Virus record (IMG/VR): IMGVR_UViG_3300032893_000039
Coordinates: 1,820-65,819 of that record
Direction: 5' to 3' (one strand)
Source: a virus
Lineage: Duplodnaviria; Caudoviricetes
Length of the DNA stretch: 64,000 nucleotides
A program made the translations under genes and the position numbers. Each line of letters opens with the position of its first letter. Positions within the stretch are counted from its first letter, which is position 1. Under the pieces are notes generated by a model. The model ran no database searches. It was given only the letters and a program-made list of their open reading frames with translations, and was not told the DNA's origin. Shown here one piece after another: positions 1-64,000 of the stretch.

Positions 1-163
1 TAACACTAATTCTGACGGAACATTTACTATCTTCTGAGCCCGGCGCGCGGCGGAGCGCGAATGAGAGGCGGCGTGCGTCTCGATTACTTTCACACTCTAA
101 TACTATCGTCTCCGTCTCGCCGCGCTTGAGGAGGGTGGAGAGTTCTGATTTATTGTAGATCAA
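1..163 (-). CDS. hypothetical protein, partial (runs off window start)
   Basis: Open minus-strand frame from TTG at 163 (LIYNKSELSTLLKRGETETIVLECESNRDARRL...), directly after the stop of 165..434. Confidence 0.45.
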   Translation of the reverse strand, partial: MIYNKSELSTLLKRGETETIVLECESNRDARRLSFALRRAPGSEDSKCSVRISV

Positions 164-164
164 T

Positions 165-434
165 TTATTTATCCTTATTACATTTACTTTGCATCATGGT
201 GCCGAGCTTTTCGAGGGTGAATTTATATTGAGCGGCGGCAGTTTCGGCCTGCTTTTCTTTTTGAAGCGCTTGTGTTAGGGCCGCGTCACTCTTTTCAACT
301 TGTGAATTGGTTGAGTGGATTAGAATCGCTCCAGTGAGACACGCACCAAGGATGCAGGAAATAGATAGTAGGGTGAATAACTCGCCTAAGTAAAAGGTAA
401 AGCACATTGGGATTTTTTCAGTGTCTTCTTTCAT
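165..434 (-). CDS. hypothetical membrane-anchored coiled-coil protein
   Basis: N-terminal hydrophobic segment followed by a Q/A/K-rich helix; tightly packed in operon. Confidence 0.55.
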   Translation of the reverse strand: MKEDTEKIPMCFTFYLGELFTLLSISCILGACLTGAILIHSTNSQVEKSDAALTQALQKEKQAETAAAQYKFTLEKLGTMMQSKCNKDK

Positions 435-435
435 C

Positions 436-861
436 TTATGTTTCCTCCGGGATGTCTATTTCGATGTTTACAAGAGGCTTATTCTGGCCGCGTTCGTTGG
501 TAAAAAAGGAGAGAGTGGCGGTGTAGGGTACTTCTTCGCCATCATCATTGATTAGTAGTTTGGTGAGGTGGACGGCGTATTCTTTAGCGATGTATCCCAA
601 ATGCCATTCTTCGGCGGCGAAAATTTCGTCTGCACCAAAGCCGAATGGGGCGCACTTTTCCTCCAGAGTATCCATCATGTCATCGGTGAGGGTGGAGGTT
701 GATAGTAATACCATTACTGCGTTTTCATCATAGGGATTTTCCGGCTCGCGTCGGAGGAGAAGAGAGTGGGAGGATGGTAGACATTGAAGGAGTCCCTTTG
801 CTGGCGGGCGGTAAAAGTCGCCGACGAGTGGGGCGGTGAAAGATTGAATGGTCATATTCAC
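436..861 (-). CDS. HIRAN-domain protein
   Basis: LLLRREPENPYDENAV and HLGYI motifs typical of HIRAN. Confidence 0.75.
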   Translation of the reverse strand: MNMTIQSFTAPLVGDFYRPPAKGLLQCLPSSHSLLLRREPENPYDENAVMVLLSTSTLTDDMMDTLEEKCAPFGFGADEIFAAEEWHLGYIAKEYAVHLTKLLINDDGEEVPYTATLSFFTNERGQNKPLVNIEIDIPEET

Positions 862-1009
862 TTACCTCCATGAATGATAAGTCCTAATCCAACTGCTAAA
901 ATAAAAGCTAGTAGCGCGCCTTGCCACCATGTTTTATTTAGATTTGTCAATCCAACATATATTCCAATAAGCAAATAGCCAAATGTTTCCATTATCATTA
1001 CTCCAAATA

Positions 1010-1249
1010 TTACGAATTAAGCCTATTTACATTCTCACTCATTACCCTCTGCCTGACCCCTTCTACAAAAGCTTGTAGCAATTGCTTTGGATTTATACCA
1101 TTTTCCTTGGCACAGAGTAGTATAATCCTAACCGCTATACTTTCAATGATTACCATAGCGGAGGAATTTGGGCCGTCGGTTACTTCAAAGAGGTTGTTCA
1201 TTAGTTCAAGGACAAGATCGTTATGGATTTTGGCGGATTTGATTAGCAT
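1010..1249 (-). CDS. hypothetical protein
   Basis: ORF track; packed in minus-strand operon. Confidence 0.55.
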   Translation of the reverse strand: MLIKSAKIHNDLVLELMNNLFEVTDGPNSSAMVIIESIAVRIILLCAKENGINPKQLLQAFVEGVRQRVMSENVNRLNS

Positions 1250-1264
1250 GGAGGCATGTCCTAA

Positions 1265-2752
1265 TTATAGATTAAACAACGCTATCGGCGCTTCGATAAG
1301 CTTATTCTTTGTCCTCGTTTCTACTACATATTTCAAATTAAGTTCTTGGGCAAGTTGTTCTTCTGTGAGATAGCCGGTATCATATTTGTCAAATAAGCGT
1401 TCTGGATCAAGCCTCCAACTATCAAGATGAATGACAGTATCGAACTCCAATCCCTTTGCTCGGTGAATGGTGGATAGTATTATATTTGCATTCTCTTGAG
1501 CGAAGAGGATTTCTAATTTCCGAGAGAAGTCGCGCGCGGTTCGGCAATTACTATCTAGTACAGTGAGTAAACTCTCAGCCCTATCATTAATACTCTCCCT
1601 TTTCTGTACATCCTCGGTCTTTGCCAACTCTAACGTCTGCCAATCCTTAATTCCCTTCACCATTTCATCCATGCCGGTGGAGGGATCGGGGCAGATTTTG
1701 GAGAATAGTGATATGAGAGACTTTCCAATGTCGCGTCCCAAGAAGGTAACGGGAATGCCTCGGCGGAGGAGTTTAAACGCGAGCGATAAGAGCGGCGCGT
1801 TGTTGCGACAGAGGATGGCAAGGGAGGTATTTTCAACCGACCAGGGGTTTGTGTGCGCATAGTAGGTGCCTTCTAGATTGGTATCGGCGGCGCGAAAGCC
1901 TATGGCGTGATGGGCGTTGCGTCGGACGATGAGCTTGGGGCAGCGGAAGGTTAGAGTGAGGGGAAGAGTGATAAAGCTGGGGCGTAGCTTGCGGATATTA
2001 CTCATAGAGTTTGTGTCCGCGCCGCGCCATGCGTAAATACTTTGCTTCTCATCTCCTACTGCGATAATACGAGATACCGCAGCCTTTGCAATCATCCGGT
2101 GGTTCATTGGTGGTAGATCCTGCGCCTCGTCTACTATCACCAAAGCAAAGCGCGGGAAGCGTCCGCCGAACATGGTGGAGATGTAGATTTGATCGTCGTA
2201 GGTAATAGTACCTGCAAGGGCTTCGTTAATCGATCTAATTAATAAGAGCCGCGCGACGAAAATTGCATTTGCGCTTGCGTCCCATTCTAGATCTTGCCAA
2301 GTATCGGGTTCGTCGGGGAGTAAAGACTCATGAGGGAAGTCACTAGGGACTAGCCCAGCCATCATGGCTTTACGATAGAGAGATAAAACAACCGGCTGAT
2401 CTGCTTTTGGCAGGGCGATATTTTCAGATATGAGTATTTCCCGTAAGAGGCGATAGGGCTTATTGTTGTCAAGGGTAAAGGACTTTCCCAGGCCGTTGCG
2501 AAGCGCTGCGTTGCCGAGCGCATTCATTGTCATTACTTGACAGTGGGTTTTACTTAATCGCCGCTCTAACTCCTCCTTTATCTTTACATTGAAAGCTACG
2601 ATAAGAGTTGATGTGTGGCGCGGTATTGTCTTTGCCAATAATTCTATAGAAGTAGTCTTAGCACAACCGGCAAAGGCCGATACTATGATACTTTCCTTAG
2701 TATCGGAAAAGGTGGAGAGGAGTGTGGTTTGTTCGGTAGTGGGGGTGAACAT
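1265..2752 (-). CDS. UvrD/Rep-like superfamily 1 DNA helicase
   Basis: AFAGCAKTT (Walker A variant), VDEAQD, VGDEKQSIYAWRGA, TFRCP, STIHRAKGLEFD, YVVETRTK. Confidence 0.92.
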   Translation of the reverse strand: MFTPTTEQTTLLSTFSDTKESIIVSAFAGCAKTTSIELLAKTIPRHTSTLIVAFNVKIKEELERRLSKTHCQVMTMNALGNAALRNGLGKSFTLDNNKPYRLLREILISENIALPKADQPVVLSLYRKAMMAGLVPSDFPHESLLPDEPDTWQDLEWDASANAIFVARLLLIRSINEALAGTITYDDQIYISTMFGGRFPRFALVIVDEAQDLPPMNHRMIAKAAVSRIIAVGDEKQSIYAWRGADTNSMSNIRKLRPSFITLPLTLTFRCPKLIVRRNAHHAIGFRAADTNLEGTYYAHTNPWSVENTSLAILCRNNAPLLSLAFKLLRRGIPVTFLGRDIGKSLISLFSKICPDPSTGMDEMVKGIKDWQTLELAKTEDVQKRESINDRAESLLTVLDSNCRTARDFSRKLEILFAQENANIILSTIHRAKGLEFDTVIHLDSWRLDPERLFDKYDTGYLTEEQLAQELNLKYVVETRTKNKLIEAPIALFNL

Positions 2753-2757
2753 AAAGA

Positions 2758-2946
2758 TTAGCCTTCGATAAGAAGTATTTTTAGCAACGCGAGCGTGGCT
2801 TGTAATTTATGCTTTGTTTCCTTTATCTCTTTCTTGAAATATTCTATATCTTCCGTGTAAGATTTATTTAAGTCGGTTAGAAGTTTGATACTACTATTAA
2901 GTTTCTCAATATCTTCCTCAAGAGATTGGATGGTTTTACGGGACAT
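2758..2946 (-). CDS. small coiled-coil hypothetical protein
   Basis: ORF with AGGAG SD; heptad pattern. Confidence 0.6.
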   Translation of the reverse strand: MSRKTIQSLEEDIEKLNSSIKLLTDLNKSYTEDIEYFKKEIKETKHKLQATLALLKILLIEG

Positions 2947-2960
2947 GGGTTTTCTCCTAA

Positions 2961-3212
2961 TTACAAGTTAAATGCTTCACTTACCTCTTTAATATGATAA
3001 CATGTATCGCCGTTAGCTATTTGTAAACGTTCTCCCTGCCAAATTTTAATAATATTTAGCGTTATATTATCTTCTTTATGTGGAAAAGATAAACCAAGTC
3101 CTTTTGCAACTTGTTCAATTGATGGATGGTCTTTCCACCAACAAACTAAATTGTGTTCAGGTTGATCGTAATTATTTTCAATGGAGAATAAACACCAGAT
3201 TTTATTTGCCAT
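2961..3212 (-). CDS. hypothetical protein
   Basis: ORF with GGAGG SD. Confidence 0.6.
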   Translation of the reverse strand: MANKIWCLFSIENNYDQPEHNLVCWWKDHPSIEQVAKGLGLSFPHKEDNITLNIIKIWQGERLQIANGDTCYHIKEVSEAFNL

Positions 3213-3221
3213 GTTTGCCTC

Positions 3222-3473
3222 CTAATTATCAAACTTCGGCACAATGCCAACAATATCCCCAAGACCTGATTTTTCAAAGGTGTCGGCAGTGTTTCGCAGA
3301 AACTCAACTCGATAAGAAGGGTCAAAGGAACTGGTTGAGGCGAGATTGCCTTCCTCAGTTACCATTATGATAAGAGTTGCTTGAAGGTTGTGCTTTTCGT
3401 GAAACTTGCGTATGGAAATGTAGAGGTCTGCGAGGTCAGTTTCAAAGGTATTGGGCAAATCATTTTCCATCAT
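3222..3473 (-). CDS. hypothetical protein
   Basis: ORF overlapping upstream stop (ATGA coupling). Confidence 0.55.
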   Translation of the reverse strand: MMENDLPNTFETDLADLYISIRKFHEKHNLQATLIIMVTEEGNLASTSSFDPSYRVEFLRNTADTFEKSGLGDIVGIVPKFDN

Positions 3474-3736
3474 TTCATTCCTTTTACTAGAATTAGGTTG
3501 AGTTTATGTGCTCGGACCATTACCGTCTCATTATTTGGCATTAGCAGAGTAACAACCCCGGCGTCATTTTCAACTACTTCGGGTTGTCTGTCTTTACTAT
3601 AGGAATTCGGCCCGATGCGAATGTCGTCGCCACGGAGAGGATATTTCAAACCCTGGCGGAGGATCTTTACAAATGTGCTATCCTTTGTGTAAGAAAATTC
3701 GAGCGAGAGATTAGGTGAGATGCGAAGAGTTTGCAA
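3470..3736 (-). CDS. hypothetical protein
   Basis: ORF track; operon packing. Confidence 0.5.
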   Translation of the reverse strand: MQTLRISPNLSLEFSYTKDSTFVKILRQGLKYPLRGDDIRIGPNSYSKDRQPEVVENDAGVVTLLMPNNETVMVRAHKLNLILVKGMK

Positions 3737-3752
3737 AGTAATGGTCCTTTAG

Positions 3753-3932
3753 TTATTCATCATTATTACATTGACAATCAGGATTTGGATTTTCTTTAGA
3801 TCCATATCCACAATTTGGACAAAATATTTTATTATTATTTATTGCATGTAAAACTTCTACTCTTTCTGTCCAAGAAAGTTCAAGAAGTTTTTGTAAAGTT
3901 ACTTCTACAATAATTCTTTGACGTGAATTCAT
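3753..3932 (-). CDS. small Cys-rich hypothetical protein
   Basis: ATG at 3932 coupled to upstream TAA; CPNCG...CQC. Confidence 0.5.
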   Translation of the reverse strand: MNSRQRIIVEVTLQKLLELSWTERVEVLHAINNNKIFCPNCGYGSKENPNPDCQCNNDE

Positions 3933-5110
3933 TATAAGGGTTCCCCTTGAATAACTTCCGCAAGGCTCATGCATTTATTGATGAGGTAGTTTTGAAAGTC
4001 TTTACTTTCATCAATAAAGGATTGTGTGAGATGGAGGTATTCTTCCCAAAGCGTGCCGGCCAGTATTTTAGTACCTTGGTCGAAGGCTTGAGGGGAAAGG
4101 AAGATTTTACCTTGCTCGGCCTTGCCAAGTATCCCCGCCCCCATATCAGCCACAATGATTTCTTGGTCAATGTGAACTTGTAAGTTTCGGTAAAGGAATT
4201 TCTTAGCCTTTTCAAGCATCTTTGCTTGTACTTCGTCAAGGGGCAGCGACGGCGCTTCGTGGATTTTCTCAGCTTTGATTTGAGAATAGAGTTTCTGTGG
4301 CAGCTTTACCGACTGGGTGTTATATAGATCCAGCGCAACTAACTTGAAAATCTGCCCGCACTCATTCCACCGCCAGTCAAGCTGGCCTTCGAGAAAAGTT
4401 GGGGGGAGGGTTAGGATATCGTGAATGAAATCGTAGTTGTCGCTGTCCTGAAAAGCCTTGCGGAGAATGTCATCTAAGGTCCAATAGTGGGCCATTGTGC
4501 GATCTTCGGTCAGGCGTGTCTCAGTGAGGAGATTGTAACCATACGCGGCGCTCGGATTGCGAAGTATTCGGATACCTCGATAGTAAATATTACCGGGCGC
4601 GCGGACTACCTCGACGGTAGGGAAGGTGAGGATTGGAGGCGTGTTAAGGATGAATTCATTGCGGCAAAGATGGGCGTCATTTAGCTTGTCGCACTTGACG
4701 ATGATAATAGTAAGATTTTCCGCCGGGCGAATTTCTTCATCGTCGGAGATGAGCTGCACTTGGCCTTCTTCATCCATTGCGTTGCAGTATAGTTCCCGGT
4801 AGTACATCCACGGCTCCCAGGCTTTACCGAATTCTGTGGTAAAGCCGAGAGTTGTAGTCTCCTTTGCGTCAACTGTCATTTCAATCACGGTAAATTTCTT
4901 GCCACGAATGGTAGTTTCTTTGCCGTGAAAGAAGTAGTTGGTTTCGCCCGACCAAATTTCAATGGTGCCGCCGAGACGGATAATTCCGGCGATGGCATAT
5001 TTTAGCCCGGTGCCGAAGTAGCCAATAGGGGTGTCGCTGGGCTTTACATTTACGCCCATGATAGTTGCGGCGCGAATGTCTATTTCGCCAGGGTTGGAAA
5101 ATACAAGCAT
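3932..5110 (-). CDS. GHKL/HATPase-like ATPase with C-terminal zincin-like segment
   Basis: PIGYFGTGLK (G-box-like), RELYCNAMDE (N-box-like), C-terminal GTLWEEYLH. Confidence 0.6.
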   Translation of the reverse strand: MLVFSNPGEIDIRAATIMGVNVKPSDTPIGYFGTGLKYAIAGIIRLGGTIEIWSGETNYFFHGKETTIRGKKFTVIEMTVDAKETTTLGFTTEFGKAWEPWMYYRELYCNAMDEEGQVQLISDDEEIRPAENLTIIIVKCDKLNDAHLCRNEFILNTPPILTFPTVEVVRAPGNIYYRGIRILRNPSAAYGYNLLTETRLTEDRTMAHYWTLDDILRKAFQDSDNYDFIHDILTLPPTFLEGQLDWRWNECGQIFKLVALDLYNTQSVKLPQKLYSQIKAEKIHEAPSLPLDEVQAKMLEKAKKFLYRNLQVHIDQEIIVADMGAGILGKAEQGKIFLSPQAFDQGTKILAGTLWEEYLHLTQSFIDESKDFQNYLINKCMSLAEVIQGEPL

Positions 5111-5146
5111 TGGTTTTCTCCTTTTTAGTAGGGAAACACACTGAAA

Positions 5147-5260
5147 TTAATACCCAGACTCAGACCAAGACCTAGACCCAGACCCAGACCTAGACCCAGA
5201 CCCAGACTCAGACCAAGACCTAGACCTATCAAATCCTAATCTCATAACTGCCGCATTCAT
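5147..5260 (-). CDS. 37-aa Ser-dipeptide-repeat peptide (MNAAVMRLGFDRSRSWSESGSGSRSGSGSRSWSESGY)
   Basis: Translated by hand; ATG overlaps the TGA of the upstream gene; below the ORF-track size cutoff. Confidence 0.7.
   Translation of the reverse strand: MNAAVMRLGFDRSRSWSESGSGSRSGSGSRSWSESGY
5153..5227. repeat. hexamer tandem repeat (CNN-AGA)x12
   Basis: cccaga ctcaga ccaaga cctaga ...; encodes X-Ser dipeptides on the minus strand. Confidence 0.9.
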
Positions 5261-5601
5261 TTTTGACTCCTACTTACTTTTTTAATTTGAACAGCATCAA
5301 TCAGTCCGCCTCTCCCAACAATAACCTTTCCATCAGGAAAGGGTTCTACTTCCTTAAATTCTACCTTGGCAACTGCATCGGCAAATCTGCCAGTATCAGC
5401 AATCCAGGAAGCATCTTCAAGAATTAATTCTTGTGGAGTTACTCCAACAAGCCGACCTGTGTCGATCATAGTTACAGTGCGGATTAGGTAGATTTTACCA
5501 ATTTCCCAATGGGAGTCATCTTGTGATTGAGTAGTATTTGTTTGATTGAAAAGACTTGTCAGTTGCTTGGCTTCACCAATGGTAAGTTCGTCGATTTTCA
5601 T
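5257..5601 (-). CDS. conserved phage hypothetical protein (GKIYLIRTVT...TGRL type)
   Basis: Likely true ATG at 5601 with AAGGAG SD; the ORF-track extension to 5667 runs into the tRNA. Confidence 0.7.
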   Translation of the reverse strand: MKIDELTIGEAKQLTSLFNQTNTTQSQDDSHWEIGKIYLIRTVTMIDTGRLVGVTPQELILEDASWIADTGRFADAVAKVEFKEVEPFPDGKVIVGRGGLIDAVQIKKVSRSQK

Positions 5602-5623
5602 GGTAGTTCTCCTTGTTGATATG

Positions 5624-5700
5624 TGGTCTAGGTGAGAGGATTCGAACCTCCGACTTTTAGCTCCCAAAGCTAACGCTCTACCAGACTGAGCTACACCTAG
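5624..5700 (-). tRNA. tRNA-Pro(TGG)
   Basis: Cloverleaf: CTAGGTG acceptor, TAGCTCAGTCTGGTAGAGC D arm, loop TTTGGGA, GGTTCGAATCC, encoded CCA. Confidence 0.95.
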
Positions 5701-5708
5701 AATGGTGG

Positions 5709-5912
5709 TTATTTTCTCAAATTATAAACATAGTTAACAAATCGACATAGGTAGTCAAGAATGGAATAAATAAACGTACCAAAGAATACAACCACCATCA
5801 TCAGGCCGATCCATAGGTAATAGATGCATACGAATGGAAAGCAAATGAGGGAGAGGAGGCCGACGAGAATATCTTCGGGGGTGAGAAGGGTTTTTGGATC
5901 GGATTTTTTCAT
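5709..5912 (-). CDS. small membrane protein
   Basis: Long hydrophobic stretch. Confidence 0.55.
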   Translation of the reverse strand: MKKSDPKTLLTPEDILVGLLSLICFPFVCIYYLWIGLMMVVVFFGTFIYSILDYLCRFVNYVYNLRK

Positions 5913-5924
5913 GAGGAAGTTTCC

Positions 5925-6164
5925 TTATCTCATTTTTTCTAACATGTCTCGAGGCTTCTCGCCCCGGTCAACTTGATCTAGCGTTTCCACCATGCGCCGC
6001 GCACATTTTACTAGATTAACGACGCCGGTACTCTTATGCTTCTCTAAATCAGTGTTGGCAATATTTTCTATTGCCTTGCGATGGGACGAAAAGCCCTGCA
6101 TTGCGAAGTAGAAGTTGGAGAAAAGAGTTTCGGCGAGGGTTGTGAGGAAGGTAGATTTGGTCAT
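5925..6164 (-). CDS. hypothetical protein
   Basis: ATGA-coupled to upstream ORF. Confidence 0.55.
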   Translation of the reverse strand: MTKSTFLTTLAETLFSNFYFAMQGFSSHRKAIENIANTDLEKHKSTGVVNLVKCARRMVETLDQVDRGEKPRDMLEKMR

Positions 6165-6397
6165 GGGAAGGGGTAGATCCCTATAAGGGTGTCGTTATCA
6201 TCTTCATCAAGTTGGCCCTCAAGCATATGATGGCCGGCTTTGCAACAAATATGCAAACCTTGACCATTTGCTACTCGGACTGTTTTAATACTATTAGGTT
6301 TTAGGCAAGTAAATCCATCATCTACTTGTACCTTATCCCCAACTTTCAATTGGGAAAGTTTGGCATATGCACGGCCATTTGCGTCATGGGTTGGCAT
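6161..6397 (-). CDS. hypothetical protein (possible small beta-barrel)
   Basis: LKVGDKVQVDDGFTC motif. Confidence 0.55.
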   Translation of the reverse strand: MPTHDANGRAYAKLSQLKVGDKVQVDDGFTCLKPNSIKTVRVANGQGLHICCKAGHHMLEGQLDEDDNDTLIGIYPFP

Positions 6398-6402
6398 GGT
6401 GG

Positions 6403-6801
6403 TTACTCCATATTGGGTGTAGTTTCTTTACTCTTTTCTATCTCATCATATTTCTTCGCTAACTCTTTCATTCTATTCCATGAGTTGGCAGTAGCAATAA
6501 TAAATGGGGTCTTTAATCTAGTAGAAACATGCGAAATATATCGACAAAAATTAAAAACTTCGTATAATCTTTCTGGACAAGTAGAAATGACAACCTTCTG
6601 TGCTTTTATTATAATATTTACAGGATCGGTAACACTATAATATCTGTTACCAATTTTTATCACTAGTTTGTATTTTGAAAGTAATAATCTTGTTTTGTGA
6701 AAATATTTATCTCTGACGTTAATTTCACGAAAAGCTAATTCTTCCTTACGAATAACGTCTCGTTCTACGTAAGTATAGATGGGATTTTCTTCCGTGCTCA
6801 T
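6403..6801 (-). CDS. hypothetical protein (AT-rich)
   Basis: ATG 6801 coupled to the upstream TGA. Confidence 0.55.
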   Translation of the reverse strand: MSTEENPIYTYVERDVIRKEELAFREINVRDKYFHKTRLLLSKYKLVIKIGNRYYSVTDPVNIIIKAQKVVISTCPERLYEVFNFCRYISHVSTRLKTPFIIATANSWNRMKELAKKYDEIEKSKETTPNME

Positions 6802-7184
6802 GGCTGAAAATCCTCTACTTTGCATTTCCTATCCGTGGTAACTTTATTCCCGGCCTTAATCCACTCATCCACCATACTTTGCGTTGGGCAACTCGCGCGC
6901 CCGAGGTCATGGGGAAGTACTTTCCGGTTCATGAAGATTTCATGAATGATCCGGTAGAAGAGAATGGGGTCGAGCGGAAGGGTGATGGGATTGTAGCTGC
7001 GTTGGGCGGGGACGTGGACAACGAGATTGTCATTGGCGTCCTTATCCAAGTAAAAGCCAGACGGGAGCGGCACGGGGCGTCTCGCGTCAGTCAGCTTCGC
7101 TAGTAAATCCCGCTTCTCTTCTTCTAATCGAAGAATTTCCGCGCGCAGCTTGGGGATGGTCTTATTGTCGGAGGATTTTGCCAT
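6798..7184 (-). CDS. hypothetical protein
   Basis: ORF with AAGGA SD; N-terminal coiled coil. Confidence 0.6.
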   Translation of the reverse strand: MAKSSDNKTIPKLRAEILRLEEEKRDLLAKLTDARRPVPLPSGFYLDKDANDNLVVHVPAQRSYNPITLPLDPILFYRIIHEIFMNRKVLPHDLGRASCPTQSMVDEWIKAGNKVTTDRKCKVEDFQP

Positions 7185-7196
7185 GATTACTTATCC

Positions 7197-7397
7197 TTAC
7201 CCAAAAAGTCCCAAAATGTATCCCATAAAGAAGCCAGAAGAACTATTGTCGTTTTTAATAGATTTACGATTAAGTACTGACCGAAGATATGGCATTAATT
7301 CTTTTTCGGACATTAATCCTAATCTAATTATATCTTCGCCTGTTCCGTTTTTACCTACTTGCTTTTTAACTGCGTCAAATTTATCCCAATCGAGCAT
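7197..7397 (-). CDS. hypothetical protein (MLDWDKFD...)
   Basis: AGGAGG SD before ATG 7397; the longer ORF-track call looks like an upstream extension. Confidence 0.6.
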   Translation of the reverse strand: MLDWDKFDAVKKQVGKNGTGEDIIRLGLMSEKELMPYLRSVLNRKSIKNDNSSSGFFMGYILGLFG

Positions 7398-7420
7398 AAT
7401 TAACCTCCTATCTTCTTTAA

Positions 7421-7573
7421 TTACTTCACCAACTTTCTTATCTTTTCGATAAGCTTCGCGGCAGAAATGTCGGAGTGGTAGGAGAGGATTTCCGCAGCGT
7501 TGGCGGCGGCATGAGGGTAGCCGAGGCGGAGGTAGAGGGAGCGGAGAAGACCGATTGTGTTGGTGGAGTGCAT
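7421..7573 (-). CDS. 50-aa hypothetical protein (MHSTNTIGLLRSLYLRLGYP...), probable first leftward gene
   Basis: Hand-translated; GGAG SD. Confidence 0.55.
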   Translation of the reverse strand: MHSTNTIGLLRSLYLRLGYPHAAANAAEILSYHSDISAAKLIEKIRKLVK

Positions 7574-7661
7574 GGTGAGGCTCCGGGTTGTTTGAGGCGT
7601 TCAGATTAGCATGGTGAGTGAAGCTTCGCAAGAGCGGAATAGCGAGGCGTGGCGGGCATGT

Positions 7662-7691
7662 ATGATAAGGAACGCGCCTGCGCGAATGCAA
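7662..7691 (-). promoter_or_regulatory. putative sigma70-type leftward promoter
   Basis: TTGCAT-N18-TATCAT at the point where gene orientation diverges. Confidence 0.5.
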
Positions 7692-7732
7692 GATCCATGC
7701 CAACTAATTTGCTCATATGCGCGAGAAAGTGC

Positions 7733-7762
7733 TTGCAAGTGGGCCGCACACTATGCCATACT
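7733..7762 (+). promoter_or_regulatory. putative sigma70-type rightward promoter for the ncRNA/Ro operon
   Basis: TTGCAA-N18-CATACT with extended -10 TG. Confidence 0.5.
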
Positions 7763-7823
7763 TCTTTTTGCATGCAGGGTAACACTGAGTAGTGGCCTGC
7801 AAATAAAGTAAATAGTAATTGCA

Positions 7824-8260
7824 TCTGCGGTCAGTCGCCAAGCGTCTGAGCGGCAGAAGTCTCCAGTAGAGACAGGAAGTAATCTTAGCGTAAATAGCGC
7901 ATGAGGGTGTCAGAGCAAAGCGAACAAAGGTTGCGTCTGATAACTTCTTACTTCTGGCAATTTCTTACCTAATCTGCCGATAGTGACTTTCGACGGGGGT
8001 TAGGCAGTTAGTACCTTAGCGAAAGTATCGCCTCACTCGCATTGCTAAGGGAATGTCCCGGCTGGTAGTAATCATTCCCCTGAGCCCTGCTACCAGCCGG
8101 GATTGAAATTAGAGTTAACCTACTGTGTGGACATATCTTTTTAGGTATGAAAAACACTAGCGTTACGACGTTAAGATCAGACAACGAAAGTTAACTTGAT
8201 AGATTACGGTTTATTAAGTTGGATATTGAAAAATATCTACCTGCTAGTAGGTTATCAAGA
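7824..8260 (+). ncRNA. unclassified structured non-coding region (series of hairpins and multibranch elements)
   Basis: No ORF; many stems, e.g. GGAAGTAA/TTACTTCT, CCTAATCT/GGGTTAGG, CCTTAGCGA/TTGCTAAGG, 15-bp stem 8056-8102, CTTGATA/TATCAAG. Confidence 0.5.
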
Positions 8261-8303
8261 TTAGAGTAGTTCAGTATGCGACACCCTGGATTGCTTTGAT
8301 AAG

Positions 8304-8366
8304 TGGATGACGTAGAATTCAGTTACTTCTTTGGATGATGAAAACTGAACTTCGCCTATTTCTCCA
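8304..8366 (+). ncRNA. Y-RNA-like unit 1 (minimal; short apical hairpin)
   Basis: TGGA-T-GA-CGTA-GAATTCAGTT ... AACTGAACTTC-GCCTATT-TC-TCCA. Confidence 0.75.
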
Positions 8367-8401
8367 GGCTAGGTTTAGAAGAAAACGCAGTGATATTTAT
8401 T

Positions 8402-8486
8402 AGTCCGATGACGTAGTAAACAATTTCATCTTCCTGCTAAGAAGTGGCTTCGGCCGTGAATGTTGTTTACGATTTTTTCTCGGACT
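8402..8486 (+). ncRNA. Y-RNA-like unit 2 (anticodon-arm-like payload, loop CTGCTAA)
   Basis: AGTCCGA/TCGGACT closing stem, same GA-T-GA-CGTAG motif, GTAAACAAT/GTTGTTTAC stem, three-way junction. Confidence 0.8.
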
Positions 8487-8499
8487 TTTTATCTTTCAA

Positions 8500-8577
8500 T
8501 GTCGATGACGTAGTTTAGAGTTACTTCGCTCGCCACACTTTGAGCACAAATACTCTAGACGATTTCTTTTCTCGGCA
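8500..8577 (+). ncRNA. Y-RNA-like unit 3 (short hairpin payload)
   Basis: TGTCGA/TCGGCA closing stem, motif, GTTTAGAGT/ACTCTAGAC stem, GCTC/GAGC hairpin. Confidence 0.78.
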
Positions 8578-8586
8578 CAAGTAAAG

Positions 8587-8719
8587 GGCGGATGACGTAG
8601 TAAAGGGTTACTTCTGGGAACTGTGGGTCGGTGGTTCGAGTCCATCACATTACTTCGGTAGTGTTAGCTCAGTTGGGAGAGCGACAGATATTGTTCCCTT
8701 TGCGATTTATTTCTCCGCC
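8587..8719 (+). ncRNA. YrlA-like Y RNA unit 4 with circularly permuted class I tRNA-like domain
   Basis: GGCGGA/TCCGCC stem; T arm GGTGG-TTCGAGT-CCATC, acceptor-like stem ACATTAC-TTCG-GTAGTGT, then D arm TAGCTCAGTTGGGAGAGC. Confidence 0.88.
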
Positions 8720-8725
8720 AGTGAT

Positions 8726-8866
8726 TTAGTGAGGGATGACGCAGTAGAAAGTTACTTCTTCGAGCAATCGAAACGCAGGTTCGAATCCTGCCGAAAGTAT
8801 TACTACTTTCGTGGCTGAGCGGTTTAAAGCGCACGTTACTTTTTACGAATGTTTCTCCCTCACTAA
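8726..8866 (+). ncRNA. YrlA-like Y RNA unit 5 with circularly permuted class II (Ser/Leu-like) tRNA domain
   Basis: TTAGTGAGGGA/TCCCTCACTAA stem; variable-arm hairpin TTCGA-GCAA-TCGAA, T arm GCAGG-TTCGAAT-CCTGC, stem CGAAAGTA/TACTTTCG, D arm TGGCTGAGCGGTTTAAAGC. Confidence 0.88.
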
Positions 8867-8913
8867 TTCCCTTCTTGCGCCGGGTTACAATTACTTTTAA
8901 TTGGAGACCCAAA

Positions 8914-10239
8914 ATGCGCACAAATAATCCTTTTCATACTCCGAAAGTATTCACCCATGAAGGTGCGCCGGCTGTGCTGCATCGAACTGCGGAACAGCAA
9001 TTGCGCCGTAGTGTGCTTTCTTGTCTACTTTGGGAAGATGAATTCTACGAAGATGGGCAAGAAATCGGCAAGAGGATTGTGGATTTAGCGGGAAAGGTGG
9101 AGATTGGGAAGTTGGCAGCGTTGGCAATTGAGGCACGGCAGCATTTCAACCTTCGCCATGTTCCGCTGGTACTTCTTCATGTCCTGGCCGAGAGAGGTAA
9201 GGGCAGTTCTATTGTACCGGATACTTTTCCAGAAGTGATCCGGCGCGCGGACGAATTGGCGGAATTCTTAGCGGTTCATCAGAAGCTTAGCGGAACCGCT
9301 AAAGTAAAGCTTACTCATGGAATTAGAAAAGGATTGGCGAAAGCTTTCGCTCGCTTCGATCAGTATCAGCTTGCGAAGTACAACCGTGACAATGCAATTA
9401 AGCTAAGAGACGTATTGCGTCTTGTTCACCCGAAACCGTGCGATGCGGAGCGTAGTAATGTTTATAAAATGCTCAACGAAGGAACGTTACCCAGCCCGGA
9501 TACTTGGGAAGTAGCACTTAGCGGCGGCGCGGATAAGAAAGAAACCTTTGAGCGGCTTATCCGTGAAGGTAATCTTGGTTACTTGGCCCTACTGAGAAAT
9601 CTGCGGAATATGGTACAGGCGGGGTGTGACCTTAATTTGGTTAGGGAAGCAATTGTTGCGAGGAAGAATGGGGCGGAAAAAGTACTGCCGTTTCGCTTCG
9701 TGGCGGCGGCGAGAGTTTGCCCGCAATTGGAGCCCGAGCTTGACAAGGCGCTTTGTGAGAATATCAACTTGCTTCCAAAGTTGAGTGGTACTTCTGTTGT
9801 ACTGGTTGATGTCAGTGGTAGTATGGATGCGAGGCTGAGCGTAAGAAGCGATTTAATGCGAATTGATGCAGCGGCGGCCCTTGCTAGTATTATCAACGGA
9901 AGCTGTCGAGTATTTAGCTTCTCTGATAATCTTGTTGAGTGCCCGCCCCGTAAGGGTATGGCGGGCGTGGATAGTATTATTAGAAGTCAGCCGCATCGTA
10001 GTACTTTTCTTGGCAATGCAGTAGGGTTGATTAATCAGGAAGTACAATATGACCGGCTCATTGTTATCAGTGATGAGCAAAGCCATGATAGAGTGCCTGA
10101 CCCGATTGGAAAGGGCTATATGATTAACGTGGCGAGTAATAAGAATGGTGTGGGATATGGGAAGTGGGTACATGTTGACGGCTTCTCTGAAAGCGTGATA
10201 CGCTATATCTACGAGTTGGAAAATCAAGCAAGGGAGTAA
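8914..10239 (+). CDS. rsr: Ro60/Rsr-family TROVE + vWA RNA-binding protein
   Basis: THEGAPA start, LLWEDEFYEDG, RADELAEF, FDQYQLAKYNR, LRDVLRLVHPKP, TWEVALS, ALLRNLRNM, VLPFRF; MIDAS DVSGSM and ISDEQ; GGAG SD before ATG 8914. Confidence 0.95.
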   Translation: MRTNNPFHTPKVFTHEGAPAVLHRTAEQQLRRSVLSCLLWEDEFYEDGQEIGKRIVDLAGKVEIGKLAALAIEARQHFNLRHVPLVLLHVLAERGKGSSIVPDTFPEVIRRADELAEFLAVHQKLSGTAKVKLTHGIRKGLAKAFARFDQYQLAKYNRDNAIKLRDVLRLVHPKPCDAERSNVYKMLNEGTLPSPDTWEVALSGGADKKETFERLIREGNLGYLALLRNLRNMVQAGCDLNLVREAIVARKNGAEKVLPFRFVAAARVCPQLEPELDKALCENINLLPKLSGTSVVLVDVSGSMDARLSVRSDLMRIDAAAALASIINGSCRVFSFSDNLVECPPRKGMAGVDSIIRSQPHRSTFLGNAVGLINQEVQYDRLIVISDEQSHDRVPDPIGKGYMINVASNKNGVGYGKWVHVDGFSESVIRYIYELENQARE

Positions 10240-10243
10240 CATC

Positions 10244-10543
10244 ATGTCATTTTCTCGTCAATATCTCAAGACCATCCACTCAGAATTCAAGAAGATCGAC
10301 AAGACCTTCGTGCCGGCCAAGCCGAACTTCCCTGACCGCAAGCAAGTACAAATCAATGATGACGTAATTGTGTTGCAGTTATGGAAGTTCAACAACCGCC
10401 GGCAGGCGATTTCGAGGATTATTGCTGAGCGGGTGGCGGAAAAGAATACTTCTGATCCTTTCATCTATGACCGAGTAATGAGCCACTTGCTTAATAATGT
10501 GGTTGTGCCAGAAGATTACGGCTTTAAGGCCGTTGACCTCTGA
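10244..10543 (+). CDS. hypothetical protein co-transcribed with Ro60
   Basis: ATG 4 nt after the Ro stop, with GGGAG SD. Confidence 0.65.
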   Translation: MSFSRQYLKTIHSEFKKIDKTFVPAKPNFPDRKQVQINDDVIVLQLWKFNNRRQAISRIIAERVAEKNTSDPFIYDRVMSHLLNNVVVPEDYGFKAVDL

Positions 10544-10578
10544 AGGAATTGTAAGCACGAAAATAGGGTGAAATTCTG

Positions 10579-10626
10579 TGGGCCGTGCATCTTTTTTGTT
10601 GCACGGCCCAAATTTTGTGGTACGAT
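10579..10626 (+). promoter_or_regulatory. 11-bp inverted repeat overlapping a putative promoter
   Basis: TGGGCCGTGCA-N10-TGCACGGCCCA; TTGCAC-N16-TACGAT. Confidence 0.5.
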
Positions 10627-10678
10627 ATCATCATCGTAAACGGGCGACGTGCCCATAACTGGTTAAGGATTTCAGACA

Positions 10679-11284
10679 ATGGCAAAGGAAAATGTAGCGC
10701 ATATCGAACAGGAGCATACCATTCACGGCCTGTTCGGCGATATGGAAGTGGAAGTCAAGGGCCGGCTTGGCGCTCCGACTTTCAAGGGGAAGGTTAGTGG
10801 CTTTGCGCTAGAGGGTGTCAAGGCGGCTGTCAAGGCCGGCGTAGCGGACCTCTTGAATGGTCAGGCTGTGGCGGCGCTTACCAAGCCCACACGCGATGAT
10901 TTCGACAGTGACGAGACCTACAAGGCTGCGCTGGCCGAATACGAGGCCGAAAAGGCCGCGCGCAAGCAAGCGATGTGGGAAGGACTTCACACCGGCACCC
11001 TGCCCACCTTCACCGAACGTACCTGGACATCGCCGCTCCGGGCCGAAATCGATCGGATTGTCTATGCGGACCTGTCCAAGTACTTCTCTGGTCACACTGT
11101 CCGCGAAAGCACTCCGAAGGCCGTCTACGCTGTTCCGACCAAGACCAGCAAGGAATATGGCACCTTCGCTGAAAAGTGGTTGGCGAAGTATGGCGAAGCC
11201 ATCAAGGCCGAAGCTGCTGAGAATGTTGCCAACGGCGTCACCGCTACTACTGTCACCAAGGCGACGGCGGATTTGGAATTCTAA
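10679..11284 (+). CDS. hypothetical early protein (host-like, strongly biased codon usage)
   Basis: AAGGA SD; GC3-rich codons; followed by terminator. Confidence 0.75.
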   Translation: MAKENVAHIEQEHTIHGLFGDMEVEVKGRLGAPTFKGKVSGFALEGVKAAVKAGVADLLNGQAVAALTKPTRDDFDSDETYKAALAEYEAEKAARKQAMWEGLHTGTLPTFTERTWTSPLRAEIDRIVYADLSKYFSGHTVRESTPKAVYAVPTKTSKEYGTFAEKWLAKYGEAIKAEAAENVANGVTATTVTKATADLEF

Positions 11285-11333
11285 TCAAGGCGCTAACTCC
11301 CCCAGCGCATGGTCAACTTGATTAGATAAACTC

Positions 11334-11367
11334 GGGGAGGACTGGAGAAATCCTCCTCCCCATTTTT
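11334..11367 (+). terminator. intrinsic terminator
   Basis: GGGGAGGA...GGA-GAAA-TCC-TCCTCCCC followed by ATTTTT. Confidence 0.65.
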
Positions 11368-11384
11368 CGAGAAAGGAAAGTATT

Positions 11385-11552
11385 ATGTTGTATAGAGTAG
11401 TTGAAAAAAGGGCCAAGCGAGAAGTGGCGAGGCTGGAACTGGATGGGAAGGAAGATGAGTTTAATTACAAAATGCTCTTTCCGACCGACCAGTTTATTAT
11501 GGTGCCGGTTAGTTTCCAAGTATGTGAACATGAGCGCGGCATGGCCGCGTAA
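11385..11552 (+). CDS. 55-aa hypothetical protein (MLYRVVEKRAK...)
   Basis: Hand-translated; AAGGA SD. Confidence 0.5.
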   Translation: MLYRVVEKRAKREVARLELDGKEDEFNYKMLFPTDQFIMVPVSFQVCEHERGMAA

Positions 11553-11641
11553 GGGGAAATACTATGGCAACCGCCAAAAATTAGATTGACGATAGTAGGA
11601 AACCTGTTATCGTCAATCTTGTTTTTGGAATTAGGATTAGA

Positions 11642-11839
11642 ATGATGATACATCTTTCCGACGAGGCGGATACTCTTCAAGAGCGTCTACTCCTCCTTCA
11701 CATCCGCGCGACTACTCAATACAACTTCCGCCTGCGCCCCACCGTTCCTTGGATGAAATACCTCGACCGGGCTGTTTATTGCTTTGCAGGACTGGTATTG
11801 TGTGGTATGGCGGTACTTTCTCAAATACGGAGCCCGTGA
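11642..11839 (+). CDS. small hypothetical protein with C-terminal hydrophobic segment
   Basis: ORF with AGGA SD. Confidence 0.5.
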   Translation: MMIHLSDEADTLQERLLLLHIRATTQYNFRLRPTVPWMKYLDRAVYCFAGLVLCGMAVLSQIRSP

Positions 11840-11958
11840 TGGAAAAGGAACCCCTCTCCGATAACTTCTGGTGCGGCTTCTGGTTCGCCCTGCCTCTTTC
11901 CATATTACTATGGATGGCGATTGGAGTTATTGTGTACGTGCTTTGGGTTAATTGGTGA
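11839..11958 (+). CDS. 39-aa single-pass membrane peptide
   Basis: ATG overlapping the upstream TGA, GGAG SD; FWFALPLSILLWMAIGVIVYVLW. Confidence 0.55.
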   Translation: MEKEPLSDNFWCGFWFALPLSILLWMAIGVIVYVLWVNW

Positions 11959-11972
11959 AAACGGAGATTATC

Positions 11973-12380
11973 ATGCGTACTATTTCTAAAGGCGATATTT
12001 TGATGGGTAACAAGATTCCCATCACCATCGGCATTGAACAACCGTTCGAAGATGCTGATGATTTCTATATGCTCAAAGAAGAAGACGATAGTAAATGTGT
12101 CGTTATTGGTCGCGTTCATATGGCGTCCAAGTATAAGACCATTAACGTTCAGCCTGAACGTGATGAAACCGATCCCGATGTTCTGCAATACTTCACCGAT
12201 CTTGGCATGGAAAAATCTTCCATGGGAAAGACTTTCTGGTTTGGTCCGAAGTTCGATACTTTCTCGCTTCTGTTTGTTTCTGGTCCGTTTGTCGAAGATG
12301 AAACCTATAAGTGGCATCCAGACTTTGAAAAACTGCGTCTGGTTCCCAAGCTGTGGGCTGAATTTTTCTATCGAGAATAA
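11973..12380 (+). CDS. hypothetical protein
   Basis: GGAG SD before ATG 11973; flanked by a duplicated sequence. Confidence 0.65.
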   Translation: MRTISKGDILMGNKIPITIGIEQPFEDADDFYMLKEEDDSKCVVIGRVHMASKYKTINVQPERDETDPDVLQYFTDLGMEKSSMGKTFWFGPKFDTFSLLFVSGPFVEDETYKWHPDFEKLRLVPKLWAEFFYRE

Positions 12381-12433
12381 TTGGTGGAGTTATCGGCTAT
12401 GTACTTTGGTTTAATTGGTGAAAAGGAAAGTGT

Positions 12434-12607
12434 ATGACTGGTCAAGAAAAGAAAGCTGTGAAGAACGGTAAGATGTCTAAGCGTGAGCGTCACAATATCA
12501 ACGTGGCGCAACGTGCGGCCTTGCATCGGGAGAAGCAGAGTAAGAGTGATCCGAACGCGCGTGACGCGGTACAGCGGCAGATTGATGAGATGAGTAGGAG
12601 GACATAA
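12434..12607 (+). CDS. 57-aa basic hypothetical protein (MTGQEKKAVK...)
   Basis: Hand-translated; AAGGA SD. Confidence 0.55.
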   Translation: MTGQEKKAVKNGKMSKRERHNINVAQRAALHREKQSKSDPNARDAVQRQIDEMSRRT

Positions 12608-12645
12608 AGCTTTTTATCATCACTTACCAAAAAATTTCCCTACCC

Positions 12646-12675
12646 AAGGCTACCTGAAATATGGTAGCCTTTTTC
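12646..12675 (+). terminator. intrinsic terminator
   Basis: AAGGCTACC-N8-GGTAGCCTT followed by a T run. Confidence 0.65.
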
Positions 12676-12708
12676 TTAGGCAAAATCGCCTTTATGGGAG
12701 TTAGTGAT

Positions 12709-13884
12709 ATGACCGAATTAATGCAATGCAATCGTGAGTGGGCAACTCGGAAACCGGACGAGCGTTTCGTCTCCCTGCACGACATGTACGCTATGCAGGT
12801 ACAGGCGCGGCAGGAAAGCCGAGAAATTGTGTCGCCCTGGAATGCTCTTAGCATTCAAGCAACCGACGATGAGGATCTTCTCTTGGTCGGCGGTAAGGGC
12901 GTCGGCTACACCCCTTCTCACTTTGTCATGAATACCCTATGCAGCAAGATTTCCGCGCCGGCTAATTATCTCCGCACCGTTCCGGCCAAGCTTGCAGCAC
13001 AATGCCTCAACCATTCCATGCAACAGGCAGACGAAAAGGAAGTAGGGTTGCGCCTGCGGCAGTACAGCGCCGCAGGCGTGGTGCAACGCTCTGTGAATTC
13101 TCTCAACGGCCCAAAGTATGGCCGCGTATGGAATGATGAAATCACCGGCCTAATGCTGTCCCGCGGGATTGATGGTGTTACCGGCGACTGGCGCATTCCT
13201 GGCGAATTTGGCCAAGATGTGACCATCACCAAAGACAACACCACTCTCTATTCTTCCGATCACGACATGTTTATCTTCCTGGCGGATGAAAAGAACCGGA
13301 TCGAACTTCCCAACCGCCGCAATGGTAAGTCCGGTTCGCTGGCGCGTGGCTTCTTCATCAAGAATTCCGAAGTCGGCGCGTCCCGCCTCGTCATCACTAC
13401 TTTCCTCTTCGACTACGCATGTTCCAACCGCATCGTGTGGGGCGCGGAGCAAGTCATGGAAGTAAGCATTCGGCATACTTCCAAAGCGCCGGGACTCTGG
13501 CTTGATCGCACAATGCCAGCCCTGGAAGCGTACCATAACGCCAGCGTTCGGCCTATCGAGGATGGGTTGCGCGCGGCGCAACAGATCGTACTCGAAGCGC
13601 CCAAGATCATTGACATGGTAGGCAACATCGTCGGCAAACGCAGCGTGCCGATCGTTCAAGCCGCGCACCTGGAAGATGAAGGTCGCCCAATGGAAACCCT
13701 GTGGGATGTAGTTACTGGCATTACAGCTTACTCCCGTACCATCCAATATACCGACGAGCGTATGGTACTCGACAAAGCCGCCGGCGACCTTCTGGCAACT
13801 GTTGCGCCGAAAGCCTCCCTCCTCTCCCTTCCGGCTCCTTCTAAAACTACCAAGGGCTACACCGGCCCCGTCATCGATTTCTGA
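12709..13884 (+). CDS. DUF932-like phage/plasmid protein
   Basis: WATRKPDERF, LYSSDHDMFIFL, RGFFIKNSEVG, YACSNRIVWG, IRHT motifs; GGGAG SD before ATG 12709. Confidence 0.75.
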   Translation: MTELMQCNREWATRKPDERFVSLHDMYAMQVQARQESREIVSPWNALSIQATDDEDLLLVGGKGVGYTPSHFVMNTLCSKISAPANYLRTVPAKLAAQCLNHSMQQADEKEVGLRLRQYSAAGVVQRSVNSLNGPKYGRVWNDEITGLMLSRGIDGVTGDWRIPGEFGQDVTITKDNTTLYSSDHDMFIFLADEKNRIELPNRRNGKSGSLARGFFIKNSEVGASRLVITTFLFDYACSNRIVWGAEQVMEVSIRHTSKAPGLWLDRTMPALEAYHNASVRPIEDGLRAAQQIVLEAPKIIDMVGNIVGKRSVPIVQAAHLEDEGRPMETLWDVVTGITAYSRTIQYTDERMVLDKAAGDLLATVAPKASLLSLPAPSKTTKGYTGPVIDF

Positions 13885-13915
13885 TTGACGCTGCGCTTAT
13901 TTTTTACTACACCTC

Positions 13916-13942
13916 GGGAGGGAATAATTTCCCTCCCTTTTT
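13916..13942 (+). terminator. intrinsic terminator
   Basis: GGGAGGGAA-TAAT-TTCCCTCCC-TTTTT. Confidence 0.8.
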
Positions 13943-13957
13943 CTATGGAGGAATATC

Positions 13958-14164
13958 ATGGTAGTAATGAAGCGCCATCGGGATCACTGGGCCGTGGAGT
14001 TCCACGAAGGGCCGCACAATGAACTGGTCGGAATGATCCGGGCGAACAACCGCGCCGAAGTTGACCTCATTGCCGACTACGAAGCCGGCCTCATCGACGA
14101 TCTGCCGCGCCGGCTCAACCTTGCCGATCTTGCCTATTGGGGCATTGACACGCTCATGCAGTAA
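13958..14164 (+). CDS. hypothetical protein
   Basis: GGAGG SD. Confidence 0.6.
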   Translation: MVVMKRHRDHWAVEFHEGPHNELVGMIRANNRAEVDLIADYEAGLIDDLPRRLNLADLAYWGIDTLMQ

Positions 14165-14190
14165 ATCTCTCCCCACCCCCACCAAATCCC

Positions 14191-14224
14191 AAGGGCCGGA
14201 CCCATCACAGATCCGGCCCTTTTC
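14191..14224 (+). terminator. intrinsic terminator
   Basis: AAGGGCCGGA-N11-TCCGGCCCTT-TTT. Confidence 0.7.
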
Positions 14225-14353
14225 TTATCTAATCATCAACGCCATGGCATAATGTTCTTTCCCAATCCTTCCCCTAAATTCTCCCTCCGCAAATATCTCC
14301 GCACACAATTCCACCAATCTCCTTGAATAAACTTAATATTCAACTCAATATTC

Positions 14354-14926
14354 CTATGAATTACCTTCATTTCTCTCACCCCTCAATCTCAATTCCCTAT
14401 TCGCTGCCCTTTCAATAAAAGCTTTTTTATCTATTTCATTCAAATTAGATTGAGAAATAATCTCTGCCAATTCCTCTCTTCTTTCCTCCGAACAATCCTT
14501 AAACACCGAATGAGTACACAAATCCGCAATTATCATATAATACTCATACGGCCTTTCCTTTTCCTTCTTCCCCACTGCCTTCCCACTTTCCTGTGCAATA
14601 ACTTCTTGCCTATCCTCTTCCACAATCTTTGCAATTCTCTTCCTCTTCTTCTCCCTTTCCATCCTTACCCAATTTTTACTAAACCCTTCCATTCTAACTC
14701 TACTCTCCGTCATATCAACATACCCTCCCTTAAGCACATTCCTCCCCAACCCTTCCCAATCATCAATACTTCTTTCCTCTTTCTCAAGTAACATCTTAAC
14801 TGCATCTACTATATCCCTCACTCTATTCCCCGCCTCAATTCCTTCTTCAAGACAAGCAAAGAAAGTCTCTTTCAAGATTGGCATTTGATACTCCGTTATT
14901 ACTATGAAAAGTGGGCCGGGCACCAC
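14354..14926 (-). CDS. hypothetical charged protein (very purine-rich coding strand)
   Basis: 190-aa ORF, E/K/R-rich; start uncertain. Confidence 0.55.
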   Translation of the reverse strand: MVPGPLFIVITEYQMPILKETFFACLEEGIEAGNRVRDIVDAVKMLLEKEERSIDDWEGLGRNVLKGGYVDMTESRVRMEGFSKNWVRMEREKKRKRIAKIVEEDRQEVIAQESGKAVGKKEKERPYEYYMIIADLCTHSVFKDCSEERREELAEIISQSNLNEIDKKAFIERAANRELRLRGERNEGNS

Positions 14927-15249
14927 AATGCCTTCATCATAGCCTTATATCCTCGCTACATCCACTTCAATCTCCCCTCTCCTTTCCTCCCCTTATAAAT
15001 CCCCTTCCAGCCCCCTGTGACATCCTTGCCACACTGTTGCTTCCTTGCTTGTCTATCTTTCTAGTGTATTCAAAAAAAAAAAAAAAAGAAAATCTATAGA
15101 AATAGTAGACTAATCTTTTCCACCAATCTAGTAGACTAGTCATATATGCAAGGGATAGAGATTTATATGAAGGGGAGATAAGGGAGGATTAGGGGAAGGA
15201 TTTAGTAAGGGATATGAAAGGGAGGGAGGATTAGGCAACGCCGTGCCCG
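14916..15249. other. quasi-palindromic pyrimidine-arm / A16 / purine-arm region (candidate origin or genome-end region)
   Basis: C/T-rich left arm, A16 at 15072-15087, G/A-rich right arm; outer ends CGGGCAC..TGCCT / AGGCA..GTGCCCG. Confidence 0.5.
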
Positions 15250-15663
15250 CCCCTTACCTCGCCCGACCCGCGCGGCGCTTCGTAGTAAGCAAAGAGGGTA
15301 TTGCCAGTTCCATACATCATCCACGGATCTACTCGCACCCTGAGCCTTCCTATCGCCTCGATGGGCCACACGGCTTTAGTAGTTCCCTTCCTTCTCACTA
15401 CCCCATTGACATAAATATGCCTCTAAAAGGCGATAAGAGCGTCGCTGGTGCGCGAAACGCCCTCTTCGCTACTACCATACCCTCCCGCCCCACTTCGCAA
15501 TTTGTCTACTATTTGTTCCTATAAAATGCATCGACATGCGAAATAGTGGTTGACACGCATACCCATACCATGCTCTTCATCCCCTCAAGGGCAAGCGGTG
15601 CCCTTGGCTCTTTGACAAGTGAACCAGCTACTATCCTTTCCTCTTTCTCATTGTGAGGTAATT

Positions 15664-15897
15664 ATGTATCAGTGTGCAAATCTCGCTGCCAAATTTGTGG
15701 AGCGTGCAGAATTCCACGGTCTCAAAGGCAAGAAGCGTGACGACGAGGCAATTGCCTACTTCTGTGGTGCCGCGCAAGTTACCGAATTCACCGGCCCACT
15801 ATCCCTTCATGAAGAACTGCTGCGTGTCCTTACACTCAAGATCTGCACACGCGGCTACAAAGCCGTTCAAGAGATAGCTAACACTCTCACAAAGTAA
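15664..15897 (+). CDS. hypothetical protein
   Basis: GAGG SD before ATG 15664; terminator after. Confidence 0.6.
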   Translation: MYQCANLAAKFVERAEFHGLKGKKRDDEAIAYFCGAAQVTEFTGPLSLHEELLRVLTLKICTRGYKAVQEIANTLTK

Positions 15898-15900
15898 TCC

Positions 15901-15934
15901 AGTGTCGGGACCGAACATCCCGACACTATTTCTT
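15901..15934 (+). terminator. intrinsic terminator
   Basis: AGTGTCGGGA-N7-TCCCGACACT-ATTTCTT. Confidence 0.65.
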
Positions 15935-16226
15935 CCTCTCCGCACAAAAAAGAAATGTCAAATTGAAGTAAAGAAAGACCCCACCTTGGGGACATACCCT
16001 CCGGGTAGTAGGAATTGCGTATAGGGTACTTCCCCTGTCCCAGGTACTTTTCTGTGGCCCATTATTAAGTACTATTGAAAATAATTCAAGAGAAAGATAA
16101 ATCGTGCCCGGCCTAATTTTCAACTACTATGCATTCACTTCCGGCCCAGGCCCGCGCCCCCACGTTGAGGCCCACTTACGCCCACTACGTATAGACAAGA
16201 AAGCCCTACCGACCCACCATATATAG

Positions 16227-16255
16227 TTGCTTCGCGCGCCCGCACGCGATATACT
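16227..16255 (+). promoter_or_regulatory. putative promoter giving a leaderless transcript for the packaging operon
   Basis: TTGCTT-N17-TATACT, 6 nt upstream of ATG 16262; no SD. Confidence 0.6.
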
Positions 16256-16261
16256 ATATCC

Positions 16262-16939
16262 ATGAATGGCTCTGACTTGACTACTATCCTCAACGCTAAA
16301 ATCTCCCCGGCCCGAGGTGGCAGAAAGCCTTCGGCACCTTTAACTATTGGTGAGCCACGAGAACTAACAGCGGCGGATTTAGAAGAACTAATAAATCCCT
16401 CAGAGCTTAACTCTGCTCCCAGTCCCCTCCAACGCATTCGTAGTACCCATCATCGCCTCGCGCAACTCGTAGCTGAAGGTCGTAAGGGAACAGAAATTTC
16501 CCTTATCATGGGTTACTCCCAATCTCGCATTTCCATTCTCCAAAACGATCCCGCCTTTCAAGAACTAGTCGCCTTCTATAAAAATCAGCAGGCGGCTGTT
16601 TTTCTTAACGTGCAAGAGCGTCTTGCAGACTTAGGCATGGCTGCGACGGAGGAACTACGCGAGCGTCTGGAAGAAGATCCAAGCCAATTCACCCACCGCG
16701 ATTTGATGGAACTGCAAAAAACCACTTTCGACCGCAGCATCGCGCCGCCCAAAGTTACCCAAAATCCCGCTGAGAATATGTTGGCGCGCATTTTAGTAAT
16801 GAGCGACGATGAGCGCCGCGCCGAGGCGAGCAATGTACTGCGCAAAATCGAACAACTTGTTGACCGCTCCAGTGAGCCAGAAATGGTAACTATTAACGGA
16901 GTTGCCACAAATGTTACTGATAACATTGTTGATAGTTAA
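16262..16939 (+). CDS. putative terminase small subunit (HTH)
   Basis: HTH-like HRLAQLVAEGRKGTEISLIMGYSQSRISILQNDPAF; position upstream of TerL. Confidence 0.6.
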   Translation: MNGSDLTTILNAKISPARGGRKPSAPLTIGEPRELTAADLEELINPSELNSAPSPLQRIRSTHHRLAQLVAEGRKGTEISLIMGYSQSRISILQNDPAFQELVAFYKNQQAAVFLNVQERLADLGMAATEELRERLEEDPSQFTHRDLMELQKTTFDRSIAPPKVTQNPAENMLARILVMSDDERRAEASNVLRKIEQLVDRSSEPEMVTINGVATNVTDNIVDS

Positions 16940-17031
16940 TCTATCATGTCTTTGCCTGTCAATTTATGTAGGCAAATCTGTGCCTAGCAGTTCTAGGTAA
17001 GGGTAGAGATACCCACTTTAGGAGAACTAGT

Positions 17032-17355
17032 ATGTATCTTAAACTTATGTCTTGTGATGATGCTGCCGATCATGATTCTCGTAAAAGATTTCAACTCTTT
17101 GATGAAGTTTCTTCGGTAGAGTTTGAAAGGTACTGGGACAGTACTTGGGATAACATTGCTAAAGATAGACCAAGAGATGCACGTTATACCTATCCTGCTG
17201 TTAGAGTAACTTTCAAAGATGGCACGGTTGAAACTATTTGTATGCAAGGTAATGCATATGTTTTAAGTGATTCTGGAAAAACAATTTCCAGTTATGCTTA
17301 TGAAGAACTTCCTAGAAGTATTGAACCTCAGTTAGATAAAACTGAAGGTGAATAA
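17032..17355 (+). CDS. hypothetical protein
   Basis: AGGAG SD; AT-rich gene between terS and terL. Confidence 0.65.
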   Translation: MYLKLMSCDDAADHDSRKRFQLFDEVSSVEFERYWDSTWDNIAKDRPRDARYTYPAVRVTFKDGTVETICMQGNAYVLSDSGKTISSYAYEELPRSIEPQLDKTEGE

Positions 17356-17374
17356 ATAGTGTGGCGCCGCAATT

Positions 17375-18148
17375 ATGTCTCTTCCTATCGAATTTCTCAA
17401 CCTTACAGAAGATCAAATTGCGGCGCTTCCACCTTTGGAACTGGCGAAGCTCTTAGCGGTTATTGAGGCAGAGCAGAAGATACAAAGTCAGACACTTCTG
17501 TATCGTCTCTTTCCAGAAACTGGTCCACTTTCTCGTCACAAGTATCCAAAGCATATGGAGTTTTTCAAGGCTGGAGCTTTACACCAAGAAAGAGCCTTTA
17601 TTGCCGCAAATCGCATTGGTAAAACAATGGCCGCTTGTTATGAACTTACTTGTCATATGACGGGCTTCTATCCAAAATGGTGGGAGGGTCGGCGCTTTTA
17701 CGAAGGTAATACAGCTTGGGCCAGTGGTGAAGACAGTAAGGCAGTACGTGAAAGTCTTCAACAGACCCTCCTAGGAAAGCCCGGCGAACCTGGAACTGGT
17801 CTAATTCCCGCTGATAATATCATAAACATCACTCCCCGCAGCGGCGTGCCTGATGCAGTAGATACAGTAAGTGTAAAGCATTGCTCTGGTGGAACGTGGC
17901 GCTTAGTTTTCAAGTCCTATGACCAAGGCCGAGAAAGCTTTCAGGCTTCCAAGGTTGGCGTAGTTCTCTTCGACGAAGAACCGCCGCAGCCAATTTATAC
18001 TGAAGGTCTTACTCGTACTATGTCCACCCACCCCGGCGAGCCCTCTGGATTAGTACTTTGTACCTTCACTCCCCTAAAGGGTCTGAGTGGAGTAGTACTT
18101 AGCTACATGCCGGGCGGCCAGAGATTAGAAGGGGCACTTCCAAATTAG
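17375..18148 (+). CDS. terL: terminase large subunit, ATPase part
   Basis: AANRIGKT Walker A, FKSYDQGRESFQ, VLFDEEPP Walker B, TFTPLKG coupling motif. Confidence 0.92.
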   Translation: MSLPIEFLNLTEDQIAALPPLELAKLLAVIEAEQKIQSQTLLYRLFPETGPLSRHKYPKHMEFFKAGALHQERAFIAANRIGKTMAACYELTCHMTGFYPKWWEGRRFYEGNTAWASGEDSKAVRESLQQTLLGKPGEPGTGLIPADNIINITPRSGVPDAVDTVSVKHCSGGTWRLVFKSYDQGRESFQASKVGVVLFDEEPPQPIYTEGLTRTMSTHPGEPSGLVLCTFTPLKGLSGVVLSYMPGGQRLEGALPN

Positions 18149-18932
18149 TAAATATGTTGTCTTCGCTACTTGGGATGATGTGCCACATCTATCAGAAGAT
18201 GCGAAGGCTTCGCTTGTTTCTTCGTATATGCCAAATGAGCGCGCGGCCCGAACAAAAGGTATTCCGTCACTCGGCGCGGGCGCAATCTACCCAGTAGAAG
18301 AAGATGACATTACTTGCGAGCCCTTTATCATCCCAGCCTATTATAAACACGTCTACGGTCTTGACGTAGGTTGGAACCGTACTGCTGCGATTTGGGGTGC
18401 ATTAGACACTGAAACTGACATTCTTTATCTCTACTCTGAATATTATCGAGGCGAAGCTGAGCCCCCAATTCACGCAGAGGCTATCAAAACTAGAGGTAAA
18501 TGGATTCCAGGGGTAATTGACCCTGCCTCCCGTGGCCGAGGTCAAGGTGATGGTAGTAGGCTTCTATTTTCCTATCAGGAACTCGGTCTTAATCTAGTTT
18601 CCGCCTCCAACGCTGTTGATGATGGTATCTATCGCATTTGGACCCGCCTTTCCACCGGACGCCTAAAGGTTTTTTCTTCTTGCACTAACTGGCTTGCTGA
18701 ATATCGAATCTATCGTCGAGATGAGAAGGGTAAGATTGTTAAAAGCAATGACCATTTAATGGATGCGACAAGATATCTTATTAACTCTGGCCTTCCTCTC
18801 GCCAGCCTTCGCCCCTACGATGAATGGGCCGGGCGTCCCGGAGCCCTCCCACGCTCCAGAATTAACAAGATGAAAGTTGACTACGACCCCTATCCCGACC
18901 CGACGGCCCATCTTAGTAATACTATTCATTGA
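18144..18932 (+). CDS. terL: terminase large subunit, RNase H-like nuclease part (separate reading frame; start uncertain)
   Basis: Frame open from 18129 (..ISKYVVFATWDDVPHL); GLDVGWNRTA, IDPASRG, DHLMDATRY. Confidence 0.88.
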   Translation: MSKYVVFATWDDVPHLSEDAKASLVSSYMPNERAARTKGIPSLGAGAIYPVEEDDITCEPFIIPAYYKHVYGLDVGWNRTAAIWGALDTETDILYLYSEYYRGEAEPPIHAEAIKTRGKWIPGVIDPASRGRGQGDGSRLLFSYQELGLNLVSASNAVDDGIYRIWTRLSTGRLKVFSSCTNWLAEYRIYRRDEKGKIVKSNDHLMDATRYLINSGLPLASLRPYDEWAGRPGALPRSRINKMKVDYDPYPDPTAHLSNTIH

Positions 18933-19070
18933 GGATAAAATGTCTACGATAACAACAACTATTCCAGGCTATTGGGCATATGGTTTCTATCGAGACTATC
19001 TTGATGGTGGTAGATATAAATCATATAGATATTTTGTTTCATTTATATATCCAGTAGTAATATAAACATC

Positions 19071-19283
19071 ATGTCATTTCTAGCCCCTAAAATGCCATCT
19101 GCGCCTGCCGCGCCTCCACCACCTCCAATTCCGCCTACCCTCGCCGGTACTGGTGATGCTGGCGCTGCCGCCCGCGCCGCTGCTGCTACTGCCGGTGGAG
19201 CTGGTTTTGATAACACTCTCTTTACTTCACCACAAGGGGCCGCCGCGCCGCCTACGGCTCAGAAAACTTTGTTGGGGCAATAG
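19071..19283 (+). CDS. small Pro/Ala-rich virion-associated protein
   Basis: Typical pre-portal gene ending KTLLGQ. Confidence 0.65.
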   Translation: MSFLAPKMPSAPAAPPPPPIPPTLAGTGDAGAAARAAAATAGGAGFDNTLFTSPQGAAAPPTAQKTLLGQ

Positions 19284-19288
19284 TATCA

Positions 19289-21136
19289 ATGTACCCCGCT
19301 GCCAAATCAACTCCTGACAAAAATAACACTCCCATATACGAAAGTATGGGGCCGACACTTCTTTCCCTAGTACCCCCTACCCCTGAAAAAGAAGCCGAGC
19401 CAAATGAAGATTGGCCTACTATTTACCAACACCTCAACACTCGACAAAACGCTATGCGTAGTTGGCGCTGGTCTTGGTGGGCGCATTGGAATGTCCTTGC
19501 CGAATACATTCTTCCCCGCCGTCACCACTGGGTAATTGTCGCCAATCGCATGTGGAAAGGCGGGCAAATAAATAATCAAATTATCGATAGTAATGCCACT
19601 CTCGCCATGCAAATCTGTGCGGCTGGCCTTTGGTCTGGACTTACTTCCCCATCCCGTCCTTGGTTCAAACTCGGCATTGCCCTTCCATGGATTCAATTAG
19701 ACGAAGACGGCAAGGCGTGGTTAGAAGATACTGAACAGAAAATCTACACAGTACTAGGCCAAAGCAACTTCTATACCACCATGGCACAAATGTTCCAAGA
19801 CGTAGCAACCTTTGGAACGTCACCCTTTATTATCTATGAAGACCATGAAGACGTGATCCGTCTCTACTTGCCCTGCGTCGGTGAATTTTTTCTTGCCGTT
19901 GGCGCGCGCAATTCCGTCGATGTCTTTTCCCGCGAATTCGTCATGACAGTTGCAGCTATAGTGGAAATGTTTGGTCTAGAAAACGTACCAGCGGCAATAC
20001 AAGTCGCTTGGGAAACTGGTGGAGGTAGTCTAGAAACTGAATTCATTGTTTGTCATACCATTGAGCCCAACTTCCCCCTCGCCGGTCGCGGCACCAAAAA
20101 AGGCACCAAAGTAAACCCCCTCCCTGGCACCTTCACTTTCCGTGAATTCTACTGGCTCAAGGGCGACATCGGAGTAAAGGAACTCTCCCGCAAAGGCTTC
20201 AATGAACGTCCCTTCATGGCGGCGCGGTGGTCAACAGTTAGTAATGACCCCTACGGTCGCAGCCCAGGTATGGACGCGCTCGGCGATGTCCGCCAAGTAC
20301 AGCAAGAGACGCGCCGTAAAGGTGAATTCATAGAAAAGGGCGTCCGTCCCCCGATGGGCGCGCACCCTTCACTAAAGAACGAACCCGCCTCGATCCGCCC
20401 CGGCGAAATCACCTACGTCTCCTCCACTGACGGTAAAGCTGGCTTCTTTCCCCTTTTCGAGCCCAACTCTAACTGGCTCCCCCACATTACCGCCGACATA
20501 GACAAGGTAAACGCCCGTGTTGATAGATGCTTTTTCGTTGATATTTTCATGGCAATTAGCCGCATGGAAGGCGTACAACCTCGCAATGAGCTTGAGCTTA
20601 CAAAGAGGGATCTGGAACGCCTTCAAGTTCTCGGCCCCTTTATCCACATGTTCGAGACCGAAGTCGCCGGACCAGCAATCCAACGAGTACTTGCCATTTT
20701 AACCCGGCGCGGCCTCCTCCAACCAAAACCCCAAAGCCTCAATAAAGTTCCACTCAAATTAGTATATACCTCAATAATGAAACTTGCCCAGCGCGCCGCC
20801 GAAAGTGTTGCGCTCAAAGATGTACTAACAACCGGGGCTGAACTTACTGAGGCTGCACAGACTGCGGGGCTTCCAAGCCCACTACGTATAATAAATCTTG
20901 ACGAGGCCATGCGAGAATATGTAGAATATGCCAACGCCAACCCCAAGATATTGTATACGGTCGAGGAGGTCCAAAAGCAGGATCAGGCGAAAGCGCAGCA
21001 GACGCAGCAGCAACAGGATGTGGCCCACTCTATGGCCGCTGTCCAAGCTGCCCAAGCCCTCGGTAACGCCAAAACTACTCCCGACACAGCCTTGGGCCTA
21101 CTTACCGGCAGTAGTACTACAGGAGTGGCGGCGTAA
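19289..21136 (+). CDS. portal / head-tail connector protein (T7/BPP-1 type)
   Basis: GLTSPSRPWFKL, ARW...YGRSPGMDALGD, ERLQVLGP; 615 aa after TerL. Confidence 0.92.
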   Translation: MYPAAKSTPDKNNTPIYESMGPTLLSLVPPTPEKEAEPNEDWPTIYQHLNTRQNAMRSWRWSWWAHWNVLAEYILPRRHHWVIVANRMWKGGQINNQIIDSNATLAMQICAAGLWSGLTSPSRPWFKLGIALPWIQLDEDGKAWLEDTEQKIYTVLGQSNFYTTMAQMFQDVATFGTSPFIIYEDHEDVIRLYLPCVGEFFLAVGARNSVDVFSREFVMTVAAIVEMFGLENVPAAIQVAWETGGGSLETEFIVCHTIEPNFPLAGRGTKKGTKVNPLPGTFTFREFYWLKGDIGVKELSRKGFNERPFMAARWSTVSNDPYGRSPGMDALGDVRQVQQETRRKGEFIEKGVRPPMGAHPSLKNEPASIRPGEITYVSSTDGKAGFFPLFEPNSNWLPHITADIDKVNARVDRCFFVDIFMAISRMEGVQPRNELELTKRDLERLQVLGPFIHMFETEVAGPAIQRVLAILTRRGLLQPKPQSLNKVPLKLVYTSIMKLAQRAAESVALKDVLTTGAELTEAAQTAGLPSPLRIINLDEAMREYVEYANANPKILYTVEEVQKQDQAKAQQTQQQQDVAHSMAAVQAAQALGNAKTTPDTALGLLTGSSTTGVAA

Positions 21137-21609
21137 TGCTTAATTATACTGAACAGGAACTCTTACAGTCTCTCAAAGATAACCTCCACCTTGCTGCCGA
21201 AGACTGCGACAAGATCGCCATTCACCCCTTCCGCGGCTTTGTTTATGACAGCATGCGAAAGAAACTAAAAGAGATCGAAAAGCTCTGCAACCAAGTAGGA
21301 AAGTACCGCGACGGCGACTGCCGCTGGTTTCCAATTGGAATTGCAATGAATCAAGTTCATGAAAAGTGTGGCTACTGGCTGCGCAATACTTCTTCCAAAG
21401 ACGCCCGCGCCCAGGCCATTCCGCTTTTCCAAAAGCTTGCCGAAAATCTTCGAGCCCTTCATTATCAAATTTTGGAACTAGAATATAAGCGTACCGGCCA
21501 CATCGGGCCGATTCTTCCAAAAGTAAAAGAAGCGCCCCACCGGCAGAATAAACCAGTAGTAGTAAAGCGGCCCTCTGGCCTAATTATTCCTAACGGAGTC
21601 ATAGTATAA
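21136..21609 (+). CDS. hypothetical protein
   Basis: Coupled start/stop in the head operon. Confidence 0.65.
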   Translation: MLNYTEQELLQSLKDNLHLAAEDCDKIAIHPFRGFVYDSMRKKLKEIEKLCNQVGKYRDGDCRWFPIGIAMNQVHEKCGYWLRNTSSKDARAQAIPLFQKLAENLRALHYQILELEYKRTGHIGPILPKVKEAPHRQNKPVVVKRPSGLIIPNGVIV

Positions 21610-22010
21610 TGATTCCCGAAGAGGAAGAAGAAGTCGTAGAGGAACTAATAGAAGCAGTTTCCCCTAACGACAACGCGGCAGATGGTAAGAAAGTAGCCCA
21701 GCGCCGTCAGAAACTAAAAACTGCCGAAAAGCAAGAAGTAGAATTTTGGCGTCAGGCAATGAGTAGTGAAATTGGCCGGCGCGCCATTTGGAAACTACTA
21801 GCACAGGCCAATACCTTCGAGCAACGCTTCGCCTGTGGTCCAAACGGTTTCCCTCAAGTAGAAGCCACATGGTTCCAAGCCGGTGAACAAAGTTTTGGCT
21901 TACGCCTCTACCACATGCTGGCCCGCAACGATCGTATTTTATTGCTAAAAATGCACGACGAAAACGATCCTTACTACTCAATAAATAAAAATCCCAAGGA
22001 TATTAATTAA
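21609..22010 (+). CDS. Bbp19-like head-associated protein
   Basis: MSSEIGRRAIWKLL...TWFQAGEQSFGL pattern; position between portal and scaffold. Confidence 0.65.
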   Translation: MIPEEEEEVVEELIEAVSPNDNAADGKKVAQRRQKLKTAEKQEVEFWRQAMSSEIGRRAIWKLLAQANTFEQRFACGPNGFPQVEATWFQAGEQSFGLRLYHMLARNDRILLLKMHDENDPYYSINKNPKDIN

Positions 22011-22819
22011 TGTCTGTTAAAGAAACACCCCTTCCCGAAGTAGCGGCAGCCGCCGAAGTTACTCCTGAACCCGCTCCGAAGCCTTTTGAGCATACGGACG
22101 TACCTTCTCTTTTAGCCATTGGGGATAAGGAAACTCCAAAGCCTGAGGCAGAAGTAAAGACAGAGGTAACTGAAACTCCTGCCGTTACACCCGCCCCGGA
22201 GGTGAAAGTAGAAGGGGATGAGAAGAAAGAAGAGGTGAAGGTTGAGGGCGACAAGAAGCCAGAAGAACCCAAGCCCGAGACCGAAGTCAAAGTAGAAGAG
22301 CCTGCCACCCCTGTTGAATACAAGTTTACTCCTCCCGAAGGAATTACTATTGACGAGGCCCGGCTCGCCCCATACGTTGACATTCTCAAAACCAACAACA
22401 TCTCCCCCGAAGTCGGCCAGAAACTCTTTGACCTCCATGCCCAGGCAATTAAAGAATACGACACCTCCACCCTCGAAGCCCAACACCGTGCCTTTGCCGA
22501 TGTCCGCAAAGAATGGCAGGGCAAAATAATGTCCGACCCCGAACTTGGCGGCAGCGGCTTCAAGACAGTAGAAGGTGCCGTAGCCCGTATGCGGGATAAA
22601 TTTGTACCAGCAAAGCACCACCAAGAATTTAATGACTTTCTCAATACTACAGGCGCGGGCGAACACCCGGCCCTTTGGCGACTCCTCTGGAACGTAGCCA
22701 AAGCCTTCGATGAGCCCGCTTCTACTCCGGCAGGTGGCAGTCCGCCGCCTAACCACGGTAAGCCTCCGAGCCGGAAAGGCATGAAAGCCCTGTATACTAA
22801 CACATCAAACAATTCTTAG
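22010..22819 (+). CDS. capsid scaffolding/assembly protein
   Basis: E/P/K-rich N-terminus, YKFTPPEG, TGAGEHPALWR; immediately before MCP. Confidence 0.75.
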   Translation: MSVKETPLPEVAAAAEVTPEPAPKPFEHTDVPSLLAIGDKETPKPEAEVKTEVTETPAVTPAPEVKVEGDEKKEEVKVEGDKKPEEPKPETEVKVEEPATPVEYKFTPPEGITIDEARLAPYVDILKTNNISPEVGQKLFDLHAQAIKEYDTSTLEAQHRAFADVRKEWQGKIMSDPELGGSGFKTVEGAVARMRDKFVPAKHHQEFNDFLNTTGAGEHPALWRLLWNVAKAFDEPASTPAGGSPPPNHGKPPSRKGMKALYTNTSNNS

Positions 22820-22831
22820 GAGTGAAATATT

Positions 22832-23878
22832 ATGGCAACTGGTTCCTGGCCTACTATGGTCGATGTGGCTAATCGCCTCGATCCTGAAGGTAATATTCCG
22901 ACGATTGCTGAAATGCTTTCTCAGTGTAACGACATGACCGACGATCTACCGATGGTAGAGGCCAACGAGCGCACTGGTCATGAATTCGTCTTCCGTACCT
23001 CCATTCCGACCGGCTCTTGGGTAAGTTACTACCAAGGCACGCCTTACGGCAAATCCACCACTGCCAAGTCCCGCGTTGGCATCGGTACTCTCCGTGACTA
23101 CTCTCAGGTTGACCGTCTTCTTGCGGAAGATAGCGGTGACCCTGAGAAGTTCCGTATGTCCGAAGACGTTGCCTTCCTTGAAGGTATGTCTCAGACTATT
23201 GCAGAAACCTATGTCTATGGTAATACCGTTAGCCTTCCCACACAATTCATGGGGCTCGCGCCTTTTTATAACACCGTCTCTACCTCTACCGCTCAAAACG
23301 CTGCCAACGTAATTGACGGCGGTGGCACTGGTTCTAGTAACTCCTCCCTCTGGCTCATTGGCTGGTCGCCGGAAACTATCTTCGGCATCTTCCCCCGCCA
23401 GTCTCGCGCCGGTCTCTTCTCTGAAGATAAAGGCACCGTCACTCCCGGCTTCGATTCTGTTGGTAATCGCTTCGAAGCTTATACTATCCTCTTCGAGCAG
23501 CGCGCCGGTTTGTGCCCGAAAGATTGGCGATATGGCGTTCGGCTTGCCAACCTCGATGTAACTTCTGCTGGTCTCGCCGGCTCCAACGCCGCTGACCTCT
23601 TCTCACTCATGGACCAGATGCTTCTTCTCTTTCCCAAATTGACGAAGACTACTTCTGGTGTAGTAAAGTCCGATGCGCCCGACGACCCGGCGCAGGGCGT
23701 CCGTCCCGTCTTCTACTGCAACCGTACCATCCGTCACTGGATGAACGTCCAAGCCATCCGCAATCGTAACGTCCTCCTCTCCATTAACGATTACGATGGC
23801 CGTGTAGTAGATTCCTACCGTGGCATTCCGATCAAAATCGTTGACCAGATCGTCAACACTGAATCTCGCGTGGTTTAA
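22832..23878 (+). CDS. major capsid protein (BPP-1/epsilon15-type HK97 fold)
   Basis: IAEMLSQCN, AFLEGMSQ, YGNT...FMGLAP, DWRYGVRLANLD, GIPIKIVDQIVNTESRV; strong codon bias. Confidence 0.92.
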   Translation: MATGSWPTMVDVANRLDPEGNIPTIAEMLSQCNDMTDDLPMVEANERTGHEFVFRTSIPTGSWVSYYQGTPYGKSTTAKSRVGIGTLRDYSQVDRLLAEDSGDPEKFRMSEDVAFLEGMSQTIAETYVYGNTVSLPTQFMGLAPFYNTVSTSTAQNAANVIDGGGTGSSNSSLWLIGWSPETIFGIFPRQSRAGLFSEDKGTVTPGFDSVGNRFEAYTILFEQRAGLCPKDWRYGVRLANLDVTSAGLAGSNAADLFSLMDQMLLLFPKLTKTTSGVVKSDAPDDPAQGVRPVFYCNRTIRHWMNVQAIRNRNVLLSINDYDGRVVDSYRGIPIKIVDQIVNTESRVV

Positions 23879-23914
23879 CGGGCGCTGCCCTCTAGTAAAG
23901 GAATTCCCCCAATT

Positions 23915-24463
23915 ATGATGACAGACTCCCAACTTAACTTCGTGCCGGTCGGCAGCAATCTTAGCTGTGTCGGTGCAACCGGGGCGAGCTTCCCCGGCCC
24001 TGTAGTTATCGACCTTCTCGGTAGTGGCGTCGGCACCGCGCCGCAGAATTTTATTGGTACTCGCACCCTCTTCGGTGAAGATCCTTCGATCGGTGGTATC
24101 AAGATCCAAATCGAGGCCATCGTCGGTACTGCCTTTGTCAACAGCACTGGTACTCCTACCCTCAACATGCAGTTCCAGGGTGCTCCTGATACTGGCTCTG
24201 GCGGTAGTTATCTTCCAGGCACGTATACTACCTATGCTGAAACCGGCCCCATTTCTACTGCCAATCTAACCGCCGGCCAAGTAATTCGCCTCGACTGGCC
24301 CGCCGTTTTCCCTGAAGGTGCTACTCTTCCTCGCTACCTTCAGCTCAATTTTGCCACCCCTTCCGGCACTAACTATTCTGCTGGCACTATCAACTCCGCT
24401 ATCACCACCATGGTCCGCGACGACCAAACCAATAAGTTCGCCGCTAAGAACTTCACTGTCTAG
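23915..24463 (+). CDS. Bbp16-like capsid cement/decoration protein
   Basis: MMTDSQLNF start, PRYLQLNF, AGTINSAI; directly after MCP. Confidence 0.7.
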   Translation: MMTDSQLNFVPVGSNLSCVGATGASFPGPVVIDLLGSGVGTAPQNFIGTRTLFGEDPSIGGIKIQIEAIVGTAFVNSTGTPTLNMQFQGAPDTGSGGSYLPGTYTTYAETGPISTANLTAGQVIRLDWPAVFPEGATLPRYLQLNFATPSGTNYSAGTINSAITTMVRDDQTNKFAAKNFTV

Positions 24464-24476
24464 TAGGAACAAAACA

Positions 24477-25241
24477 ATGGCTGAATCTAAAGAAAAAAGT
24501 CCTGTAATTGGGCCGCCGGAATCTAAAGAAGTTCCGATTACCCAAACGCCGGAATTCAAATCGGCAGTAGCGGATGCAATTAAAGAAGCTCTTGCTGGCT
24601 TAGTTCCACAGGTTGCAACTACTACTTCTACTAACGACGCTTACAGTCTTATGGAAACTTTGGCGATGCGGATTGCACAGCTTTCCGATCAGGGTATGCC
24701 TGAGGAGCGGAAGCGCATTGATCCCGCAGAACTTGAGCGCCGCGAACAAGCTCGGCAGGCCATGGGTGCAGCCATCATGGAATGTCGCGCTCGCGGCTAC
24801 AAACCCCAATACCGTGCTACTAATAAATCCGTTCTCAACGAAACCATGATTAACCCTTACTATCGTGGCAAGGACGGCGCGATGGTTCCGGTTACTTTCG
24901 GCTGGGACGGTGAGCCCAATGACTGTATGTATCCGCTTTGCGAAGATGCGGTAAAGATCTTCAAGCTCTTTAAAGAAAGTCGTGGTCACTATTCTGCCGC
25001 GCCCACCCCAAAAACTTCCGCTTGGGCCACGGCGGGCGGTCTCATCATCAACAGTGCCGGCCCTCGCTCAGCCAAAGAAATTGACGTTCCTCATTGGAAT
25101 GAAGATCCCAACGCCGAGCGCTTCAACTCTGGCCTTGACCTCCAACTCCCCAATGATCCCAACGCCAAAGAAGTACGTATCCTCGGCACCATAGCCAAAC
25201 CCGCTGTCCAAAACGCTATCGGCGAAGAAGGAAGGGTATAG
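24477..25241 (+). CDS. hypothetical structural-region protein
   Basis: AGGA SD before ATG 24477. Confidence 0.65.
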   Translation: MAESKEKSPVIGPPESKEVPITQTPEFKSAVADAIKEALAGLVPQVATTTSTNDAYSLMETLAMRIAQLSDQGMPEERKRIDPAELERREQARQAMGAAIMECRARGYKPQYRATNKSVLNETMINPYYRGKDGAMVPVTFGWDGEPNDCMYPLCEDAVKIFKLFKESRGHYSAAPTPKTSAWATAGGLIINSAGPRSAKEIDVPHWNEDPNAERFNSGLDLQLPNDPNAKEVRILGTIAKPAVQNAIGEEGRV

Positions 25242-25244
25242 TAA

Positions 25245-26090
25245 ATGGGCAAGCTTCTTGGGCCAAACGTCAGCGCCTTTGGGAATATTCCCACTGGCGA
25301 TCAGGCTAATTCATTAGTAACCGGAACCATCACTGCCATTGGCCCTCAAGCGCCCCTCAATCTCTACGGCCCTTTCAATGTAACTCTTTGGGCCAATGTT
25401 AACACTGCCCTAACTACAACCGCTTTAAGTCTCACTGCCTCTGTAGCTTCTGGTTCCGGCCTTGCCTCGGGCGACGCCATTAATAGTACTCTCGTCCCTT
25501 CTGGTACTACCGCAAGTGTTATTTCCGGCACAACTGTAACTCTTGCCGTACCACCTATTACTCTAACCGGCGACATCAATCCTACAGACGCCAACGTCAG
25601 AAACGTCAATAACACAACTGGCCTTCTCGGCGCCACTGTTACCGACCTAAATGGCTACATCCCGTCCAGCACTACTGTTACTAAGATAGTCCAAGCGGCA
25701 ATTGTTCCAAGTGGCAATAATCCAGGTCAGCAGGGAATTATCACTCTTTCCCACCAACCAACGCCGCCCGCACCTATTAGTAACTATGCAATGTCATTCG
25801 CCCGCAACGGAAATGCAATTACTGCAAGTGGCACTGACTCCTCTGCTACATTCACCGGCTCTGGTATCACCCCTACCGGCACTACCAATCTTGAAAAATC
25901 TTTCGACGGCGGTTCTACCTGGATAGTATGTCAAACATACACCACCTCCACCACAACCACCTATTATAACGAGCCGGAAAAAGGCGTTGCCTACCGCCTC
26001 AACAATACAATCTTTAGTGCAAATATTCAGTATCGCATTTCTGCAACTGGCGGCGCGGCGATGAGTATCTCCACTCCGTCCCCTGTGTAA
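25245..26090 (+). CDS. Thr/Ser/Gly-rich beta-strand virion protein
   Basis: LEKSFDGGSTW motif; composition. Confidence 0.65.
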   Translation: MGKLLGPNVSAFGNIPTGDQANSLVTGTITAIGPQAPLNLYGPFNVTLWANVNTALTTTALSLTASVASGSGLASGDAINSTLVPSGTTASVISGTTVTLAVPPITLTGDINPTDANVRNVNNTTGLLGATVTDLNGYIPSSTTVTKIVQAAIVPSGNNPGQQGIITLSHQPTPPAPISNYAMSFARNGNAITASGTDSSATFTGSGITPTGTTNLEKSFDGGSTWIVCQTYTTSTTTTYYNEPEKGVAYRLNNTIFSANIQYRISATGGAAMSISTPSPV

Positions 26091-26102
26091 GAGGATTATA
26101 CT

Positions 26103-26570
26103 ATGACAGCCACTCCTTCAGTTCCGGGTGCAATTAACGTAGCTTCTGACTCATTAACCGGCAACGAAATTGTACCTATCGCCACGGGCGGCCCACAGTC
26201 GGCTCAGACTACTACACAAGCTATTGCCAATCTTAATTCTAAAAACACCACAGCTAACTTCACCGCCCTTACAACGACTTCAATTAACACTCTTTCTACA
26301 GTTAATCTTACTGGATTGAGTGTGACTGGCATTGCAACATTAAGCACTGCATCAATTGCAAACTTGACTGCAACTGCATTGTCTAACCTTACCACTGTAA
26401 ATATGACATCTCTTACAACAACTGCAATGAATGCAATCTCAGCTGCGCCGTCTTCAACACTTACTACTACCCAAGTCGCCGCAATTACAACTACTGCTTT
26501 TGGTGGCCTTACTACAACTCAAGTCGCTGCCTTGGCTAATATCTTTGTTGTTAAATTCGGTGCCTTGTAA
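26103..26570 (+). CDS. Thr-rich repetitive virion protein
   Basis: LTGNEIV...TTTQAIANL; LTTT repeats. Confidence 0.65.
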   Translation: MTATPSVPGAINVASDSLTGNEIVPIATGGPQSAQTTTQAIANLNSKNTTANFTALTTTSINTLSTVNLTGLSVTGIATLSTASIANLTATALSNLTTVNMTSLTTTAMNAISAAPSSTLTTTQVAAITTTAFGGLTTTQVAALANIFVVKFGAL

Positions 26571-26607
26571 CTCTTTTTCTCTTTAAATCTTGTTAACGGA
26601 GTTTAAA

Positions 26608-27123
26608 ATGAATCTCAAATCTCGTCTCAAGACTTTTCTTACCGGCGCGGCCGGCGCGGCAGTTGCAGTTGTACTCATTGCCGCTACGCCTAATGGCGTT
26701 CTTACTACCAATGTCATCCCTACCGTTACTAATGTTGGTACTACTGATCTCTTTCAAGACGTAGTTGGTGGTCAGCCGGCGGCTGGGCGTGTCTTTGCAA
26801 CCGCTGCACAGATTAACGGTGTCCAGGGTTACTATAACATGGGCGCGTTTAACACCACCTCGGCCAGCTATACTGTCGGCAATGCTGTAACCAATGTCTT
26901 CGGTTATCCTTCTGGCACTGCAACTCTTGTCACTCTTACTATGCCAGCTTCACCTGGTGACGGTCAGCGTGTCTGCTTCCTTTCTACTCAAACTACCTCC
27001 ACTCTTACCTTTACTGCCAATACCGGCCAGACCGTTACTAACGGGCCGACCGCGGGCGTTGCCAATGTGCCCCTCTGCATGACCTACGTAGCCTCCATTG
27101 CCACTTGGGAACGGTCAAACTAA
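26608..27123 (+). CDS. putative structural protein with N-terminal signal/TM segment
   Basis: Basic N-terminus + GAAGAAVAVVLIAA; TMPASPGDGQRV fibre-tip-like motif. Confidence 0.65.
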   Translation: MNLKSRLKTFLTGAAGAAVAVVLIAATPNGVLTTNVIPTVTNVGTTDLFQDVVGGQPAAGRVFATAAQINGVQGYYNMGAFNTTSASYTVGNAVTNVFGYPSGTATLVTLTMPASPGDGQRVCFLSTQTTSTLTFTANTGQTVTNGPTAGVANVPLCMTYVASIATWERSN

Positions 27124-27308
27124 TGCCACCCGTCTCCGAAGCACAACGCCGATGGGCTTGGGCTAATAAGAATAAAAAGACTAAAGAGGGCCGCGCGGCG
27201 GCTGAATTTGCCAAAGCCGACCAAGGCGGAAAATTACCAGCAAAGGTAACGGCAGATGGCAAATCCAAACCTGCTCGACGCAAGTCGCTCTACAATAGGA
27301 GCACGTAA
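27123..27308 (+). CDS. small basic protein
   Basis: MPPVSEAQRRWAWA, a common phage head-region peptide type. Confidence 0.65.
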   Translation: MPPVSEAQRRWAWANKNKKTKEGRAAAEFAKADQGGKLPAKVTADGKSKPARRKSLYNRST

Positions 27309-27309
27309 G

Positions 27310-27543
27310 ATGGCTAAAAAGTGGGTAAAAAAGGCAGATTTCCATCCTGGCGGTGAAAAGGGTAAGCTTCATCGAGAACTTGGCGTGCCCGAAGGTGAAA
27401 AAATTCCTCCCGCCAAGCTCGCCTCTGCTTTGCATAGTAAAGATACCGAAACCCGCAACGACGCCATCCGCGCTAAAACTATGATGGGCTGGCGACACAC
27501 TGGGCCGAAGAAAGGCCACAAGCATTCCCTTTATAGGAGCTAA
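27310..27543 (+). CDS. small basic protein
   Basis: KGKLHRELGVPEGEKIP; AGGAG SD. Confidence 0.7.
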   Translation: MAKKWVKKADFHPGGEKGKLHRELGVPEGEKIPPAKLASALHSKDTETRNDAIRAKTMMGWRHTGPKKGHKHSLYRS

Positions 27544-27547
27544 GATT

Positions 27548-28084
27548 ATGGCAGAAGAAAAGAAGGAAGAGAGGAAGCCCGAGCGCAAGGGGCTTTATAA
27601 TAAGCCGGCTGAAAAGAAGGAAGAGGGAAAGAAAGAGCCTGAGCCAATGAAAAGGGTTGAGGAAGCGAAGGCGGGCGATAAGAAAGAGCCCGAAGGTGGT
27701 ATGCGCGGGCGTCATGCTACTGAGCGTAAGGATATGCACAAGCGCCATGAAGACGAGCGCCGCAACGCCCACGCCATGCACCGTGAAGAACATCGTACTA
27801 TCCATGAACGCCATGAAAAAGAGCACGCAGAAGTAAAAGAAGGCGATCATAAGTCCCTAATGGCCCTTCATCGTAGACATGAACTTGAGCACCACGAAAC
27901 TCATCATAGACATATGAAGGCTCACGCTGAAATGCATCATCGGCATATGGAAGAACGCCATAAGATGCATACCCGCCATGAGCAAGAAATGATGGGCGGA
28001 GATGCAGCAGTAGGTGCTGGCGAACAGCCAAGTGGCGGCGCTCCAACTCCATCCCCCGTCGCGCCGCCCGCCGCAGGGAGCTAA
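27548..28084 (+). CDS. His/Glu/Arg-rich helical protein
   Basis: Periodic His (MHKRHE, MHRE, IHERHE, MHHRHM, MHTRHE). Confidence 0.75.
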   Translation: MAEEKKEERKPERKGLYNKPAEKKEEGKKEPEPMKRVEEAKAGDKKEPEGGMRGRHATERKDMHKRHEDERRNAHAMHREEHRTIHERHEKEHAEVKEGDHKSLMALHRRHELEHHETHHRHMKAHAEMHHRHMEERHKMHTRHEQEMMGGDAAVGAGEQPSGGAPTPSPVAPPAAGS

Positions 28085-28088
28085 TACT

Positions 28089-28445
28089 ATGGCCTTCTTA
28101 GAACTCCACAATATGGAACTAACAGATGAGGAGAAGATAGACGCTTCTCCTTGGCTCTTTCCTAAATCTGACGAAGAAAAGGCAATGGAGAAGCTTGCTA
28201 CTCCTGAGTATCCCTATGGTCTTCGCATTTCCCTAACCCAAGCTGAATTTGACAAGCTTGGCCTCGACCCTGCCGATGCCTTCGTTGGTGCCATCTTCCA
28301 CGGCCACTTTATCGCCCGCGTTACTTGTTGTTCTTGCAGTGAAGATAGTAATGGCAAAAACGCCCGCGTCGAGGCCCAAATCGAAGACCTCTGTATCGAA
28401 TCCGAAGATGAAGAAGATGAGGAAGAAGAGGCCATTGAAAAGTAA
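28089..28445 (+). CDS. putative capsid staple-like protein
   Basis: EYPYGLRISLTQAEFDKLG...VEAQIEDL; GGGAG SD. Confidence 0.6.
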   Translation: MAFLELHNMELTDEEKIDASPWLFPKSDEEKAMEKLATPEYPYGLRISLTQAEFDKLGLDPADAFVGAIFHGHFIARVTCCSCSEDSNGKNARVEAQIEDLCIESEDEEDEEEEAIEK

Positions 28446-28476
28446 ATAGATTGATACAACTTGGAGACTATTTAAA

Positions 28477-31400
28477 ATGAAACCCAATCTATTGCGCGCG
28501 GCCCTTCTTTCTACTCTTCTTTCCCTTCCGCTACTCACTTCTGCCCAATCTCCCATGCTTCAGGCTGGGCCGTGGTCCGCTGGTCATGTACCTATGTACA
28601 TCGGCAACGGCTCTGGCTCTCCCGCCATGCTTGATAGTGGCCCCGCTGCGGGCGGCCAATATGGCGTTGGCCTTACCGAACTCGGTCTTACTATCCAGGG
28701 CAGTGGCAGCGCCCCTTTTGCTAATACTGGCACCGGCCCCTTTAATTCCAATCTTTGCGACTACGACGGCCCCATTACCGGCCCTAATCACTTCCTCTGC
28801 TTCAGCCCTAATGCCCAAGGTGGTGGCCTCATTGCCTACGGAGCCCAAGGCGGCGCGACTCCTCTCCCTCTCTACTTCAACATCAATGGCACTCAATCCT
28901 CCGGCTTTCCAGTAATTCCATTAGCTACTACCAGTCAACTATACGGCGGTAGTGGAGTAGCGGGCCAGGCACAGGCAGTAAATGTGGGGTCTGGACTAAC
29001 GCTTAGCGGTGGAACTCTTTCTGCCACAACAGGTAATTACGTAACCGGCCCCGGCACTACAGTAAGTGGTTACGTTCCTCAGTATAATGGTACTAGCGGC
29101 AACGTCCTTGGCATTGGTCTTCCGGTAGGTCTTACCGGATCAAATACCATAATCCAAACCAATAATGCCGGCCAACTCTCCAACTCCTTCTTTCCCACTG
29201 CCACTAATCTCCAATTCGGTATGGTGAAGCCGGACAATTCTACTATCACAGTGTCCGGCGGCGTAATTTCTACTGCTGGCACCTCTGGTCAATATAACAC
29301 TGGCACTTCCGGCGCAACTGTGCCGCTGAATAATGGCGGATTTACGCAGAGCGGAACAGCTACGTTTACCGGCACCGTCAATCTTGATTCATCCACCTAT
29401 ACACCAATCAATAATGCAACATATTCCAGAGTTCTCGCCAGTCTTGCAACAGACAATTACGACATAAAAGATTGGGGTGATGCAGGAACTTGCTCATCTG
29501 ATTCTGATGATACATCGGCGTTTAATTCTGCGATTTCCGCAATATCAACGGCGATGGGTGGTAATGGTAATGTTGGTGTACTGACTTATTCTGGATCATG
29601 TCATGTTTGTGGATTGACGATTAAGAGAAATGTCATTCTGAAGGGTAATGGTGGAACCATCACCGTTACCAATGGATGCGTCACCTCTCCGCCGATTGCA
29701 TCGGAGAACTACTCTACCCTGGCAAACAGCGGTTTGGAATGCGGGGTTGATTCTCGCGTTCCATCTTGGTTTGGTTTTTGGGATGCGCACATTAACTGTA
29801 ACGCTGCTGGCGCTTCATATACTGGAGCCTGCGTTGCCACCTATGGCCCCGCTCAAATTTGGCATGGAACGGTATTAATTGAAAACGGCCTTAACGATCC
29901 AATGGTCGTTACTCAAGACGATAGTACTGGAAATTCCAGCACCGGCCCTCAGTGTCAAGAAGAGGGATACTTCGATGATATTGTACTACGCTCCGGTGCT
30001 GGTAGGGGCTGGCTTTTCGAGGGGCCGCATGACAGCGTAATTAAGTCAATTACTGGTGCTTTCAATGGTAGTTATAGCTTCTATACAGAAAATGGAACTA
30101 ATACTGCTGGATCTATCGATCATCTTGGGTCTATTCATACTTATGCCGAAACAAATGGTATGGGCATTTACATTGGGTCAGACTTCCGCGCTGACTTCGT
30201 AATGATTGATGGAGACCAGCTTACAGTTCCCAGTAATGACGCACACATAACTCAATTAAACGCTATTGGCTGCACCTCAACCGCATCGCCATGTGTAAAC
30301 TGGTCCGGTAATTTTGGCAGTGTCGATGCATATACTGGCTACTACTATACCGGCACGACCGGCTCAACCCTGGTAAATTGGTCGGGGTCTTCCGGTGTAA
30401 TGGGGCAGGGCTTGTATACCGGAAATGGCGGCTCAACCAATCTTGGCTTTGTAACCACTGCCGCTAATGGTCAATTTACCAATCAATTAGCTACTGGTTT
30501 CAGTGGTACCGGAAGTGTCGCCGTATCTCTTGGCGGTCACGATAATTCGTTTGTTGGGCAGAGCTATACCAATAATACGCATTTATTATATACCGGCTCT
30601 GGTGCTAACTTCGTCAATATGAATATTTATACAGCTTCAGGTGAAACAGGGATTAGCGGTTCAGCCAATTCCACTGATAGATTTAACATTAGCGAGCACG
30701 GAAATACCACATCTTACTATGCAGATTTCCCAGGTTCAATAACTGCACAGGGAATTATTGAGAGTTTAAGTGAACTAGAGGTTGTAAGTTCTAATGCATT
30801 GCAGGCAAACTTTCAATCGCAGGGATCAAATCAGGCAACAATATATATAAATAATGCAGCGGGTAGCCAGGGTTCTGAAATACAATTCCTCGACGCGGGA
30901 ACCACTAAATGGTATGCCGGAATGAACACATCTAAAGGATATGCTATTTTTGACTCTGCAAATTCTGCTAATGCCTTTATAACGACTTCTGCTGGAGCAA
31001 CCACGGTTGGCGAAAGTGGTAATACAGTTACATTGAATGGGAACACAACAGTAAATGGCATTTTAACCGGAACAGAAGTTGTAGGTTCAAGCGCAACGGC
31101 GTTACAAGGGAATTTTCAATCAAGCGGCTCACATCAGGCCACAGTGCAGATCAATAACGCCGCAGGTAGTCAAGGATCAGAGATAACATTCCTCGACGCC
31201 GGAACTACTAAGTGGACCGTCGGTGACAATACCTCTAATAGCTTTGCTATCTATGACAATACCCAATCGGCAAATGCCATTTCCGTAACTTCTAGCGGCA
31301 ACGTGTCGATAGGTGAATCTTCAAAGACGGTTTCCCTGCCCAATATTGCAACCGGCACTTCTGCCCTTGACTATCTCTGCTGGAATGCCTCGGGTGGAGC

Positions 31401-31779
31401 GGTAACTGCCGATGGTTCTGGAACCTGCTTGACCTCGCTTGAGGAACAAAAAGACAATCTCGGCTACATGGTTCCAGATGACGCTCTTTCCGAGGTTCTG
31501 CAACTCAAACCCTTTTGGGGCAAGTATAAGGACGAAATTACCAGCGTCTCCGACCATCGCGTTCACGCCATGTTCGGCGCACATCAGGTTGAGAGTATCG
31601 ATCCGCGCCTTGCTTCCTATGATGGAAACGGCGATCTTCACGGCGTGCGCTATATGGAAATGAGCGTACTGAATAACGCAGCAATTAAGGCGCTGACAGC
31701 TAAGATCGACGCTCAGGCAAAGCAAATCGAGGATTTGACCGCGCTGGTGAAGAAGCTCACCGAACAACAGTTACAGTAG
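28477..31779 (+). CDS. tail spike/fibre 1: signal-peptide-like N-terminus, beta-helix, C-terminal S74-like intramolecular chaperone
   Basis: IKDWG...DDTSAFNSAI beta-helix entry; TSLEEQKDN...LKP...FGAHQVE...VRYMEM + coiled coil. Confidence 0.8.
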   Translation: MKPNLLRAALLSTLLSLPLLTSAQSPMLQAGPWSAGHVPMYIGNGSGSPAMLDSGPAAGGQYGVGLTELGLTIQGSGSAPFANTGTGPFNSNLCDYDGPITGPNHFLCFSPNAQGGGLIAYGAQGGATPLPLYFNINGTQSSGFPVIPLATTSQLYGGSGVAGQAQAVNVGSGLTLSGGTLSATTGNYVTGPGTTVSGYVPQYNGTSGNVLGIGLPVGLTGSNTIIQTNNAGQLSNSFFPTATNLQFGMVKPDNSTITVSGGVISTAGTSGQYNTGTSGATVPLNNGGFTQSGTATFTGTVNLDSSTYTPINNATYSRVLASLATDNYDIKDWGDAGTCSSDSDDTSAFNSAISAISTAMGGNGNVGVLTYSGSCHVCGLTIKRNVILKGNGGTITVTNGCVTSPPIASENYSTLANSGLECGVDSRVPSWFGFWDAHINCNAAGASYTGACVATYGPAQIWHGTVLIENGLNDPMVVTQDDSTGNSSTGPQCQEEGYFDDIVLRSGAGRGWLFEGPHDSVIKSITGAFNGSYSFYTENGTNTAGSIDHLGSIHTYAETNGMGIYIGSDFRADFVMIDGDQLTVPSNDAHITQLNAIGCTSTASPCVNWSGNFGSVDAYTGYYYTGTTGSTLVNWSGSSGVMGQGLYTGNGGSTNLGFVTTAANGQFTNQLATGFSGTGSVAVSLGGHDNSFVGQSYTNNTHLLYTGSGANFVNMNIYTASGETGISGSANSTDRFNISEHGNTTSYYADFPGSITAQGIIESLSELEVVSSNALQANFQSQGSNQATIYINNAAGSQGSEIQFLDAGTTKWYAGMNTSKGYAIFDSANSANAFITTSAGATTVGESGNTVTLNGNTTVNGILTGTEVVGSSATALQGNFQSSGSHQATVQINNAAGSQGSEITFLDAGTTKWTVGDNTSNSFAIYDNTQSANAISVTSSGNVSIGESSKTVSLPNIATGTSALDYLCWNASGGAVTADGSGTCLTSLEEQKDNLGYMVPDDALSEVLQLKPFWGKYKDEITSVSDHRVHAMFGAHQVESIDPRLASYDGNGDLHGVRYMEMSVLNNAAIKALTAKIDAQAKQIEDLTALVKKLTEQQLQ

Positions 31780-31790
31780 GAATTCAAACT

Positions 31791-34700
31791 ATGAATAAGT
31801 TTCTTAGAAAGCTTGTAGCTGTTACAATTTTGGCAATGCCGAGTGTAACGTTCGCACAAAGCTCTGTGCTGCAAAACGGCCAATGGTCTTTCGGCCACAT
31901 GCCGATGTATAGTAATAGAGGCGGTGGTCAACCTACGGTAAGTGATGCGGGCGCTGCGAGGGGCGGTAACGCGGGCGCTACACCAAATGAACTAGCCCTT
32001 ACTGCTATCGGCTCTGGCAATCCTCCCTATGCCGGCACCGGCACCGGCCCCTACGGAACTAACTTCTGTGACTATGATGGCCCGGCGACTGGAACCAACT
32101 ATCACTATCTCTGTCTCTCCGCCGACGCACAAGGTGGCGGTCTACTCGCCTTCGGAGCTGCTGGCCTTGCGCCCCAAATCCCGCTCAACTTTATAGTAAA
32201 CGGCGTCAAATACACTTTCCCCTTCGGCTCAGGCGGTGGCATTGTCGGACCAAATTCCAGTACCATCGGCGATGCAAGTTGCTGGGGCAATACTGTCGGC
32301 ACATTACTTACTGACTGCGGCAAGTTTCCTGTATCCGCCAGCCCGAGCGCCCAGGTCGGAAATACTACTGTAAACGGGTCCGCCGCTACTTTCATGCGTT
32401 CCGATGCTGCGCCCGCCCTTGCGCCCGGAGCCGCACTTGCCAATATTGGCTCAGGCAACATCACCAATTCCTACCTCTCCACCCCTTCAATGATCATCTC
32501 TGGACAAAACTGTACACTCGGCGGTTCCTGCATTGTCCCCACAGGCGGCCTCACCCCTATTCCACCATACACAGTTATCGGCAACGATACGGGCAGTTCC
32601 GCCGCGCCATCCGACCTAACCCAAATCCAACTTACGTCACTTATTAATCCCTTCAGTACTTCTGCTTCAGGTGCGGTGCCGGTATCGCCGGGCGGCAGTT
32701 CACTTTTCCTTCGCGCTGATGGTACTTGGTCACTTGCTGGGGCGAGCGCGTCGGGGCAAAATTACTCCACTCAAGTAAATGTAAGTGGTGCTTTGGTAGG
32801 TATAGGGCCTGGAACTAATCTCTATCCATATGTATCTAGTGGCAGCGGTGGTGTACCTACCTTCGCCCCACTCACCTCTGCCGGCATGTCTTCTACTGGT
32901 GTAGCCGCCGGTTCCTACACTAATACTTCTCTAACTGTAGATAGTGCCGGGCGTATCACTGCCGCTAGTAATGGTTCCGGCACTGGTCTCCCCTCCCTTG
33001 CTGATACTAAATTTTGGGTTGGTAATGGATCGAGCGTTGCTACTGCGGTATCGATGTCGGGCGATGCAACACTCGCTGATACGGGCGCAATTACTCTTGC
33101 CAATACTGCTGTAACTGCTGGTTCATACACCGCTGCTAATATTACTGTAGATGCAAAAGGTCGAATTACCGCCGCTGCTAATGGTTCTGGTGGATCTAAC
33201 ACTGGTTACATCTACGCCAACGCTGCCTGTAACGGCTCTACCGATGACACTTCTACAATTCAATCAGCACTAACTACTGCGGCGGCAGGTGGTTCGGCCA
33301 ACCCTGTAATTGTCTTATTGCCTGGCGGTACTTGCAAAGTCACTTCTACTTTAAATATGAGCAACAATACCACACTTATCGGCCAGGGTTCTCAGGGCAC
33401 CATTCTCGGCACAACTACTACCACGACAAATGTACTATCACTTACTAATTGTAATTGGTGTAGTATTAGAGACTTAGGCATTAAGCAATTATCAGGTACA
33501 CCTACCGCTGGATATGCCATTTCACTTGACGGTAGTAGTTCTTTCGGCTCCTATCAAAATATTACAATTGATAGCGTGTATAATGGTATTATTGAACAAG
33601 GTACACAAAATGTTTTTGATAATATTGTTATAGGTCAAAATTCTCAGTTAGTAGGCACAAAGGCATTCTATTTTACTGGTAACGCTTATGGTGCGACAAT
33701 TTCTCGATCCACATTTCAAGGAGGGACTAATACAAATTTAGTCGGCATTACGAGTGATTCTAATGCTAATACACTTCGTATTGTACAAACTTCTGTACTT
33801 GAAGGCGGAGCGTGTTTAATTGTAAATGGTACAAATTCCTCGCAAGGTATCTTTACGGTCGTTGACGATTTAGAATGCGATCATAATTCGCCCGGTGCTA
33901 CATCAGCAGCAATTCAATTGAATAACGGCGATAGCTTTCAAATGGTGAATTCATTTGTAGGTACTACTTTAAATGGCGGCGGCATGACTATTGGTGGTAG
34001 TTATACGGGTGAAGTTCAAGTTAATACTACAAGATTTTTTGCTAATTCAACTTATGGTGCGCTTATCAACGGCGGAACACGTAATACCTTTGAGGGAAAT
34101 ATCTTTGCTAATAATTCTATAGTAGGTTCTGGGCTCCATTCTGGCATAGAAGTTGGATCAGGCGTCTCAAATTTTAGCCTTACAAATAACTCCCTTGGTA
34201 ATGGCACAACTGATCCTCAATCCTATGGAATTTTTATTAATTCAGGATCAAGTGATTATTATACTGTTCAGGGTAACTTTGGTACTGGAAATATTAATGG
34301 GTTGATTATTGATGGAGGTACTGGCACGCACAAACTTGTTTGTAATAATGTTCCAGGTAGTGGCTGTGGCGCCGGCGGCGGCGGCGTTAGTAGTATTGCC
34401 AGTGCAAATTCTAATATAATATTTAGCTCATCTACCGGGGCTGTCACTGCTACTCTTGGAAGTGCTGGCGTTGTTAGTGGAATTGACCTATACGACAACA
34501 ACAGCCATGAACTTCTCGGATTCTCCGGAACTTCCGGTACTACATATCTTGGTAACTCTACTGCTTCTGTGGTGAGTAATAACAACCTTCTGCCCAGTAG
34601 CGGAAGCACTTATAATCTCGGCAGCGCCGGCGCTCCATGGAACATTCTATATGCAGGCAGCCTCGGCACAAGTGGAAATTACATCGGCAATGCCTACGTC

Positions 34701-35558
34701 AGCGCAATGAACTTGAATGGCAATCTTACTACAAACGTCACTGGCTCAACTCAATGCTTGCATGTTAATAGCTCCGGTACTGTTTCCGGCACCGGCACTG
34801 ATTGCGGAAGTAGCAGCAGTGGGGTTAGTAGTATTACTAACTCTGACAGTAGTCTTACCATTAGCCCTACCACCGGAGCCGCCGTTGCTAGTATTAATAC
34901 TGGACACGCTAATGCCTGGACTGTGCCACAATTTTTCTGGAATAGCCTTCAAATCGGTAAAACAGGACAGGGTGCAGAAATATCTGCGCAAGGCGGTCTA
35001 AATCTTGTCGGTGTTGATAGTGCCATAACTACAGAATATCTCGGCAACTCTTCTATGTTCTTAGAAGCAAATACTTCATTATTGCCAGCAGTTACAGGTG
35101 CATACAATCTCGGCGCGTCTTCATTCCAGTGGGATTATATCTATCTTGTAAATAGTCCGGTTGTTTCTTCTGATGCGCGGCTCAAAACTAACTATCAAAG
35201 TGAGCCGCTCGGCATTGACTTTATTCGTACCCTTCACCCTGTCTCCTATGATCGCATTGATGAAAATACTAAAAATGGTAGATACCACGGCTTCTTAGCT
35301 CAAGAAGTAGAACAAGCCCTTGCCGGTCAATCATTCCATGGACTTGTAAAGCCAATTTCTGCTGATGATTGTGATAGTAATGTTAAAACCGGCTGCTACG
35401 CACTAGAGTATGAACAATTCATTGCTCCACTTACGCGCGGCGAACAAGATCTTGCGAATGAGGTTGATAAGTTGAAATCAGAGAATGCCGCATTGAAGTC
35501 AATTCTGAAGTCTCTTCCACCTTCCATTTGCCCGGCTTGTGCCACGTTGTCGGAATAA
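31791..35558 (+). CDS. tail spike/fibre 2: signal-peptide-like N-terminus, pectate-lyase-like beta-helix, peptidase S74 chaperone
   Basis: CNGSTDDTSTIQSAL...LPGGTCKV; SSDARLKTN, GFLAQEVE, YEQFIAPL. Confidence 0.85.
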   Translation: MNKFLRKLVAVTILAMPSVTFAQSSVLQNGQWSFGHMPMYSNRGGGQPTVSDAGAARGGNAGATPNELALTAIGSGNPPYAGTGTGPYGTNFCDYDGPATGTNYHYLCLSADAQGGGLLAFGAAGLAPQIPLNFIVNGVKYTFPFGSGGGIVGPNSSTIGDASCWGNTVGTLLTDCGKFPVSASPSAQVGNTTVNGSAATFMRSDAAPALAPGAALANIGSGNITNSYLSTPSMIISGQNCTLGGSCIVPTGGLTPIPPYTVIGNDTGSSAAPSDLTQIQLTSLINPFSTSASGAVPVSPGGSSLFLRADGTWSLAGASASGQNYSTQVNVSGALVGIGPGTNLYPYVSSGSGGVPTFAPLTSAGMSSTGVAAGSYTNTSLTVDSAGRITAASNGSGTGLPSLADTKFWVGNGSSVATAVSMSGDATLADTGAITLANTAVTAGSYTAANITVDAKGRITAAANGSGGSNTGYIYANAACNGSTDDTSTIQSALTTAAAGGSANPVIVLLPGGTCKVTSTLNMSNNTTLIGQGSQGTILGTTTTTTNVLSLTNCNWCSIRDLGIKQLSGTPTAGYAISLDGSSSFGSYQNITIDSVYNGIIEQGTQNVFDNIVIGQNSQLVGTKAFYFTGNAYGATISRSTFQGGTNTNLVGITSDSNANTLRIVQTSVLEGGACLIVNGTNSSQGIFTVVDDLECDHNSPGATSAAIQLNNGDSFQMVNSFVGTTLNGGGMTIGGSYTGEVQVNTTRFFANSTYGALINGGTRNTFEGNIFANNSIVGSGLHSGIEVGSGVSNFSLTNNSLGNGTTDPQSYGIFINSGSSDYYTVQGNFGTGNINGLIIDGGTGTHKLVCNNVPGSGCGAGGGGVSSIASANSNIIFSSSTGAVTATLGSAGVVSGIDLYDNNSHELLGFSGTSGTTYLGNSTASVVSNNNLLPSSGSTYNLGSAGAPWNILYAGSLGTSGNYIGNAYVSAMNLNGNLTTNVTGSTQCLHVNSSGTVSGTGTDCGSSSSGVSSITNSDSSLTISPTTGAAVASINTGHANAWTVPQFFWNSLQIGKTGQGAEISAQGGLNLVGVDSAITTEYLGNSSMFLEANTSLLPAVTGAYNLGASSFQWDYIYLVNSPVVSSDARLKTNYQSEPLGIDFIRTLHPVSYDRIDENTKNGRYHGFLAQEVEQALAGQSFHGLVKPISADDCDSNVKTGCYALEYEQFIAPLTRGEQDLANEVDKLKSENAALKSILKSLPPSICPACATLSE

Positions 35559-35563
35559 AGTAA

Positions 35564-36130
35564 ATGATAACCTCCAACGACATTGCCAATCAAGCAATAC
35601 AACTCATCGGCGACAACCAGCCGCCTGTAACCGGCTATGCCCCGACCTTTGACAATTCCGACGCCGGCCTTGCACTGCAAGAACTATATATTCCCTGCGT
35701 CCGAACAGTCGGGCGTCAATTCGGCTGGGACTTTTTGCGCCTGACCTCAACTTTAGTACTAAGCGGCAACATCGCACCATTTCCGTATCAGTATGAATAT
35801 CTCTATCCTACCAATGGAATTCAAGTCCGCCAAGTAATGCCGCGCGGCCTCACTGATGTAAATAATCCTCTACCCGTCCAATGGGCCGTTGGCAACTCTA
35901 CTGTCGGCGGCAACAATGTAAAGGTAATCTGGACTAATCAGTCTAACGCTCAAGTAGTCTGGTCAAATATGCCGGCGGAATCTACATGGGACCCGCTCTT
36001 CCAAGAGGCAGTTGTGAGGCATTTGGCGTCAGAACTTGCCATTGCTATTTCTTCCCGCCTCGATACCGCCCGCGACTTACTCAGTACTGCTTCTGCCTTT
36101 GAACAACTTGGTGAGGGTCGGGATAGTTAA
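35564..36130 (+). CDS. head-tail adaptor (tail tubular protein A-like), paralogue 1
   Basis: IANQAIQLIG, WDF, YEYLYP, WDPLFQEAV. Confidence 0.7.
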   Translation: MITSNDIANQAIQLIGDNQPPVTGYAPTFDNSDAGLALQELYIPCVRTVGRQFGWDFLRLTSTLVLSGNIAPFPYQYEYLYPTNGIQVRQVMPRGLTDVNNPLPVQWAVGNSTVGGNNVKVIWTNQSNAQVVWSNMPAESTWDPLFQEAVVRHLASELAIAISSRLDTARDLLSTASAFEQLGEGRDS

Positions 36131-36759
36131 TGACATCATCAGTGCAAAGTGTTGAGAATATCTGCAATCAAGCGCTCGGCAAAATTGGCTTCAAGCGGCG
36201 GATCGGCGACATTTATGAAGGTTCAGCGCATGCTAAGCTGTGCCTCGACTTCTACGCTCAGACACGCGATGAACTACTTCGCTCAAATGACTGGGGCTTT
36301 GCAGAACGGGTTATTAGTGCAACGTTGCTCAAGCAAGCACCGCTTAACGGCTACTCCCCCGCAAATCCCTGGACCAATGCTTATCCTCCGCCGCCTTGGT
36401 ATTATGAATATTCTTATCCTAACGATTGCATTAAACTCCGATCAATCAAATCCTCTCAAATCTTCCTGCCCAACTTCACGCCCGTTCCAAATATTTTCGA
36501 CATCTACAATGATGATTCTCTTACCGTTCCAGCTAAAACAATAGTAACAAATATGTCAAATGCGATTTTAGTATATACTGGACAAATTACTGACATGACT
36601 ACTTGGGAGCCGCTTTTTGCTCAGACTTTGATTGACACGCTGGCCCAAAAACTCGCGCCGGCCCTTGCTAAACTAGATCAGGGCGGCGATGCGGCAGAAA
36701 AAGAAGAGATGCAGGATAAGGCAATTGATAGTATTTCAGCTGCAAGGATGCAAGGGTAA
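36130..36759 (+). CDS. head-tail adaptor (tail tubular protein A-like), paralogue 2
   Basis: ICNQALGKIG, WGFA, YEYSYPNDC, WEPLF. Confidence 0.75.
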   Translation: MTSSVQSVENICNQALGKIGFKRRIGDIYEGSAHAKLCLDFYAQTRDELLRSNDWGFAERVISATLLKQAPLNGYSPANPWTNAYPPPPWYYEYSYPNDCIKLRSIKSSQIFLPNFTPVPNIFDIYNDDSLTVPAKTIVTNMSNAILVYTGQITDMTTWEPLFAQTLIDTLAQKLAPALAKLDQGGDAAEKEEMQDKAIDSISAARMQG

Positions 36760-37637
36760 TGGCTAATCTTCCAGCAGATATCATCAACCAAGCTCTGGAT
36801 GCGGCAGGTGTTGATATAGTTATTGGTGATCCTGAAGAAGGAACACGTGAAGCCCAAGTTTGTTTACGAGCTTATACTGAATGTGTAAGACAACTTCAGA
36901 GAAGTGCGCATTGGGACTTCACGCGAAAGCAGGCACCGCTAAATCTTCTCGCCGATGCGACCGGCCAAACACCAGACGTAGGAACTACTGTTCCGCTTCC
37001 TTGGGTTTACGAATATAGCTATCCCATTGACTGTCTCAAAATGCGTTTCATTCCCTGGAATGTATACCCCCAAACTCCGCCGGCGGGTAATAATTCTATA
37101 CCAAGCACACCTCTGACTACTGGACAAATTACGTCGCCTGCCACCTCCCTAATCCGTATCGCCCCAGCTCCCTTCGTAGTTGGCACCGACTTCAACTACC
37201 CAGTCGATACCAATCAAGCTGACGGCCAGTGGTGGGAGACGCCGGGCGCTAGTCCTGCTGGCCGCACTGTAGTAATGACAAATGTGGCCCAGGCAAATGG
37301 GATATATACCAGCTATGTGCCATACCCTAATATGTGGGACCCGTTGTTTCGCGCGGCGGTTGTATCGTATATTGCTAGTGAGGTCGCACTCCCGCTGGCG
37401 AAGGATAAGAAATTTGGCCTTGCAAGGGCAGCGCAACTCATCGCAACAGTAAAGCAAAAGCTCGAACAAGCCCGGATCACTGATGGTAATGAAGGATGGT
37501 ATTCTACCGACCATACGCCGGATTGGATTAGAAAGAGATATTCAGGCGGCGGTTGGGGCAGCGCGCTTGGTGGTCTCCCCGGCGTACTTGGCTACGGTTG
37601 GGATGCTTGTTCCTTCTCTGATGGAAGTGCCTTTTAA
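36759..37637 (+). CDS. head-tail adaptor (tail tubular protein A-like), paralogue 3
   Basis: IINQALDAAG, WDFT, YEYSYPIDC, WDPLFRAAV, ARITDGNEG. Confidence 0.75.
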   Translation: MANLPADIINQALDAAGVDIVIGDPEEGTREAQVCLRAYTECVRQLQRSAHWDFTRKQAPLNLLADATGQTPDVGTTVPLPWVYEYSYPIDCLKMRFIPWNVYPQTPPAGNNSIPSTPLTTGQITSPATSLIRIAPAPFVVGTDFNYPVDTNQADGQWWETPGASPAGRTVVMTNVAQANGIYTSYVPYPNMWDPLFRAAVVSYIASEVALPLAKDKKFGLARAAQLIATVKQKLEQARITDGNEGWYSTDHTPDWIRKRYSGGGWGSALGGLPGVLGYGWDACSFSDGSAF

Positions 37638-40600
37638 ATGTCTTTACCTCTCATAGAAAATGCCTTTGCTGCTGGAGAACTAACTCCGGGCCTATTTGGG
37701 CGGGTAGATTTGGCTAAGTTCCACATCGGCGCGGCCACTATGAGGAATTTGTTTGTGTCATATCGTGGCGGCGCGTATAGCCGCGCTGGCACTGCTTTCG
37801 TAGGCTATTCTAAACAAACCGGGCGCACAGTGCCGCCTCGTATGATTACTTTCCAGTTCTCCATCAATCAAGGGCTCGCGCTTGAATTTGGCAATAACTA
37901 CATGCGTGTGGTAGATAATGGAGAATTTGTCACCGAAACGCCTGAAAATATCTCCATGATTAACCAAGCTTTGCCTATGCAGATAAATGTTGCAAATAAT
38001 TGGCAGGCTGGAGATTGGATTTTTGTGTCGGGCGTAGCCGGTATGACACAGGTAAATGACCAAACCTACGTAGTTGCGAGCGCGACATCAGGATATATTA
38101 CTCTAAATGATGTTTTCGGCAATCCAGTCAATAGTACAGGATTTTCGATCTATACTGGTGGCGGAACGGCGGCACGGATTTATACGCTCACCACTCCATA
38201 CGCTGAAGCAGATTTAGAGTATCTGAAATTTACCCAATCCGCTGATGTTATGACACTTTGCTGTTGGAACCAAGTTACCGGCACTTCCTACCCACCCATG
38301 CAATTGACGCGCTTTGCCGATAATAATTGGACACTCGCTCAGCCTCAAATTGGAACTACTATCTCACCGCCAACTGGCTATTTGATAAGCAGCGTCGGGG
38401 CCGGCGAAACCCCTACTTGGAATTTTAGCTATGTAGTTACTTCAATTGCTAGTGCTGATGGTCAAGAAAGTATCGCCTCGCCTCCGATCACAAAGACTAA
38501 CACAGGCAATCCGGCCCTTGTTGCTAATAGTATTACACTGAATTGGAATTCTAATTCGGCCGCTAGTACTTATAAAGTATACCGGGCGCTTGGAACAATT
38601 TACCCAGTATCGGATAGCACCGCTGCAGATGTACCTGTTGGTTCGCTATTTGGATTCATCGGCTCAACATATGGTACTACATTTACTGATTCAAATATCA
38701 CAGCCGATTATAGTCAAGTTCCACCTACACACCAAAACCCGTTTTCGCCCGGCGCAATCATAGCTGTACCAATCACATCACAAGGTAGTGGGTATAGCCA
38801 AAGTACTGTTCAACTTCAAATTAATACCGCTACAGGCTCGGGCGCTAAACTTGTACCAGTAATCGCAAATGGTAAACTCTCTGCAATTATTATTCAAGAG
38901 GCTGGGCAAAATTACTTATCTACCGACACAGTTACCATACTAAATGGCACCGGCGGCGCAGCTAATATTACTGTTGGACCTTCTACAGGTACTTACCCAA
39001 GCGTGCCGGCCTATTTCCAAGAGCGATTGGTATATGCCGGTTCCCCAAATAAGCCAGACACTTACTGGATGTCGCAGCCGGGCGCGTATAATAATTTTGA
39101 CAGCCGCATACCTACTATTGCAAGTGACGCCATTACCGGCACACCGTGGTCAGTAGAAGTAAATGGCATCCAATTCATGGTAAATATGCCGGGCGGCTTA
39201 GTAGTACTTACTGGCCTGAGCGCTTGGCAGTTGACGGGGGCTGGCGGTAGTTCATTGAATCCGCAGCCGCTTACACCGTCTAATCAGCAGGCGCAGCCGC
39301 AGGCATATAACGGTTGCTCTGCTACCGTCCCACCTATCAAAATCGACCTCAACATTCTCTACGTCCAAGCCAAAGGTTCCATCGTTCGCAACATCGAATA
39401 TCAAATCTTTCAAAATCAATACTTCGGTGCCGATATTACTGTCTTATCTGCACACTTATTTAATAATCATCAAATACGAGAATGGGCTTGGTGTGAGGAG
39501 CCTTATAAAATACTTTGGGCTGTGCGGGATGACGGGGTTCTTTTAAGCTTGACATATCTCAAGCAGCAAGATATTATTGGATGGGCGCGACACGATACGC
39601 ACGGCCTATTTTGTAGTGTCTGTGCCGTCACCGAGCCGCCCGTCGATGCTCTTTACTTAGCCACTCAACGCTTTCCAACCAATACCGGCGCTGCTTATAT
39701 GATCGAAAGAATGGACAATCGACTTTGGAATGACGTTGAAAATAGTTGGTGCGTTGACGCGGCCCTTCAATACCCGCAGGGCCAGCCTAATGCAACTCTT
39801 ACTACTAATTCCGCCACCGGCCTCGGGCAGATTAGTGGCTTTAGTAATCTTGTAGGTGGAAGTAATTATTCAGCAAATACTAAAGCAAGTATTGTTGATA
39901 ATAATGGGCTTGGGCCGGGCACTGGCGCGGTGGTCACTCTGACTATTACTAATGGTGTTATCACTAACATTGCTTCGACGCCAGGCTCAAAATATTTTAA
40001 TCCGGTTTTGGTTATATATGATCCTCTTGGTGCAATGGGAGGTAGTGGCGCGTCAGCTACACCTATTTTAAATAATTCTGCCAACTTCTACACTACATCC
40101 AACGTATTTACACCAGTAATGGCACAACAAGGTTGGGTTATTCGTATCGGCGGCGGCATTGCTACTATTACTGAATACATCAGCCCGACCGAAGTTATTG
40201 GTAATATTACCACACCAATTACGGGCACGTGTCCAAATGGTACTTTTGTGGTGCCCGCTACGCCGGGCGAATGGACGCTCACGCAACCAACTATAGTAGT
40301 TTCAGGACTTAATCATCTAGCAGGCTCATATGTTACTGGCGTTGCTGATGGAAATGTAATTCCGCCTCAAGCAGTCTCCGCTCAAGGTACTATCACTCTT
40401 TCTGTGCCTGCCACCGCAATTACAGTAGGTATGGGCTATCAAGTACAATTGCAAAGTGTCTATCTCGACAGCGGTAATCCTACAGTTCAGGGGCAGAGAA
40501 AGAAAATCGCAGCGGTCACTGCTAGATTGGAAAATTCAGGTAATGGAATTACTATTGGTACTAACCAACCCGATGGTAGTGTGCAGAGCCCGGCACAAAT

Positions 40601-40850
40601 TCAGACACTTTGGCAAAATATGGTTAATGCTAATGTGAAAAGTGTGCCGCCTTTTGGCAGTAATGTATATCCTCTTTACACCGGCGACATTAGGATTCCT
40701 ACTAAGGGCGGATATAATACAAAGGGGCAAGTTGCGTTACAGCAGTTGGAGCCGTTGCCTATGCAGGTGTTGGCATTGGTGCCTGAATTTGATCAGGGAG
40801 ATGTGCCACAACCGCCGGGTCCGCAAGCAGCACAGGGTAGAGGTAAATAG
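37638..40850 (+). CDS. tail tubular protein B / nozzle
   Basis: FAAGELTPGLFGRVD, FTQSADV, YPSVPAYFQERL, GWARHDT, GLNHLAG. Confidence 0.88.
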   Translation: MSLPLIENAFAAGELTPGLFGRVDLAKFHIGAATMRNLFVSYRGGAYSRAGTAFVGYSKQTGRTVPPRMITFQFSINQGLALEFGNNYMRVVDNGEFVTETPENISMINQALPMQINVANNWQAGDWIFVSGVAGMTQVNDQTYVVASATSGYITLNDVFGNPVNSTGFSIYTGGGTAARIYTLTTPYAEADLEYLKFTQSADVMTLCCWNQVTGTSYPPMQLTRFADNNWTLAQPQIGTTISPPTGYLISSVGAGETPTWNFSYVVTSIASADGQESIASPPITKTNTGNPALVANSITLNWNSNSAASTYKVYRALGTIYPVSDSTAADVPVGSLFGFIGSTYGTTFTDSNITADYSQVPPTHQNPFSPGAIIAVPITSQGSGYSQSTVQLQINTATGSGAKLVPVIANGKLSAIIIQEAGQNYLSTDTVTILNGTGGAANITVGPSTGTYPSVPAYFQERLVYAGSPNKPDTYWMSQPGAYNNFDSRIPTIASDAITGTPWSVEVNGIQFMVNMPGGLVVLTGLSAWQLTGAGGSSLNPQPLTPSNQQAQPQAYNGCSATVPPIKIDLNILYVQAKGSIVRNIEYQIFQNQYFGADITVLSAHLFNNHQIREWAWCEEPYKILWAVRDDGVLLSLTYLKQQDIIGWARHDTHGLFCSVCAVTEPPVDALYLATQRFPTNTGAAYMIERMDNRLWNDVENSWCVDAALQYPQGQPNATLTTNSATGLGQISGFSNLVGGSNYSANTKASIVDNNGLGPGTGAVVTLTITNGVITNIASTPGSKYFNPVLVIYDPLGAMGGSGASATPILNNSANFYTTSNVFTPVMAQQGWVIRIGGGIATITEYISPTEVIGNITTPITGTCPNGTFVVPATPGEWTLTQPTIVVSGLNHLAGSYVTGVADGNVIPPQAVSAQGTITLSVPATAITVGMGYQVQLQSVYLDSGNPTVQGQRKKIAAVTARLENSGNGITIGTNQPDGSVQSPAQIQTLWQNMVNANVKSVPPFGSNVYPLYTGDIRIPTKGGYNTKGQVALQQLEPLPMQVLALVPEFDQGDVPQPPGPQAAQGRGK

Positions 40851-40852
40851 TA

Positions 40853-41302
40853 ATGTATAGCTCCGAAATTCTTCCATTGAAAGTATATCACCTCGGCCAA
40901 ATGTCCCGCCTGCTTCGTCATGAGCATGCAAAGATGATATTGAATATGAATTACAATGTACATAGAAGTCTGCTACAGTATTATAATCTATCTCTCTTCT
41001 CCCGCGCCTGGAAAGTAAACGGAAAGTTGGCCGGCGTGGGTGGGGTTACTGGAAGCTTATTATCCACCGAAGGATACATTTGGCTTGCGTTGAGTGAGGA
41101 AATATTAAAAAATCCAATAATTATTGTAAAAGAAGCAGTTATGCAATTGAGAGAGATATTGAAGGTTAAGAAAAGACTCATAGCCTTTGTACTCACCGCA
41201 GATAAAGTCGCACAGCGATTTGCGGAGTTTCTTGGCTTTGTCTCTAAAGGACTATGTGCCGACCCAAATTTTATTATTTATTCCTTAGAAGCTGAGGTTT
41301 AA
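40853..41302 (+). CDS. internal virion protein A-like (GNAT-like fold)
   Basis: Position after nozzle; GYIWL...RFAEFLGF pattern. Confidence 0.6.
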   Translation: MYSSEILPLKVYHLGQMSRLLRHEHAKMILNMNYNVHRSLLQYYNLSLFSRAWKVNGKLAGVGGVTGSLLSTEGYIWLALSEEILKNPIIIVKEAVMQLREILKVKKRLIAFVLTADKVAQRFAEFLGFVSKGLCADPNFIIYSLEAEV

Positions 41303-41303
41303 T

Positions 41304-41816
41304 ATGGCAGCAATATTACCACCTCTTGCACTCGGCGGCGCGCTTATTCAAGGTATTGGCTCGTTAGAGAATGGAATTGCAACGGGTCGCGCGGCCGCCT
41401 ATGAGGCGCAGGTGGCAAGGAATAATGCAATTATTGCGCAGCAAAATGCAGCGGCGGCGGGTGCGGCGGGCGGTGTACAAGCCCAGGCAACTAGTCTTCG
41501 TTCTGCCGCTACTGGCGGCTTAATCAAAGCTGGGCAAGCAGCTAGTAATATTGATGTAAACTCAGGCTCGGCGGTAGAGGTGCAGGCTAGTCAGCGGCAG
41601 TTGGGAGAGCTAGATGCTGAAACGGCGATGCATAATGCGGCCCTTCAGGCATACGGGTATCAGACACAAGCAACTGGATATACTGCACAAGCTGGGCTGT
41701 ATGGTGCTGAAGCAGAACAAGCGCCTATCGGTGGAGTGCTCGACGCAACTGGTAATTTACTTTCTAATGCGTCCAATATCGGTTTCAAGTGGATTGGTTC
41801 TGGTGGAGGCAGTTGA
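41304..41816 (+). CDS. internal virion (ejection) protein B-like
   Basis: Ala/Gln-rich; AASNIDVNSGSA. Confidence 0.7.
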   Translation: MAAILPPLALGGALIQGIGSLENGIATGRAAAYEAQVARNNAIIAQQNAAAAGAAGGVQAQATSLRSAATGGLIKAGQAASNIDVNSGSAVEVQASQRQLGELDAETAMHNAALQAYGYQTQATGYTAQAGLYGAEAEQAPIGGVLDATGNLLSNASNIGFKWIGSGGGS

Positions 41817-41818
41817 TT

Positions 41819-44056
41819 ATGGCTGAAGTTCCCTATAACCCCACTCAAACCATTCTCCCACAAACCCAAGTTCCAGATGACTATCAGCATGAGCAAGCCA
41901 CGCCGGCAATGGCTGGCGGACTACTTGCGCAGGGTGAAGAGAAACTTGGCACGGGCGCTTCTACCGCTGTACATTTCTTCCAACAAGTACAAACCGACCA
42001 GATGATAAATGATACGATGGAGAGGGGCCGACAGGTAGTAAAACAGTTTCAGTCTTTACGTGGTGCAGATGCGGACGGCGCAGCGCAAGCGGCGACACAG
42101 AAGCAATTGGACCAAATTTGGAAAGAAGGGCGAAGCAATCTCGATTCCCCAGCCCAGCAGCAGCAGTACGATCAACAAAGTAGAATGTTCTTTGAAAGAT
42201 TCCTTGCGCCGCAGATTGACAACCATGCAATACAGCAGGCGCAGGTTTATGCTAATGGAGTGAACGAAAGTAGAGTGGATAATGGCCGGTCGATAATTAA
42301 CGAAGCGCCCGGCGACGACAATGCTTATACTATGGGCATTGGTCTAATGTTTCAGGGGAGGTTGAAGCAGGCCCAGTTGAAGTATGGGCAGGATTTGCCG
42401 CCGGAAATAATGGATCAGGTAAAGACACAAGTTGGTATTGACGCGACGGAGAGTAGAATCCTCGCGTTGCTACCTAGTGATCCTATCCGAGCCAAGGCCA
42501 TTCTTGACTTGCCGGCTAATCAGAAGTTACTTTCCGCCGCGCCCAATTTCAGCACCCTTTCCGCTCATGTTGAAGCGGCAGCGGTAAAGATGCAAGCCGG
42601 TCCTATTGCTGATAAATATCTCGGCAATCTTGGTGTTGGTAATACTGGGCAGGGGCCGACGTTGCAGCCGAGACCGATTGGCGAGCAACAGGTAAATCAA
42701 ATTGTTGATATACTTCATAGTCAGGAAAGTGGTGGCGCGGCGACGGCCCCAACTTCTTCAGCCGGCGCGGTCGGCGGCTATCAAATCAAACCCGCAACCT
42801 TCTCTCAATACATAAACCCCGGAGAACATCTTGACATCAACTCTCTTGCGGATCAGCGCGTTGTTGCTAGTAGAATTGTTGAAGATGGCTTGCGGCGTAG
42901 TGGCGGCGACCCTCAAGGGGCTGCTGTGGCTTACTTCTCAGGCGTCGGAAATGTTGCGCCGCCTGGAAATCCGACTCCTTGGAAAAAGGACTTAGTTGAT
43001 CCAAGTAGTGGGTTGAGCGTGTCGCAGTATGTACAGCAGGTTAGTGCTAAGGCTGCGAAGGCGGGGATGCTGATAACGAAGGCGAGCGTGCTGGATCAGG
43101 TAGATAAGGACTATGCTGATAATCCAGCGCTGGCCCAGGCGATACGGAGCCATATTAATGAGAGGTTTGCCATTGCAAATCAGGTTCAGCAGAGCGCGGC
43201 GCTCGCGCAGGAAGAATGGAGGAACCAAACAGCGGCACACTTCACATCGGAGATTATTAAGTCAACTCTTCCAGGCCAGACGCTAGCGCCCGACTTTGCT
43301 AGTAGAGTGGCAGCGGCGGGCGACCAAGGGCTCAGTGCCTCAGTACAGGAAGGATTACTCCGTTTCGCCAGTGAAGCACCTAAGTATACCATGAGCCATA
43401 ATGCTAAGGAATATGGGCCAGGCTTTGATGAAGTAGTTGGGAGGATGCTACTCCCTGCCGATGATCCGAATAGAATTTCAAATGACGGGCAATTGATTAA
43501 TTTTATTGGGACCAATCCAGACAGGTTGTGGCCGAGCGGGGTTTCGGAGGCTAGTAAGTTTTTGAAAATGGCCCATGAGCAGCCGGGACAGGCCATGATG
43601 ATTAATCAATTTATTGAAAATGCAAAGTCACGGATTGTAGGGATACAGATTAAGGGATATGAAAATCCAGAGGTGCAGCAAAGATACTCTGCTTGGCTTA
43701 ATCAGGCGTTGCCACAGATTTATGCTGGGATTGATAAGGGAATACCTATTGCAGAGTTGACTAAGAAAGGCAGCGCGTTGGATGAGTCGATTGATAAGGC
43801 TAAGCCAAGCCTCGCGGCGAAAATTAACGACAAGACCACACCGCCACCAGCACCTCCAACTACTGCACCAATCACTCCCACCTTCAATTTCGACATCGGT
43901 AAACATGACATCTCCACTCCCGAAGGCATTACCCAAACAAAGACTGCGATAACCCAAGCTTGGGAAAAATCTAGTAAAACCGCCCAAGATTGGGACGCTG
44001 CAATGGCAGCGTGGAAAAGAATTCCCACCGGCCCTCAAGCTCCAGTGAGTCAGTAG
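41819..44056 (+). CDS. ejection protein with lytic-transglycosylase-like domain
   Basis: QESGG...SSAGAVGGYQIKPAT...AVAYFSGVG. Confidence 0.75.
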   Translation: MAEVPYNPTQTILPQTQVPDDYQHEQATPAMAGGLLAQGEEKLGTGASTAVHFFQQVQTDQMINDTMERGRQVVKQFQSLRGADADGAAQAATQKQLDQIWKEGRSNLDSPAQQQQYDQQSRMFFERFLAPQIDNHAIQQAQVYANGVNESRVDNGRSIINEAPGDDNAYTMGIGLMFQGRLKQAQLKYGQDLPPEIMDQVKTQVGIDATESRILALLPSDPIRAKAILDLPANQKLLSAAPNFSTLSAHVEAAAVKMQAGPIADKYLGNLGVGNTGQGPTLQPRPIGEQQVNQIVDILHSQESGGAATAPTSSAGAVGGYQIKPATFSQYINPGEHLDINSLADQRVVASRIVEDGLRRSGGDPQGAAVAYFSGVGNVAPPGNPTPWKKDLVDPSSGLSVSQYVQQVSAKAAKAGMLITKASVLDQVDKDYADNPALAQAIRSHINERFAIANQVQQSAALAQEEWRNQTAAHFTSEIIKSTLPGQTLAPDFASRVAAAGDQGLSASVQEGLLRFASEAPKYTMSHNAKEYGPGFDEVVGRMLLPADDPNRISNDGQLINFIGTNPDRLWPSGVSEASKFLKMAHEQPGQAMMINQFIENAKSRIVGIQIKGYENPEVQQRYSAWLNQALPQIYAGIDKGIPIAELTKKGSALDESIDKAKPSLAAKINDKTTPPPAPPTTAPITPTFNFDIGKHDISTPEGITQTKTAITQAWEKSSKTAQDWDAAMAAWKRIPTGPQAPVSQ

Positions 44057-44057
44057 T

Positions 44058-47000
44058 ATGGATGGATCACAAGACCTTCCCTTTGGGCCGAGGCCGGATC
44101 AGGGCAATAGTAGTTTACCTTTTGGGCCGAGGCCGGCGGAGACGCAAGTAGATCCGCTTGGGCAATTGCCAGAAGAGAGTTTTTACAATGACTTTACCAA
44201 TGCCGGCGCACATGTGTTGAAGGCAATGGTTGGGGCTGGTGCTGCTGGCTTGTCGGAAGATCAATTCAGCGGGCCGGTACAGGAAGAGTTGAGAAAGGCT
44301 AAGGTGATCGGGCCACAGAGTGGGCAGGGAAGTATTGTACAGCAGTTTAATGAGACGGTATTGAAGCCGTTGATTATGACTGGCGAACTCGGCGCGCGGA
44401 TTATGCAGGCCGGGTTTGGGGCGTATCAAACAGGCGCAATTACTGCTGGCGAGGAAGCTGGCGCACCGGCGCTGGGCCGTGACGTAGCATTACTTCCAGA
44501 GGCATCTTTAGGTTTCGGCCATCTTGGAGTAATTACTAAGGCGCGCGAGCTAAGTATTATTGGTGCAGAAGGTGAAAAGCCAGTACAAGGTATGCGCGAG
44601 CCGCCGCTGCCAAAGCTTGAAAGTACTCTTCCGCTTGAGCCAGATACAGCGCCAAAACCTACCAACGTCCATGAACTCGCTCGGCAAATTGATCCTGATA
44701 CTTTCAAGGTCTTCGATGCGCTTCAGCAACGAAATGAAGTATTAAGGGAACAGCTTAGTAGTCTTGCAGAGGCGCGCGGCGAGGTAAAGCCTAGCCCGGA
44801 AGCGCAGGCGTTGCAGGATAAGGCAGATGGGATACTTGCCAAGGTTAATGGGGTTGAGGCGAGACTTACTAAGAAGCAAGCGACAGTGTTGGAGGATGTG
44901 AGGAAGCAAATTGCAGAGGCACCAAGTGAGCAGGTTGATACGCCAGAGATGGCCGAGGTACGTAGTCAGATTCAGAAAAATGACTACCAAATGCGCGATA
45001 TGGCTCTGCAAATAAGTAATGCTTATGACGCAGCGCGGGAGCAAATGCCGGAGGTACAGCCACAGCCTGCTCCAGTCGAAGCTGTAAAAGAAGAAGCTGC
45101 GCCTGAAGTGCCAAAGGAAATACTTTCTTCCAAAGGCGAAGTTATCTCCACTCCTCAAATGGTCAGTGATATTTCTTCTGATGTTAGTCAGAAGTTGCAA
45201 GCGGTAGGAAGGCCAGCAAACGAAGCGGATCTGGCTGCGCAGTTAGTGGCACTGCATTATGAGACGCGGGCGAAATTTTTCGACGGCGCGAAGGGCAGCA
45301 CGGCGGATCTTTACAAGAATGAAGGCTTTGACATTACTGGTACAAGTACAAAAGAGTTGCCCAAGCCTCCTGAAGACCTTAGCTTTGACCAAAGCGGAAA
45401 GATCCTCCAAGGCAAAACTGCCTTCACCAACGCTAAGACCATAGTAAAACTCTTTAAGTCCGCCGACGCTTCTACTTTCATTCATGAAATGGGTCATGTT
45501 TGGTTAAATGAACTTATGAATGATGCAAAGGATGAAGCTGCACCGCAAGAACTTCGTGATATGGCCTCCGCTGCTAGGAAGTGGATGGGGGTTAGTGAAG
45601 ACTTAGATATGTCAGTGAGGAGTAAAGTAGTCACTGCCGCGCATGAAAAATGGGCGCGCGCCTTCGAGCGGTACTTATATGATGGTGAAGCGCCGACGCC
45701 GGGGCTGGTAAAACTCTTCACACAATTCCGTGAGTGGCTTGGGGAGATTAAGAATAAAATCGCCCGCCTCGCACCGATTTCAAATGAAGTAAAAGATATC
45801 TTTGACAAACTAATCACTCCTAATCCTGAGCGGCAGCCAGTGGGAAAGATTGAGCCGATAGGTAAGACGCTGGCCGATATCCACGAAGCTGACGCTAAGG
45901 CCGCCACTCCACAAACCGCCGGCCACATTGGCGACTTAGTACACTCTGAAATTCGTGAAACGGTAAAGAATCATCCCAATCTTGAAAGGGCAGTAAATGG
46001 ACCAGAACCCGGACTTGAAAGAGGCACAGGCAGCAGCAATGGCAACGAGATTGCAAAACCTGGATCAGAGCACACTGAGCCCGGAGGAACAGCAACTACT
46101 GCCGCACCTTCAGAGGTCAGTCGGGGCGTTAGTGCAACTGAGGGCAAAGGCGAAGGAGGGGAGGGTGCAGCCGCAGGTGCCCAGCCAGCAGTAAAGGTTG
46201 AGGAACCTTCTACTGGGGTGGAGACACACGGCGCTACGGATGAAAGGGGGCATTTTACTAAAAGTGATTCTATGTATTTGAATAAGGCTGGGAATATTCG
46301 GCAAGATACTTTGAATGCACCTGATGATATTTTCAAAGCAGCGCAAGATGCTGCGGCGGCAAATGGTAATTTCATGCCTGCCCGGCGCGGCAAGCTTAGT
46401 CTTGCTGAGCAGAAGATGCTCGCCGATGATCTTGGTATTGATGTGATCGATAGTTGGAAAGTCGGCGATGCTTTTAATAGTAGTGAAATACTATATGTAA
46501 GGGATGCTTTCATTGATGCGGCAACGGTGGTGCGTGATAGTATGGCTAAGGCGTCGGAGACAGGTAATCCGGCAGATGTAGCAGCTTTTGCAAAGGCGCG
46601 GGCTAGGCTGATAATGATACAGGAGGTGTTGAGTGGAGTAACTGCTGAGGCGGGTCGGGCGCTCGCGGCATTTAGAAATGTACAGATGTATAGAGATGCG
46701 CGGGCGCTCAGTGACTTTCTCCGTGATACTCAGGGAATGGACTTGTTCCAGATGATGGAAATGGCGGAGAGAGGAAAGGGATTGAAAGATACGCATCAGC
46801 TTAGTAAATTCCTTCAAGACTCCCTCAAGCCGGATTTTTCACAACGGATGATTTATTACTATGTAAATGCTCTGATATCTGGTCCGCTCACCCATCTTCG
46901 GTATAGTATTGGCAACGCGATTAATGCCGTGGCTAGGCCGTTGGCAGTAATTCCAATTGCGGCGGCGCAAGGGGCAGTTAGGGAAGCGCTTGGGTTTGAG

Positions 47001-48686
47001 GTGAAGGATAGAGTTTACTTAGGCGAGGCCGGCGCGCAACTTCATGCAATGTTCAAGGGCGCGCAAGATGGTATTAGAGCCGGAGCAGAGGCACTCCGAA
47101 CCGGCCAAAGCCCCCTACTCCCCGGCGAAAAAGTTCGCGGCGGCTTCAATTACAGCAATAACCCTATTATTCAAAATTGGGCTTATAAGAAGGCAGTGGC
47201 TGAAGGATTGGAAGGGGAGAAGTTGCAGGCGAGGATGAGTGAATTGATGAAGAAGCCCGACTTTACTGCGCCAGAAGCGTTGCTTGGGGAGGCTGTGTCA
47301 TATCCGGGGCGTAGTGTTTCGGCCATTCACTCTTTCTTTAAGTCACTTAGGTATGAGCAGAATATTGCGGGATTGGCATATAGGACAGCGACGAAGGAAA
47401 GGTTAACTGGTAATGCCTTTGATCGGCGTGTTGCGGAACTTACTCAACGCCCCACTGTAGAAATGATGGCGGAAGTTACAAAGAATCAGCCGGATCTTCT
47501 TCCTCCTGGCCTTCGTGAAAACATCAACGATGCTACCAACGATGCTCTAAAAGAACTCTATATGCGCCAAACTGACTACGGTACAGCAATGTATCACCTT
47601 GCCGCTGCGGTAAATATGACGCCGGCCGCAAAAGTAATTATGCCTTTTTTGAAGATTGGTACTGAGATTATTAACGAGGCGATTGAATATTCGCCGGCGG
47701 AACTTGTGAGGACTGCATATAGTCAAGAAGCTAGGCAGAATTTATTCGGCGCGGGCGCTAAATCAGATATTGCTAGAGGAAAAGTAATTTTTGGTACGGC
47801 GCTCATGGGGGCAACTTCCCTTGGAGTTCTAAGTGGCATCATCACTGGCGACGGTCCCAGTAATCCAAGAGAGAGAGAAAACTGGCTAAAGTTGCACAAG
47901 CCTAATCACATCACCGTTGGAAATATTTCCATTCCTTATCAAGGTCTCGGCCATCTTGGTATGGTTATGAGATTTGCTGCTAATGTGACTGATACTGTAT
48001 CTGGCTGGGACGAGAAGGAAGGCAGCCAGATTGCGGGCGAATTTTTCCATGATATTACTAGGTCGGTACTAGATGAAAGCTGGATGCGCGGCGCTCATGA
48101 TATGATGGAAGCTATGTATGATGAGAAGGGGCCAACAGCAGCGAGATTTATTCGTAGTTTTGCTACTAACTGGCTCCCTTACTCTGTCGGCCTCAGTCAG
48201 GTCGCGCGGGCGATTGACCCTTATCAGAGGAAGGTTGACGACCTCGGTTCAGAGAACTTATGGGGCATACTAGATGCAGCCCAGCAAAAGATACCTCTGC
48301 TTAGTATGCAACTTTTACCTCGTCGAGATAGCTATGGCGAGCCGATGGATAACAGTGTTGGAAAGTATAGAAATGATCCAACGACGCTGATGCTTGATGA
48401 TTTGCAGACTGGAATAGGTTACCTTCCGAAGAAAATTGCAGGGGTCGGGCTTGATGAGCATCAATATGATGACTATCAAAGAATCGCCGGGCGCTATACT
48501 AAAGCCCTGCTCGATGAACTATCCTCCAATCAAGACTTCTTAAAAATGAAGCCCGAGGCACAAATTGATGTAATTAATAAGGCCATAGGCCAAGCGCGGC
48601 GCGGCGCTCAAAATGCAATGTTTGCGCAGTATCCAAGTATTCTTGAAGAAGCCACCGCCAACGCCCAACAAGACATTGAGGAATGA
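44058..48686 (+). CDS. large internal virion/ejection protein
   Basis: 1542 aa; ADASTFIHEMGH, HEKWARAFERYL; ALISGPLTH; position. Confidence 0.75.
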   Translation: MDGSQDLPFGPRPDQGNSSLPFGPRPAETQVDPLGQLPEESFYNDFTNAGAHVLKAMVGAGAAGLSEDQFSGPVQEELRKAKVIGPQSGQGSIVQQFNETVLKPLIMTGELGARIMQAGFGAYQTGAITAGEEAGAPALGRDVALLPEASLGFGHLGVITKARELSIIGAEGEKPVQGMREPPLPKLESTLPLEPDTAPKPTNVHELARQIDPDTFKVFDALQQRNEVLREQLSSLAEARGEVKPSPEAQALQDKADGILAKVNGVEARLTKKQATVLEDVRKQIAEAPSEQVDTPEMAEVRSQIQKNDYQMRDMALQISNAYDAAREQMPEVQPQPAPVEAVKEEAAPEVPKEILSSKGEVISTPQMVSDISSDVSQKLQAVGRPANEADLAAQLVALHYETRAKFFDGAKGSTADLYKNEGFDITGTSTKELPKPPEDLSFDQSGKILQGKTAFTNAKTIVKLFKSADASTFIHEMGHVWLNELMNDAKDEAAPQELRDMASAARKWMGVSEDLDMSVRSKVVTAAHEKWARAFERYLYDGEAPTPGLVKLFTQFREWLGEIKNKIARLAPISNEVKDIFDKLITPNPERQPVGKIEPIGKTLADIHEADAKAATPQTAGHIGDLVHSEIRETVKNHPNLERAVNGPEPGLERGTGSSNGNEIAKPGSEHTEPGGTATTAAPSEVSRGVSATEGKGEGGEGAAAGAQPAVKVEEPSTGVETHGATDERGHFTKSDSMYLNKAGNIRQDTLNAPDDIFKAAQDAAAANGNFMPARRGKLSLAEQKMLADDLGIDVIDSWKVGDAFNSSEILYVRDAFIDAATVVRDSMAKASETGNPADVAAFAKARARLIMIQEVLSGVTAEAGRALAAFRNVQMYRDARALSDFLRDTQGMDLFQMMEMAERGKGLKDTHQLSKFLQDSLKPDFSQRMIYYYVNALISGPLTHLRYSIGNAINAVARPLAVIPIAAAQGAVREALGFEVKDRVYLGEAGAQLHAMFKGAQDGIRAGAEALRTGQSPLLPGEKVRGGFNYSNNPIIQNWAYKKAVAEGLEGEKLQARMSELMKKPDFTAPEALLGEAVSYPGRSVSAIHSFFKSLRYEQNIAGLAYRTATKERLTGNAFDRRVAELTQRPTVEMMAEVTKNQPDLLPPGLRENINDATNDALKELYMRQTDYGTAMYHLAAAVNMTPAAKVIMPFLKIGTEIINEAIEYSPAELVRTAYSQEARQNLFGAGAKSDIARGKVIFGTALMGATSLGVLSGIITGDGPSNPRERENWLKLHKPNHITVGNISIPYQGLGHLGMVMRFAANVTDTVSGWDEKEGSQIAGEFFHDITRSVLDESWMRGAHDMMEAMYDEKGPTAARFIRSFATNWLPYSVGLSQVARAIDPYQRKVDDLGSENLWGILDAAQQKIPLLSMQLLPRRDSYGEPMDNSVGKYRNDPTTLMLDDLQTGIGYLPKKIAGVGLDEHQYDDYQRIAGRYTKALLDELSSNQDFLKMKPEAQIDVINKAIGQARRGAQNAMFAQYPSILEEATANAQQDIEE

Positions 48687-48698
48687 AAGGGATTTGTT

Positions 48699-48944
48699 AT
48701 GATATTTCAATATATTAATAATCACGCCGTGGATTCCGTTTCAGGTGTTGTGCCGGCGGCAGTGGTAACTACTATGCAATATACCCAACAAGTGCCGGAT
48801 GGGTTAGTATACCTAACCTATGCGGCGGCGGCTTCGACACTATTACTAAACGTACCCAAGATTTGGAAAGGGTTCAAGGAAATGGTTAAGAAGGATGAAG
48901 TTGAAAAAAAATCTGAATGCTGTAAAGAAGAGGAGAGTGAATAA
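48699..48944 (+). CDS. putative holin/antiholin
   Basis: Hydrophobic segment and charged C-terminus, coupled to endolysin. Confidence 0.5.
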   Translation: MIFQYINNHAVDSVSGVVPAAVVTTMQYTQQVPDGLVYLTYAAAASTLLLNVPKIWKGFKEMVKKDEVEKKSECCKEEESE

Positions 48945-49363
48945 TGGCTGGCGATAGAGTAATTACTGCAATGACGGTGCTGTGCGAAGCAGACAGTGAA
49001 AGTGATGTCTGCAAGGCATGGATTGTTTGGACTATTTATAATAGGGTGAAATCTGGCAGGTGGGAAAAGACCATGGCTGGGGTTTGCCTACAGAGGATGC
49101 AATATTCGGAATGGAATGCTGATAGGGGAGATAATGCTAATCTGGAGAGGGTGGCGAATCTGAGTGAGAATGATCCTAATTGGCATGGGGCGCTTGCCTT
49201 GGTTGATGCAGTAATGGAAGATATAGCGAGTGGTGTTCCCGATCCTACCAATGGTGCAACGCACTTCTTTGCCAATACCATCTCCCCTCCCGCCTGGGCC
49301 GCCGCACCTGCTACCCTCACTGGTCAACAAGGCAAAGTCCTTTTCTACTCCAACGTACCATAG
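48944..49363 (+). CDS. endolysin, SleB/Hydrolase_2 cell-wall hydrolase family
   Basis: TVLCEA, TIYNRV, QYSEWN, DPTNGATHF, PAWA, LFY. Confidence 0.88.
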   Translation: MAGDRVITAMTVLCEADSESDVCKAWIVWTIYNRVKSGRWEKTMAGVCLQRMQYSEWNADRGDNANLERVANLSENDPNWHGALALVDAVMEDIASGVPDPTNGATHFFANTISPPAWAAAPATLTGQQGKVLFYSNVP

Positions 49364-49372
49364 GAGATATAA

Positions 49373-49645
49373 ATGGATGTGAATAATAATAACCACCTAA
49401 CCCTGGCCTTTGGAATCATGATAACTATCAGTTTCTTTGGCCTTGTACTTATCCTTTCTTTTCACAGCGTGCCTGCGGAAAATAAAGATATTTTGGTCGG
49501 CGCGACTGGCATAGTATTTGCTGCGTTCAGCGCGCTAACACAGAAGATCTTGGGCATTTCGCCCAAGAGTGCCAGCGGATTGGAGGCCGGGCAAGGCGCG
49601 CCATCAAGCCCTTCTTCACCGCTACAACCAGGAGTAAAGTCATGA
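49373..49645 (+). CDS. putative holin (2 TM)
   Basis: Two hydrophobic helices around VPAENKDIL. Confidence 0.65.
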   Translation: MDVNNNNHLTLAFGIMITISFFGLVLILSFHSVPAENKDILVGATGIVFAAFSALTQKILGISPKSASGLEAGQGAPSSPSSPLQPGVKS

Positions 49646-49926
49646 CTATTGAAGAGTTTGCAGAAGCAGCGAAGGCGAAGATTGCAGAGTTGCAGCAGGT
49701 TATTGCAACGAGCAGCGCGACGCTGGAGAGTCTGAACGGGCAAGTTACGGCAGTACAGCAGGCAATTAATGATGCTAATAATTTGCTCAGTCAGCATCAA
49801 AATGCATTGGGGCAGATTGAAAGTATTGCGCCGGAAGTCCGGGCGGTACTTAATGCCTTGTTCCCACCACCGACCCCCGCTGCGGAGCCAGCCCCTTCCC
49901 TCCCTTTAGATGGACAAGTATCATGA
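49642..49926 (+). CDS. coiled-coil protein in lysis cassette
   Basis: Heptad Q/A-rich helix; GGAG SD. Confidence 0.55.
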   Translation: MTIEEFAEAAKAKIAELQQVIATSSATLESLNGQVTAVQQAINDANNLLSQHQNALGQIESIAPEVRAVLNALFPPPTPAAEPAPSLPLDGQVS

Positions 49927-50219
49927 AGAAGCTCTTTCTGCTCAGTGTTCTTTGCATCAGTCTCACGGCTTGTAAGGGTACGGATTATCTTGCTGATGTT
50001 ACAAAGGATACCCACTCCGGGTGTTTTAGTGGCAGCACCAATTATCTTGGCTTTACCGAAAATATTACCTACGTACATCTTGGCGATAATTCCGCCGCGA
50101 TGAATGCCAGCCCGAGTTGTTCTGGAATCACACAGGCGTCCGGGCCACTTCCTAATAGTAGTGGCAGCGGAATTATACCAGTGAGCCCGGCCCCGGTCGG
50201 AAAGCCTTCAAGTCCATAG
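49923..50219 (+). CDS. lipoprotein, possible outer spanin
   Basis: MKKLFLLSVLCISLTAC lipobox; Pro-rich tail. Confidence 0.65.
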   Translation: MKKLFLLSVLCISLTACKGTDYLADVTKDTHSGCFSGSTNYLGFTENITYVHLGDNSAAMNASPSCSGITQASGPLPNSSGSGIIPVSPAPVGKPSSP

Positions 50220-50247
50220 GTATCTCTCTTCCTTCTTTCTTCAACTA

Positions 50248-50278
50248 AAGCCCCTGAAAAACCAGGGGCTTCTCTTTT
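50248..50278 (+). terminator. intrinsic terminator
   Basis: AAGCCCCTG-N6-CAGGGGCTT-CTCTTTT. Confidence 0.65.
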
Positions 50279-50294
50279 ACGAAAGGAGTATGAT

Positions 50295-51257
50295 ATGACT
50301 GCTAAAAAGGCGATAACTATATCTGATGAGGAATTTATCTCGAAGATAGAGATGTGGGGGACATTGGACACTGCTACAGCGTTAAGTGTCCACGAAAGGA
50401 CAGTGGAGAGACACAGGTGGATATTGGAGAAGAAGTTGGGAAGGAAAATAGTTCCGGGGAATAGGAGATATAGGCCACTTATGCAAAGCTTTTCCTTCCC
50501 TCCATCATATCAATTGAATGTTAGTGATGGATATGTAGTGATATTTAGTGATGCCCACTATTGGCCGGGACATATTTCCACCGCGCATAGGGGACTATTG
50601 GCAGTGTTGAAGGATCTTGGAAAAGAATGTAAGGCAATAGTTTGCAACGGCGACGCCCTAGACGGGAATACTATCTCCCGTTTCCCTCCCATGAACTGGG
50701 ACCATCGCCCGACCTTGAAAGAAGAGTTAGAAGAGGTGCAGGCACGGCTAGGGGAAATTGAGTTGTGTGTGCCGAAAGTGCCGAAGATTTGGCCGATCGG
50801 CAACCACGATATGCGCCTGGAGATGCGGCTGGCTTCAGAACTACCAGAATTCGCCGGCGTGATGGGAACGAAGCTGAAAGATCACTTCCCAATGTGGGAG
50901 CCTACTATGTCAATCAAGGTTAATAATGACACCATGATAAAACATAGATGGAAGGGCGGGATACATGCGAGCTTGAATAATACTAAGGAAAGTGGCCGGA
51001 ATATCATAACTGGGCACACTCATAAGTTAAATGCAATACCTTTTACTGATTTGAACGGGACGAGGTTTGGGGTGGAAAGCGGGACGCTTTGTGAAATATT
51101 TGCACCCCAGTTTGCCTATATAGAAGATTCGCCACGAAACTGGATTAGCGGTTTCGTGGCGTTGAGGTTTTGGAAAGGGAAATTACTTTGGCCGAGACTG
51201 GCGCGGGTTATTGAGGATGGGGTGCTAGAGTTCGAGAATAAGGTATATGAGGTTTAG
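50295..51257 (+). CDS. calcineurin-like metallophosphoesterase with N-terminal HTH-like segment
   Basis: SDAH, NGDALD, GNHD, KH, GHTH. Confidence 0.88.
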   Translation: MTAKKAITISDEEFISKIEMWGTLDTATALSVHERTVERHRWILEKKLGRKIVPGNRRYRPLMQSFSFPPSYQLNVSDGYVVIFSDAHYWPGHISTAHRGLLAVLKDLGKECKAIVCNGDALDGNTISRFPPMNWDHRPTLKEELEEVQARLGEIELCVPKVPKIWPIGNHDMRLEMRLASELPEFAGVMGTKLKDHFPMWEPTMSIKVNNDTMIKHRWKGGIHASLNNTKESGRNIITGHTHKLNAIPFTDLNGTRFGVESGTLCEIFAPQFAYIEDSPRNWISGFVALRFWKGKLLWPRLARVIEDGVLEFENKVYEV

Positions 51258-51994
51258 GACTTATCTCCATTCCCAAACACACTACTAAGATGTTCAAGGG
51301 CCGGAATGTATGCGTCAGTGATACTATGGTCTTCTGGAAGTAAGCCGCCCGGCCATTCTTTCTCACTGATATAGGCAAAGTTCTTGGGCTCGATGTAGAG
51401 GATGGACTGACCCGGAGGTTGCCGCCATGGTGTTTCATTCATCAAGTCCCAAGGCCAAGCGGCCCATAGATCACGCTCATAAATGCAAGTAATGTCGCCG
51501 GCCTGCCAGTACTTTTGCCAGAAGGCGGTCGAGGCGAACTTGGGCGAGGCGAAGGTGACAATTTGGGCGATACGGAAGGAAGGGAGGAAGTACCGAGCAT
51601 AGCGGGCGCGCGAGCCAAGGGAATGCCCCTCGATGAAAAGTTTCGCCCCATTGGATTTCTCCGCCGCCCACTCGAAGAGTTCCTTACAACCCCGCCACGG
51701 CCCGGTTGGTACTACTATTCCCGGTTCAATTTCCAATTGGGTGGTGTCAATGTCATCATAAAGGTCTCCGAGCTTTTCTATAGGAGTACCGTCCGAAAAG
51801 CGCGTGCCGGAGATGGTAAGATAAGTATAAGGGTCATCGGATACTCCAGAAGAAAGTACTGCCTTGTGGTCGTCGTTTGCATATGTGTCAATGACGGTGT
51901 GACCTAAGGATGTAAAAGCAGCAGTCATTTTATCGTGGTCTTCAATGTAAACTGCCGCACAGCGCCGGGCGCTTTGAAGAAGGGTGGTGAACAT
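51254..51994 (-). CDS. class 3 lipase-like alpha/beta hydrolase
   Basis: ISGT, IEGHSLG nucleophile elbow, TFASPK, C-terminal DH. Confidence 0.8.
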   Translation of the reverse strand: MFTTLLQSARRCAAVYIEDHDKMTAAFTSLGHTVIDTYANDDHKAVLSSGVSDDPYTYLTISGTRFSDGTPIEKLGDLYDDIDTTQLEIEPGIVVPTGPWRGCKELFEWAAEKSNGAKLFIEGHSLGSRARYARYFLPSFRIAQIVTFASPKFASTAFWQKYWQAGDITCIYERDLWAAWPWDLMNETPWRQPPGQSILYIEPKNFAYISEKEWPGGLLPEDHSITDAYIPALEHLSSVFGNGDKS

Positions 51995-52011
51995 TTAGGT
52001 AACTCCTTTAT

Positions 52012-52338
52012 CTACTTCTGAATAATGATGTATGCCCTCATGCTGTCAAGATAATCTTCATACGCGCCGGCCTGTGCGTCAAGTAGTTCTTCACAGGCTC
52101 GGTCCTGTTCTTTCTCTGTCAACTCATATTCAACTTTATCCTCAACACCGACGGCAGTGATATCGTCAAAGTAAGATGACATAATTCCCACATCCGGCTC
52201 AGCGCGACAGTATTCGCCTGAGATTTCTACTTCAATGTCAATGTCTTCCTTTTCATAGGTAGGAATTCCTGCTGCATCGTAGGCAACAGGGTTATTGAAG
52301 GTACGGATGATGGTCATGGTTGTTGAGTTTCTGGTCAT
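52012..52338 (-). CDS. acidic hypothetical protein
   Basis: ORF track; AEPDVGI motif. Confidence 0.55.
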   Translation of the reverse strand: MTRNSTTMTIIRTFNNPVAYDAAGIPTYEKEDIDIEVEISGEYCRAEPDVGIMSSYFDDITAVGVEDKVEYELTEKEQDRACEELLDAQAGAYEDYLDSMRAYIIIQK

Positions 52339-52681
52339 TCTCTATTCACCATTCTAACAAATTTTCCAGCCAAGCTTGATACTGGAAATTGAGTAAACCA
52401 TTTTACAGTTTGTTTGTCAAAAATTGCAGTTGATTTGTCAGAAAATGGTTTAATTCGGTATCTTCTATATTCCATAAAATTATTCATTTCAATCACTCCA
52501 AATCTCAAGTTGAATGAATATTTCAGGAGCTTTACTGTAATTCTTCATGAGCCTTGACTAAGGCATTTTCTAAAGCTTTTCTTGCCTCGGAGATATTCTT
52601 TATATGTTCGTCGATGGTCATTTTACTTTTTGCTCCTATATTAAATTTTTCGACTTGTTTCAAACCAAATCAAATTGCATA

Positions 52682-53947
52682 TTATTCAATCCCAAATCTC
52701 GTTGAAACTACCAATGGAATAACACTAAACGTATCACTCGTTTCTTGCAAAAGGTCACTTTCCATCATCATATTGAGAATAATATTAACTTTCTCGCTAG
52801 GTACTCTATCTTTCAGAAAGCTGCGTACTGGCTCTTTTCTTACAGGATTGTTACCGTTCTTAGTGTAAAATGCCCAAACGAAGGTGTGGCACTCTTCCAT
52901 AACATCCTTATCGCTGCGCCCGAGCATAGCACGGAATACGTCCGGCATCAACGCCTCAATCTCTAATAGCCAATCTCGCGCCCGATTATAATCATCTACT
53001 CGGATAACAAGTTCTCCTCTAGCAGACAACGCAGCTACCATTGCAAGCTTGATGGTAAAAAAGGCTCGCCGAGAGCAATAATCTTCCAATTTACTATGTT
53101 TTGGGCGCGGCGGGCAGCCCTCTTCATCCCAAGCTTGTAGAATTTCGACTGCCTCCCTCTCCCACTGAAATTGACCACGCAGTACGGATAACTGAAACAA
53201 GTCATTCATCAAATCCTTTCTCTGTGCCCTCTTTCTCGCCTTCTCTTCATCACTCGTAGTAGTGAAATACTTCACCTTCACATCTTCGTCACTATATACC
53301 ATAAGCATGCGGCCCATAAAGCCCATTCCCCAAGCAACGTCAGGTAGTACTTCCCCCAAAGCCCGAGGCGTAGCCCCAATAAGAAGATTAAGACTAGGGT
53401 TGATAATATCAATATTAAGACCACCTGTGCGCCTCTTTTGCTGGAAAGACGGATAATTCGACCAAAGGGCCGTCATGGTAGTAATGAATGTATTGTCAAA
53501 AGTCTTTAAGAAAACCCCTAACTCTTCGGCAAAAACAGTGAGGTAAGAATATTGCTCCGTACGGCCATTAAAATCTTTGTATGCAAAGTTCTGCTGCATA
53601 GCGTCGGCAACTTCATCGATAAGGGAAGACGTAGTAACATCGTGTGAGCCGACCTTGATCTTTGCAGCCCCAACACTCGCACCCTTGCTACTGTATTCAC
53701 CACCAGATAAGTCGCGGAGCATCGTTTCGCCGACCTTGATGATTTCTTTGCCCTTGCCGGGGCGTGCGACCAGCATAATGAATTGGTTGGCGAAAGCCGG
53801 CTTGTCTTCAAGGGAGTTACTCCAAACACGGCGCTCGACGGCGGCGGAAATTAGGGAAATGGCAGTCCATTTACGAAATATCTCCGGCGACTTCTGCCCC
53901 TTTGTGTATCGTAAGAAGCGCTCTATCCAATCCTCGTTCCAACTCAT
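52682..53947 (-). CDS. DUF3987/YfjI-like AAA+ helicase
   Basis: SPEIFRKW, ARPGKGK Walker A, AEELGVFL, NPSLNLLIGATP, GFMGRML. Confidence 0.75.
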   Translation of the reverse strand: MSWNEDWIERFLRYTKGQKSPEIFRKWTAISLISAAVERRVWSNSLEDKPAFANQFIMLVARPGKGKEIIKVGETMLRDLSGGEYSSKGASVGAAKIKVGSHDVTTSSLIDEVADAMQQNFAYKDFNGRTEQYSYLTVFAEELGVFLKTFDNTFITTMTALWSNYPSFQQKRRTGGLNIDIINPSLNLLIGATPRALGEVLPDVAWGMGFMGRMLMVYSDEDVKVKYFTTTSDEEKARKRAQRKDLMNDLFQLSVLRGQFQWEREAVEILQAWDEEGCPPRPKHSKLEDYCSRRAFFTIKLAMVAALSARGELVIRVDDYNRARDWLLEIEALMPDVFRAMLGRSDKDVMEECHTFVWAFYTKNGNNPVRKEPVRSFLKDRVPSEKVNIILNMMMESDLLQETSDTFSVIPLVVSTRFGIE

Positions 53948-54025
53948 GATTATCCCTAAGAGATTTACCGAGCGTCCCCGGTAAAGAAGTATTATTTGCG
54001 CCCGGCGGCGCGGAGGGAGTGTTTT

Positions 54026-55537
54026 TCATAGGGATGTTTGTGGTTTCCATTTCTTTAGGCCGGATAGGTTCAGTCTTACTACATTACCTTTTTCGGCATT
54101 CTTTCTCACGATTTCTTCATTTGCAAAGTTACCCCAGTTATAGCCAATCTTTGCCTCTCCTGGAACTATCAATTCATGACCATTATGCGTTAATCGAATA
54201 TCAATTAATCCTAATGCTTTCTTAATAATCAAATCTTCATCGTCATTTTCATTTATGAGAAAGTAGATGGCATCGTGAACTTGGGCAAGGAGGCGAACTT
54301 CTGGCATGTGTTTCCAGATGCGCCACAAGGCTAGGTTCATTCTGTCAGCAGTGCTACTTTGCGGTGAGTAGGCAATGGCTTCGCGGAGAGTACTGGCATC
54401 GTTGGGCCGACCGAAAAAATGTCGCGTGCGGCCCCAAGGGGTGGTAATACTTTGGGTTTCCTCAAGTTGTTCTTGAACCCACCTATGCCATTGAGGCATT
54501 CCGAAGGCGTTGTAATATACTTCCTGGAACGCCTCACAAATTCTTACCTCAATCTTGGCGTGCTTTGCAAGGGTGTATGGAGTACCGGCATAATTACTTC
54601 CGTGGCCAAGTTTCTTACACATGAAGCGATAGTCTAGGCCACGATAGAAAGGTGTTTCAGCAATCTCGCGGTCCTTCTTTTTGTCGCCGGTCCATGGTAG
54701 TTCAGGCCAAACCATTTGGGCGACTTGAGTGTGTAAGTCGCCAGCATAGCAGGCATTAAGATAACGCCAGTCATCAAAAAGAATTCCCAGTAACCATCCA
54801 ACCTCTCTACTTTCCGCTTGCTCCAAGTCTATTCCGCAGAGTTTCCAGCCTTTATCTGCGACAAAGATGTGTCGCAAATCAGCGTCAATGTTTTGTATAT
54901 TTCGTCCCGTATCTTCAGAAGAAGCACTACTTGACCAACGTCCAGTGGAGGTTCCAGCGATGTTAAAACTAGACCGCATTCGTCCATCGTTATCGATATC
55001 GGTTTGGAAAACTTCTCGCTGTTTAACCAAATCTCTAATCTGCAATATGCAGGATAAGACGGGTCGGGCGATGAGATAGTCATCAAGTTTCTCCAGGGCT
55101 TCTCTATCTGTACTAAGTTTCTTCACGCCCTTGTCATTTTTCCACTGCTCGGGCAGATGCATGGCGGAGTAGAGAAAGTCTTTTAGCTGCGCGGGCGAGG
55201 CCGGGTTAAGGGAGACGGTATTTTTATCCTTATCCTTAAAAGTCTTGTCCCAAATGGCCGAGGCGAAAGTTTGAAGGATGAAGGTAAGACGCTCGATCTT
55301 TTTGTTTAGCTCGGAGACGCCCGCGATGGCCGCGCCTCGATCTACTTTCCAGCCGCGTAGCATCATATCTAGGGCAGGCGCTTGCAAGGCGCGTTCGAAG
55401 GCGTAGATTGGGTTGTTAGAGTTTGACGCTAATGCTTCGAAAATTTCAAGTGTTAGACAAGAATCTAGGCCGTTATATACTTGGTGAACGGCGGGCGGCG
55501 TCTCGGAAGGCTTGAGGTCGGCGGTTTGGATTATCAA
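54026..55537 (-). CDS. family A DNA polymerase (polymerase domain plus ExoIII motif)
   Basis: YNGLD, TSTGRWSSS, NIQNI, DLEQAESR (motif A), RFMCKKLGHGSNY (B), QVHDA (C). Confidence 0.93.
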   Translation of the reverse strand: MIIQTADLKPSETPPAVHQVYNGLDSCLTLEIFEALASNSNNPIYAFERALQAPALDMMLRGWKVDRGAAIAGVSELNKKIERLTFILQTFASAIWDKTFKDKDKNTVSLNPASPAQLKDFLYSAMHLPEQWKNDKGVKKLSTDREALEKLDDYLIARPVLSCILQIRDLVKQREVFQTDIDNDGRMRSSFNIAGTSTGRWSSSASSEDTGRNIQNIDADLRHIFVADKGWKLCGIDLEQAESREVGWLLGILFDDWRYLNACYAGDLHTQVAQMVWPELPWTGDKKKDREIAETPFYRGLDYRFMCKKLGHGSNYAGTPYTLAKHAKIEVRICEAFQEVYYNAFGMPQWHRWVQEQLEETQSITTPWGRTRHFFGRPNDASTLREAIAYSPQSSTADRMNLALWRIWKHMPEVRLLAQVHDAIYFLINENDDEDLIIKKALGLIDIRLTHNGHELIVPGEAKIGYNWGNFANEEIVRKNAEKGNVVRLNLSGLKKWKPQTSL

Positions 55538-55884
55538 AACTCAATCTCCTCTACTACTGCCTTCTTACCCTCACTTACGCTAGTCTTTGCCACCTGTGTA
55601 GTAAGTTCTTTTTGCTTGAATTCGGTTGGCATGTCACACATTTTTATTAAGAAATCTTCGGGGTCATTTTCGTATGAATTAATAAGGTCATGAACTAATC
55701 GGGAATCTTCTACTGTCATTGACCACTGTTTAAATTCATTATACCCGACCGGAACATTTATATACAAGTACCAGCCGCCGAGGGCGCGCGGGACGAAAGA
55801 GAGGACCGGCACGATGCAGGGCACTAAGATTAGTAATAGTGCGCCTCGGTCGTTGCGCGGGCGGGAGGGGTCATGGAGGTTCAT
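55534..55884 (-). CDS. hypothetical protein
   Basis: Coupled to PolA start. Confidence 0.55.
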   Translation of the reverse strand: MNLHDPSRPRNDRGALLLILVPCIVPVLSFVPRALGGWYLYINVPVGYNEFKQWSMTVEDSRLVHDLINSYENDPEDFLIKMCDMPTEFKQKELTTQVAKTSVSEGKKAVVEEIEF

Positions 55885-56105
55885 TTATTTAGTAATTTCT
55901 CAGTGCAAAAGTGGGAGTTGTGATCTCTTGCAGGAACTCCACAAATTAGGCATGGAATATCTAACCAATTACTATCTCTATTTGGATAAACAATTTGTGT
56001 TTTATTATAAATTTCACAATGACCTTTTTCAAAGTGATTTTTTAGTCCAATTAGGTCAAAATCATCTTCATTGCAAAATGGACATTTAATATTTTCTGTC
56101 ATCAT
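55881..56105 (-). CDS. small Cys/His zinc-finger protein
   Basis: CPFC...H...HC and CLICG...H...HFC. Confidence 0.6.
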   Translation of the reverse strand: MMTENIKCPFCNEDDFDLIGLKNHFEKGHCEIYNKTQIVYPNRDSNWLDIPCLICGVPARDHNSHFCTEKLLNK

Positions 56106-56512
56106 TCATCCGCCTTACTGCTAAGTTCCTTCGCCCGGACCCTTCTCAGTAACTTCCATGATGCCTCGTTAGTATAAATGCTTCCAAGAAAACCCAATCC
56201 CTTTTGCATCTCGGGTAAGATGGAATGATGCAATAGCATAGTATCATGAAGCACATTCACCGGGCGAAATCCAAATCGGAATAAATATTGAAGATCATAC
56301 ATTCCGTTCTGGAAGAGTTTCGGAATCGGCAATTCCAAAAGTTCCTTAACCAACATCCAAGCTTCAACTTCTTCTTCGACTGTCGGCCAGTAGTTTCCGC
56401 TGGGAAGTGACTCATCGTAGAATGGAATTACAAGGGCCAAGTCGGGCGAGACGGCAAAGCTTATCATTGTGATTTGCTTGCCCTTCGTCTCGATATCAAT
56501 TGCCATTATCAT
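56102..56512 (-). CDS. stand-alone 3'-5' exonuclease fragment (ExoI and ExoII motifs)
   Basis: AIDIET, FQNGMYDLQYL, HDTMLLHH...KGLGFLGSIYT. Confidence 0.85.
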   Translation of the reverse strand: MIMAIDIETKGKQITMISFAVSPDLALVIPFYDESLPSGNYWPTVEEEVEAWMLVKELLELPIPKLFQNGMYDLQYLFRFGFRPVNVLHDTMLLHHSILPEMQKGLGFLGSIYTNEASWKLLRRVRAKELSSKADE

Positions 56513-56861
56513 GGGATTTGCTCAAATTATTTAAAACTCTGCTTAATTTTTCCATCAGGATATAGTCTAATTCTTTATTTGATAGTATTTCAAACATCCA
56601 ATCACCAATGGTCATTTTCATTTGGGAGGACAGCTTTGATACTTTTTTAGCTTCGTGAAGATTAATGAATGGTGGTGGCGCGGCGATCTTTTGATTAAAT
56701 CTATCAACCAACTTCAATTTATGAAGGCGAGAAAGTATAGCCCCGGTGCTGCGTGAAAGTTTCTCTGCAATGTCATCTACTGATATCGATGAAGTAAAAT
56801 CATTATAAATAATTTCATCTTCTTCAAAAGACCACGGTTGACCGAAGCGTTCAGATGGCAT
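56496..56861 (-). CDS. Myb/HTH-like DNA-binding protein
   Basis: PWSFEEDE...DDIAEKLSRSTGAILSRL. Confidence 0.65.
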   Translation of the reverse strand: MPSERFGQPWSFEEDEIIYNDFTSSISVDDIAEKLSRSTGAILSRLHKLKLVDRFNQKIAAPPPFINLHEAKKVSKLSSQMKMTIGDWMFEILSNKELDYILMEKLSRVLNNLSKSHDNGN

Positions 56862-57594
56862 TGGGGTAAATCCTTTTGATATAGTCTTTGATATCGGAGA
56901 GAGTAGGGTTTACTATTATTTCGCGGCGCGGGCGTCTTATCTCAGAAAACTCCATCTCCCTCCTACCCTTAATCAAATCCGCCACCATTATCGGCCTATT
57001 CTGCCACTGCCGCAACACATTCGCCGGGTGGAACGTCGGCAGTACCTTCACTCCCGGAACCAGTAAACACTCCGAAGTTGTGCCGCGAATACTTGTGATA
57101 GAAGTGCGACGGAGCAAAGCCCAACAAGCCACATTTCCAAGGGCAATAATAAGATTGGGTTGAACAAGGTGGATCTCTACCGCGAGGCGATCAAGTTCCG
57201 GTAGGTACTCAGGTAATAAATATTTTCCGAGGTCAATGGGGGGATGTGCATAGGACTTGCCTCCTACGGTGGATTTGTTGGAACAGAGATTTATTACTTT
57301 GTTGTGGGGCGGGCGAAGCGGGAGGACGTTGGTCATGAATATTTCATGCTTTGACCACCACTCGTCAAGGAGGGTGGAGTTTACGGTGCGCTCAGGAGTG
57401 AAAATGTTGGGCGGGAGACGGTCTTCAATAATGCCGGCTTCGATGAGCATACGGGCCAATTCGAGGCCGGAAAAGCCGACCAGCGGGCGTAGTAGCCTCT
57501 CCTCACTCTCGCCCCAACTCTCCGCAACTAGCATGAGTTTGCAGGGAGCGGGGCCGCGCGAAAATTGTAGTGGAAAGGAGACTTCGTAGGTCAT
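56851..57594 (-). CDS. uracil-DNA glycosylase superfamily (family 4-like, phage polymerase-associated) protein
   Basis: AESWGESE...PLVGFSG, TNV..LRPP, PNLIIALGNVA, PTFHPANVLR. Confidence 0.85.
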   Translation of the reverse strand: MTYEVSFPLQFSRGPAPCKLMLVAESWGESEERLLRPLVGFSGLELARMLIEAGIIEDRLPPNIFTPERTVNSTLLDEWWSKHEIFMTNVLPLRPPHNKVINLCSNKSTVGGKSYAHPPIDLGKYLLPEYLPELDRLAVEIHLVQPNLIIALGNVACWALLRRTSITSIRGTTSECLLVPGVKVLPTFHPANVLRQWQNRPIMVADLIKGRREMEFSEIRRPRREIIVNPTLSDIKDYIKRIYPNAI

Positions 57595-57806
57595 TAAATT
57601 CTCACCGATGGCAAAATATCTGTTAATGGCTTATTGTCAGACTTCTTCCATTCACCAATTGGCTTTCTGACAAATCTGCCTTTTTTATCTCTTAGCATCT
57701 TCATTGGCACAAGCACTTCTACTATCTTAACTTCTGGCCGCTTGAGACGGTCGCAGAGGGCAAAGCCAAGGAGAAATGATCCGAGGGAGAAGAGGAAGGT
57801 TGTCAT
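57594..57806 (-). CDS. small membrane-anchored protein
   Basis: Hydrophobic N-terminus; RDKKGRF motif. Confidence 0.55.
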   Translation of the reverse strand: MTTFLFSLGSFLLGFALCDRLKRPEVKIVEVLVPMKMLRDKKGRFVRKPIGEWKKSDNKPLTDILPSVRI

Positions 57807-57839
57807 TTATTGCCTTTAATATAAGCGTTTGAGATATAG

Positions 57840-58256
57840 TTATTCCTTACGAGCTTCCTTTTCTTTATCCAATATCATCACCGCCGTTCTAGCATAACCT
57901 ACTATGTCCGTCCAGGAGTCTAAGTGGTTAGGACTATTAACCAACCGTGACATTTTTACGCATAGCATGGTGAGAACGTGGCGGATACCTGGATGAGTGC
58001 ACGGTTCAATAAATTTAATCAATCCCTGCGCTCGCTCAAAATCTTCCTTCGGCTCTCCATACACCTTGCCGCGCTCATCTGTGATAGTACGGATGGCGGC
58101 GTCGAATTCTTCGAGGAGAGAGGGCAGACGCACCTTGGATTCAATTTCCTCATCATCTTTAGTTTCTACAAACAAATAATGTGTGGTTTCATACATGTGT
58201 GAATTCATTGAGATAATGCAGGAGAATTCTTCGCCGCAGATTTTGCATTTATACAT
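57840..58256 (-). CDS. C2H2 zinc finger fused to a DUF6378-like domain
   Basis: YKCKICGEEF...H....H; RGKVYGEP..F, KMSRL..SPNHLDSWTDIVGYA. Confidence 0.7.
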   Translation of the reverse strand: MYKCKICGEEFSCIISMNSHMYETTHYLFVETKDDEEIESKVRLPSLLEEFDAAIRTITDERGKVYGEPKEDFERAQGLIKFIEPCTHPGIRHVLTMLCVKMSRLVNSPNHLDSWTDIVGYARTAVMILDKEKEARKE

Positions 58257-58276
58257 AATAGTATTCCTAAATAAGT

Positions 58277-58332
58277 GCCGGCTTCTCACCCACTGGCCGG
58301 CGCAGTGTCTGGCAAGGGTAAGGAGACCCTTG
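58277..58332 (-). promoter_or_regulatory. hairpin + H-type pseudoknot upstream of an RBS (copy A)
   Basis: Minus strand CAAGGGT/ACCCTTG hairpin, then CACTG-C-GCCGGC-CAGTG-GGTGAGAA-GCCGGC. Confidence 0.55.
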
Positions 58333-58355
58333 TAGTGAGATTTGATTCAACAATA

Positions 58356-58652
58356 TCAAGTAAGATTTTGAAACCTATCTACAATACTTTCCAAGCGATT
58401 GCGTGACTTTGAAATGTCATCTATCTTTGATGACAAGATATTAATCATACCGCACAATGGTGGTGAACTTTTATCTTCTTTAGCAACCAAAAAGTCACCA
58501 AAAAGACTTTCAGTAATTTTATCAAGAGTATAAGCTATTTGATTCAGAGAAGTTGTTTCGAGTTCAAGTCTTTCAATCATGCTGCAAATTATTGATGTTT
58601 CAGATTTTTCGGAAACATGATAATCTGGCATTATATTCTTCTTAGATGTCAT
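58356..58652 (-). CDS. hypothetical helical protein
   Basis: GGAG SD. Confidence 0.6.
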   Translation of the reverse strand: MTSKKNIMPDYHVSEKSETSIICSMIERLELETTSLNQIAYTLDKITESLFGDFLVAKEDKSSPPLCGMINILSSKIDDISKSRNRLESIVDRFQNLT

Positions 58653-58675
58653 TGTATATCTCCAATTTAAGAGAG

Positions 58676-58749
58676 TTCCAGGTCTTCCGGCCCACGGACC
58701 TGGAAACGTGGGTCAAAGTCACATAAGTATGCAGTACTTAATACTTATG
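58676..58749 (-). promoter_or_regulatory. hairpin + H-type pseudoknot upstream of an RBS (copy B)
   Basis: Minus strand CATAAGTAT/ATACTTATG hairpin, then CCCACG-T-TTCCAGGTC-CGTGGG-CCGGAA-GACCTGGAA. Confidence 0.6.
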
Positions 58750-58759
58750 CCCCGCCGAA

Positions 58760-59221
58760 TTACGCCCCAATCACCTTCTTCACATTATTATACGTATCCT
58801 TCCCATTCTCACTAGCAGAGCTAGTAAGCACTACCAATACATCCTTGCCAGGAAGTTCATGAAGAAACTCGTCAATGGGCTTCCCCGCCGTGTCGAAGCC
58901 GAGGCTTTCAAGGAAGTCATTGAAGATGTAAATCTTCTCCGGGGTGAGTTGGAATTGGGCGGTCGGAGGCTTGCCGTTAATCTTCAGCTTGGAAAGGTCG
59001 AAGTCGCCCAGTTCCTCCGGTGGCACATCCTCCGTCGCGCCGGTCAGTGTCATAATAATATCAATCGTGTCGATATTCTTATCGAAACGTGACTTGCCAA
59101 AAGGGGCGGCGGTGATGACGCCGAAGTAAGTCCCGGCTGGGACGCCGCGGGGCCGCTCGAAAGAGTCCAGAGGCTTGCTCAGTAGAGACTTAAAATCGGG
59201 TCCAGTATTTGCTTTAGCCAT
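58760..59221 (-). CDS. putative ssDNA-binding protein (DUF669-like)
   Basis: VPAGTYFGVI...YNNVKKV; downstream of the Sak4-like ATPase. Confidence 0.6.
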   Translation of the reverse strand: MAKANTGPDFKSLLSKPLDSFERPRGVPAGTYFGVITAAPFGKSRFDKNIDTIDIIMTLTGATEDVPPEELGDFDLSKLKINGKPPTAQFQLTPEKIYIFNDFLESLGFDTAGKPIDEFLHELPGKDVLVVLTSSASENGKDTYNNVKKVIGA

Positions 59222-59425
59222 TTTACATTTCCTATAGGTTGTGATGTGGTTATTTGGTTATATAACCGAAAGAATTAGTTGGTGGAGGCAGCTTCGACAA
59301 GCTTGTGTTGGTTATCCGAAATAAACCTAAGCATGTCCTCAATCTCCATTACTTGCATTAGGTAGAATAGTACTGCTTCGTCAAGTTCTACATCGGCGGC
59401 GTTCTCCATTAGTTGTTGGATGGTG

Positions 59426-59659
59426 TTAAAGGTTTGTTGCAGATTGTTGCTCATCGATAAATCTCCGTGCGGCTGAAATTGAAATTACTCTGCGGATGGT
59501 GGAATTATTTAGGCGGACTGCGTAGTACTTATATTTCATGCCGCAGAGGCGGATTAGGTAGCCTTTATATGTTCGATCTTTGTTTGGCATGAGCCAGGAG
59601 GATATACCCATATCACGATACCACCTAATGTATCTGGATAATGTGTAATTTACTTTCAT
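59426..59659 (-). CDS. small basic hypothetical protein
   Basis: Overlaps the stop of the upstream gene. Confidence 0.45.
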   Translation of the reverse strand: MKVNYTLSRYIRWYRDMGISSWLMPNKDRTYKGYLIRLCGMKYKYYAVRLNNSTIRRVISISAARRFIDEQQSATNL

Positions 59660-60510
59660 TTCACACCTTGTACAGCTTTGAAGTATTCTGCGAGGCCGGT
59701 TTCTATACTATAACTTTGGGCTACGCGGAGCGGGGCGGTGTTTTTAGTACAGACTTCGCCAGTAGTTTTGGTGTAGATTTTAAGAGACGGCCCTTGTGCT
59801 TTAGCATGGAGGACGGTGTTGAAGTAGCGAGGAATATGTGGTGAGAGTGCTCGACCAATGGCAGAAGGAAAGCCCATACTACTTTCATTCTTCGCCTCCT
59901 CACTTTGAGGACCGTAACCGCTTTCTGAGACTTCGGTGATATGGGAAATAACAATGATATTGCATTTCATGCCTTCGTCTTTGAAGAGGTCGAGAAGGGA
60001 ACGGATGTAATCTTGCGCCGCTCCAATATCCCGCCGCGCCTCGTTCTGCGTCCTTACTGCCATGAGCGCGCCGTTCATTTGCAAATGATGATCTAGGGCC
60101 GCTTTGGCGGCAGCGGTAAGGCTATCAAGGACAAGTACCGTGTCGCTGCCCCAAGAGCTAGGCTTACCTAGATCCGTCTCCCCATCCTTCCAGTGGTCAA
60201 GTAGTGAAACCATTCGAGGCCATACGGTAGACTTAGCGGAGAGGACACGGCCATTTACTGATTTCTTAGCTTCCGTGAGCGTGACGTATTCAACGTTGGC
60301 GGCACAGTTTGGGTTTTCCTTTACGTAACGTGAGGCGGGATCGGTAAGGTAGGATTTAAGTACGTCAAGGCCATTGTCGAGGTCGAGGACGCGAAGTTTA
60401 TAGCCTGCTGCTGCGAGCGAGGCCAGCGCGCCGGTCTTGCCGCTTCCCGAGTGGCCTATGAAAAGAAGTTTAGTAGTCTCATTTGATTGATGATTGGCGA
60501 GGTTGGGCAT
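59656..60510 (-). CDS. AAA_24/Sak4-like RecA-fold ATPase
   Basis: GHSGSGKT, LDLDNG, VLDSLT, IVISH. Confidence 0.85.
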   Translation of the reverse strand: MPNLANHQSNETTKLLFIGHSGSGKTGALASLAAAGYKLRVLDLDNGLDVLKSYLTDPASRYVKENPNCAANVEYVTLTEAKKSVNGRVLSAKSTVWPRMVSLLDHWKDGETDLGKPSSWGSDTVLVLDSLTAAAKAALDHHLQMNGALMAVRTQNEARRDIGAAQDYIRSLLDLFKDEGMKCNIIVISHITEVSESGYGPQSEEAKNESSMGFPSAIGRALSPHIPRYFNTVLHAKAQGPSLKIYTKTTGEVCTKNTAPLRVAQSYSIETGLAEYFKAVQGVK

Positions 60511-60516
60511 TATTAT

Positions 60517-60747
60517 TTATTCCTTCGGCGGCTCGGGAAGTGGCATCCAATAGGTTGGAGTAGGGTTAGTTAAATGTATAGAGTAATAAAAATCATCTAC
60601 ATCATAAACGGTCCAACACTGTCTAATGTCACAGTCATTCCAAACACAAGCATTGATATTCCAGTATGCAATATAAATATGATCTTTACAAAAAACTAAT
60701 ATTCTTGTACCATCTCTTGGTGCTGTCTCAATTGATTGCCATTGCAT
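60517..60747 (-). CDS. DUF551-like phage protein
   Basis: WQSIETAPRDGTRIL ... PTYWMPLPEPP. Confidence 0.85.
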   Translation of the reverse strand: MQWQSIETAPRDGTRILVFCKDHIYIAYWNINACVWNDCDIRQCWTVYDVDDFYYSIHLTNPTPTYWMPLPEPPKE

Positions 60748-60759
60748 TTTATCTATTCC

Positions 60760-61089
60760 TTACTTATTTATAGGAGGACATTCACCATTTATATCTACAA
60801 CTATACCGTCTTGACATTCTTTAAGGTTATTTGGAACTGAGCCTGAACTAGGCCAATATGGCAGTGTAATTGATCTATGAATACTCGCTTCCTTTTTCTT
60901 CTCTTCCTTCTTTGCCCAACATTCAGCAGTAATACTTGTATTCAATTCCTTCAATTCTTGACACATCTTTTCAGAAGGAACCTGTAGTTCAATGCGATGT
61001 GAGGTTGTGGAACATGTAGAAGGAAAAGTATCTCCACAAAACGGGCCGCCTGTGGTTGTGTATGAAAGTATTACCAAATACCAAAGCAT
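60760..61089 (-). CDS. Cys-rich, possibly exported hypothetical protein
   Basis: GGAG SD before ATG 61089 (MLWYLVIL). Confidence 0.5.
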   Translation of the reverse strand: MLWYLVILSYTTTGGPFCGDTFPSTCSTTSHRIELQVPSEKMCQELKELNTSITAECWAKKEEKKKEASIHRSITLPYWPSSGSVPNNLKECQDGIVVDINGECPPINK

Positions 61090-61220
61090 AGCATTCTCCT
61101 CACCTAAACAAATCAAATGCATCGTGGTCCATGGCCTTGACCAAGAACCACAGGATGAACAAAACGAATAGTATTCCAGAAATCAACCCAAAAATAAACC
61201 ACATATTATATATCTCCTAT

Positions 61221-61296
61221 TGGTAGTAGCGGCAGGGCTCGAACCTGCAACTGGACCTTTATGAGAGGCCGGTTCTACCAGTTGAACTACGCTACT
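61221..61296 (-). tRNA. tRNA with CAT anticodon (elongator Met or Ile2)
   Basis: AGTAGCG/CGCTACT acceptor, loop CTCATAA, GGTTCGAGCCC, CCA; lacks initiator hallmarks. Confidence 0.92.
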
Positions 61297-61305
61297 ATTA
61301 GCATT

Positions 61306-61389
61306 TGGTCCCAACACCCGGACTCGAACCGGGACGGCACAGCCGAGAGATTTTAAGTCTCTTACGTCTACCAATTTCGTCATGTTGGG
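61306..61389 (-). tRNA. tRNA-Leu(TAA)
   Basis: CCCAACA/TGTTGGG acceptor, AGAGA-CTTAAAA-TCTCT, variable arm, GGTTCGAGTCC, CCA. Confidence 0.93.
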
Positions 61390-61390
61390 A

Positions 61391-61939
61391 TTACAATTCA
61401 CTTTTATGCTTTTCATCTTTTTCAAGAGTTTTCTTGAATAGAGTTTTTGAAGCGGTGTGATAAATAACAATTCCTTCGGGTTTCATAAAACCAGGCGCCG
61501 CAACGCTGCCGTTTTCTTTCAAGAAAAGCAATGCTTGCTTCATACCTTTAAATACACCAAATTCCTCAATTAAGCCTTGATAGAGAATTGGTACAACTCT
61601 GCAACACTTTGGCCGAATTGCATCGTCACTCCACCTATGAGTGTTGAATAGTGAGAATGCCTTTTCGGTCATAGAGTAGTTGCGTTGAATGCCGTGGCCC
61701 CACCATTCACCGAAATGGTGGCCTGGGCCTAGTTTTAATAGTTCATTTCTATTCGCATATGCCCATTTGGCAAAGCCAAAGTTATCATCTTCTGGAGTAA
61801 TCCAACGGGTACGAGAGCCGACTAGAAAAGTACCATCACTTTCGTCAATATAAATACTGGCATTAGTACCGTCTAGCTTTTCAGTAATTATACATTCCCG
61901 TGAAAAGCGTGAGATTTTAGGAAATTCAATAAAGTCCAT
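61391..61939 (-). CDS. ATP-dependent RNA ligase (Rnl2-like nucleotidyltransferase domain)
   Basis: TEKLDGTN (I), SRTR (Ia), FGEWWG (III), FSLFN (IIIa), EGIV (IV), FKK (V). Confidence 0.85.
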   Translation of the reverse strand: MDFIEFPKISRFSRECIITEKLDGTNASIYIDESDGTFLVGSRTRWITPEDDNFGFAKWAYANRNELLKLGPGHHFGEWWGHGIQRNYSMTEKAFSLFNTHRWSDDAIRPKCCRVVPILYQGLIEEFGVFKGMKQALLFLKENGSVAAPGFMKPEGIVIYHTASKTLFKKTLEKDEKHKSEL

Positions 61940-62928
61940 TAGATGTCTCCTCTAATCTGCGTAGGATCCCACACCCTTCGATTATATCCGGCGGTAAGGA
62001 ATTGCTGGCGCAGACTTTCTGGTTTCATACATACTTGGGCAAAGGCGCAGCCGTAGACCATTTCGCCGGTTTTGTCGTCGATGCGGGGGGTTCCGCAGGC
62101 TTTATTATTCATAGGCCAATACTCAGCCTTAGCATAACTCTCAGCCATGGTGAGATATATTCCAAAGTCCCTGTACCACTCATCAATGATACTCTTAGGC
62201 TTGTATATCTGATGGCGTTGGAAGCGTGAGAAAGTCACTGCTACTTGCGCCGCGTCAATAATAATCCCTGATATTCCGTGCGGCAACACTACGTCGCCGG
62301 CGAAATTATAAGTAGTCATTTGGTTGTCAAGTTTAAATCGTTCAAAGAATGCTTCGTTTAGGGTGTTTTTTGTGGTCTTTCGGTCTACTATGAAATACTT
62401 ATCGTCCATCTCGGCGTATTTGTCGAAGTGGCCGCAGATGTAGAAGTCTTCATCGAGAGAGGACTTGTAGCCTGAGGCGAAGCGGAAGGAGAGTTCAATG
62501 GCTGGTTTGCCGTTGTCGAGGCGGACGGTGTGAAGAGTATCTTCCTTGAATTGGTCGAGATACCAAATTACTGTACGAAGAAGGCCCGCGCGGGTTTTGC
62601 TGTCGCTGTCCATTTCAATGGGGCGGGATAGTTTCGCGTCCCAAGTATCAGTCAACACCTTCCGCACCGTGGAATTCAATGCCTCTTCGTGATCCATGCC
62701 AGAGAAACGCTTATGGTCATAGAATTCCAGGGCGGAGTGGTATAGTAATCCAAAGGTCAGATGTACTGATTGATAGAAGGAGGTATAACCACATACGATA
62801 GAATAGTAATAATATCGTGGGCAAGTCTTGAGCGCGCCGAGCGAGGTGCTGTCCCAGTAGAGCTGAAGATTTGGTAGTTCCTTGCTGAAGGAGTTGTTGA
62901 CCTGGAAGGTAGGAAGTGTGGCGTTCAT
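61939..62928 (-). CDS. PD-(D/E)XK exonuclease (Cas4/RecB-like phage type)
   Basis: CPRYYYY, FGLLYHSALE, GHFDK...IVDRKTT, QMTTY, C-terminal C...C....C. Confidence 0.85.
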   Translation of the reverse strand: MNATLPTFQVNNSFSKELPNLQLYWDSTSLGALKTCPRYYYYSIVCGYTSFYQSVHLTFGLLYHSALEFYDHKRFSGMDHEEALNSTVRKVLTDTWDAKLSRPIEMDSDSKTRAGLLRTVIWYLDQFKEDTLHTVRLDNGKPAIELSFRFASGYKSSLDEDFYICGHFDKYAEMDDKYFIVDRKTTKNTLNEAFFERFKLDNQMTTYNFAGDVVLPHGISGIIIDAAQVAVTFSRFQRHQIYKPKSIIDEWYRDFGIYLTMAESYAKAEYWPMNNKACGTPRIDDKTGEMVYGCAFAQVCMKPESLRQQFLTAGYNRRVWDPTQIRGDI

Positions 62929-62929
62929 G

Positions 62930-63151
62930 TTATGCCTTTAACTTCTTACTGCGTTCAGCCAAGGCACGGCGGGTAGGTCCATAAGCTACTTCCCAACGCA
63001 TCATACCTGTTTCATGTGGATTTCCTGGTTCATATGGAGTTATTTCTTGTTTGCAGCGTGGACAATATTGTTGATCGTTACATATTGCACATTCACAACA
63101 AGTAGTGAACATTGTACTATTAGTTGAGCTACAAAGAAATACTGTTGGCAT
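62930..63151 (-). CDS. small Cys-rich zinc-ribbon protein
   Basis: TCCECAIC...CPRC. Confidence 0.6.
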   Translation of the reverse strand: MPTVFLCSSTNSTMFTTCCECAICNDQQYCPRCKQEITPYEPGNPHETGMMRWEVAYGPTRRALAERSKKLKA

Positions 63152-63152
63152 G

Positions 63153-63410
63153 TTAAAACTCCATATCCTTCGGCGGCGCGTCGGCCTTCGGCACCGGCAA
63201 AGCTTTTGGTGTACTAGCCTTCGGCAACGACTTCTTTCCGGCGAGTTCCGCCGCCGCCCAGCGCCCGCGCATTTTGCGGTACTCTTCTACAACGCGGCGA
63301 ATATCCTCTTCGGTCATCTCAAGCGGATTACGATTGAATAGTTCAGAGAGGCTATCAGTAGTTGCTTCGGATAGGGCTTTTAACCCTTGGATGGGATCTA
63401 TGTCAGACAT
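63153..63410 (-). CDS. hypothetical protein
   Basis: GAGG SD; ELFNRNPL motif. Confidence 0.6.
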   Translation of the reverse strand: MSDIDPIQGLKALSEATTDSLSELFNRNPLEMTEEDIRRVVEEYRKMRGRWAAAELAGKKSLPKASTPKALPVPKADAPPKDMEF

Positions 63411-63577
63411 TACTAAGCCTCTTGGCTAATTCATTAATTAAGTCTCTGACTGCAATGTGGTGATGATGTTTAAAATCTTCTTAAGCATCTGCTGCCATTT
63501 TACCTTGAGCGCGGGCAAAATCCTTTGCAGTTTTAATTAACTTTTTATCCGTGTAGTTTGAAAATACTGTAAATATG

Positions 63578-63772
63578 TCAGACAATTTCCTTCAACCCTC
63601 TATTTGTACTACCAAGAGCAATGTTGTTAGTTTCGAGCCACAGCCGGATTATCTTACGAATGGCGGGCGAGATTCCAATGTTATCGGCAAAGACACTTTC
63701 AAGTATTTCTAAGTCAGATTTGAAAACTTGAATGTGAATGCGGGTTATTTCTTCTTCGGCTTTACGTGGCAT
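63578..63772 (-). CDS. small protein, possible ribbon-helix-helix
   Basis: TRIHIQVFKSDLEIL...ISPAIRKII. Confidence 0.5.
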   Translation of the reverse strand: MPRKAEEEITRIHIQVFKSDLEILESVFADNIGISPAIRKIIRLWLETNNIALGSTNRGLKEIV

Positions 63773-63986
63773 CTTCTTCCTTCCTGCCTTTTACTATGAG
63801 AATTGACGCGCCGCTAGGGGAGGCGCGGAATTGAAGGATGTTTAAATCAATGTCTTTGCTGGCAGCACGGGCGGTGTATAGCTTTGCGCGGGCGCGGGTG
63901 ATGTCGGAGCATGGTAGTTCCAGGCCGAGAGGCGAGCCAAGTGCACGGTAGAGGATGGCGAGGAATTGATTGTGATCGGAGGGCAT
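63762..63986 (-). CDS. hypothetical protein
   Basis: ORF track; overlaps next gene start. Confidence 0.55.
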   Translation of the reverse strand: MPSDHNQFLAILYRALGSPLGLELPCSDITRARAKLYTARAASKDIDLNILQFRASPSGASILIVKGRKEEDAT

Positions 63987-64000
63987 TAATTTAATTCTTT

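Follow-up and report, generated by a model that had tools for sequence, protein, structure and literature searches.

A minimal Y-RNA-like unit with an anticodon-arm look-alike in the Ro60 locus of a phage

The Ro60 locus and its array of Y-RNA-like units

The window, meaning the whole 64,000-nt stretch of viral DNA analysed here, contains Pfam matches to a T7-type head-tail connector, the major capsid protein GP7, a terminase, a family A DNA polymerase and an RNA-ligase family protein. The large terminase lies in two adjacent ORFs on the plus strand, Terminase_6N at 17375-18145 and Terminase_6C at 18180-18929, with a gap of about 35 bases between them, and could represent a split gene, a frameshift or the result of a small intervening element. 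The RNA_ligase family protein (PF09414, E 1.9e-16; 182 aa, 61394-61939, minus strand) is encoded next to tRNA-Met (61221-61296) and tRNA-Leu (61306-61389), both on the minus strand and two of the three tRNA genes of the phage. It may serve tRNA repair in a phage that also encodes Ro60 and tRNA mimics.

The gene of main concern here, rsr, encodes a 441-aa ortholog of Ro60 (Rsr) with a TROVE domain (Pfam E 1.2e-18) and a vWA domain, whose matches are weak and below the Pfam cut-offs. Relatives of the protein at 40-69% identity are present across viral, metagenome and genome collections. The 610 bases upstream of rsr are occupied by five tandem Y-RNA-like units on the same strand, for all of which the rsr product is the presumed partner protein. 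The features of the locus, with the evidence for each, are as follows.

8304..8367, plus strand: unit 1, short Y-RNA-like hairpin unit (repeat family D1; covariance model R1)
8402..8486, plus strand: unit 2, minimal Y-RNA-like unit (sequence, fold, descriptor, covariance model R1)
8500..8577, plus strand: unit 3, Y-RNA-like unit with a one-hairpin payload (fold, descriptor, covariance model R1 with 36.4 bits, E 2.7e-07)
8587..8719, plus strand: unit 4, YrlA-type unit with a class-I tRNA-like elbow (Rfam, covariance model R1, fold)
8731..8861, plus strand: unit 5, class-II-type tRNA-like unit (fold with z = -4.65, serV alignment, descriptor)
8914..10239, plus strand: rsr, Ro60 (Rsr) ortholog, TROVE plus vWA, 441 aa (Pfam, translation)

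All five units have in common the sequence GAUGACG(U/C)AG, an inner stem and GUUACUUC, in unit 2 replaced by AUUUCAUCUUC, after which comes a payload that varies from unit to unit. The payload is followed by the return of the inner stem, a 3′ loop of the ACGAuuuUUCUC type and the outer stem. In unit 1, the GAUGACGUAG motif and GUUACUUC lead into an imperfect hairpin with the loop UUUGGAU, which recurs in 6 of the 278 distinct units described below, and the unit is matched by covariance model R1 at 8303-8369 (36.2 bits, E 3e-07). The payload hairpin of unit 3, GCUCG...UGAGC, has a loop of 8-10 nt that is not anticodon-like. Unit 4 holds a T arm (GGUGG-UUCGAGU-CCAUC), a closed acceptor hairpin with a UUCG loop and a D arm, and is devoid of an anticodon-like hairpin; it is matched by Rfam YrlA RF02553 with 32 bits (E 7.9e-05), where the gathering score is 69, and by covariance model R1 with 32.8 bits. 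In unit 5, the place of a variable arm is taken by a GCAA-capped hairpin directly adjoining the T arm, T, acceptor-like and D elements are present, and the D-arm region is identical to that of Escherichia coli serV in 17 of 22 positions. This unit gives weak YrlA and tRNA matches in Rfam and is not listed by covariance model R1 at E up to 1. Given its likeness in the variable arm and the D arm, the Ser-like class-II features of the array reside in unit 5 and are separated from the Ser(GCU)-like loop, which belongs to unit 2.

Searches with standard tools returned little from the array. At the gathering threshold, Rfam had no match anywhere in it, and at permissive E-values there were weak YrlA matches at units 4 and 5 only. 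ARAGORN and Rfam RF00005 found three tRNAs in the window, none of them inside the array. A blastn comparison of the array with 50,697 phage records gave no match, and scans for promoters and terminators gave nothing exceeding the shuffle level. Contigs from three wetland DNA runs were identical to the window across the array, and they consequently offered no natural variation; among RNA sequencing runs, none was found to contain the locus. One wetland sample held a second contig, aligned at window positions 8665-8793, with a different Y unit (…GTTTCATCGCCTGTTAAGCGAGAGGT…) and the Asn-like loop CUGUUAA, which indicates another Ro60 phage or bacterium in that sample. Upstream of the array, in the region 7900-8110, a further TTACTTC is located at 7948 and is preceded by a GGGTGTCAGAG-type motif. 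This site, at which covariance model R1 gives no match, may be a degenerate sixth unit, and a long near-perfect hairpin is found 3′ of it at approximately 8058-8104 (CCCGGCTGGTAG...CTACCAGCCGGG).

Sequence and predicted fold of unit 2

Bacterial and phage Y RNA genes are located no more than about 2 kb from rsr and mostly share its strand. Unit 2 agrees with this, since 428 nt separate its end from the downstream rsr start at 8914 and both are on the plus strand. Its sequence at 8402-8486 reads as the earlier note on this DNA had written it. The minimum-energy fold has -25.5 kcal/mol (z = -2.69), and 3 of 200 shuffled sequences fold equally well. Its scaffold consists of two helices, S1 (AGUCCGA/UCGGACU, 7 bp) and S2 (GUAAACAAU/GUUGUUUAC, 9 bp), separated by a 7-nt/9-nt internal loop with UGACGUA on the 5′ side and GAUUUUUUC on the 3′ side. 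The payload is closed by UUCAU/GUGAA and carries hairpin 1, CUUC-CUGCUAA-GAAG (8430-8444), and hairpin 2, GGC-UUCG-GCC (8446-8455). The three-way junction drawn in the earlier note coincides exactly with this minimum-energy fold, which is only marginally favoured: in the partition function, pair probabilities are 0.76-0.99 for UUCAU/GUGAA, 0.67 for hairpin 2 and 0.44-0.53 for hairpin 1, and a rival fold with pairing across both hairpins lies 0.3 kcal/mol away, at -25.2 kcal/mol. With a hairpin 1 probability of about one half and such a close rival, energy alone leaves the structure of unit 2 unsettled.

The loop of hairpin 1, CUGCUAA, is the anticodon loop of the E. coli K-12 serV tRNA-Ser(GCU), as had been claimed for the bacterial tRNA, and the identity extends to the 9-mer CCUGCUAAG. 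The loop fits the anticodon-loop positions Y32, U33, R37 and A38, and its stem, with a pair probability of about 0.5, has 4 bp where an anticodon stem has 5. The serV gene was taken for this comparison since some tRNA-Ser(GCU) calls in the related loci turned out to be Y units. Three of the eight such ARAGORN calls, all with CTGCTAA, correspond to the units of loci L022, L119 and L137 and were dropped from the tRNA reference set, and a fourth, in L165 (TTGCTAA), also overlaps a unit. At unit 2 itself ARAGORN and Rfam called no tRNA and no family; no T-loop or D-loop motif was found, RF02553 gave no match at E up to 10, and snoRNA-type Rfam matches over the unit (E 5-8) were taken as chance.

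Near the 5′ end of Y RNAs, the published Ro-contact motif is GNCGAA(N0-1)G, as given by Chen et al. (2014, PMC4201824). The corresponding site of unit 2, GACGUAG, has U in place of the first A, and binding of this variant by Rsr is a prediction. The same variant occurs in four of the five units of the window, unit 5 having GACGCAG, and the canonical CGAAG form is kept in some related loci, e.g., L006.

Relatives of unit 2 in other Ro60 loci

Scans gave roughly 1,600 relatives of rsr (481 viral, 579 metagenome and 589 genome stretches), and 257 of the loci were fetched with their flanks and analysed: 17 viral, 80 metagenome, 80 further viral and 80 from bacterial genomes, the last mostly of Alphaproteobacteria and Acidobacteriota. 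Units were located with an anchor-based descriptor written in Python, used instead of a strict first descriptor and a loose regular expression, which were too strict and too noisy, respectively. The descriptor searches for units made up of an outer stem, a 5′ loop, an inner stem, an anchor, a payload and a return. It insists on the anchor motif and on outer stems without mismatches, and may be wrong in about 5% of its hits. Applied to 177 loci and the window, it gave 307 hits on the plus strand (278 distinct) vs. 16 on the minus strand, which served as control. The 80 genome loci gave 139 hits vs. 5 in the same control, adding 134 new distinct units, for a total of 412 in the window and the 257 related loci. 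Where the start of rsr is known, 189 units are positioned upstream of it and 6 inside or downstream.

Covariance model R1 was built from 18 mini units, i.e., units with two hairpins in the payload like unit 2, which is itself a seed member (57.7 bits). Compensatory changes were observed at 15 of the 16 consensus pairs, a count that refers to the scaffold only, as the payloads with hairpins 1 and 2 are not alignable by MAFFT. Within the window, the model matches units 1-4 with E from 5.8e-13 to 2.4e-06 and one further place outside the array at E 0.9. In the 80 further viral loci there were 217 matches at E up to 1e-3, all of them on the strand of rsr, and the same strand holds all 13 matches in two cultured phages. 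Caulobacter phage CcrPW (MH588545.1, L260 344-1536) has 8 units upstream of its Ro60 gene, one of which is a mini unit, and Xanthomonas phage MET23-P3 (OK913680.1, L259 825-1420) has 5. No RNA gene is annotated at either array, and that of CcrPW is overlapped by an annotated 42-aa hypothetical ORF on the opposite strand.

Two further units, L004 2273-2411 and L015 2132-2268, bear on the Ro60 handle a tRNA-like domain in the normal order of D arm, anticodon-like arm and T arm, so the handle can bear both permuted and unpermuted tRNA bodies.

A hairpin in the register of an anticodon arm

The hairpin that follows UUACUUC was examined by register-based counts, on which the statistics rest, since whole-payload minimum-energy folds are noisy and were computed without tetraloop bonuses. 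A T-loop motif is present in 133 of the 278 units, and in these elbow-bearing units we counted 5-bp stems with a loop of L nt ending 4-5 nt before the T stem, the place at which the anticodon arm of a tRNA comes to its end. For L = 7, the stem was perfect in 31 of the 133 units and had at least 4 of 5 pairs in 60, while loops of 3-6 and 8-10 nt gave 0-7 perfect stems and shuffled sequences a mean of 3.0 (maximum 10). The 60 in-register loops have Y at position 1 in 50 cases, U at position 2 in 53, R at position 6 in 55 and A at position 7 in 45, and the spacer from the hairpin to the T stem is mostly (G)AGGUC, that is, a variable loop of about 5 nt. When the register was fixed and all 133 units were taken without selection, 56.5% of cells were paired vs. 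46.4 ± 1.6% after shuffling, a level that 0 of 500 shuffles reached, and 40-50% were paired when the partner was slid; the covariation score in the fixed register was 0.328 vs. 0.214 ± 0.019.

In units without a T loop, a perfect 4-bp stem with a 7-nt loop occurs in the anchor register in 33 of 145, other loop lengths give 5-16 of 145, and shuffles a mean of 9.2 (maximum 17). In the 134 bacterial-genome units used for replication, the T-loop class showed 15 of 70 perfect stems for L = 7 vs. at most 4 for other lengths, and replication in units without a T loop was weak (10 of 64 vs. 3-7). The hairpin is present in a minority of units, about 40% of the elbow-bearing ones and about a quarter of the others. 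Furthermore, 22 ARAGORN "tRNA" calls overlap units, and most of them use the hairpin as the anticodon arm (cloverleaves were inspected for L119, L137 and L132).

The comparison of loops in homologous arrays that the earlier note had proposed was thus carried out, and the 7-nt YU-NNN-RA form is kept and enriched over other loop lengths and over shuffles. These counts support the assignment of hairpin 1 of unit 2, by its sequence and register, as an anticodon-arm look-alike. Two other claims of that note need revision. Its statement that YrlA RNAs have no anticodon loop holds for Salmonella YrlA as described by Wang et al. (2018, bioRxiv 10.1101/312249), but 60 of the 133 elbow-bearing units analysed here have a look-alike. 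For the same reason, unit 2 did not acquire an anticodon arm instead of an elbow; it retained the arm and dropped the elbow.

Recurrence and change of the loop sequences

Among the 278 units, 6 have CTGCTAA within the initial 24 nt of their payload, where 0.12 would be expected from the background rate of the loci. The six occurrences have six different stems and extend over several kinds of units: the mini units of the window and L012, a bare hairpin in L148, and elbow-bearing units in L119, L137 and L022. One more case is present in the bacterial-genome set. Other recurrent loops are CUGUUAA, CUUGUAA, UUUGGGA, UUUGGAU and CUUGAAA.

Once units called by ARAGORN had been removed, 14 of 42 in-register loops were identical to a real anticodon loop among the 142 distinct tRNAs of the same loci. 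In 2000 permutations, column-permuted loops gave 4.5 ± 1.9 identities (maximum 11) and triplet-permuted loops 6.2 ± 1.9 (maximum 13). The excess over triplet-permuted loops tilts slightly towards mimicry or towards repeated copying from tRNAs.

The middle triplet was compared in 37 pairs of related elbow-bearing units that are at least 75% identical across a reference part made up of the T arm and another 40 nt. In these pairs, which are not independent of each other, differences per site were about as few in the hairpin stem (0.19) as in the reference part (0.18), rose to 0.40 at the outer loop positions (1, 2, 6 and 7) and reached 0.71 in the middle triplet. The form of the loop is therefore kept while the triplet is nearly free, which argues against a conserved role specific for Ser(GCU). 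Such a change of the triplet fits equally well with a free, unconstrained triplet and with a fast-changing specificity element. A related observation comes from alphaproteobacterial genomes, where the near-identical mini units starting at L250 166 and L252 729 have the loops CUGAAAC and CUGUCAC, which differ at the middle positions only, with the stems and the second hairpin kept.

The mini class and its second hairpin

The 412 units are divided into 203 with a T loop, 97 with a payload shorter than 28 nt (many of them the hairpin alone), 58 long ones without a T loop and 54 with a payload of 28-62 nt. Half of the last group (27 of 54, and 27 of 412 overall) have two hairpins like unit 2 and form the mini class. 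Their hairpin-1 loop is most commonly 7 nt long (9 of 27), followed by 6 nt (5 of 27), with other lengths ranging from 3 to 9. Hairpin 2 ends in a tetraloop in 18 of the 27, and 16 of these tetraloops are UNCG or GNRA; two near-identical units, in L153 and L167, differ in having UUCG and GAAA, respectively. Some mini-class units have a 7-nt loop in hairpin 2, and a T-arm-like second hairpin is found in L001 2196-2293 and L009 2254-2343, which suggests that the cap stands for a reduced elbow.

In the earlier note, hairpin 2 was placed where the variable arm of tRNA-Ser would be. The position agrees, as the hairpin starts 1 nt after the stem of hairpin 1, but the hairpin itself is a generic UNCG/GNRA cap that in other mini units also occurs after non-Ser loops. 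Loops of many kinds are followed by such a cap, and hairpin 2 is therefore no variable arm of the Ser type. The elbow-bearing units with CUGCUAA in L119 and L137 have a short AGGUC variable loop.

Interpretation of unit 2

Taken as a whole, the sequence comparisons indicate that unit 2 probably encodes a true Y RNA at this phage Ro60 (Rsr) locus and represents a mini subclass that recurs in related loci. Unit 2, its four neighbours and hundreds of units from related loci share a covarying two-helix scaffold. Its 5′ motif, G-N-C-G-U-A-G, is one base off the published GNCGAA(N)G, and on the 3′ side it has a loop of the ...UUC type that is rich in U. Hairpin 1 would be the homologue of the anticodon-arm look-alike of elbow-bearing units, while hairpin 2 would be a structural UUCG cap that replaces the variable loop, T arm, closed acceptor stem and D arm of the larger units. 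Rsr is predicted to bind the scaffold, and the RNA of unit 2 could then gate the Ro60 ring or tether Ro60 to a partner. Because no elbow is left in unit 2, such a partner would read only the anticodon-stem-loop-like surface. Modification enzymes, anticodon nucleases and PNPase are candidate readers. Neighbouring units would offer other surfaces, making unit 2 one of several adaptor surfaces in the array.

Current thinking favours an elbow-recognising protein as the reader of the tRNA-like part of bacterial Y RNAs (Wang et al. 2018, bioRxiv 10.1101/312249). Units of the unit 2 type keep the anticodon-arm look-alike without the elbow, and so offer another candidate surface for recognition, one that lends itself to a test of its own. 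Many elbow-bearing relatives carry the arm in the exact register of a tRNA, where published models have a variable arm or no anticodon loop. The unannotated arrays in the cultured phages CcrPW and MET23-P3 open this question to experiment.

It is also conceivable, although we consider it unlikely, that the hairpin was inherited from a tRNA ancestry of Y RNAs, as in the dimeric-tRNA model, and has no anticodon-specific function. Unit 2 would then be a reduced YrlA, a generic YrlB-type RNA gating Ro60 or tethering PNPase via single-stranded loops, and its loop sequence would be irrelevant. Short Y RNAs without a tRNA domain, described beside YrlA in three bacteria (Chen et al. 2014, PMC4201824), point in this direction, as do the complexes that phiLo Yrl1 and Yrl2 form with Ro60 and the host PNPase according to the available description (PMC12135203). 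Likewise, the loop triplet is near-random between related units, and the intermediates in L001 2196-2293 and L009 2254-2343 have the hairpin and a T-arm-like hairpin only. An unconstrained relic should, however, lose the 7-nt length, the U at position 2 and the R-A at positions 6-7, and these are kept across the classes and in the replication set. Stems also change by compensation while identical loops recur. The mini class, moreover, keeps a stable UNCG/GNRA cap, with one swap of UUCG to GAAA (L153/L167), and looks maintained rather than decayed.

A special case of the preferred reading, that of a genuine Y RNA of the mini subclass, assigns to the look-alike the role of an anticodon decoy, as the earlier note had supposed, or of a sensor. 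When bound to Ro60, the look-alike would be a target for binding, cleavage or modification by anticodon nucleases or tRNA-modifying enzymes of the host, and the unit would soak up these enzymes or report their activity, thereby protecting phage translation. A bare anticodon stem-loop is an acceptable substrate for several anticodon nucleases. The loops reproduce real anticodon loops down to the combination of triplet and flanking positions (14 of 42 vs. 6.2 ± 1.9 when triplets are permuted), an RNA-ligase family gene adjoins the tRNA genes of the phage, and no part of related units changes faster than the triplet, as would be expected of a specificity element in an arms race, but an absence of constraint gives the same fast change. 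Triplets are also diverse and differ within arrays, with 0 of 8 within-locus pairs sharing the triplet and 0.43 expected, yet this sample is too small to be interpreted. The same units are present in chromosomes of Alphaproteobacteria and Acidobacteriota, possible prophage sites included, and only about 40% of elbow-bearing units and a quarter of the rest have the hairpin, both of which speak against such a role. From sequence comparison, this special case appears slightly less likely than an inherited hairpin devoid of anticodon-specific function.

More speculative, and in our estimate a little less probable again, is a wider proposal in which the Ro60 loci of many phages and soil bacteria would be libraries of anticodon-arm mimics on a common Ro60-docking handle, with the triplet aiming the Ro60 particle. 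Such libraries would range from a bare anticodon stem-loop, through a stem-loop with a cap as in unit 2, to complete circularly permuted tRNAs. The fast-changing triplet would direct Ro60 against host enzymes with anticodon specificity, e.g., defence nucleases that cut tRNAs, or shield tRNAs from them.

Finally, the comparative counts disfavour an ordinary small hairpin with an accidentally anticodon-like loop, which we regard as very improbable: the YU-NNN-RA form is expected in about 1 in 64 random 7-mers and hairpin 1 has only 4 pairs with a probability of about 0.5, but CUGCUAA was found in 6 of 278 units vs. 0.12 expected, in-register 7-nt loops are enriched and real anticodon loops are in excess.

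Comparison with known systems

In a full-text literature search, no anticodon stem-loop mimic was found described in Rsr-linked Y RNAs; two reviews (PMC10870794, PMC6047535) fell outside its scope and may bear on the matter. The tRNA-Ser(GCU) of E. coli serV has, like unit 2, a hairpin 1 nt past the stem that closes the shared 7-nt loop and the 9-mer named above. It differs from unit 2, which has a stem of 4 bp and is devoid of D arm, T arm and acceptor stem.

In Salmonella Typhimurium and Mycobacterium smegmatis, Rsr binds the YrlA (RF02553) RNAs, which are Y RNAs with a likeness to tRNA (PMC4201824; bioRxiv 10.1101/312249, as described there). Like YrlA, unit 2 lies beside rsr on the same strand, and its ends would form a protein-binding stem with the GNCG(A/U)A..G motif. 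Likewise, a conserved YUAY-type motif leads into the effector module, here UUAC of UUACUUC with the variant UUCAU in unit 2. On the other hand, unit 2 has no T arm, D arm, closed acceptor stem or RF02553 match. In the account of Wang et al. (2018, bioRxiv 10.1101/312249), YrlA is without an anticodon loop and an elbow-binding effector is expected; the published YrlA model draws the upstream hairpin as a variable arm, whereas the hairpin described here has the geometry and loop sequences of an anticodon arm. Under the dimeric-tRNA origin model cited by the same authors, an anticodon arm is expected immediately before the variable loop and the T arm on the 5′ side, and the position of the hairpin fits this prediction.

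Each of the three bacteria that Chen et al. (2014, PMC4201824) studied has, next to YrlA, short Y RNAs that lack a tRNA domain. Unit 2 resembles these YrlB and Yrn2-type RNAs in being a short RNA of an Rsr locus that lacks an elbow and lies next to a tRNA-like sibling. In Thermus phage phiLo, Yrl1 and Yrl2 are located upstream of the phage Ro60 gene and form complexes with Ro60 and the host PNPase (PMC12135203), and unit 2 is likewise phage-encoded and upstream of a Ro60 gene. For YrlB, Yrn2 and phiLo Yrl1/Yrl2, which were compared by their published descriptions, those descriptions mention no three-way junction or anticodon-like loop in the parts that concern these RNAs. Among the published Y RNAs covered by these sources, Deinococcus radiodurans Yrn1 is the only one drawn with a "potential anticodon arm", having a 5-bp stem (Chen et al. 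2014, PMC4201824). Yrn1 differs from unit 2 in its 6-nt loop and in the order of its modules, with the arm placed between the T and D elements, and in the view of the same authors Yrn1 and YrlA evolved independently.
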